Shown one piece after another: positions 1 through 32,000 of a DNA stretch of 32,000 nucleotides. This stretch comes from Methanosphaera stadtmanae DSM 3091 (GTDB taxonomy: Archaea > Methanobacteriota > Methanobacteria > Methanobacteriales > Methanobacteriaceae), in contig NC_007681.1 of assembly GCF_000012545.1 (NCBI RefSeq), positions 1,050,001 through 1,082,000 of the forward strand, read 5' to 3'. Under the pieces are notes generated by a model, which had not been told where the DNA came from, did no database searches, and saw only the letters and a list, made by a program, of their open reading frames with translations. The first letter of the stretch is position 1. Each line of letters opens with the position of its first letter. The position numbers and the translations under genes were made by a program.

Positions 1-48
1 TTTTATAAATACTACAGAAAAAAAGATATGATAAATGTAGAAAAATAC

Positions 49-369
49 TTAATCTACATTTACTGTAAATACATCACTAAATAATTCAATAATAAGTTCA
101 AGTTGTTCATCAGTAAAGCTTATGATTGTAACATCATCATTTTCCTTAACAAAATATTCAGCATTTACAATAGATCCATCATCATTCATATAAATATATA
201 TTCCATCATTTATACCATTTTCAGAACCATCTAATGTTATTACAAATTTTATTAACATATCTACTGATTTAACATTTTCAAAACCATAATCTGGATTTGT
301 TCTTTTATCTTGAAGAGCATTATTTAGCTCAACCATTCTTCTTCCTAATCTATCAACGTTACTTTCCAT
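49..369 (-). CDS. hypothetical small acidic protein (106 aa)
   Basis: Uninterrupted ORF with a TAA stop, divergent from the flippase gene. I recognise no family motif. Confidence 0.45.
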   Translation of the reverse strand: MESNVDRLGRRMVELNNALQDKRTNPDYGFENVKSVDMLIKFVITLDGSENGINDGIYIYMNDDGSIVNAEYFVKENDDVTIISFTDEQLELIIELFSDVFTVNVD

Positions 370-554
370 ATAATTCCCCTTTTTTTTAATACTCGAAAAA
401 CAACTATTTATTAGTTTCTTTCTTATACTACTTATTTATTATGATATATTCATATATTATGTTTAATATACTTTAATACTATATTCTAATTAATAAGTAT
501 ATTATAAAAATCTATTGAAAATTATTATAATAAAATATAATATGCTCTAAGACT

Positions 555-562
555 AAGGAGGT
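555..562 (+). promoter_or_regulatory. Shine-Dalgarno-like site AAGGAGGT, 6 nt upstream of the TTG start at 569
   Basis: The read sequence is gactAAGGAGGTagatacTTG. It is complementary to the conserved 3' end of archaeal 16S rRNA. Confidence 0.55.
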
Positions 563-568
563 AGATAC

Positions 569-2119
569 TTGACTGATAAAAAATCCAAACTAGCCTCAGG
601 TAGTATTATTATTCTACTTGGTTCCATAATTCTCAGATTAGGCGGATTTATTTATAGATTTATTTTAAGTAGACTTTTAACTACAACAGGATATGGTATA
701 GTAGGATTAACATTACCATTTCAAAATATTTTTATTATAGGAGCATCAGGAGGAGTACCTCCAGCAATAGCAAAATATGTGTCAGAATATAAGGCAGTTG
801 ATGATAAGAAGATGGTTCATCAAATCATTATAACTGGTTTGAAATTAATGATATTCATGGCACTACTAGCAGCAGTTATAATGTTTTTAATATCAGAACC
901 TATAGCAATAGGAATATGGCACAAACCCGAAGCATTACTGCCATTACGATTAGTTGCACTAATAATACCATTTAGTATAATTGTAGGAGCACTAAGAGGA
1001 GTTTTCCAAGGATTTTATCAAATGACTTACATATTCTATAGTAAGTTTATTGAACAAATATTCACATTGATTTTTGCCATAATACTAGTACTTATTGGAT
1101 GGTATGCAGCAGGAGCAGTTCTTGGTACTGCAATAGGATTTTTAATGGCACTACTTGGATCATATTATCTTTTTAAAACTGATATGAAGAAAAACTATTT
1201 AAATGGAAACTATGAACCAATAACATTTAAGGAAGAACTTGGATTAATTCTTAAAATATTTAAATTCTCAATACCAGTTGTAATATCAGGTGTTGCAGAA
1301 ATATTTTTATATGATACTGGAACATTCTTCATTGGTATGTTTTTACCAACATTATTTGCAGGTTTCTATACAAATGCAAGTGCAATTGCAAGAATACCAC
1401 TTATAATATCAAATTCCATATCCACATCAGTACTTCCAGCAACTAGTGAAGCAAGTAGTCTAAAGAATAGGGAATTACTTAAATTATATATTCATCAATC
1501 ATACAGATACACAACACTAACAACACTACCAGTATCAGCATTCATAATGGTATTTGCAGCACCAATTATGTCAATACTATTTGGTAAAGAATATGTTCCT
1601 GGAGCTAGTGCTCTATGGATACTTGTTACTGGAATGTTTTTCTTCTCAATATATCTTATAGGAAGTAGTATGTGTCAAGGTCTTGGAAAACCACAAAAAC
1701 CAATGTATGCACTGATAATAGGAGCTATAGTGAATATGGTACTTAGCTTTATTTTAATACCACGTTATGGTATAGCTGGTGCAGCATTTGCAACAACAAT
1801 ATCAACATGTCTTCTTATGATAATAACAATGTATGATTTAACAAAGATTACTTCAATTCATGCACCATACTTAGACATGATAAAGATGTTTATTGCATCG
1901 TTTGTCATGATTGGTATGATGTATGTTGTACCACAAAATATTCTTGGTATGATAATTGGTGGAATAATTGGAAGTATATTGTACTTGGCCATAGTGGTCT
2001 TTACTAAGGCAATAAAAAGGGATGATGTTGTATTTATTGAACATATTGCAAATAAAACAGGTCCACTTAAAAAATACCTAGATCCAGTAGTTAGATTTAT
2101 CTACAACTACACAGACTAA
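569..2119 (+). CDS. MOP-superfamily polysaccharide / lipid-linked oligosaccharide flippase (Wzx/RfbX/MurJ-like)
   Basis: 516 aa, hydrophobic throughout with about 14 predicted TM segments. The N-terminus is typical of this family (SGSIIILLGSIILRLGGFIYRFILSRLL), and the C-terminal half carries IPRYGIAGAAFATTIS. TTG start with a strong SD. Confidence 0.8.
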   Translation: MTDKKSKLASGSIIILLGSIILRLGGFIYRFILSRLLTTTGYGIVGLTLPFQNIFIIGASGGVPPAIAKYVSEYKAVDDKKMVHQIIITGLKLMIFMALLAAVIMFLISEPIAIGIWHKPEALLPLRLVALIIPFSIIVGALRGVFQGFYQMTYIFYSKFIEQIFTLIFAIILVLIGWYAAGAVLGTAIGFLMALLGSYYLFKTDMKKNYLNGNYEPITFKEELGLILKIFKFSIPVVISGVAEIFLYDTGTFFIGMFLPTLFAGFYTNASAIARIPLIISNSISTSVLPATSEASSLKNRELLKLYIHQSYRYTTLTTLPVSAFIMVFAAPIMSILFGKEYVPGASALWILVTGMFFFSIYLIGSSMCQGLGKPQKPMYALIIGAIVNMVLSFILIPRYGIAGAAFATTISTCLLMIITMYDLTKITSIHAPYLDMIKMFIASFVMIGMMYVVPQNILGMIIGGIIGSILYLAIVVFTKAIKRDDVVFIEHIANKTGPLKKYLDPVVRFIYNYTD

Positions 2120-2136
2120 AATAAGTATCACCACCC

Positions 2137-2151
2137 TTTTTCTATTTTTTT
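2137..2151 (+). terminator. oligo-T tract (T5 then T7) downstream of the flippase stop
   Basis: The sequence cccTTTTTctaTTTTTTT lies 18-32 nt after the TAA. Archaeal RNA polymerase terminates at oligo-T runs. The AT-rich background lowers specificity. Confidence 0.35.
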
Positions 2152-2284
2152 AATGATAAAAATCTATTTCATTGTATAATAAATTAATTTAAAAATTGAA
2201 TCTGAATCTGAAAAATACAAGGAAAATAAGAATTATAATTAAACAGTATATAAAAATGATTATAAAAAACTAATTAAACATTAT

Positions 2285-2305
2285 AAAAAAAAGATTATAA
2301 AAAAA
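2285..2305 (-). terminator. oligo-T tracts (T8 and T7 on the minus strand) downstream of the acd stop
   Basis: A8 (2285-2292) and A7 (2299-2305) on the plus strand read as T-runs on the minus strand, 16-36 nt after the TAG at 2321-2323. Confidence 0.35.
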
Positions 2306-2320
2306 TAAAAGGATGAGAAT

Positions 2321-4423
2321 CTAGATTTTAATTTTAATATCTAGAGCACTACATCCATCTTCATATACAAACACTGGGTTTATATCTAACTCTAAAATTT
2401 CTGGGAAGTCAAGAGTTAATTTTGTTACACGTTTTACAGTGTCTTTAACAGCTTCAATATCACTTGGATTTTCTCCACGATATCCTTTAAGTAATTTACT
2501 TATTTTTGTACTGTCAATTTGATCATCAATTACTTCATCACTAATTCCAGAACCTAATTTGAAACATACATCATTAATAAGATTTACATAGATTCCACCC
2601 ATACCAAATCCTATTATTGGACCAAATTGTGCATCACGAAGCATACCAATTAAGATTTCATGTCCTTTAGGCATCATTTTTTGTACTTCAACACCATCAG
2701 GTACTACATCAGGATGTGCTTCTTTTGCACTTGCCATGATTTGTTCAAATGTATCTTCAGCTTCTTGTTTAGAGTTAATATTTACTACTACTCCACCAAT
2801 ATCTGTTTTGTGTAAGATTTTATCTGAAGCTATTTTAAGTACTACAGGGTATTGCATTTCCTCTGCTGCTTGTCCTGCTTCTTCTTTTGTTGTTGCAAGT
2901 ATTATTGGTGCTGCAGAGATTCCATATGCTTTTGCAACTTGGTATGCTTCACTACCAAGAAGTGCATCTCTACCTTTTTGTTTAGCTTCTTCAATGATTC
3001 TTGCAGCTTCTTCTTTATCAGTATCTTGTACTTTATCAATACATGATTCTTGATCTTCTGATTGAATTGTATGATATCTTTCTAATGCTTTAAGTACATT
3101 TACTGCTGTTTCTGGGAATACACATACTGGAATATTATTTTCTCTTAGTAATATATTTTCTTCATTAAATGTAGGTCCACCCATATTTACAACAAGTATT
3201 GGTATGTCTGTTTTTCCTTTAGCTTCCACTATTGCATTTCCCACACCTTCTGAGTCATATGATGCTGTTGGACATGCCATAATAATAATACTATCTATAT
3301 CATCTTCTTCTAATAAGATATCTAATGTTGCTTTATATCTATCTGCAGGAGCATCACCCAATACATCAATAGGGTTTTCTACACTTCCTTCATCTGGAAT
3401 AACAGCTCTAAGTTCAGATTTTGTTTGATCAGTTAAATCTACTAATTCAAGACCAATGTCTTCTATTTTATCTGCTGTTAATACTCCTCCACCACCAGCA
3501 TTTGTAATTACTGCTACTTTTTTACCTGTTGGTAATGATGATTTAGAGAATGCTAAACCATAATCAAATAAATCATTCATTGAACGTGCTCTCATTACAC
3601 CACAGTTTTCAAATGCTGCATCAAATGCTGAATCATTACCTGCAAGTGCTCCTGTGTGTGAAGATACTGCTTTTGCTCCAGCTTGACTTGATCCTGCTTT
3701 AAGAATTACTACTGGTTTTATTTTTGTTACTCTTCTCATTACTTCAAGGAATCTTTCACCGTCACTAATTCCTTCTAAGTAACATAATATAACTTTTGTT
3801 TGATCATCAGTAGCTAAGTATTCTATTAAATCTATTTCTGATACATCTACTTTATTTCCTAAACTCACTACTTTACTGAAACCTATACCTTCTGAAACAC
3901 TCCAATCAAGAATAGCCACAGTCATAGCTCCACTTTGGGATACAAATGCTATGTTTCCTTTTTTAGGTGAGAGTTGTGCAAATGATGCATTCATTGGTGT
4001 GTTTGTATCAAGACTTCCTAAACAGTTTGGACCTTGAATATTCATGTCGTATTTTTTAGCAATTTCTGCCATTTCATCTTCAAGTTTTGCTCCTTCTCCA
4101 CCAACTTCTTTGAAACCTGCTGTTATAACAATAATATTTTTTATACCTTTTTGACCACATTCTTCTAATGTTTGGTTTATAAATCTTGCAGGTATTGATA
4201 TTACTGCTAAATCAATGTTATCATCATCAATTTCACTTACTGTTTTATATGCAGGTAATCCTAATAATTTACCATCAGTTTTTGTATTTACTGGATAAAT
4301 ATTACCTCCATATCCACATTCTATGAGATTGGTAGTTATAATATAACCTACTTTTCCTTCTTGACTTGATGCGCCTATAACGGCTATAGATTTTGGATTA
4401 AATAACCCAGTGAGATCTTTCAT
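2321..4423 (-). CDS. acd: ADP-forming acetyl-CoA synthetase (acetate--CoA ligase, NDP-forming, fused alpha-beta)
   Basis: 700 aa. The N-terminus is the CoA-binding Rossmann type (FNPKSIAVIGASSQEGKVGY). It has a succinyl-CoA-synthetase-like phosphohistidine loop region (SSHTGALAGND) and a C-terminal ATP-grasp half (YPVVLKIASDKILHKTDIGGV). Confidence 0.85.
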   Translation of the reverse strand: MKDLTGLFNPKSIAVIGASSQEGKVGYIITTNLIECGYGGNIYPVNTKTDGKLLGLPAYKTVSEIDDDNIDLAVISIPARFINQTLEECGQKGIKNIIVITAGFKEVGGEGAKLEDEMAEIAKKYDMNIQGPNCLGSLDTNTPMNASFAQLSPKKGNIAFVSQSGAMTVAILDWSVSEGIGFSKVVSLGNKVDVSEIDLIEYLATDDQTKVILCYLEGISDGERFLEVMRRVTKIKPVVILKAGSSQAGAKAVSSHTGALAGNDSAFDAAFENCGVMRARSMNDLFDYGLAFSKSSLPTGKKVAVITNAGGGGVLTADKIEDIGLELVDLTDQTKSELRAVIPDEGSVENPIDVLGDAPADRYKATLDILLEEDDIDSIIIMACPTASYDSEGVGNAIVEAKGKTDIPILVVNMGGPTFNEENILLRENNIPVCVFPETAVNVLKALERYHTIQSEDQESCIDKVQDTDKEEAARIIEEAKQKGRDALLGSEAYQVAKAYGISAAPIILATTKEEAGQAAEEMQYPVVLKIASDKILHKTDIGGVVVNINSKQEAEDTFEQIMASAKEAHPDVVPDGVEVQKMMPKGHEILIGMLRDAQFGPIIGFGMGGIYVNLINDVCFKLGSGISDEVIDDQIDSTKISKLLKGYRGENPSDIEAVKDTVKRVTKLTLDFPEILELDINPVFVYEDGCSALDIKIKI

Positions 4424-4653
4424 AATAATTACTCCACTAGTTGTCTTATTTTTTTATATAAAAAAATTGAATATGAAATTTAGGTAAGTTTTAAAAAGTA
4501 TACTTAATCCCTTTTTTCATTTCTTTTAAAAAAATATATTCTAAATGAATAATCATGATAAATTATTCTTTTTAAAGTATAATAGTATATCTATTTTTAT
4601 AAGTATATATACTTACATCTTTTATATGAAGCCTTCATCATATATTAATATTA

Positions 4654-6807
4654 TCATAGAATCATAGATAGGCTTATTCTACTACGTTCTATATCAACAC
4701 TTAAAACTCTTACTTCAACAATATCCCCCACATTTACAATATCCATTGGATGTCTTACAAACTTATCTTCAATAAGTTCTGATATATGAACAAGACCATC
4801 TTGATGTACTCCAATATCAACAAATGCTCCAAAATCTACAACATTACGAACAACACCCTCTAAAATCATACCTTCTTCTAAATCCTCAATATCTATCACG
4901 TCACTACGTAGTTGTGGTGCATCTAATTTTTCACGAGGATCACGTCCTGGTTTTCTAAGTTCATCAATAATGTCCCTTAATGTCCATTCTCCAACATCTA
5001 ACTCATTAGCCATTTTCTCAATATCATCAACTTCAATATTCACTCCACCATTTCTTACATCATCTAAGTCATAGCCATAGATTGAAAGAAGTGCAAGTGT
5101 AGTATCATATGATTCAGGATGAACACATGTTGTATCTAACACATTCTTTGGTGAGTATATTCTCATAAATCCAGCACATTGTTCAAATGTTTTAGCACCA
5201 ATACCTGGTACTTTTAATAGTTGATTTCTATCAACAAATAAACCATGTGTTTGTCTATATTCCACTATATTCTTAGCAATTTTACTAGATACTCCTGCAA
5301 CATGTTCCATAAGTGTTGCTGATGCAGTATTTAGGTCAACTCCAACGTTGTTTACACTTCTTTCAACAATACCTTCAAGTGATTCATCAAGTTTTTTAGC
5401 ATTCATATCATGCTGGTATTGTCCCACACCAATGGATTTTGGATCGATTTTTACAAGTTCTGCTAGTGGATCTTGTAATCTTCTTGCAATTGATATTGCA
5501 CCACGTTCTGTTACATCATAATCTGGAAATTCTTCCCTTGCAAGATTACTTGCTGAATATACTGATGCACCAGATTCATTAACTATCACGTATTTAACCT
5601 GTGTATCTTTTATAATATCGGCAATTATCTTCTCAGATTCACGTGAAGCAGTACCATTACCTAGTGCTATTAAATCAACGTTGTATTTATCTATTAATTT
5701 TAAAACAACATCTTTTGTTTCAGTTATTTTATTTTGTGGTTGGGTTGGATATACAACAGAGGTGTCTAATACTTTTCCATATTCATCTATTACTGCTAGT
5801 TTACAACCTGTTCTGAATGCTGGATCCCATCCTAGTACTACTTTATTTCTTATTGGTGGTTGCATCAATAGTTGTTCTAAATTTTTCTTAAATACTTTTA
5901 TTGATTTATCCTCTGCAACATCAGTTAGTATTGTTCTTATTTCTCTTTCTATTGCTGGTGCTATTAATCGTTTATATGAATCTTTTATTGCTTTTTTAAT
6001 GAATTCTGTTGTGTATTTATTATATTCCATTGCCTCTGGTGTTTTTGAATAATTTATTAATACTTCATCCTCTAGGAAGTATTGAATATTCTTTAGTGGT
6101 GCTTCTAATTTAACTTTTAATATGTTTTCATTCTCACCCCTATTTATTGCTAAGATTCTATGTTGTGGTATGTCTGAGATATTCTCAGAATAATCATAGT
6201 ACATTTCATATTCTGATGATTCCTCTTTATTTTTTGATTCAACTATAACTTTTCCTTTTTTAATACTAATATCCCTTATAAATCTTCTAAATGATGCTTT
6301 ATCCGATATAATATCGGCTATAATATCGTTTGCCCCTTGTTTTGCATCTTCTATTGTTGGTACTTCATCTGTTATGTATTTTTGAGCTTCAGTGTCAATA
6401 GAACAATCCATTTTCTGATCATATATTGTTAGAGCTAATTTCTCCAAACCTTTTTCTCTTGCCTTTGCTGCACGTGTAGTTTTCTTTTGTTTATATGGCC
6501 TATATAAATCCTCTAATTCAACAAGTGTTTCTACATCATTTATTTCATTTTCCAAATCAAGAGTTAATTTTCCCTGTTTTTCAATACTATTAAGAATATG
6601 TCTCTTACGTTCATTAAGTTTTTGAAGATATGTTAATCTTTCATTTAATTTACGTAGAATTTCATCATCTAATCCTCCTGTTGCTTCTTTTCTATATCTT
6701 GCAATGAAAGGTATGGTATTATCTTCATTAATAAGACTTATTGCAGCATTTGCTTGCCATGGTTTAATATTTAATTCATTTGCTATTACTTGTTCTATAT
6801 CAATCAT
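4654..6807 (-). CDS. tex: Tex-like transcription accessory protein (Tex N-domain, YqgF/RuvC-like, HhH, C-terminal S1)
   Basis: 717 aa. It carries the hallmark N-terminal TIPFIARYRKEATGGLDDE, a YqgF-like segment (VLGWDPAFRTGCKLAVIDEYGKV) and a C-terminal S1 domain (GMILEGVVRNVVDFGAFVDIGVHQDGLVHISEL). Confidence 0.9.
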   Translation of the reverse strand: MIDIEQVIANELNIKPWQANAAISLINEDNTIPFIARYRKEATGGLDDEILRKLNERLTYLQKLNERKRHILNSIEKQGKLTLDLENEINDVETLVELEDLYRPYKQKKTTRAAKAREKGLEKLALTIYDQKMDCSIDTEAQKYITDEVPTIEDAKQGANDIIADIISDKASFRRFIRDISIKKGKVIVESKNKEESSEYEMYYDYSENISDIPQHRILAINRGENENILKVKLEAPLKNIQYFLEDEVLINYSKTPEAMEYNKYTTEFIKKAIKDSYKRLIAPAIEREIRTILTDVAEDKSIKVFKKNLEQLLMQPPIRNKVVLGWDPAFRTGCKLAVIDEYGKVLDTSVVYPTQPQNKITETKDVVLKLIDKYNVDLIALGNGTASRESEKIIADIIKDTQVKYVIVNESGASVYSASNLAREEFPDYDVTERGAISIARRLQDPLAELVKIDPKSIGVGQYQHDMNAKKLDESLEGIVERSVNNVGVDLNTASATLMEHVAGVSSKIAKNIVEYRQTHGLFVDRNQLLKVPGIGAKTFEQCAGFMRIYSPKNVLDTTCVHPESYDTTLALLSIYGYDLDDVRNGGVNIEVDDIEKMANELDVGEWTLRDIIDELRKPGRDPREKLDAPQLRSDVIDIEDLEEGMILEGVVRNVVDFGAFVDIGVHQDGLVHISELIEDKFVRHPMDIVNVGDIVEVRVLSVDIERSRISLSMIL

Positions 6808-6965
6808 TGTTTCAATCCTTATTATTAAATAAAATGTATGTTTTCATAAATGTTTTAAAAAGAAAGTGTTGTTACTAATTATGATTTTTCTAAATACATA
6901 CTCTATCAAATAGCCACTTAATTTGAATTTCTCATATATAATTATATCTAGGAAATATTATAAAT

Positions 6966-8180
6966 CTATTCCAAGTTACTAAAAAAAGTATTAAAAAGAT
7001 GGGGAGAAGTATAGTTTTCAGTACTATTTAATGAAAAACTTAACTCTCCTGTACCATCATCTGTAATTTTCATTTGTGGACATTGTGGATTTAATTGCTC
7101 AAGTAATGACCTACCATCACTACTAGACATGAAATGTGGCAGATATCCATTTATATCAACAGGATATACTACTGATGTAACATTATCTCCAGTAATTTGG
7201 AAGTTTACAAAGTATGCCCTATGTGTTGCAGTGTTACTTTGATCAAATATGAAATTACCAAGATTATAGAAGATTGGTTTTCCATTATACATTTCAATAC
7301 CCTCAGTTACGTGGGTATGGGATCCTACAACTGTATCTGCACCTGCATCTATTGCTTTATGGGATATTTTTTCTTGCATTTGATTAGGACTTCTACTATA
7401 TTCATTACCATAATGCATATATACTATTATAAAGTCAGAACCATTTTCTTTTGCAGCACTTATCTGTTTTGCTGATTCAACATCATCCCATGCAGAATAA
7501 CCAGGACTTGAATCTCCAGCTACTGGCATTACATCACTACTATATTCCTTAAAATTATCACTATCCATATAATTGAATATTGTAACTTTATGTCCATTTT
7601 TTTCAATAACTGCAGGTTGAGTTGCTTCTTGTTTATTTTCTCCTGCTCCAATATGTATTATTCCTGCATTATTAAGATTTTTAATAGAATCTCTCATACC
7701 TTCTATACCATAATCAAAAACATGATTATTAGCATTTGCAGATACTACAGTGTAGTTAGTACCATTGACTAAACTAACATATTCAGGATCTGCTTTAAGT
7801 GGTACATCTGGTTTTAGAGCATTTCCACTGTTTGTAAATGGATTTTCAGTATTTACTAGTAGAATATCAGACTGTCCTGTTATGTTACTAACATATCTAT
7901 ATGGACTTTCACCACTTGAGAGAACACTAGGCATTTTACGTCCAAACATCACATCCCCTGTTACAGTTATGGATAAATTACCCTTATCTACATTCTTACT
8001 TCCAATATTTAATGAGTTATTTGATGTAAAAGGATTATGTACCATTAAAAGTCCACATAAAATTAGAAATAATACTACAAGAATTATTAATCTCTTTTTT
8101 AGGGAAATTTTTGACAATGAGTGTAGTATTCCATTATTAGATACTGTGGATTTATTAGTTTTCTTATTTGAGTTACTCAT
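6966..8180 (-). CDS. membrane-anchored CapA/PGA_cap-family metallophosphoesterase-like protein
   Basis: 404 aa with an N-terminal TM (LIILVVLFLILCGLLMV). CapA-type motifs are present: TVTGDVMFGR, ANNHVFDYG, VYMHYGNEY and GADTVVGSHTHV. Confidence 0.75.
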   Translation of the reverse strand: MSNSNKKTNKSTVSNNGILHSLSKISLKKRLIILVVLFLILCGLLMVHNPFTSNNSLNIGSKNVDKGNLSITVTGDVMFGRKMPSVLSSGESPYRYVSNITGQSDILLVNTENPFTNSGNALKPDVPLKADPEYVSLVNGTNYTVVSANANNHVFDYGIEGMRDSIKNLNNAGIIHIGAGENKQEATQPAVIEKNGHKVTIFNYMDSDNFKEYSSDVMPVAGDSSPGYSAWDDVESAKQISAAKENGSDFIIVYMHYGNEYSRSPNQMQEKISHKAIDAGADTVVGSHTHVTEGIEMYNGKPIFYNLGNFIFDQSNTATHRAYFVNFQITGDNVTSVVYPVDINGYLPHFMSSSDGRSLLEQLNPQCPQMKITDDGTGELSFSLNSTENYTSPHLFNTFFSNLE

Positions 8181-8294
8181 ATATTTTCACTAGATTATAT
8201 TTATGTGAAAAATAGCATTATAATATTTACTACTAGAGTAAATCTATGTTAAAATAAATAATTTCTAATTAAAAAAAAAATAAAAGGAGAATAA

Positions 8295-11200
8295 TTATGG
8301 TTTTATTGTAATAGTACCATTTACTGTAGATGGGGCATAAATATCATTAGATAAGTAATTTACTGTGAGTTTTTGTGAACCTTGTGGTAATTTAAGAGTT
8401 GTTTTTGCTTGTCCATTTACTAAATTAGCACTTGCAATTACACTACCCATATATACTACATTTACACTTCCTATTTTAACTGGCATATTTTTAGTATCCC
8501 ATACATCTATAACAAGTGTTGTGTTTGTTGTGGTTTTACTTGTTGTACTTAGTTTTATTGATGTTTTTGTTTTACTAATAGTAACTGATTTTACTACCTG
8601 TGAATCTTTATACATTGTGTTGTTAGTAAATTTAAATGTATATTTATGTGCTCCTGCAGTTGGTGTTAAATTAACAATACACATACCATTTACTACATTT
8701 GCCCTACTTACAATAGAACCCTTTGTATCATATACTTCTATTGTACCATTATTTATGGATTGTTTATTGAAGTTACGTGTAACTATTTTAAATTGTGTAT
8801 TTGTTGTAGTAGTATTTAATGTGTATATATCCATAGCTGAGTTATCTTTAACAACATTTATTGTTTTAAGAATAGCTACTTGTCTGTATATATCATCACC
8901 AACATATAATATTCTGTATCTATGTGCTCCTGCAGTTGGTGTTAAATTAACAATACACATACCATTTACTACATTTGCCCTACTTACAATAGAACCCTTT
9001 GTATCATATACTTCTATTGTACCATTATTTATGGATTGTTTATTGAAGTTACGTGTAACTATTTTAAATTGTGTATTTGTTGTAGTAGTATTTAATGTGT
9101 ATATATCCATAGCTGAGTTATCTTTAACAACATTTATTGTTTTAAGAATAGCTACTTGTCTGTATATATCATCACCAACATATAATATTCTGTATCTATG
9201 TGCTCCTGCAGTTGGTGTCATATTTATTATGTATTCACCATTTACAATATTTCCAGTACTTACAACAACACCTGTTGTAGTATCATTTACCACCATAACA
9301 CCACTTTTAAGTGGATTTTTAGATGAATCTTTAATGAGTATCTTAAGTGTTGTATTGGTTGTAACAGCCTTTAGTGTGTATAAATCCATACCAACCTTTT
9401 CTTTTAAAACATTTATTGTTTTAAGAATAGCTACTTCTTTGTATGTATCATCACCCACATATAATATTCTGTATCTGTGTGCTCCTGCAGTTGGTGTTAA
9501 ATTTATTATGTATTCACCATTTACAATATTTCCAGTATTTACAACAACACCTGTTGTAGTATCATTTACCACCATAACACCACTTTTAAGTGGATTTTTA
9601 GATGAATCTTTAATGAGTATTTTAAGTGTTGTATTTACTGTACTAGCTTTTAATGTGTATAAATCCATACTAATTTTTTCTTTTCTAATATTTAATGATT
9701 TTATAATAGTTGATGCGTTATACTTAGTATCACCAAGATATTTTATGGTGTATTTTTGAATTCCTGCTTCTGGTTTTAGATTTATCATGTATGTACCATT
9801 TACAAGACTTCCTTTACTTACAAGGTTATCTTCCACATCATACACTTCAATAAGCCCATTTGTTATTGTTTTTCTTTTTGAATCATGTACTCCTACTTTA
9901 ACTGTTGTATTTGTTGTAATGGAGTTAAGTGTGTATATATCCATACCTGTTGGTTCTTTTGCTGCATCTATTGTTGTTGTGTTAGTTGAAGGCATATATA
10001 AGTTTTCATTTCCATCATATACTACTGTAATATCATGTTTTCCTGTAGGTAAATTAAGATTTGTTGTTGCACTACCATCTACTAAGTCAATAGTTGATAA
10101 TAAGTTTTCATTTTCATAGATTTTTACTGTTTCATTACCAATTTGTGTGTTAAATCTATTTAATCCAGTTATGTTAATTGTAACATTTTTATAACTGTTT
10201 TTTAGAACATCAATTATGATATGTGTATCTACTTTGGAAGTAAATGTGTTGTTTATTAGATTAATTTCATGTGGATACAATGCATCTTCTTCTAATTCTT
10301 CTGAATCAAGAAGATTTTTCTGTGTTCCACTGATGTATGTATTTTCTACTGTTAGATAGTTAGCTTTACAACTGGAACTAGAATATATTGCATTATTACC
10401 TCCATTATTTAATAATCGGGAATTGTTGATGTATGCAACACCATCTTCAGCATATATTGCTCCACCATTACCTGCTGAGTTTTCTGTGAATATGGAGTTA
10501 TCAATGTATGTTTGTGCATTCCTACTTTTTGGTGCTGTTATGTGTATTGCTCCACCATCATCTGCATTGTTTTGTATGAATATGGAATTAAATACTGTTA
10601 ATTTAGCACTATTATATATTGCTCCACCAAAGAATGATGCAAAGTTTTTTATGAATGTGGAGTTAATTACTGTTAGATTGTTTTCATTGTATATTGCTCC
10701 ACCCATCATATATCCATTATTTTCCTCAAAGGTACAGTTTATTACTTCTAATGTTCCATAATTTGATATTGCTCCACCATTACCATCTAATCCACACCCA
10801 TATACTATTAAATTTTTAATAGTAAGTGTAGTACCTTTATTTACTGTTATAAAATGATTTTCATCATCACTACGTATTTTATTACCATTTCCATTGATTG
10901 TTACTTTTGTATTGTTTCCTGAGATATTTAATGTATCATCAGTTGTTGTGATATCTTTTCCTATGGAAATTGTAACTTCTTTATCTTTTGCAGAGTTTAT
11001 AGTATTTTTTAGTTCATCATAATTATTTACATTACTAGTTGTGTTTTGTGTATCTTGTTTTATTGTTTTTACAGGTGTTTTATCTTTTGATGTGTCTTTT
11101 TTATTTTCTAGGTTTTTTGTAGTTTGTTGTGATGTTTTTATATTATCACTACTTTTGATATTATTAGTATCTTCTTTTATATTGGTTTTTTCTATTGAAA

Positions 11201-11345
11201 GAGATGTATTTGGCATGTCAGCACTAACAGTTGTAGCACTAGATGTTATGTTATCTGTAGCAGATACTGCTGTTAATCCCACAATTAAAAGAACCATTAA
11301 AGATAAAAAGAAGATTTTATGCTTGTTTTTTAACATATGAATCAA
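8295..11345 (-). CDS. adhesin-like surface protein: signal/TM, Thr/Asn-rich linker, GGAI (PMP / parallel beta-helix type) repeats, then about 7 Ig-like modules of 92-93 aa
   Basis: 1016 aa. The real start is probably the third Met (MLKNKHKIFFLSLMVLLIVGLTAVSA, about 11336). GGAI(Y/S/H)N repeats alternate with N(C/S)(T/I)F..N motifs. The C-terminal half is tandem ~92-aa modules (MD[IL]YTL..T.NT...K ... VNG...I.L.P.AG...Y...Y.GD..Y). Confidence 0.85.
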   Translation of the reverse strand: MIHMLKNKHKIFFLSLMVLLIVGLTAVSATDNITSSATTVSADMPNTSLSIEKTNIKEDTNNIKSSDNIKTSQQTTKNLENKKDTSKDKTPVKTIKQDTQNTTSNVNNYDELKNTINSAKDKEVTISIGKDITTTDDTLNISGNNTKVTINGNGNKIRSDDENHFITVNKGTTLTIKNLIVYGCGLDGNGGAISNYGTLEVINCTFEENNGYMMGGAIYNENNLTVINSTFIKNFASFFGGAIYNSAKLTVFNSIFIQNNADDGGAIHITAPKSRNAQTYIDNSIFTENSAGNGGAIYAEDGVAYINNSRLLNNGGNNAIYSSSSCKANYLTVENTYISGTQKNLLDSEELEEDALYPHEINLINNTFTSKVDTHIIIDVLKNSYKNVTINITGLNRFNTQIGNETVKIYENENLLSTIDLVDGSATTNLNLPTGKHDITVVYDGNENLYMPSTNTTTIDAAKEPTGMDIYTLNSITTNTTVKVGVHDSKRKTITNGLIEVYDVEDNLVSKGSLVNGTYMINLKPEAGIQKYTIKYLGDTKYNASTIIKSLNIRKEKISMDLYTLKASTVNTTLKILIKDSSKNPLKSGVMVVNDTTTGVVVNTGNIVNGEYIINLTPTAGAHRYRILYVGDDTYKEVAILKTINVLKEKVGMDLYTLKAVTTNTTLKILIKDSSKNPLKSGVMVVNDTTTGVVVSTGNIVNGEYIINMTPTAGAHRYRILYVGDDIYRQVAILKTINVVKDNSAMDIYTLNTTTTNTQFKIVTRNFNKQSINNGTIEVYDTKGSIVSRANVVNGMCIVNLTPTAGAHRYRILYVGDDIYRQVAILKTINVVKDNSAMDIYTLNTTTTNTQFKIVTRNFNKQSINNGTIEVYDTKGSIVSRANVVNGMCIVNLTPTAGAHKYTFKFTNNTMYKDSQVVKSVTISKTKTSIKLSTTSKTTTNTTLVIDVWDTKNMPVKIGSVNVVYMGSVIASANLVNGQAKTTLKLPQGSQKLTVNYLSNDIYAPSTVNGTITIKP
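8645..9218. repeat. perfect tandem duplication: 276-bp unit x2, plus about the first 21 bp of a third unit
   Basis: I compared 8646-8921 with 8922-9197 base by base and they are identical. They encode two identical 92-aa modules within the adhesin-like CDS. Confidence 0.9.
9198..9755. repeat. tandem 279-bp unit x2, near-identical over about the first 165 bp and then diverging
   Basis: 9198-9476 and 9477-9755 both start (a/g)tgtgctcctgcagttggtgt and share long identical stretches. They encode 93-aa modules. Confidence 0.8.
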
Positions 11346-11902
11346 GTTTTTTTTCTTTTATATGAAAATTTTTACTTTATTTGTTTTAGATTTTTATTTA
11401 GCTTAATATGAACTTGTTTTTATTGAAAAAAAAATAACTAAATAAAAACCTCGTAATATTATATATCATATTATTTATTAATAAATCTTTTCTAAAAAAA
11501 TGAAAATAAAAGGATAAAATTAAAAATAAAAGAAGATATTCTAAAAAAATTAATTTTTCAATAATAAAAAAGAGAATTTACAGATAATCTCTTAAATTAA
11601 TTACTTTTAATCAAATTTAACCAATACTGTTGTGATTTTTAATTTTAAAGCCTGAGTGATAATTTAAATAAAATTTAATTGAATAAAATTAAGTTTTAAA
11701 GTAAAAGTTAAAATATATAAGAAAAAAATAAAGACCAAATATACACACAAAAAATATATTCCAACTAAAAAATCAATTCATAAGTAAATTTTTTTATAGA
11801 AATTTAGACATATATAATATACAATAAAAAGAAAAATTTTTCAAAAAAAATAACCACCCTCTTTTTTATAATAATTAAATTACACAAAAACGGAGAATAT
11901 CA

Positions 11903-13594
11903 ATGGATATAGAAGAAACTATTTATAAATATGCTTTAACTAATGCTATAGAACATGGAAATAAATGTCAAGTAGGATCAGTAATAGGAATGGTAATGTC
12001 TAAAAACCCAGAAATGAGAAAAGACCCCAAAACTGTATCACAACTTGCAGGAAAATTAGTTGCAAAAGTAAATAATTTAACACCAGAAGAACAACAAAAA
12101 GAAGTGGAATCACTTGGTGGACTAGAACAACATACAAAAAAAGAAGAAAAACCGAAAGGATTACCTGAATTAAAAAATACTGAAGATAAAAAAGTAACAC
12201 TAAGATTTGCACCAAATCCATCAGGACCACTTCATATTGGACATGCAAGAGCAGCAATACTAAACAAACTATACCAGGAAAAATACAATGGAAAACTAAT
12301 TCTTAGAATTGAAGATACAGATCCAAAAAGAGTAGAACCAGATGCATATGATGCAATACCACAAGATATTAAATGGTTAGGTATAGAACCAGATGAAATA
12401 TACACCCAAAGTGACAGACTAGAAATATACTATGAATATGCACAAAAAGCAATAGAAATAGGTGCTGCATATATGTGTAAATGTGATGGTGGAGAATTTA
12501 AAAAACTTAAAGATAACTGTCAACCATGTCCATGTAGAAGTCATACCATAGAAGAAAACATGGAATTATGGAATAACTTTGAAAATATGGAAGAAGGAGA
12601 AGCAGTACTTCGTATAAAAACAGATATAAATCATAAAAATCCTGCAATACGTGACTGGGTTGCAATGAGAATAGTAAACCAAGAACATCCAAGATTAGGA
12701 AATAAATATAAAATCTATCCAATGATGAACTTCTCAGTAACAGTAGATGATCATCTTATGGGAATGACACATGTATTACGTGGAAAAGACCATCTTGCAA
12801 ACAGTGAAAAACAAACATACCTATACAAACACTTTGGATGGGATGTACCAGAGTTTATTCACTATGGTAGATTAAAAATGGATGATGTAGAACTTAGTAC
12901 ATCTAAAGCAAGAGAAGGTATTGAAAATAAAACATACACTGGATGGGATGATCCAAGACTTGGAACTATACGTGCAATTGCAAGAAGAGGAATTAAAAAA
13001 GAAGTACTTTATGATTTAATAGAGGAGATTGGAACAAAACAAGCCGATGCAACAATAAGTTGGAAGAAAATCTATGGATTAAATCGTAACATCATAGAGG
13101 AAAACACAAACAGATACTTCTTCATACCAAATGCTGTTAAAGTAGATGTTGAAAATCTACCAAGTTCTAAAACAAACATGACAGTAGAACGTGAACTTCA
13201 CTATAACAAACCAGAAAAAGGATTTAGAAACTTAACATTTAATGGTAGTGTATACATACCAGAAGATGACTATAAACATGCACAAGATAAAAACATACCA
13301 TTAAGACTAATGGATTTAATAAATATTAAAATAGAGGAAGATAAAGTAATATATGATAGTGAAACTCTTGAAGATGCACAAGCACAACATGCACGTATTA
13401 TACAATGGGCACCAGTTGAAACATCCATAAGTGCTACAGTTGTAATGCCAGATAATACTCATGTTACAGGATATATTGAATGTGATGCATCAAATCTAGA
13501 AGTTGATGATATGGTACAACTTGAAAGATTTGGATTTGCAAGAGTAGATAAAATAAATGATAATGAAATAACATTCTATTATACACATAACTAA
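11903..13594 (+). CDS. gltX: glutamyl-tRNA synthetase, archaeal type
   Basis: 563 aa. It has the class I HIGH motif ([15 protein letters not shown]), a KMSKS-equivalent (LSTSK), and archaeal/eukaryal GluRS-like blocks ([18 protein letters not shown]). Confidence 0.93.
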
Positions 13595-13607
13595 AAAGGT
13601 GAAATAT

Positions 13608-14843
13608 ATGGCAGTGAAAGTAAATGAATACTATAGTTTAATACAAAACAACTACTTATTTGTAGAAATTGCAAGAAGAGTAGATGAATATCAAAAAGAA
13701 AATCCAGATGCAAATCTCATAAAAATGGGAATTGGAGATGTAACAAGACCACTTGCAAAATCAGTAGTTGAAGCATTTAAAAGGGCTGTTGATGAATTAG
13801 GTGATGCTGATACATTTAGAGGATATGGTCCAGAACAAGGATATGACTTCTTAATTGAAGATGTTATAGAAAATGATTATAAACCATTAGGAGTAGAACT
13901 TAAAAACTCTGAAGTATTTATAAGTGATGGAGCAAAATGTGATACTGGAAATTTCCAGGAACTCTTTTCTAAAGATAATATAATTGCAGTAACAGATCCT
14001 GTATATCCTGTATATGTTGATAGTAATGTAATGGCAGGACGTAGTGGTAAAATGGGTGAAGATGGATTCTATGAAAACATAGTATATCTTCCAGCAACTA
14101 GTGAAAATGACTTTGTACCATCACTTCCTAGTGAAAAAGTAGATATTATCTATCTATGTTATCCTAACAATCCTACAGGAACAACTCTTACAAAAGAACA
14201 ATTAAAAGAATGGGTAGATTATGCACATGAAAACGATGCATTAATATTATTTGATGCTGCATATGAATCATTTATTAAAACTCCTGGAATTCCACATAGT
14301 ATCTTTGAAATTGAAGGTGCAAAAGATGTTGCAGTTGAATTTAGAAGTTATTCAAAAGTAGCAGGATTTACTGGTACTCGTTGTGCTTACTGTGTTGTAC
14401 CAGAAGAGGTTTATGTTAAAGATGCTAATGGTAATAAAGTACAATTAAATCCATTATGGAATAGAAGACAATCAACTAAATTTAATGGTGTATCATATCC
14501 TGTTCAAAGGGCTGCACAGGCAATTTACACACCTGAAGGTAAGAAAGAAATTCAAGAAAATCTTGATTATTATGTTAAAAATGCACAAGTTATTCGAGAA
14601 AGTCTTGAAAAAATGGGATTAAAAGTTTATGGAGGAGTAGATTCACCATATATTTGGTTTAAAACACCTAATGATATTGATTCCTGGAGTTTCTTTGATA
14701 TTTTACTTAAAGAAGCTCATGTTGTAAGTACTCCTGGTGCTGGATTTGGTCCAAGTGGAGAAGGTTATCTTAGATTAACTGCATTTAATACTTATGAAAA
14801 TACTGTTGAAGCTATGGATAGAATTTCAAAATTAGAATTCTAA
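13608..14843 (+). CDS. dapL: LL-diaminopimelate aminotransferase (DapL)
   Basis: DapL hallmark blocks are present: [50 protein letters not shown], and the PLP-lysine region [14 protein letters not shown] place the start at ATG 13608 (AGGTGA SD upstream), not the GTG at 13599 in the ORF track. The gene lies 13 nt after gltX. Confidence 0.88.
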
Positions 14844-14865
14844 TTTTTCTACCATAACTTTTTTT
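14844..14865 (+). terminator. oligo-T tracts (T5, T7) after dapL
   Basis: taaTTTTTctaccataacTTTTTTTat follows the stop codon immediately. Confidence 0.35.
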
Positions 14866-14997
14866 ATAAAAAAAAATATTTTACCTAAATTGAGGTGTTT
14901 TATGATAAATAAAGCCCTATTTTTAAGTAAAATTAAGTATTTTTGAGAAATACTTAAATAATACCTATGATATATCTATCTAAAGGAGATGTAAAAT

Positions 14998-15207
14998 ATG
15001 ACAGAAATACCAAAAGCACCTGTAACTAGAATTGTTAAAAATGCTGGTGCAGAAAGAATAAGTAAAGATGCAGAAGAAAAAATCGTTGAAGCTGTAGAAG
15101 CTTATGCTGACAAATTAGCATCCGCAGTTATTGATTTAGCAAAACATGCTGACCGCAAAACTATACAAGCTGAAGACGTAGAATTAGCTTTAAAACATTT
15201 TAACTAA
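14998..15207 (+). CDS. archaeal histone (HMf/HMt family histone fold)
   Basis: 69 aa. It is collinear with HMfB-type histones (PKAPVTRIVKNAGAERIS ... AKHADRKTIQAEDVELALKHF). An SD-like AAGGAGAT lies upstream. Confidence 0.95.
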   Translation: MTEIPKAPVTRIVKNAGAERISKDAEEKIVEAVEAYADKLASAVIDLAKHADRKTIQAEDVELALKHFN

Positions 15208-15256
15208 TTCTCTTCCTTCTTTAACCTTTATGTTCTAATTTTAAATTTAATATTTA

Positions 15257-15264
15257 TTTTTTTT
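15257..15264 (+). terminator. T8 tract about 50 nt after the histone stop
   Basis: tatttaTTTTTTTTatttc. This is an oligo-T archaeal termination signal in an AT-rich background. Confidence 0.3.
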
Positions 15265-15331
15265 ATTTCAAAAATAAGTTATTTCTATTTATCATACTAA
15301 TTTTCTAAAAAAAAAGTTAAAAATTGGAAAT

Positions 15332-16744
15332 TTAGTTTTTATTTCCTGATTTTATACCCATGAGTGATAATAGTATTGCTATTATACATAGTATTGTTGA
15401 TAGTATCATTGTTACTTGGCTACTTAGTATTAGTTGTGGATAATGTTGTGGTATTATTGGAACGTTACCCATTATATATGCAAATACTAGTGTTAAAAGT
15501 CCTAGACTAAATGATTGTCCTATTGTTCTTACTGTGGATAGAGATGCTGATGCTGTTGCTATGTCTTTTTTATCAACTGATCCTAGTATTACATTGTTGT
15601 TTGGTGTTGAAAATAGACTAAATCCAACTCCTTGTAGTATCATTGATATGAATATCATATATAATGGTGTTGTTTCATCTAAGAAACACAGTATAACCAG
15701 TGCTATTGATACTATTATCATTCCTATTGCTGCTAGTATTTGTGGATTGATTTTATCTGATAGTCTTCCTGCTATTGGTGCACCTATTGCCATGATTAGT
15801 GGTGTGACAATAAGTATTAGTCCTGTTGTTTCTGGACTAAATCCATTTAAGTATTGTAGATGATAATTTAAAATATATGTTACCACAAATGTTGCAAAAT
15901 AACTAATTAAAGATGCAATATTAGAGGAGGTGTATTTTACATTCCTAAATAAGTGCATATCATATATAGGATATTGTTCTTTTAATTCATACTTTGCAAA
16001 AATTGCTAGTATAACAAGACCTATAACCACAGTTATGATACCAATCACATCATGTAGTATTGTAAAACCATACATTAAAATTAAAATTCCAACAACATAA
16101 AGTAGTGAACCTTTAACATCTATAGGATCTCCACCACCAATTATCCATTCCTTATCAATTCTTGTTAGGAGATAATATGATATTAATATTAGTGGAACTG
16201 TAATATAGAATATACTTCTCCAACCCACATACTCCACTAGAAAACCACTAACAGTTGGAGCAAGTGTAAGACCAAGATACACTCCTGTTACTGTAATACC
16301 AATAGCCTGACCTCTTTTTTGTGGAGGTACTTGTTCTGTTATTATTGCCATACTATTTACAAATAGAACTGCAGAAGCTATACCTTGAATTATTCGTGCT
16401 ACTAACATAAATTCTATATTAAATGCTATACCAGACAATATAGAACCTACAACATAGCCTATAAGACCTATTCCCATAGTTTTGTTTAAACCATATTTTC
16501 CACATATTTTACCAAAGGGCACACTTGCAGCTGCTATAACTAGTAGATATATGTTTACTAGCCAGTTTTGCATTATATTTGTAATATTAAAGTCAACTGC
16601 TATAGTTGGAAGTGCAACAGATACAGCATTTGATGTAAAAGCAACACCAAAAGAAGCTAGCATTGCAATTAATATTACATACTTATTCATAATTTTCTCA
16701 TTTACCATGATATTATATTTCTTAATTATAAGTAATATATTCAA
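15332..16744 (-). CDS. MFS transporter, DHA2 (EmrB/QacA-like, about 14 TM) drug:H+ antiporter type
   Basis: 470 aa and hydrophobic throughout. It has MFS motif-A-like GKICGKYGLNKT and motif-C-like regions. The start is uncertain: internal Met codons at about 16708 and 16693 are alternatives. Confidence 0.8.
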   Translation of the reverse strand: MNILLIIKKYNIMVNEKIMNKYVILIAMLASFGVAFTSNAVSVALPTIAVDFNITNIMQNWLVNIYLLVIAAASVPFGKICGKYGLNKTMGIGLIGYVVGSILSGIAFNIEFMLVARIIQGIASAVLFVNSMAIITEQVPPQKRGQAIGITVTGVYLGLTLAPTVSGFLVEYVGWRSIFYITVPLILISYYLLTRIDKEWIIGGGDPIDVKGSLLYVVGILILMYGFTILHDVIGIITVVIGLVILAIFAKYELKEQYPIYDMHLFRNVKYTSSNIASLISYFATFVVTYILNYHLQYLNGFSPETTGLILIVTPLIMAIGAPIAGRLSDKINPQILAAIGMIIVSIALVILCFLDETTPLYMIFISMILQGVGFSLFSTPNNNVILGSVDKKDIATASASLSTVRTIGQSFSLGLLTLVFAYIMGNVPIIPQHYPQLILSSQVTMILSTILCIIAILLSLMGIKSGNKN

Positions 16745-16785
16745 AGTATAAAAAAAATTTTGAAAAAAAAGGGGAGTTTAAAGAC

Positions 16786-17049
16786 TTAAAAATTATTAGA
16801 TGCTAAATTATCTTCTATTACTTGTATTATGTTTCTTGCTACCTGTGGTGTCATAACAATTTGTAGATTACATTCTTGTATCATTTCAACATTACCAAAT
16901 TCATCACTTGAAAGTTTATCTTCAATAAATGCAACACGTATCTGATCATTTGATCCTACACACACTGCTCCAGATACAGGATTTGTTTGTGTATCTTTGA
17001 CTACTATTTTTGGTACTTGTCCATTGTTTAGGTTATCTAGGTTATCCAT
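16786..17049 (-). CDS. hypothetical small protein (87 aa), translationally coupled to the upstream wHTH gene
   Basis: Its ATG overlaps the upstream stop in ATGGATAA (an 8-nt overlap). The C-terminal IVMTPQVARNIIQVIEDNL faintly resembles DUF3467-type proteins, but that is not a firm call. Confidence 0.5.
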   Translation of the reverse strand: MDNLDNLNNGQVPKIVVKDTQTNPVSGAVCVGSNDQIRVAFIEDKLSSDEFGNVEMIQECNLQIVMTPQVARNIIQVIEDNLASNNF

Positions 17050-17599
17050 AATTTATCATCTTCCTATTTTTATCCTGTGGGTAAACACTATTTATTACAA
17101 AGTTATTTGGAAGTGTAGAAGTATTAATTTTCGTATTTTTAAGGTCTTCATATTCTTTTGTTTTAACGAGTATTTCCTCATTTTCCTCTAATTTTTCGAG
17201 TTCCCCATCAATATCAACTTCATATTCAAAGTTATTCATAAATCTTTCAAATTCCTCATCACTTAATACATCACCTAGTATGTCTTTTTTATGTTCCATG
17301 TCATGTTCCATTACTAGTTCTACAAGTGTTATCTGTGTTTTAATTAATGTTTTCACAATCTTTGAATTAAGATTTACTTTGTAATTTGTACCATCCTTAA
17401 CTAGTATTTCTAGTTCTTCAAGAGTTTTGATAAAGGAATTTAGAGTTACTCGTGATATTTGTGCTCCATATGCTATTTCCTTTTTTGTGTATGGTTTTTC
17501 TGGATTTGTTAACACATAACTTACTACTTTTACTTGAGGATATTTTCCAAATATTTTTTCATACATAATACTATTACACCACGTATATTTTTTAAACAT
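17042..17599 (-). CDS. winged-helix DNA-binding protein with an acidic C-terminal extension (putative transcription regulator)
   Basis: It has a wHTH-like segment (KVVSYVLTNPEKPYTKKEIAYGAQISRVTLNSFIKTLEELEILVKDGTNYKV). The true start is possibly MYEKIF (about 17563). Confidence 0.6.
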   Translation of the reverse strand: MFKKYTWCNSIMYEKIFGKYPQVKVVSYVLTNPEKPYTKKEIAYGAQISRVTLNSFIKTLEELEILVKDGTNYKVNLNSKIVKTLIKTQITLVELVMEHDMEHKKDILGDVLSDEEFERFMNNFEYEVDIDGELEKLEENEEILVKTKEYEDLKNTKINTSTLPNNFVINSVYPQDKNRKMINYG

Positions 17600-17605
17600 T
17601 ACTTA

Positions 17606-17627
17606 TACATGAAAAAAATTTCATGTA
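17606..17627. promoter_or_regulatory. perfect 9-bp inverted repeat TACATGAAA-aaaa-TTTCATGTA in the divergent intergenic region (candidate operator)
   Basis: Read directly from the sequence: arms 17606-17614 and 17619-17627, with a 4-nt spacer. It lies between the wHTH gene (minus strand) and the 94-aa gene (plus strand). Confidence 0.4.
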
Positions 17628-17651
17628 CAGAAATTATACATATAATTATAT

Positions 17652-17936
17652 ATGTCTACTACTATATATAATCTTATGAAGTCTAATCCAGATTTAGAAA
17701 AGGACATCCTATCCACATTATTCAAACATGGATGTATTGGAAAGCATCATACACCAATAATAAACCTTTGTAGAAACCTAAATCAATATTCAACCAAGGA
17801 AATTAAAAAAGGAATAAAATCCCTCCGTAAAAAGAAGTACATTAACCTTTATAAAACATATCATGGATTAGATGTTAGACTTGTTCCATCTAGTCTTCAA
17901 GAGGTAAAGAAAATAATTGACTATAAGGAAAAATAA
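17652..17936 (+). CDS. hypothetical small basic protein (94 aa)
   Basis: Intact ORF with a Lys-rich C-terminal half (KKGIKSLRKKKYINLYK). It is divergent from the wHTH gene. I recognise no family. Confidence 0.5.
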   Translation: MSTTIYNLMKSNPDLEKDILSTLFKHGCIGKHHTPIINLCRNLNQYSTKEIKKGIKSLRKKKYINLYKTYHGLDVRLVPSSLQEVKKIIDYKEK

Positions 17937-18319
17937 GAAGTACTCCAGATATTTTTAAAGAGAATAAAAAGAATATAATCAACCAATTGTTATAATAAAA
18001 AATTATTAATCCTCTAAAACACCCTATTAACATTTTATAAAGCTTATTTTAAATTTATAATTATTTATAATTACAAATTATAATCCATTTAGCCATAATA
18101 TGATACTAGGATAAATAAAATTATTAACTAACCTTTTAAATAGAATCAATGCCTATATAATAAGTGAAGAGTATTAGATATTAATTAATATCTTAATTTA
18201 TAAATAAGATAATTAAAACAATATATTTAAAAAAATAGTGAATTAAAAACAATCAAATTTCCAAAAAAATAATAATAGAAAGAAGATTATATTCACAAAA
18301 AAATAATAGAAATATAAAC

Positions 18320-18326
18320 AGGTGAT
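18320..18326 (+). promoter_or_regulatory. SD-like AGGTGAT, 3 nt before ATG 18330
   Basis: The read sequence is acAGGTGATaacATG. The downstream paralogue has the same geometry. Confidence 0.5.
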
Positions 18327-18329
18327 AAC

Positions 18330-18617
18330 ATGGTTCTTGATGCTTATATACCATTTATAGGACTACTAATATTTGGTAACATAGAAAACTTAATTTTAGC
18401 ATCACAAGGTGTAGTAAAAGGTGCTAATCCCTTAAAACTAGGAATAGCAAGTATAATATGTGTAATAATATGGTTAATTATAGGTACAATTGGTACTAAC
18501 TTAGCTATGGCATACTCAAATGTAATAGAATTTGTTGGTGGACTTGCAATATTCGTACTAGGTCTTCAATCAATGATAGAATCAGCAAGATACAACGAAG
18601 ATCCAGAATACAAATAA
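18330..18617 (+). CDS. 3-TM half-size membrane transporter subunit A (single-repeat unit, MntP/DUF204-like or UPF0016-like; family unresolved)
   Basis: 95 aa with three hydrophobic segments. It has an LLIFGNIENL motif in TM1 and EFVGGLAIFVLGLQSMIE in TM3. It is a paralogue of the next gene. Confidence 0.7.
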   Translation: MVLDAYIPFIGLLIFGNIENLILASQGVVKGANPLKLGIASIICVIIWLIIGTIGTNLAMAYSNVIEFVGGLAIFVLGLQSMIESARYNEDPEYK

Positions 18618-18623
18618 GGTGAT
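18617..18623 (+). promoter_or_regulatory. SD-like AGGTGAT, 3 nt before ATG 18627
   Basis: The read sequence is taAGGTGATtaaATG. It partly overlaps the stop of the preceding paralogue. Confidence 0.5.
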
Positions 18624-18626
18624 TAA

Positions 18627-18899
18627 ATGTCTTTTATAGATGAATACAAAGAATTTTGGGGATTATTAATATTTGGTAACATAGAAAACTTAGTTCTATC
18701 ATCACAAGGAGCAGTAGCTGGAGTAGATCCAATAATACTAGGTGGTCTAAGTCTATTAGCAGTTATAATCTGGTTCCTTATAGGTACTTTTGGAACAAAA
18801 GTAGCTATTAAATATGCAAGAGTAATTGAATTTATTGGTGGACTTGCAATATTCATATTAGGTCTTCAATCAATGCTTGAAGCAATAAACATATTATAA
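18627..18899 (+). CDS. 3-TM half-size membrane transporter subunit B (paralogue of 18330..18617)
   Basis: 90 aa. It has the same LLIFGNIENL and EFIGGLAIFILGLQSMLE blocks. Stretches are identical to subunit A at the DNA level (for example ttaatatttggtaacatagaaaactta in both). Confidence 0.7.
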   Translation: MSFIDEYKEFWGLLIFGNIENLVLSSQGAVAGVDPIILGGLSLLAVIIWFLIGTFGTKVAIKYARVIEFIGGLAIFILGLQSMLEAINIL

Positions 18900-18908
18900 G
18901 AATAACTA

Positions 18909-18915
18909 TTTTTTT
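18909..18915 (+). terminator. T7 tract 10 nt after the stop of the second half-transporter gene
   Basis: taagaataactaTTTTTTTct. Confidence 0.35.
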
Positions 18916-18922
18916 CTAATAC

Positions 18923-18998
18923 GGTATGTTCATAACAAAGGGAAAATATATAAAGAAAAATTTTAACTAATTCTTTTTTTTAAGTTATGAACATAACC
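18923..18998. repeat. 12-bp perfect inverted repeat (TATGTTCATAAC / GTTATGAACATA) with a 47-nt spacer, extendable to 14 bp with one bulge
   Basis: Arms 18925-18936 and 18984-18995 are exact reverse complements. GG (18923-4) can pair with CC (18997-8) across a bulged A. Confidence 0.6.
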
Positions 18999-19638
18999 TG
19001 TTATCATTTTAAAAGAGTGTTTAAAAAAAGTGGTAGAAAATTACTTACTTAGAATGATTAATTATAAAACATGACCTTAAATCTCTGTATCTTTAAAAAT
19101 CCATGATATTCATATGAATAATATCCAAGACATATCCAAACTTATCCATTGATAACACATATTGGATAATTATCAGCTATTTTTTCAAGTGGAGAAAATT
19201 CTCATTCTATAGTCTCCATACAATGTAGAAAACTTACTTGAATATATATTTTTTTACCAGATTTTTCACATAAAAAAAAAATCAACTTCCTTTTTTCCTA
19301 TAAGATCTTTACATTTAAATTTCATAGAAAAAGAGCTTCTTGTAGAAATTCAGTATAAATAGATATGGTTATGTAGTTTTTTTTTCATTTTTTAAATAAT
19401 TAGTTATACTTGTTTTTGAGAATGTTTGTCCAGTTGAATTCATTAAATACCTTACAAACCATTTAAATAAATCCAAATCAACACAATATGCATTGATACT
19501 TTTTTTCGTCTTTTACTTGTTTTATTTCATCAAAAAATGTATAATCTACTAGTTTTTTATATAAAAAGTTTATAATAATTCATATATCAAACTAGAATAA
19601 CAAAGTTACACATATAAAAAGGATAAGTAAAGAAGTAT

Positions 19639-22600
19639 CTACATACTTACAACATCATCCTCAATTCTAAGACTAGAATTATCAGAAAAATGAAGGCCTT
19701 GTATTACTTCAAAAATACTATTTTTTGTCTTATTAGACAATGATTTAAAACCAAATAGTAATGATACTTCTTTTGCCAAATCATCCACGCCCATAGAATA
19801 ATTTACTGATAAAACTTCCTTAATTGCAAGTTCTACCTCCTGAGCATATATATAATCTATATTTGGTTTTTCTCTAAATCTAACACATATCTCCACATTT
19901 GGATTTAAATAAAAACCATCCTTATGATAAATACCACTACGCATAAGTTTAGTAGAATCTGCTATTTTATCCACAGTTGCCTTAAATTTCTTTGTAGCCT
20001 TAACATTATAGACTTTTTTAAGACGATTATATAATTCTTCATCACAGATTGGAGATTCAACACTAATAATATCCTCAATAACCTCCAGAACACTATTTTT
20101 ATCTAAACTATAGAAGTCATAACATACTATACTATTTTCATAGTAAACATAATCCTCATTTAATTTAACATCCTCACATTTAACATACTCCACATGTTCA
20201 TCAACTGAATCCTCCACAGGTATTTCTACAGTGTTTATAGTAACTGTGTTTTTAGATGTTGAAGTATCACTTGGAGTATTTACTCCATCTCCACTAACCT
20301 CAGGTAAACTTTGAGTAGTATCTTCTATTTTAGTATTATCATCTAAGTATTGTGTTTTATCAGTAACTTCAAGTTTATCTGCTCTTGTCTCATTTTCTAC
20401 ATCAATTAGTGCCTTATCAATAGCTTCAAGTAAGGTATTTTTAGCATTTATTCTATTATAATACCAGTCTGTTGACCAGATTCTATGGAACTTCCATCCT
20501 AATCCTTCAAGCATATTTTGTCTGAGTCTATCACGATCCCTTGCAGATGCACTACTATGATATGATGCACCATCACATTCTATTCCAAGAACATAATTAT
20601 TAGAATCTTTTGGATTAACTATTGCTAAATCAATTCTATAACCTGCACATCCCACCTGTTTTGAAACAATATAGCCCTCATCAGTAAGGAAGTTATATAC
20701 AGATTCTTCAAATGGTGAGTCAAAATCTCCATCTGTTATGTAATTTGTTGAGAATTCCCCAGTTTCTGCATAGTAAAGATATTTACTAAGAGCCTGTACA
20801 CCACGTGGTGATGTAGTTTTAATCTTAGCCTTCATATCACCTGATTTGAAGTTACAAAATACTACACATTTTTCCTTTGCACGTGTTGTAAGTACATTTA
20901 AACGACGTTCTCCTCCATCCCTATTTAATGGTCCAAAACTTAGGGAAAGTTTATGATTGTTATCATATCCATATCCTATACTTATTAGTATAACATCCCT
21001 TTCATCTCCCTGAATATTTTCAATATTTTTAATAAAGAATCCATCAGATCCTTCTTCATTGAAGTATTTTTGTAATTCAGGATGTTTTTTAAGTTCTGCT
21101 TCAAGCTCTTCACTGATTGCATCTCTTTGTTTTGTACTAAAAGTACCTATACCTAAACTTTTACTATTTCCATACTTTTTAAAATGATTTATTGCATAGT
21201 TAATTACATCTCTTGCTTCTATTCTATTTTGACTACTTCCACCCCTATCATAGACACTATCCTTGTTGTAAACAAATTTAAGACCCAATTCATCACTATT
21301 CTTTGCAGGAGATGGGAATATACATAGTTCATTGTTATAGAATTCCATATTTGACACTGCTATTAGTGATTGATGACGACTTCTATAGTGACACTTTAGC
21401 ATACGTGATGGTAGTGATGATTTACATAGATGAAGAATACTTTCAACATCCTGTATATCAATATCATCATCACTTTCAATGTTTGTTTCAACATCAAAAA
21501 ATGATGTTGGTGGAAGTTGTTTTGTATCACCCATTATAACGTAGTGTTTTCCCCTAAGAAGTGCTCCAAGTGCATCTTCTACCTTCACTTGACTTGCTTC
21601 ATCGAATATTACATAGTCAAAGTAAGATTCATATTCATGTGTATCAAGGTATTGTGCAATGGATAGTGGACTCATTAAGAAGCATGGTTTTATATCAGTG
21701 ATTATTGTTTTACATTCTGTTAATAATTGTCTTATTGGTTTGAAATTTCGTTTCTTGTTTATTTCACGTGCCAGGATTCCCAGTGATGATGATGGATTTA
21801 TACTAGCATTCATGTTAGGTTTTTTACTGTCTAGTTTTTCACGTACCCTGTATTTATTTAGGTCTATGGTTTGTTTATCTAATTTCTTGAATTTTTCAAT
21901 GTTATTTTCATATAATGTGTCATTAAATTCTTGTAATGTTTCATTTTCAGTGTATGCCTCTTCAAGTATGTTATTTACCATTGTATATGTAAAAAGTGAT
22001 TGTATTGCTTCTGATTTTATTTTATCCTCTTTTACTAGTTCTATGAATTCATGGGTGTATTCATTGGAATATTCCTTAGCATATGTGTTAAATTGATTCC
22101 AATCATTTATTGTTGAAATACTGGAGTTTAATTTTTGTATTTCTGTTTTTATGTTTTCAAAGTCTGTGTTAAAGAGTATGTTTTTTGATAGATTATCCTT
22201 AAATCCAAGTATGTTATCTAAAAATTGGTATTTCTCATTTATTATATTGTAAGAATAGTCTATTGTTTGAATTATATCTTTTAGATTTGGTATATCTTCT
22301 GGATTTATATTCTTTAGTAAATTGAAGTCTTGTTTTGTTAAAAATTGTGTAAGTGTATCATATTCATCTTTAAATTCTATGATATTTGTATTGGTACCAT
22401 TCCATGTTGTGAAGTATGTATCTAGTAGTGAATTATTTTCTTCTATGAATTTTTCTAGTCTTTCTCTATTTAGTAGTAGATCTATGTGATATTCTAGTTC
22501 ATCTGGTGATTTAAATGGACTTTGATTGAATATATCTGCTACTTGTGTGTTGATTTGTGTTAACTTATCATTGTTTCTTAGAAGTTGTTCTAATTGGTAG

Positions 22601-24180
22601 ATTATTTCTTCATCTGTTAGATTGTTAAATGATGTGTATGGTAGTATCTTGTTTCTTATACTAATTAGTGTATCATTCCATGAGAATAATCTTTCAAAGT
22701 CCCTTATTATTACATCATCATCCACATTAACTTCATAGTATGATAATAATTCTTTTTTAGAGTTTTTATAATTCTTATTTAAGAATTTCATGAAGGAATC
22801 TTTTCCAGACTTGAATTTACGAAACTTATCTTCTATTGTATTATCATTTAATGCCTTTTTTATCTGTGATAATTCAATATTTTCCTTCATTTGTTTAAAG
22901 TCATCAAGAAGTCTTATAACATCACATTGTATGAATATGTCAGAGGATATTACAATATCTTTTTGGTTGTTGATAAGTGTTGAAAGTTCTTCTTTTATTT
23001 GACTAAGATTTATGTTGTATTCATTAATATTAAAGTTATATTTACCATGATAGTCTTCTAGTGCTATTGCTACTTCTTCTAGAATATCTTTATCTTCCAA
23101 GTAGTTTCTATTTGACAGTAGTATTGTTCCTGTCTGAATATATTCAGGAATATGGGTCATTGAATTTATAGTGTTAATTCCTACTTTTTGACTGAAATTA
23201 TTTATATTCTCCACTAGAATATCGATTGTATTTGTTATTTTTTCTGTTTTTATCTTAATATTATCAATATCATTTGGTAGTAATGTTTCTATTGATGTTG
23301 ACTTCCAGGGATTTGTATTTATTGGTGATATTAATGTGTAGAGTTGTGCTATTTTATCTATTTTATTAAGAAGGTCTCCCCAATCCTTTTTAGATAACTC
23401 TTTTAGTGGTGGAAGATTTATCTTATATATTTCCTGATTTTGTTTTTCAAGATTTTGATATTCCTCTTCATATATTCCTATTAATTGATAGATTGTCTTG
23501 TCACTATTTCCATACTTGGATTGTATAACTTCAATATAGTTATTTAATAATATTTTTATCTGTTGAAGTTTATCATAATCATCAAATGATTTCATTTTAA
23601 CAGAATCACATGTTAATGTCTTACTAATATCTGCTAGTAATTGTTTATTTCTTGTTTTATTATCATATAATCCAAGACAGTATGTTCCAAGTCCTATATC
23701 TTCCATTCTTTTTTCTACAACTTCAAGTGCTGCCTTTTTTTCACTGACAAATAATATTTTCTGATTATTTGCTAGTAATTCTGCTATGAGATTTACAATT
23801 GTTTGTGATTTTCCAGTACCAGGAGGTCCTTCCACTACAAGACTATGTCCCTTTTTTGCATCTTCAATTACTGCTATTTGTGAAGAATCTGCATCTACTA
23901 CATTGTATACATCTATTGGATTTAATTGTTTATCAATTGTGTTTGTGTCAAATGATTCAAAATTATCTGGTTCTTTAAGTCCAAAGATACGACCTATTTC
24001 ACCACTACCCACATTATCTGACCAGTTAGTAAGATCTAGATCATTGTACATTACAAATTTCTTAAAATTAAATGTACTTAGATACTTATCCCTTACTACA
24101 TTCCATGATGGTTTTGATTTAATTGCTTCTTTTACTTTATTTAGATATGTGTATATGTCATGTTTTGATTCTACTTTCAT
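19639..24180 (-). CDS. Upf1-like SF1 helicase (AAA_11/AAA_12 type) fused to a Vsr/DUF559-like PD-(D/E)xK endonuclease and a DUF3320-like C-terminal domain
   Basis: 1513 aa. Helicase motifs: Walker A GPPGTGKS (23806-23829), motif II DEASQ (21589-21603), GDTKQLPP, HYRSRH, QGDERDVILIS and RRLNVLTTRAK. The REase block is YRIDLAIV..LGIECDGASYH..RDRDRLRQNMLEGLGWKFHRIWSTDW (about 20461-20721). The DUF3320-like tail is at about 19642-20160. It is in frame with the upstream 241-aa ORF across a single TAG. Confidence 0.9.
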   Translation of the reverse strand: MKVESKHDIYTYLNKVKEAIKSKPSWNVVRDKYLSTFNFKKFVMYNDLDLTNWSDNVGSGEIGRIFGLKEPDNFESFDTNTIDKQLNPIDVYNVVDADSSQIAVIEDAKKGHSLVVEGPPGTGKSQTIVNLIAELLANNQKILFVSEKKAALEVVEKRMEDIGLGTYCLGLYDNKTRNKQLLADISKTLTCDSVKMKSFDDYDKLQQIKILLNNYIEVIQSKYGNSDKTIYQLIGIYEEEYQNLEKQNQEIYKINLPPLKELSKKDWGDLLNKIDKIAQLYTLISPINTNPWKSTSIETLLPNDIDNIKIKTEKITNTIDILVENINNFSQKVGINTINSMTHIPEYIQTGTILLSNRNYLEDKDILEEVAIALEDYHGKYNFNINEYNINLSQIKEELSTLINNQKDIVISSDIFIQCDVIRLLDDFKQMKENIELSQIKKALNDNTIEDKFRKFKSGKDSFMKFLNKNYKNSKKELLSYYEVNVDDDVIIRDFERLFSWNDTLISIRNKILPYTSFNNLTDEEIIYQLEQLLRNNDKLTQINTQVADIFNQSPFKSPDELEYHIDLLLNRERLEKFIEENNSLLDTYFTTWNGTNTNIIEFKDEYDTLTQFLTKQDFNLLKNINPEDIPNLKDIIQTIDYSYNIINEKYQFLDNILGFKDNLSKNILFNTDFENIKTEIQKLNSSISTINDWNQFNTYAKEYSNEYTHEFIELVKEDKIKSEAIQSLFTYTMVNNILEEAYTENETLQEFNDTLYENNIEKFKKLDKQTIDLNKYRVREKLDSKKPNMNASINPSSSLGILAREINKKRNFKPIRQLLTECKTIITDIKPCFLMSPLSIAQYLDTHEYESYFDYVIFDEASQVKVEDALGALLRGKHYVIMGDTKQLPPTSFFDVETNIESDDDIDIQDVESILHLCKSSLPSRMLKCHYRSRHQSLIAVSNMEFYNNELCIFPSPAKNSDELGLKFVYNKDSVYDRGGSSQNRIEARDVINYAINHFKKYGNSKSLGIGTFSTKQRDAISEELEAELKKHPELQKYFNEEGSDGFFIKNIENIQGDERDVILISIGYGYDNNHKLSLSFGPLNRDGGERRLNVLTTRAKEKCVVFCNFKSGDMKAKIKTTSPRGVQALSKYLYYAETGEFSTNYITDGDFDSPFEESVYNFLTDEGYIVSKQVGCAGYRIDLAIVNPKDSNNYVLGIECDGASYHSSASARDRDRLRQNMLEGLGWKFHRIWSTDWYYNRINAKNTLLEAIDKALIDVENETRADKLEVTDKTQYLDDNTKIEDTTQSLPEVSGDGVNTPSDTSTSKNTVTINTVEIPVEDSVDEHVEYVKCEDVKLNEDYVYYENSIVCYDFYSLDKNSVLEVIEDIISVESPICDEELYNRLKKVYNVKATKKFKATVDKIADSTKLMRSGIYHKDGFYLNPNVEICVRFREKPNIDYIYAQEVELAIKEVLSVNYSMGVDDLAKEVSLLFGFKSLSNKTKNSIFEVIQGLHFSDNSSLRIEDDVVSM

Positions 24181-24201
24181 GTCTGATGGAAGATTAATTC
24201 C

Positions 24202-24204
24202 CTA
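24202..24204 (-). other. in-frame amber (TAG) codon separating the DUF4011 ORF from the helicase ORF
   Basis: The minus strand reads AAA CTT CTA GAT TAG GGA ATT AAT CTT CCA TCA GAC ATG AAA GTA. The span 19639..24927 is 5289 nt, which is 1763 codons in one frame. Confidence 0.9.
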
Positions 24205-24927
24205 ATCTAGAAGTTTATGTTTTAGTGATAGGTTAAGGGATATTTCCTCACCTGTTGCTTTTATTGAAAATGGTGAATCTATGGATTGTCTTTCTATTTC
24301 AACAGGAATAAGTATGAGTGGAGCTTTATGTGTTGCTTCTTCATAATCTGTTTGTTTCCACTCGAGAAATCCTAGTGCTAAGTATAATGTGTTATATCCA
24401 GATTCCTGTATACTAGATTTATAGTATTGCATGAGTGAAAACAATCTTTTTTGTAATTCATTTTCTGTTAGATTTGTTTGAAGATAGAGGTCCCTGTATT
24501 TTTCTGGAATATTATCTAGATTTGTTGGCATCTGCCAGATATTAATATCTTCTGTACCACTTTGTAAATCATGTGTCTTTTCTGTTTTATGTGTATTTCT
24601 TGTATCTATTGATTTATTATGAGAGTCTTTTTTATCTAAATCAACATATTCTCCACTATCAACATATTCTTCATTAAATCTATTACTTTTATCTTCCAAT
24701 GTATATGTGTTTCTATTTGTGTCTTTTTTTGGTTTTGGAAGAAATTCCATACTATTTTCATCAACAATCAGTATATTATATAATTCTCCTATATCCTCAT
24801 CTATAATTGGTATGGTACGTTTTACTTCCTTGAAATTTAGTAGATTATTTCTTAATCCCATATCTAGAAGATTTTTACGTGAGGTATCAAAGATTTTATT
24901 AAATTCATTTGTTTTTGTCTCTTGCAT
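24202..24927 (-). CDS. DUF4011-like N-terminal module of the helicase-nuclease (separate ORF, or the 5' part of a gene disrupted by a nonsense codon)
   Basis: 241 aa with DUF4011-type blocks (RKNLLDMGLRNNLLNFKE, ESGYNTLYLALGFLEW, APLILIPVEIERQS..PFSIKATGEEISLNLSLKHKL). Confidence 0.75.
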   Translation of the reverse strand: MQETKTNEFNKIFDTSRKNLLDMGLRNNLLNFKEVKRTIPIIDEDIGELYNILIVDENSMEFLPKPKKDTNRNTYTLEDKSNRFNEEYVDSGEYVDLDKKDSHNKSIDTRNTHKTEKTHDLQSGTEDINIWQMPTNLDNIPEKYRDLYLQTNLTENELQKRLFSLMQYYKSSIQESGYNTLYLALGFLEWKQTDYEEATHKAPLILIPVEIERQSIDSPFSIKATGEEISLNLSLKHKLLD

Positions 24928-25067
24928 ATTATCACTAGAATTTCATTTTTTTAAAAAATTTTCTTTTTTATATATCAGATAAGATGTGAAATATGGTTAT
25001 TATTAATTATAATATGTTTTTTGTCATCTTTTTATTTACTAAAACATTCTATAAAGTTATTTATATT

Positions 25068-25556
25068 TTAACTATGTAATATATTTATTTTATCCCAATT
25101 AATTGATTTATTATTATTTAAATATTTTTCATCACAGTGAACCTTTAATACTTCACCAAAAAACACATCATGTGTTCCAGGCTTTAGACATTCTACAACC
25201 CTACATTCAAAATTCACAGGACACATATCAATAAGTGGAGCATTAATTAGTGTTGCATCTGTTGTGGAAATATTTTCTAATTTATTAGTATCTCTACCAG
25301 ATGTACTTCCCAAGTATTCTACTTCACTTTTAAGTTCTTCTGTTGCAATATTTACAACAAATTCTCCACTTTCTTTTATTATATGATGGGAATACCTAGT
25401 ATGTAATATTGCTATCATTATTATTCTGGGATTAAAACTTACATTTGCTATAAATCCAATTGATAAAGCATTATCACGTCCATCTTTATCCCTACAGGAG
25501 ATTATTACATGTGGCTCTGGATTTATAAAACTATTTGTTGTTGCATCTTTTTTCAT
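25068..25556 (-). CDS. flavin reductase-like FMN-binding domain protein
   Basis: 162 aa. The pattern is typical of the flavin-reductase-like split-barrel family (PHVIISCRDKDGRDNALSIGFIANVSFNPRIIMIAI..SHHIIKESGEFVVNI; APLIDMCPVNFECRVVE...GTHDVFFGEVLKVH). Confidence 0.7.
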   Translation of the reverse strand: MKKDATTNSFINPEPHVIISCRDKDGRDNALSIGFIANVSFNPRIIMIAILHTRYSHHIIKESGEFVVNIATEELKSEVEYLGSTSGRDTNKLENISTTDATLINAPLIDMCPVNFECRVVECLKPGTHDVFFGEVLKVHCDEKYLNNNKSINWDKINILHS

Positions 25557-25658
25557 AATAGTTATGTATGTTTTTATTAGAAATAAAATTATTTATCAAT
25601 ATGTGTCTATCAGTCATATGTAATGAGGAAATCTTAAAACTTAATAAGTAACATATAT

Positions 25659-27602
25659 ATGACTATAGAAAAAATAGTTGTTAGTTGTGTTAATATGAAT
25701 ATAAAACATAAAAATTTAATTGAAAAACTAGACTTACTTGTTTGTGATGATTTTCATCCAAATTATGTTAGTATTCTTATTATAACAACTATACTACTTA
25801 TAACAACAACCTTTTTTCATTTAATAAATATACATAATGTGGATACTTTAATACTAATAACAGGTATTTTCATTGGAATTGTATTATCACTACCACTACC
25901 ACTTACATATATTCGAAAAATAATGCTATTATTTCTTATAATGCTACCTATTGCAACAATTACAGCACTACTTAGTTGTATAAGTCCCATGATACAATTT
26001 ATTTGTATATTATTATGGATATTATTCTTTGTAAGTTGTAATCTACTTGGAAATTCATTGAAAACCTTGAGTTTTGTGGGAGTATTGTATTATTTATACA
26101 CATTCCACATAGCATTTAGTAACATAGACTTTAATATTACTCTATCAAGTATGTTATGGTATGGACTTGTTACAATACTTATTGTTATAATAGAATTTAT
26201 GCCATATATACTCTACTGTTTATATAAACATGACCCTGTGGGACGTAAAATATTAACAAGTCTATTTAAAAATGAAGATAAGTTCTATAAAAAACTAGAA
26301 ATACTCTATAAAACACATGATACATACACAAGTAATATGATATATGTAGCACTCCTTTTAAAATCAAATAAAAAGGTATGTGACTACCTATATAATCAAT
26401 ATAAAATAAGACAACTTGAAACATTAGATAAAATAACACAGACATTAACAAGTAACATTATAGAAATAATCAACACCCCACATAGACATGTTCTAGATAC
26501 AGAAGAACTTGAAGACTTATATGCAACTACAACTGATATGAGAATAAAAAATCTAATAGACAGATACATAAAAGCATATGATGTATTTAATAATATACAA
26601 GAGGGTAAATACATACATCTAGATGTGGAAAAATCAATGAAAACCACATATAGACGTGATTATCTAACACTAGAAAATAATGATATTAGATATGGAATAC
26701 AGTTTATGATAACATTCATATTATCACGTATAATTGACGTGTTTTTTGTAACATTTCATTCAACAACAATAACAACATCAGCACTATTTACAACAAAAAA
26801 TACTCTAAGCTACACTGTAGATAAGATACTTATGAAGATATTTGGAAATATAATAGGACTAGTATTTGCAATTGTTGTATCAACTATCATAATACACTAC
26901 AATCAACTATACCTACTTAACATACTATGTGTAATGTGTGTTCTACTATTATTTGGTTTTATACCAAATCATTCAGATAAGTCAGGATTTCTAGTAATGG
27001 CAACACTAGTATTTATATCAAAAAATCAATTTGTAGGCCTAAATAGAATTACATACGTGGTAATAGGATGTATGATATCACTTATTATTGGATATTATAT
27101 CTTCCCAATACATGAGAAAATAAACATGACACAGACAGTTACTAAGAAAATAGGACATATCAATAACTTATTAGAAAATATACTAAAAACAGAATCTATT
27201 GAAGGAGAACTTCATGAAATATTTATAATTAATTCAAAGATAAAAACACACCTTGAAAGACTAGAAAATACATATCATCTAGAGAGTGAAGTAGAAGATA
27301 TAAGAGAAATACATGCCATGACAAACAATCTACTTGAAGTTATAATTAATTTAAAACTAGAAATAAAAAATACACAAAGTAATAATCTAATAAAACAGGT
27401 AAATGAAAACTTCAAAACTTGCATAAATTCAATAGATTCTAATAAAACAATAAATATTAATGAAATTACAGTACCATTATCTAATAAAACACCACTTAGA
27501 GAGTATAATCTGTGGATTATGGAATATGCATCTATCATAGTAGATGAGATTAATAAATCAATTGAAAATGAGACATTTAAGAAATTAAATCAAAATCTAT
27601 AA
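25659..27602 (+). CDS. large integral membrane protein, FUSC/ArAE (YccS/aromatic-acid-exporter)-like
   Basis: 647 aa with two hydrophobic clusters separated and followed by soluble, probably helical segments. The second cluster opens with a FUSC-like block (IRYGIQFMITFILSRII ... VDKILMKIFGNIIGLVFAIVV). The family call is tentative. An alternative start is MNIKHKN. Confidence 0.55.
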   Translation: MTIEKIVVSCVNMNIKHKNLIEKLDLLVCDDFHPNYVSILIITTILLITTTFFHLINIHNVDTLILITGIFIGIVLSLPLPLTYIRKIMLLFLIMLPIATITALLSCISPMIQFICILLWILFFVSCNLLGNSLKTLSFVGVLYYLYTFHIAFSNIDFNITLSSMLWYGLVTILIVIIEFMPYILYCLYKHDPVGRKILTSLFKNEDKFYKKLEILYKTHDTYTSNMIYVALLLKSNKKVCDYLYNQYKIRQLETLDKITQTLTSNIIEIINTPHRHVLDTEELEDLYATTTDMRIKNLIDRYIKAYDVFNNIQEGKYIHLDVEKSMKTTYRRDYLTLENNDIRYGIQFMITFILSRIIDVFFVTFHSTTITTSALFTTKNTLSYTVDKILMKIFGNIIGLVFAIVVSTIIIHYNQLYLLNILCVMCVLLLFGFIPNHSDKSGFLVMATLVFISKNQFVGLNRITYVVIGCMISLIIGYYIFPIHEKINMTQTVTKKIGHINNLLENILKTESIEGELHEIFIINSKIKTHLERLENTYHLESEVEDIREIHAMTNNLLEVIINLKLEIKNTQSNNLIKQVNENFKTCINSIDSNKTININEITVPLSNKTPLREYNLWIMEYASIIVDEINKSIENETFKKLNQNL

Positions 27603-27617
27603 AAAAAAAGATAATTA

Positions 27618-27638
27618 GAGTGTAATATAACTACACTC
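27618..27638. terminator. 7-bp stem / 7-nt loop hairpin (GAGTGTA-atataac-TACACTC) between convergent genes
   Basis: Arms 27618-27624 and 27632-27638 are exact reverse complements. The hairpin is flanked by an A9 run on the plus strand. It sits between stops at 27602 (plus strand) and 27644 (minus strand). Confidence 0.3.
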
Positions 27639-27643
27639 CATTA

Positions 27644-28318
27644 TTAAAATGAACGATAGTAACTTGCACCACGTGGACCATATATTATTCCATGTTTTGT
27701 TTTTTCATTATTTTTCACAGTAGTAGCATATGTATCATATTGTTCCTCTTCCATAATCTCAAGTGTATCTTGTTGTTTTTTAAGATAATATTCCTCTTTT
27801 TGTTGTTCATAGTTTTGGAAGTATTGTCTTTGTTCAAGTGTTAAATCATCTTCAATTCTAAGTTTTTTAAGAACACTACCATCTTCATGATAAATTTCTT
27901 TTATTGTATAATCACTATCATTACGTGTGAAGTTATATGGAACCATTGATAGATTTTCATTAAATTTAAATGTACCATTAGATGCAAATGCAAGACCACG
28001 AGTATATTCCTGATCTAAACGACAAACACTATTATTATCTGCCCTATTTATACAAAAAGTCTCTTGTAATCCTAAATCACCCTTATAAGTAGTTGTGTTA
28101 CCATCAGAGTAGACAAATCTAAAATTTGTAGGATCAAATGGTTTTACACCAAAGGAATCATTTACTGAATTATTAACAGCATCAGCAACAGTATCTGCCA
28201 CATTATCTGCAGATGAAGAGGAACTTCCCCCACCAAACATACCAATTATCATTAAAATAATAATTCCAAGACAACAACATCCTACACAACACATAGTATT
28301 ATCATCATCATCGGCCAT
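27644..28318 (-). CDS. Cys-rich N-terminal TM-anchored, sequon-rich protein, paralogue 1 (224 aa), uncharacterised
   Basis: The N-terminus is MADDDDNTMCCVGCCCLGIIILMIIGMF. Conserved blocks shared with 28726..29385 are YKGDLGL, RGLAFASNGTFKF, NLSMVP, DLTLEQRQYFQNYE, KKQQD and the terminal GIIYGPRGASYYRSF. The ATG lies 3 nt after the DUF2085 stop, with the GGAGGA of its last codons acting as the SD. Confidence 0.7.
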   Translation of the reverse strand: MADDDDNTMCCVGCCCLGIIILMIIGMFGGGSSSSSADNVADTVADAVNNSVNDSFGVKPFDPTNFRFVYSDGNTTTYKGDLGLQETFCINRADNNSVCRLDQEYTRGLAFASNGTFKFNENLSMVPYNFTRNDSDYTIKEIYHEDGSVLKKLRIEDDLTLEQRQYFQNYEQQKEEYYLKKQQDTLEIMEEEQYDTYATTVKNNEKTKHGIIYGPRGASYYRSF

Positions 28319-28321
28319 ATC

Positions 28322-28663
28322 TTATCCTCCTAGTATTAATTTCTGGAAAACTAGACTAATGATTCTTGCCAACATCATAAGACCAACACCAGCCATAAGT
28401 CCTGTAACAAAACGTAGATTGTTGTTACTCTCACGCCAACCCCAAAGTTGTGTAAATCCATCAACACAACATGGAATAATAAGAGCTATAGCTATGTATA
28501 CATGAAGCATTGTGTAGTTTATAGTTACAATATATCCATATGCAAGATAGATAAATGCACTAAGATATATTCCAGTACATCTTGCACAGAGAGGAAACTT
28601 ATGATTTCGAAAATGAAATGAACGATCATCCCTATTGTGACAAAGAAAATTTCTAGCTTTCAT
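28322..28663 (-). CDS. DUF2085-like small membrane protein with an N-terminal Cys/His motif
   Basis: 113 aa. CHNRDDRSFHFRNHKFPLCARCTGIY is followed by three or four hydrophobic segments, the pattern I associate with DUF2085. Confidence 0.7.
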   Translation of the reverse strand: MKARNFLCHNRDDRSFHFRNHKFPLCARCTGIYLSAFIYLAYGYIVTINYTMLHVYIAIALIIPCCVDGFTQLWGWRESNNNLRFVTGLMAGVGLMMLARIISLVFQKLILGG

Positions 28664-28725
28664 TAAAAATATATATACTAATATAAAGTATTAAAAAGTT
28701 TCTATAAAAAAAAGGGGAGGTTAAA

Positions 28726-29385
28726 TTAGAATGAACGATAATAACTCATACCATTTGGACCATAGATAATACCACGTTGTGTTTTAGGAGATGTTTGATA
28801 ATTATATTCATCAAATTGTCTATCTTCAATAGCATCTAATTTATCTTGCTGTTTTTTATTATAATATGCTTCTTTTTGGCCCTCATAATCCTGGAAGTAT
28901 TCACGTTCTTCTAGTGTTAAATCTTCATCTTCAATAAGTAACTTTTCAATTAAAGTACCATTACTATAATAAATTTCATTAACAGTGTAGTTAGAATCAT
29001 TTCTTGAATGTGGTGCTGGAACCATTGAAAGATTATCCTTAAACTCAAATGTACCATTAGATGCATATGCAAGACCACGAACATACTCCTTTAAAAGAAG
29101 ACATGTTGTATTATCAATACTATTTGTACAATATGCATATTTAAGTCCTAAATCACCCTTATACTTACTTGTATTTGAATTAGAGTATATGAATGTGAAG
29201 TTAGTAGGATTAAAATCAATTGGTTTTATTGTATCATCAGTAGTGTTGTTTATAACACTTGCCACAGTATCAGTTGATGAATCATCATAATTACCAAATA
29301 TACCAGCAAGAATAAATATAACAACAACACAAGCTGCACAACATCCACCAATTACACCAAATGTATTACTACCCACATGTATCAC
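28726..29385 (-). CDS. Cys-rich N-terminal TM-anchored, sequon-rich protein, paralogue 2 (219 aa), uncharacterised
   Basis: It has a TM with GGCCAACVVVIFILAGIF and the same conserved blocks as paralogue 1, ending GIIYGPNGMSYYRSF. It has a GTG start. The true start may be the second GTG (about 29376), which is preceded by GGGGTGAT. Confidence 0.7.
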   Translation of the reverse strand: MIHVGSNTFGVIGGCCAACVVVIFILAGIFGNYDDSSTDTVASVINNTTDDTIKPIDFNPTNFTFIYSNSNTSKYKGDLGLKYAYCTNSIDNTTCLLLKEYVRGLAYASNGTFEFKDNLSMVPAPHSRNDSNYTVNEIYYSNGTLIEKLLIEDEDLTLEEREYFQDYEGQKEAYYNKKQQDKLDAIEDRQFDEYNYQTSPKTQRGIIYGPNGMSYYRSF

Positions 29386-29467
29386 CCCATTTTAAAATAT
29401 TTTTTTGGTTAATAGAATATATAATAAAACTAGAATATAAAAAGAATGGTTTATAAAAAAAGAAAAA

Positions 29468-29953
29468 TTAGGTTCTACTTTGCAGTACCTTTGCAATACC
29501 TAAAAGACGTTCTTTATCATCATTTGATAAAACATTATCCCCATTATCACAAAATTCTATACTACAAGAACAACACTCTGAATTAAGTACACTATGACCA
29601 TACTCTCCAGGATAACTAAGTAAACCAACAGCACCAGTTGAATCATTAACAACTAAAAAATCATCATCAAATGGAACTTTCTGTCCATGCATCAGAGTAT
29701 GACATGGAGCTTCACAACTATTTTGAACCCAAACCTTATACAATGGCTTTTCTTCCTGTATTGAAGCCCTTGTTAATTTAGAAGCATTACTTAAACCATT
29801 TCTTAAATGTTTTTTACGTGGAGAATACCACTTATAAGCATTTAACTGACCTTTAATATTTTCCTTGTTGTTATCTACATCTAATTTGTGTCTACAATTA
29901 ACACAAAACTCAGATACAACCCTACTTTCATAATCACAATATGGACATTTCAT
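29468..29953 (-). CDS. zinc-ribbon protein with a C-terminal Cys-rich domain (possible phage Mu-F / SPP1 gp7-like fold)
   Basis: 161 aa. The N-terminus is MKCPYCDYESRVVSEFCVNCRHKL (a CxxC...CxxC ribbon). The C-terminal pattern W..NSCEAPCHTLMHGQKVPFDDDF ... YPGEYGH ... ECCSC resembles the W-x-C-x-x-C-x-L-x-G-x-V-P ... P-G ... C-x-C signature of Mu F-like domains. This is low-confidence. Confidence 0.6.
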   Translation of the reverse strand: MKCPYCDYESRVVSEFCVNCRHKLDVDNNKENIKGQLNAYKWYSPRKKHLRNGLSNASKLTRASIQEEKPLYKVWVQNSCEAPCHTLMHGQKVPFDDDFLVVNDSTGAVGLLSYPGEYGHSVLNSECCSCSIEFCDNGDNVLSNDDKERLLGIAKVLQSRT

Positions 29954-30103
29954 CTATATTACCTTCTTAAAAAATAAAAAATCTATACCACTTTAAGATA
30001 TATTACATCTTATTAATAAGAGTTGTGTATGAGGAGTGTTTGTCACTGTCAGAAGTTCAGTGGATATAACTTTTCATATTTTTTAAATCCCAAAATGCTA
30101 GTG

Positions 30104-31107
30104 TTAGTTTTGCTCGTGTTTTTTGCTCCTTTTAAACGTTTTCATTTTTCTTTTTATGTGTTTTAGCATTATTTTCAGAAACATATTTTCTAATTGGCTA
30201 CTAGTCCTTTCTATTTTTGAATCTTCACAATTTTCTTTATGTTTTTGAGATATGGTTGTATAGTTTTTTAACATATCTCGATTATTGGTTTATAATAATT
30301 TTTTTTTATTATTTAAAATATCTTCAAGTATTTTTCTAGCATTTTTAATAGTCTGTGCATATATTATTAAATTTATCCTCTTCTTTTGTTGATATAATTT
30401 GTTTATTTCATTTTCATTCAAGTTATTTTCTTTAATAAACTTTTTAAGGTCTCTATTTATCTTTTGTTGTAAGTTAAACTGACAAAATTGGTGATCCATC
30501 ATTAATTTATCTATTGGTTTTCTATATTCTTCTTTAAGGTCTGTTGTAACTGTTTTTTTGATTGATTTCTTGTAGATTCTCTTAAAAAAAGTGTATATTT
30601 CTTTTTCTCCCTCAAAAGAAGCCATTTTAAGGTTTATTATAGTGTTGTATTTACTGTCCATTAAAGCATGAAGATAGTTCTATTCGCCGTTAATTTTAAT
30701 CCAAAGACTGTCAAATAGATAATAACCTGAGTAATGTTCTATTTTATTTTTATTTGAATATTTAAAGCTTAGTATTATATTTTCAATTGATTGATATGAA
30801 ATATTAATATTATGAATTGATTTTAGAATTAATTGGGTCTTTCTTAGTGAAATCTTAGATATGGCATAATATTTCCATATTACATTTTTTATCTCATTAG
30901 TTATATTGTTATTTTCAACAACAACATCAGACATGTCTACTTGATAATTTTTATTACAGTTTTTACATATATATCTTTCAATATATGTTGTAACATGTCC
31001 TTCATTTAAAATATGTAATTTACGTGTATTATATCCATTTTTAACAATATTTTTAGAAGAACATTCAGGGCAATGTTTATGATGTTCTTTAAAAATGATT
31101 TTACCAT
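30104..31107 (-). pseudogene. transposase pseudogene: ATG 31107, a 1-nt frameshift in an A4 run (31099-31102), in-frame TAG (30680-30682), in-frame TAA (30290-30292), final stop at 30104
   Basis: If the A4 run is restored to A5, the frame reads MVKIIFKEHHKHCPECSSKNIVKNGYNTRKLHILNEGHVTTYIERYICKNCNKNYQVDMSDVVV... The span 30104..30934 is 831 nt in one frame. DDE-type blocks are present: YLFDSLWIKINGE(*)NYLHALMDSKYNTII, VTTDLKEEYRKPI, and IERTSSQLENMFLKIMLKHIKRKMKTFKRSKKHEQ. Confidence 0.65.
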
Positions 31108-31113
31108 TTTTTT

Positions 31114-31323
31114 TTAGATACGTGTAACTGATTTTGATTTACATTTAGCTTTATCTATCTTTAAAAATGTCTTAGATTCAATTTCTACAAAATCTTCTAT
31201 AAAATCGTAAAGTTTAAGTTGTTTGTCGTGCAAAATAGTATTAGGAGCTTTTATTTTTAAGTTTTTCATATAAATATATAAGTTCCTCTTTATATAAAGA
31301 CTTTTTCTATGCTTATTTTTCAT
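31114..31323 (-). CDS. small basic ORF (69 aa) immediately upstream of the transposase remnant; doubtful gene
   Basis: The ORF exists and ends in a TAA that abuts an A9 run. I recognise no motif, and its Lys-rich, low-complexity composition is compatible with chance in AT-rich DNA. Confidence 0.25.
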   Translation of the reverse strand: MKNKHRKSLYIKRNLYIYMKNLKIKAPNTILHDKQLKLYDFIEDFVEIESKTFLKIDKAKCKSKSVTRI

Positions 31324-31843
31324 AATAGAATTATTTCAAGTGTAAATTTTTAATTTAAACCATTTCAAGTATATTTCTATTTTTTTATTGAAAATTTAAA
31401 AAAATCAAAAATCAACTAAGTTTCTGACAAATGACTAATTTAGTAAAAATCATACTGCATCGACGAGACGAATAAATATGTAATATTTTAAATTTTTCAG
31501 AATAGATATTATGACTTTATAGAAAAACTATATCCACAACATAATTTTTAAATTTTCATATCATAAAATCAGATTTTACACTTGAAATAAAACTTAATTA
31601 AAACTTTAAATAATATTAAAGTTTAAATTAGTATAATATTATAAAATAAGTATTTATATTAAAAAATAATATAAATTAATATATGAATATTAAAAGTATT
31701 TCTTATAATAATATAAATTCAAAAAGAAGTCAATTATATATAACTTTTTTTTCATATTTAACCAATACATTTATATAGTATCCAAGTATATAATAAAAAT
31801 AAAGAAAGATAAAAAATATTCCTTATAAAAAAATTTGAAGAAA

Positions 31844-31972
31844 GTGTGACAATTCTGTTTGGGTATTTTTCAACAAGATTTTGTTGTTATCATATACAGA
31901 ATTACCCCTATTGATGTTTTCTTAAATAACTGACAAAATAAACAATCAACATAGTAAACTAAATTGTCACAC
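31844..31972. repeat. 129-bp segment bounded by an 11-bp perfect inverted repeat (GTGTGACAATT ... AATTGTCACAC) with nested short hairpins
   Basis: The outer arms are 31844-31854 and 31962-31972. Inside are AATTCTGT (31851-58) / ACAGAATT (31896-903) and CAACAA (31871-76) / TTGTTG (31881-86). No ORF is present. Confidence 0.5.
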
Positions 31973-32000
31973 ATTATTGATTTAAAAAAAAGTAAAGGTA

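Follow-up and report, generated by a model that had tools for sequence, protein, structure and literature searches.

A DUF4011–helicase–nuclease gene of the Hhe/ProA/PDC-S37 type interrupted by a single, recent in-frame stop in Methanosphaera stadtmanae DSM 3091

The genome of the gut methanogen Methanosphaera stadtmanae DSM 3091 carries, on the minus strand of the 32,000-nucleotide stretch analysed here (contig NC_007681.1, positions 1,050,001 to 1,082,000; "the window"), two adjoining open reading frames (ORFs) which together specify a DUF4011 domain, a helicase and a nuclease. This raises the question of whether the locus encodes a single-polypeptide defence protein, as had been suggested in a preceding sequence-only reading, and in which state the gene is found in this strain.

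According to the ORF list and the translation, the two minus-strand ORFs lie in one frame and constitute a single 1762-codon gene that is split by one in-frame TAG (Table 1). In the public annotation, the gene appears as ABC57318 (DUF4011 protein) and ABC57317 ("predicted helicase"). The TAG and seven sense codons separate the 241-aa from the 1513-aa ORF, the translation reading ...KHKLLD*GINLPSDMKVESK, and the position of the stop, Q242*, coincides with the C-terminal end of DUF4011, whose Pfam match ends at residue 239 of 241.

Table 1. Features of the DUF4011–helicase–nuclease gene and of its 3' spacer (window positions).
Feature	Position	Strand	Remarks
Whole DUF4011–helicase–nuclease gene	19639..24927	-	1762 codons + stop; in-frame TAG inside in DSM 3091
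Short ORF	24202..24927	-	241 aa
Premature stop TAG, Q242*	24202..24204	-	CAG in all intact alleles; coding-strand C→T at window position 24204
Long ORF	19639..24180	-	1513 aa
DUF4011 domain, residues 19-239	24211..24873	-	Pfam 1.3e-47, full profile covered
RecA1, N-terminal part	23638..23907	-	DADSSQ (Q-like), Walker A GPPGTGKS 23806-23829, motif Ia FVSEKKAAL
All-alpha insert, ~645 residues, motif Ia to II	21703..23637	-	AlphaFold pLDDT 86.8
RecA1, C-terminal part, and RecA2	20833..21702	-	II DEASQ 21589-21603, III GDTKQLPPT, IV HYRSRH, V QGDERD, VI RRLNVLTTRA
MTES_1575 (Vsr-like) endonuclease	20419..20712	-	Pfam PF18741 2.6e-38; 130 bits vs gathering score 38.2
C-terminal tail	19642..20157	-	sub-threshold DUF3320 match at 20014-20118
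Non-coding spacer 3' of gene, 740 bp	18900..19638	.	M. stadtmanae-specific; 65-210 bp in other Methanosphaera

The domain order of the 1762-aa protein is DUF4011, Upf1-like SF1 helicase with a ~650-aa helical insert in RecA1, MTES_1575 (Vsr-like) endonuclease and DUF3320-like tail. The ORF coordinates and the single-gene architecture that had been read from the sequence are upheld, and the suggested Pfam search recovered DUF4011, AAA_11 (6.7e-18), AAA_12 (6.4e-15) and MTES_1575. In the AlphaFold model, the DUF4011 domain has an alpha/beta core (mean pLDDT 68) and finds no fold match in the PDB; its residues ~65–135 form a poorly conserved, low-confidence loop with 4–20% identity to homologues. 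The full Upf1-like SF1B motif set (Q, I, Ia, II, III, IV, V, VI) is present, and the positions previously assigned to GPPGTGKS and DEASQ agree with ORF arithmetic. In an alignment of 19 sequences, among them one bona fide representative each of Hhe (2735 bits) and ProA (2310 bits), the residues of DADSSQ, GPPGTGKS and FVSEKKAAL are invariant, and those of motifs II–VI are invariant or at least 90% conserved.

Motif Ia is ~708 residues away from motif II, and the intervening insert had been described as a K/E/N-rich, probably coiled-coil region of about 700 residues. It is all-alpha in the AlphaFold model, but its composition (I/N/L/K/E-rich) is near that of the whole protein, and its helices comprise at most 33 residues each, which fits helical bundles and not a single long coiled coil. 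No part of the protein diverges more than the insert, for which identities are 35–58% within the genus and 5–18% to bacterial relatives; a long insert is, however, common to the whole family, Hhe and ProA included, and not methanogen-specific. Foldseek comparison of the insert with the PDB returned only generic long-helix proteins (E ≥ 1e-3, TM ≤ 0.14); hence, neither for this region nor for the DUF4011 domain was a structural analogue found in the PDB to guide mechanism.

The nuclease residues D1433, E1450 and D1452 are contained in the series IDLAIV...GIECDG...RDRDRLRQ...GW...RIWSTDW; D1433 and D1452 are invariant, and E1450 is found in 17 of the 19 aligned sequences. Catalytic residues of both the helicase and the nuclease are intact in the alignment, so that no substitution speaks against an active enzyme. 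The earlier domain labels need adjustment: MTES_1575 is a strong match, but the alternative label DUF559 (17.9 bits) stays below its Pfam gathering score of 20.6, and so does DUF3320 (PF11784; 20.8–21.1 bits against 25). Since orthologues in other methanogens clear the DUF3320 threshold in precomputed Pfam lists and the alignment to the ProA profile continues through the tail, this part of the protein is homologous to DUF3320 but diverged. In MTES_1575-type proteins, the corresponding C-terminal region has been described as a wHTH (PMC3710099).

Profile comparisons place the gene in the Hhe/ProA/PADLOC PDC-S37 superfamily and, within it, in the DUF3320-tailed clade, which comprises PDC-S37 and the core of ProA minus its N-terminal domain. 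No library gave a better match than PADLOC PDC-S37 (PDLC05009; candidate single-gene phage defence), on which the repaired protein, represented by the intact allele P0001, scores 1455 bits. The window gene covers profile positions 4–1534 of 1550 (4–183 by the short ORF), falls into the same length class and has the same order of DUF4011, helicase, nuclease and tail; PDC-S37 is a defence candidate only, on which no publication was found in the literature searched, and the window copy differs from it by the interrupting stop codon. On the ProA profile (NCBIfam NF058533), P0001 reaches 1233 bits and thus remains below the cut-off of 1500, compared with 2310 bits for the bona fide ProA of Burkholderia sp. 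PAMC 26561 (WP_062173973, 2205 aa), with which it shares ~27% identity and identical catalytic residues. The ProA core is collinear, with P0001 residues 6–1728 matching profile positions 353–1902 of 1903 in one stretch through the DUF3320 tail. The ProA-specific N-terminal domain of ~350 residues (profile 1–352), which in the Burkholderia protein extends over residues 29–395 (409 bits), is absent from the window protein, and the gene next upstream in the window encodes a flavin reductase, not this domain. The designation of ProA as "anti-phage" derives from the NCBIfam name alone; no ProA publication was found in the literature searched.

Hhe (NCBIfam NF042953, PADLOC PDLC02194) had been named in the earlier reading as a validated helicase plus Vsr-nuclease system of this architecture, and this is correct as judged from its DefenseFinder entry ("Gao Hhe"), its NCBI name ("DUF4011 domain-containing anti-phage protein Hhe") and the published protection that it confers, as a single gene with a Vsr nuclease, against lambda, T3, T7 and PhiV-1 (Gao et al. 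2020). Defence by E. coli Hhe is abolished by E1731A, and phage genes act as triggers and counter-defences; an account of the Hhe mechanism was not found in the literature searched. In both Hhe and the intact Methanosphaera allele, a single gene joins the DUF4011 N-terminus, the SF1 motif set, a long insert separating motif Ia from motif II, and MTES_1575. The intact allele unites the domain trio in one polypeptide; in the window, the TAG divides it. Membership in the Hhe class, as proposed earlier, stands as homology but not as Hhe proper: the repaired P0001 scores 909.7 bits against a cut-off of 2000 (the window ORFs singly 101 and 800 bits), compared with 2735 bits for the bona fide Hhe encoded on a plasmid of Klebsiella (WP_021314612, 1911 aa). 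The alignment is restricted to the N- and C-terminal parts, as seen from a tblastn coverage of 58% ending at residue 1491 and from two HMM stretches (N-terminus and profile 1048–1713); the insert is not alignable (10–17% identity), and Hhe is devoid of a DUF3320 tail match. E1450, in GIECDG, is matched in the alignment by E1727 of the Klebsiella protein and is, as inferred from the motif, presumably equivalent to E1731 of the E. coli protein. Filing the gene as either Hhe or ProA was rejected because the repaired protein is below both curated cut-offs.

A sequence search of the PDB yielded the helicase cores of the Upf1-like SF1B enzymes IGHMBP2 (4b3g), Sen1 (5mzn) and Dna2 (5eaw) and no relative beyond the helicase core. 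These RecA-core matches (E 4e-10 to 9e-4) span only ~45–260 motor residues; the three enzymes are without DUF4011, the 650-aa helical insert or a Vsr-like nuclease, although Dna2 likewise joins a helicase to a nuclease, and TIGR00376, at 91 bits, stays below its cut-off of 349. Public databases already contain many annotated archaeal members of the family, which is common and annotated across Methanobacteriales.

With respect to its genomic setting, the gene is found at the same position, by a membrane-protein pair/wHTH/histone/aminotransferase/GluRS block, in at least five Methanosphaera lineages. In a Ca. M. massiliense-like lineage, the gene is cleanly absent with both flanks conserved; it is, therefore, accessory and not a core gene shared by all related methanogens. 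Presence and absence were judged from exact-protein look-ups and not from the scan of GTDB representative genomes, which returned two distant MAG loci only and not M. stadtmanae itself; the look-up for M. cuniculi reached a paralogous locus. Between species, the protein is 53–63% identical, compared with 79–95% for the neighbouring GluRS and aminotransferase, and most of the differences fall in the insert, in the DUF4011 loop and in the tail.

The decayed mobile-element debris that had been suspected on the 3' side was not confirmed. The two small ORFs at 18330–18899 are tandem membrane-protein paralogues, which are located beside the gene in every other Methanosphaera locus examined, and the 740-bp spacer, searched as stitched minus-strand fragments, yielded a non-significant DUF4143 hint alone (E = 0.083). 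Rfam detected no RNA elements in the window. PADLOC and Pfam searches for partner genes or a defence island returned nothing significant for ten neighbours, the nearest of which are ordinary genes, in agreement with the earlier impression that there is no obvious partner. A HerA-like ATPase is encoded upstream of the gene in three other species; because it is missing from the window, it was rejected as an obligate partner. The gene is located where synteny breaks, ~7 kb away from the cas genes, whose operon starts just past the window end, and a strain-variable junction (window 30041), where an IS6 fragment (30680–30934) is found, lies ~5 kb from it. Further afield, the homologue of Methanobrevibacter sp. 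YE315 is surrounded by small unannotated ORFs with an integrase gene close by, that of Methanobacterium adjoins an XPD/DinG-like helicase, and DUF262 gene pairs flank the Klebsiella Hhe and a DUF3320-type homologue from Vibrio. Bacterial homologues are present on 512 plasmid records and near-full-length relatives on ~10 IMG/VR contigs.

Five intact 1762-aa alleles were retrieved from gut metagenomes, and it is the TAG alone that sets the window copy apart from them. In the comparison among the six alleles, CAG→TAG is the sole window-unique nucleotide in the 5289-nt gene; hence, Q242* is very recent and most likely a knockout. P0001, with Q242 present, is 100% identical over the long ORF, and the closest intact allele differs from the window copy, beyond the TAG, at one synonymous site. 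A pN/pS of 0.15–0.25 among the alleles indicates purifying selection in wild gut M. stadtmanae. A second, independent nonsense allele, Y838*, was found in another gut sample. Apart from the TAG, the gene of DSM 3091 displays no further decay and is best described, from its sequence, as a pseudogene newly created by a nonsense mutation or, at most, as a split gene. As the next in-frame ATG (24180, M250) lies eight codons downstream of the TAG and is not preceded by a Shine-Dalgarno-like sequence (the true start is preceded by GTGAT), the DSM 3091 allele is most likely null.

That the stop is an error of sequencing or assembly and the gene of the strain is intact would be conceivable for a single-base difference from all intact alleles in a reference genome which dates from 2006; it is very improbable, though, considering that the separate draft assembly GCA_001729395.1 has the identical TAG on a 7-kb contig (identical to the window over 7 kb except for two bases at the contig end) and that the site is outside any homopolymer or repeat. 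We also judge it improbable that the TAG is genuine but not inactivating, be it by a split system made of the 241-aa product and a 1513-aa product re-initiated at M250 or by readthrough. The stop at a domain boundary, the nearby in-frame ATG and the undecayed remainder of the gene would all accommodate such an arrangement, but the M250 codon is also present in the intact alleles and was, thus, not selected as a new start, it is without a Shine-Dalgarno-like sequence, and the split is confined to the DSM 3091 lineage, with the intact alleles read keeping CAG. Recoding of TAG was rejected, since the gene's own terminator is TAG and the codon is, therefore, read as a stop in this gene; furthermore, pyrrolysine is not known to be used in Methanobacteriales.

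As to function, we lean towards the view that the intact protein acts on its own as an ATP-powered nuclease that surveys nucleic acids and is directed against viruses or plasmids, and that DSM 3091 possesses a recent null allele of its gene. The helicase motor would load onto DNA and track along it. Sensing a trigger or restraining the enzyme may be the task of the helical insert, which evolves fast, together with the DUF4011 domain and the tail; upon activation, the Vsr-like nuclease would cut DNA, either that of the invader or, in abortive infection, that of the host. DNA is favoured as the target because the nuclease fold is that of a DNA endonuclease and the tail is a wHTH. A defence role in a methanogen is plausible in the light of the Y838* allele, the absence from one lineage, the fast evolution, the variable junction, and the plasmid and viral relatives. 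Against it stand the failure to reach the curated equivalog cut-offs of Hhe and ProA, the lack of a dense defence island around the gene in the window, and the fixed chromosomal position, which would suit genome maintenance too. A wider proposal, possible though doubtful, is that the intact gene serves human-gut Methanosphaera as a resident single-protein nuclease against viruses or plasmids, evolves fast and occupies a replaceable slot by the CRISPR-Cas region; DSM 3091 would then be a one-base knockout of natural origin, with other knockouts having arisen independently in wild strains.

The principal alternative, which we hold to be unlikely, is a resident genome-maintenance enzyme acting on forks, R-loops or recombination intermediates in the manner of the eukaryotic Upf1-like helicases Sen1 and IGHMBP2 and of Dna2—the closest solved relatives by sequence—that is non-essential and can be lost in culture. 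The conserved position beside the same block of genes in at least five lineages, ordinary nearest neighbours without PADLOC matches, the XPD/DinG-like helicase beside the Methanobacterium homologue and purifying selection among alleles are in keeping with it. So is PA14_RS11765 of Pseudomonas aeruginosa, a core DUF4011 gene flanking the defence hotspot cDHS1 and present in every isolate (PMC10250203). By description, both this gene and the window gene stay at a constant place in the chromosome bordering a variable or defence region; the P. aeruginosa gene, however, occurs in every isolate, whereas one Methanosphaera lineage is without the gene and at least two strains carry a knocked-out copy. 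A maintenance role also sits uneasily with a sister lineage that is cleanly without the gene, two independent nonsense alleles in one species, evolution much faster than that of housekeeping neighbours, relatives on plasmids, on viral contigs and amid small unannotated ORFs with an integrase gene, and the fact that the two closest named families are both anti-phage.

Mechanistic work on Hhe/ProA-type helicase–nucleases is scarce in the literature searched, and no test of them in archaea was found there. Being a broken member of an already catalogued family, the gene described here leaves the knowledge of the Hhe/ProA-type system itself unchanged. The Methanosphaera gene behaves as accessory, with one lineage lacking it, at least two knockouts and fast-evolving non-catalytic parts, and the type strain, which is used in most laboratory work, carries what is most likely a one-base null allele. 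If the intact protein is indeed a defence nuclease, the reference laboratory strain would be immunodeficient for an Hhe/ProA-type system, and the repeated loss of the gene would suggest that it is costly to keep, e.g., through autoimmunity. Intact alleles as close as one further synonymous site constitute a ready-made genetic contrast in case Methanosphaera viruses or plasmids become available.

Finally, in two contigs (L010 and P0178) the gene is fused, by its 5' part, with genes unrelated to it; these contigs were read as probable metagenome chimeras, not as rearrangements.

The DUF4011-helicase gene of Methanosphaera stadtmanae DSM 3091 is split in two minus-strand open reading frames, 24927..24202 (241 aa) and 24180..19639 (1513 aa), the products of which correspond to the public records ABC57318/Q2NFT5 and ABC57317/Q2NFT6, respectively (exact-sequence look-up; the neighbouring genes agree). 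These positions coincide exactly with those of the sequence-only reading, which had also located the GPPGTGKS and DEASQ motifs correctly. Both ORFs lie in one frame and are separated by a TAG codon (24202-24204) and seven sense codons (...KHKLLD*GINLPSDMKVESK). An intact 1762-aa allele (P0001), the representative of a 383-sequence cluster, matches the long ORF with 100% identity and contains a glutamine at the interrupted codon (...KHKLLDQGINLPSD). Upon comparison of the 5289-nt window gene with five intact alleles on gut metagenome contigs, the sole window-unique base is a C→T exchange at 24204, which converts CAG to TAG; the nearest allele (L008) shows one further, synonymous difference. Among the alleles, pN/pS amounts to 0.15-0.25, based on small counts.

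A sequencing error as the source of the TAG is unlikely, because the same codon is present in a separate draft assembly (GCA_001729395.1), with 7 kb being identical save two bases at the contig end. The terminator of the whole gene is likewise TAG; therefore, TAG is read as a stop in M. stadtmanae. The stop coincides with the C-terminal boundary of DUF4011. The ATG at 24180 (M250) is already present in the intact alleles; no Shine-Dalgarno-like sequence is found upstream of it, while the true start is preceded by GTGAT. Most likely, the window copy is a very recent null allele; much less probably, the two products act together as a working two-piece protein. An independent TAC→TAG exchange at codon 838 (Y838*; 5566-5568 of the scaffold, window 22414-22416) interrupts the allele on a gut-metagenome M. 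stadtmanae scaffold (L028), which has kept Q242 and has lost 6 nt in frame near codon 1527. Two short metagenome sequences (L010 and P0178) join the 5' part of the gene to an unrelated RmlD-like and an unrelated dipeptidase-like gene, one each, with break points at nt 2493 or around codon 497; these fusions probably are assembly chimeras.

Features of the DUF4011-helicase gene, its surroundings and related loci (window positions unless a locus or residues are named)
Feature	Position	Strand	Remarks
DUF4011	residues 19-239		Pfam E = 1.3e-47, whole profile covered
AAA_19 + AAA_11	around Walker A motif		Pfam
AAA_11 C-terminal part + AAA_12			Pfam
MTES_1575			Pfam E = 2.6e-38
DUF3320			Pfam, sub-threshold (21 bits; gathering score 25)
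GPPGTGKS	23806-23829	-	
DEASQ	21589-21603	-	
Two tandem paralogous ORFs, small membrane proteins	18330-18899		90-95 aa; 251 nt at 75% identity
740-bp spacer 3' of the gene	18900-19638		M. stadtmanae-specific; 65-210 bp in other species
Strain-variable junction	30041-32000		other short ORFs present
IS6-family transposase fragment	30680-30934		E = 1e-4
HerA-like ATPase (DUF87 + HerA_C, 510-534 aa)	L016 8004-9536; L019 8240-9820; L065 14910-16833	same as DUF4011 gene	directly upstream of DUF4011 gene
Slot without DUF4011 gene, membrane pair to flavin reductase	L063 9271-11843		2.6 kb, four small ORFs
DUF262 gene pair	L022 2259-5745; L023 11011-14260		beside Klebsiella plasmid Hhe (L022) and Vibrio plasmid DUF3320-type homologue (L023)

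The Pfam search recovered DUF4011, AAA_11, AAA_12 and MTES_1575 as anticipated from the motifs; the DUF3320 tail stayed below its gathering score. Against PADLOC models, P0001 reaches 1455 bits for PDC-S37, a single-gene phage-defence candidate (profile positions 4-1534 of 1550), and 653 bits for Hhe. On the NCBIfam models of the two named anti-phage families it scores 1233 bits for ProA (cut-off 1500), in a single collinear stretch from profile position 353, and 910 bits for Hhe (cut-off 2000), in two stretches. Controls for the NCBIfam scoring were taken from plasmids and gave the anticipated results: the Klebsiella hhe product obtains 2735 bits on the Hhe model, and a 2205-aa Burkholderia protein with an extra ~350-400 N-terminal residues obtains 2310 bits for ProA. 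A third control, a Vibrio protein of 1566 aa annotated as "DUF3320 domain-containing protein", does not have the ProA N-terminal domain and, like the window protein, stays under the ProA cut-off (1391 bits). By these profile scores and plasmid controls, the window protein is assigned to a clade with DUF3320 tails (PDC-S37, or a ProA core minus its N-terminal domain), with Hhe as the sister clade. It shares a collinear core with ProA, but lacks the N-terminal domain characteristic of the latter.

The protein had been proposed as an archaeal member of the Hhe class; the superfamily was right, but the protein fails the curated cut-off and does not count as Hhe proper, and DSM 3091 carries a broken copy. 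The account of Hhe as a validated system was correct: DefenseFinder lists it as "Gao Hhe", and the literature describes a Vsr-endonuclease system, encoded by one gene with helicase and nuclease domains, that is active against lambda, T3, T7 and PhiV-1; in E. coli Hhe, defence is abolished by E1731A. Public databases already give the domain annotation of the window protein, and dozens of methanogen proteins are annotated there as DUF4011 or DUF3320. For the DUF4011 domain alone, 4,716 representatives of 50%-identity clusters match at E <= 1e-3. Added by the analysis are the one-base natural knockout in the type strain, the accessory status of the gene within the genus, and the clade, which is that of PDC-S37/ProA core and not Hhe.

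In a 19-sequence alignment of the family with the plasmid controls included, the helicase motif residues are invariant or, at a few positions, conserved at >=90%, and D1433 and D1452 of the nuclease show no variation. E1450, which aligns with E1727 of Klebsiella Hhe, is present in 17 of the 19 sequences; the two exceptions, the Methanobacterium proteins P0110 and P0116, contain alanine instead (GIACDG) and may, judged from this substitution, be nuclease-dead family members. Within the genus, RecA1, RecA2 and the nuclease share 60-89% identity and the insert 35-58%; the values for the other regions of the protein are 48-58% for the tail, 24-25% for the spacer and 4-20%, to homologues, for the DUF4011 loop. 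Thus, the catalytic modules are conserved and the non-catalytic parts divergent.

Motif Ia and motif II are spaced by ~708 residues. From Walker A to motif II, the Vibrio protein has ~570 residues, ProA ~800 and Hhe ~890; this gap, being long in all relatives compared, is a family feature rather than a methanogen peculiarity. In an AlphaFold model spanning residues 330-1170 (RecA1 + insert; 43-sequence alignment, mean pLDDT 86.8), the insert, earlier suspected to be a coiled coil, is indeed wholly alpha-helical, but its predicted helices of <=33 residues fit bundles rather than one long coiled coil. A Foldseek search of the PDB with the insert model gave no match below E = 1e-3, but only generic long-helix proteins (TM <= 0.14). 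The DUF4011 model is of moderate confidence (pLDDT 68), with an alpha/beta core, a disordered loop at about residues 65-135 and no PDB counterpart. By sequence, the PDB search returned only Upf1-like helicase cores (IGHMBP2, Sen1, Dna2).

On every M. stadtmanae metagenome contig with the identical flavin reductase and sufficient length, the gene occupies the same position; the majority of these copies are intact. At least four further Methanosphaera lineages have orthologues of 53-63% identity, where housekeeping neighbours such as GluRS and the aminotransferase show 79-95% in the same comparisons. The downstream block (membrane pair, wHTH, histone, aminotransferase, GluRS) is kept in these loci. 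Upstream, the loci differ: two lineages have flavin reductase and FUSC_2, three a HerA-like ATPase, and in one of these three a MazG-like gene lies between the ATPase and the DUF4011 gene; M. stadtmanae has no HerA-like ATPase beside the gene. In a lineage with a membrane-protein allele filed under Candidatus Methanosphaera massiliense (NCBI), both flanks are kept (72-82% DNA identity) and tblastn detected no trace of the DUF4011 gene. Two of the four small ORFs that fill the slot resemble pieces of a decayed flavoprotein gene, and the MFS transporter gene is likewise missing from this locus. Given this clean absence, the gene is accessory within Methanosphaera, and not the universally conserved core gene that would have spoken against the defence proposal.

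Outside the genus, Methanobrevibacter sp. YE315 (CP010834 427309-450130) encodes a 2273-aa homologue amid ~20 small unannotated ORFs, near a collagen-repeat protein and a protein containing a domain whose name derives from a Methanothermobacter plasmid gene; with an integrase ~6 kb away, the locus resembles an integrated element with the homologue as cargo. A Methanobacterium homologue adjoins an XPD/DinG-like helicase. Bacterial homologues occur on 512 plasmid records, near-full-length relatives on ~10 IMG/VR contigs, and the association with DUF262 genes recurs across both the Hhe and the DUF3320-type clade.

We favour the inferred role of a stand-alone ATP-driven DNA-surveillance nuclease against viruses or plasmids, null in DSM 3091. 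An intact Upf1-like SF1B helicase would serve as the motor and an intact Vsr-like DNA endonuclease, the equivalent glutamate of which is essential in Hhe, as the effector; the tail is a probable wHTH, as described earlier for the DUF3320 region (PMC3710099), and sensing or autoinhibition may be the task of the DUF4011 domain, the tail and the variable insert, the obvious candidates. Studies of Hhe suggest that the system responds to DNA-metabolism functions of the phage rather than to one recognized protein, and that phages encode counter-defences against it. The main rival, a non-essential role in genome maintenance, appears rather improbable: the constant position in most Methanosphaera lineages and a core DUF4011 gene in P. 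aeruginosa (PMC10250203) are in its favour, whereas the clean absence from one lineage, repeated knockouts, fast evolution and mobile-element carriage argue against it.

The window neighbours are ordinary genes, namely a flavin reductase, a FUSC_2 membrane protein, a DUF2085 protein and small ORFs without known function on one flank, and the membrane pair, a wHTH protein, an MFS transporter, an aminotransferase and GluRS on the other; PADLOC models gave no significant match to the ten nearest proteins. What had been taken for mobile-element debris 3' of the gene is the membrane pair ("putative Mn2+ efflux pump MntP" at JGI), tandem paralogues that are widespread in Methanobrevibacter and sit beside the DUF4011 gene at each of the other Methanosphaera loci examined. 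Minus-strand fragments in the 740-bp spacer show a weak, non-significant DUF4143-type ATPase likeness (E = 0.083). Past 30041 strains diverge, with an IS6 transposase fragment in some, as in the window, and a Phage_integrase fragment and cas3 in others. Type I cas genes (Cas8-like, Cas7, Cas5) follow from ~47 bp beyond the window end, as seen in a locus of matching arrangement (L005), roughly 7 kb from the start of the DUF4011 gene. Elsewhere in the window, a minus-strand ORF (8295-11345, 1016 aa) contains Big_3_5 and Chlamydia-PMP repeats, with ~3 copies of 276-279-bp tandem repeats (83-87% matches).
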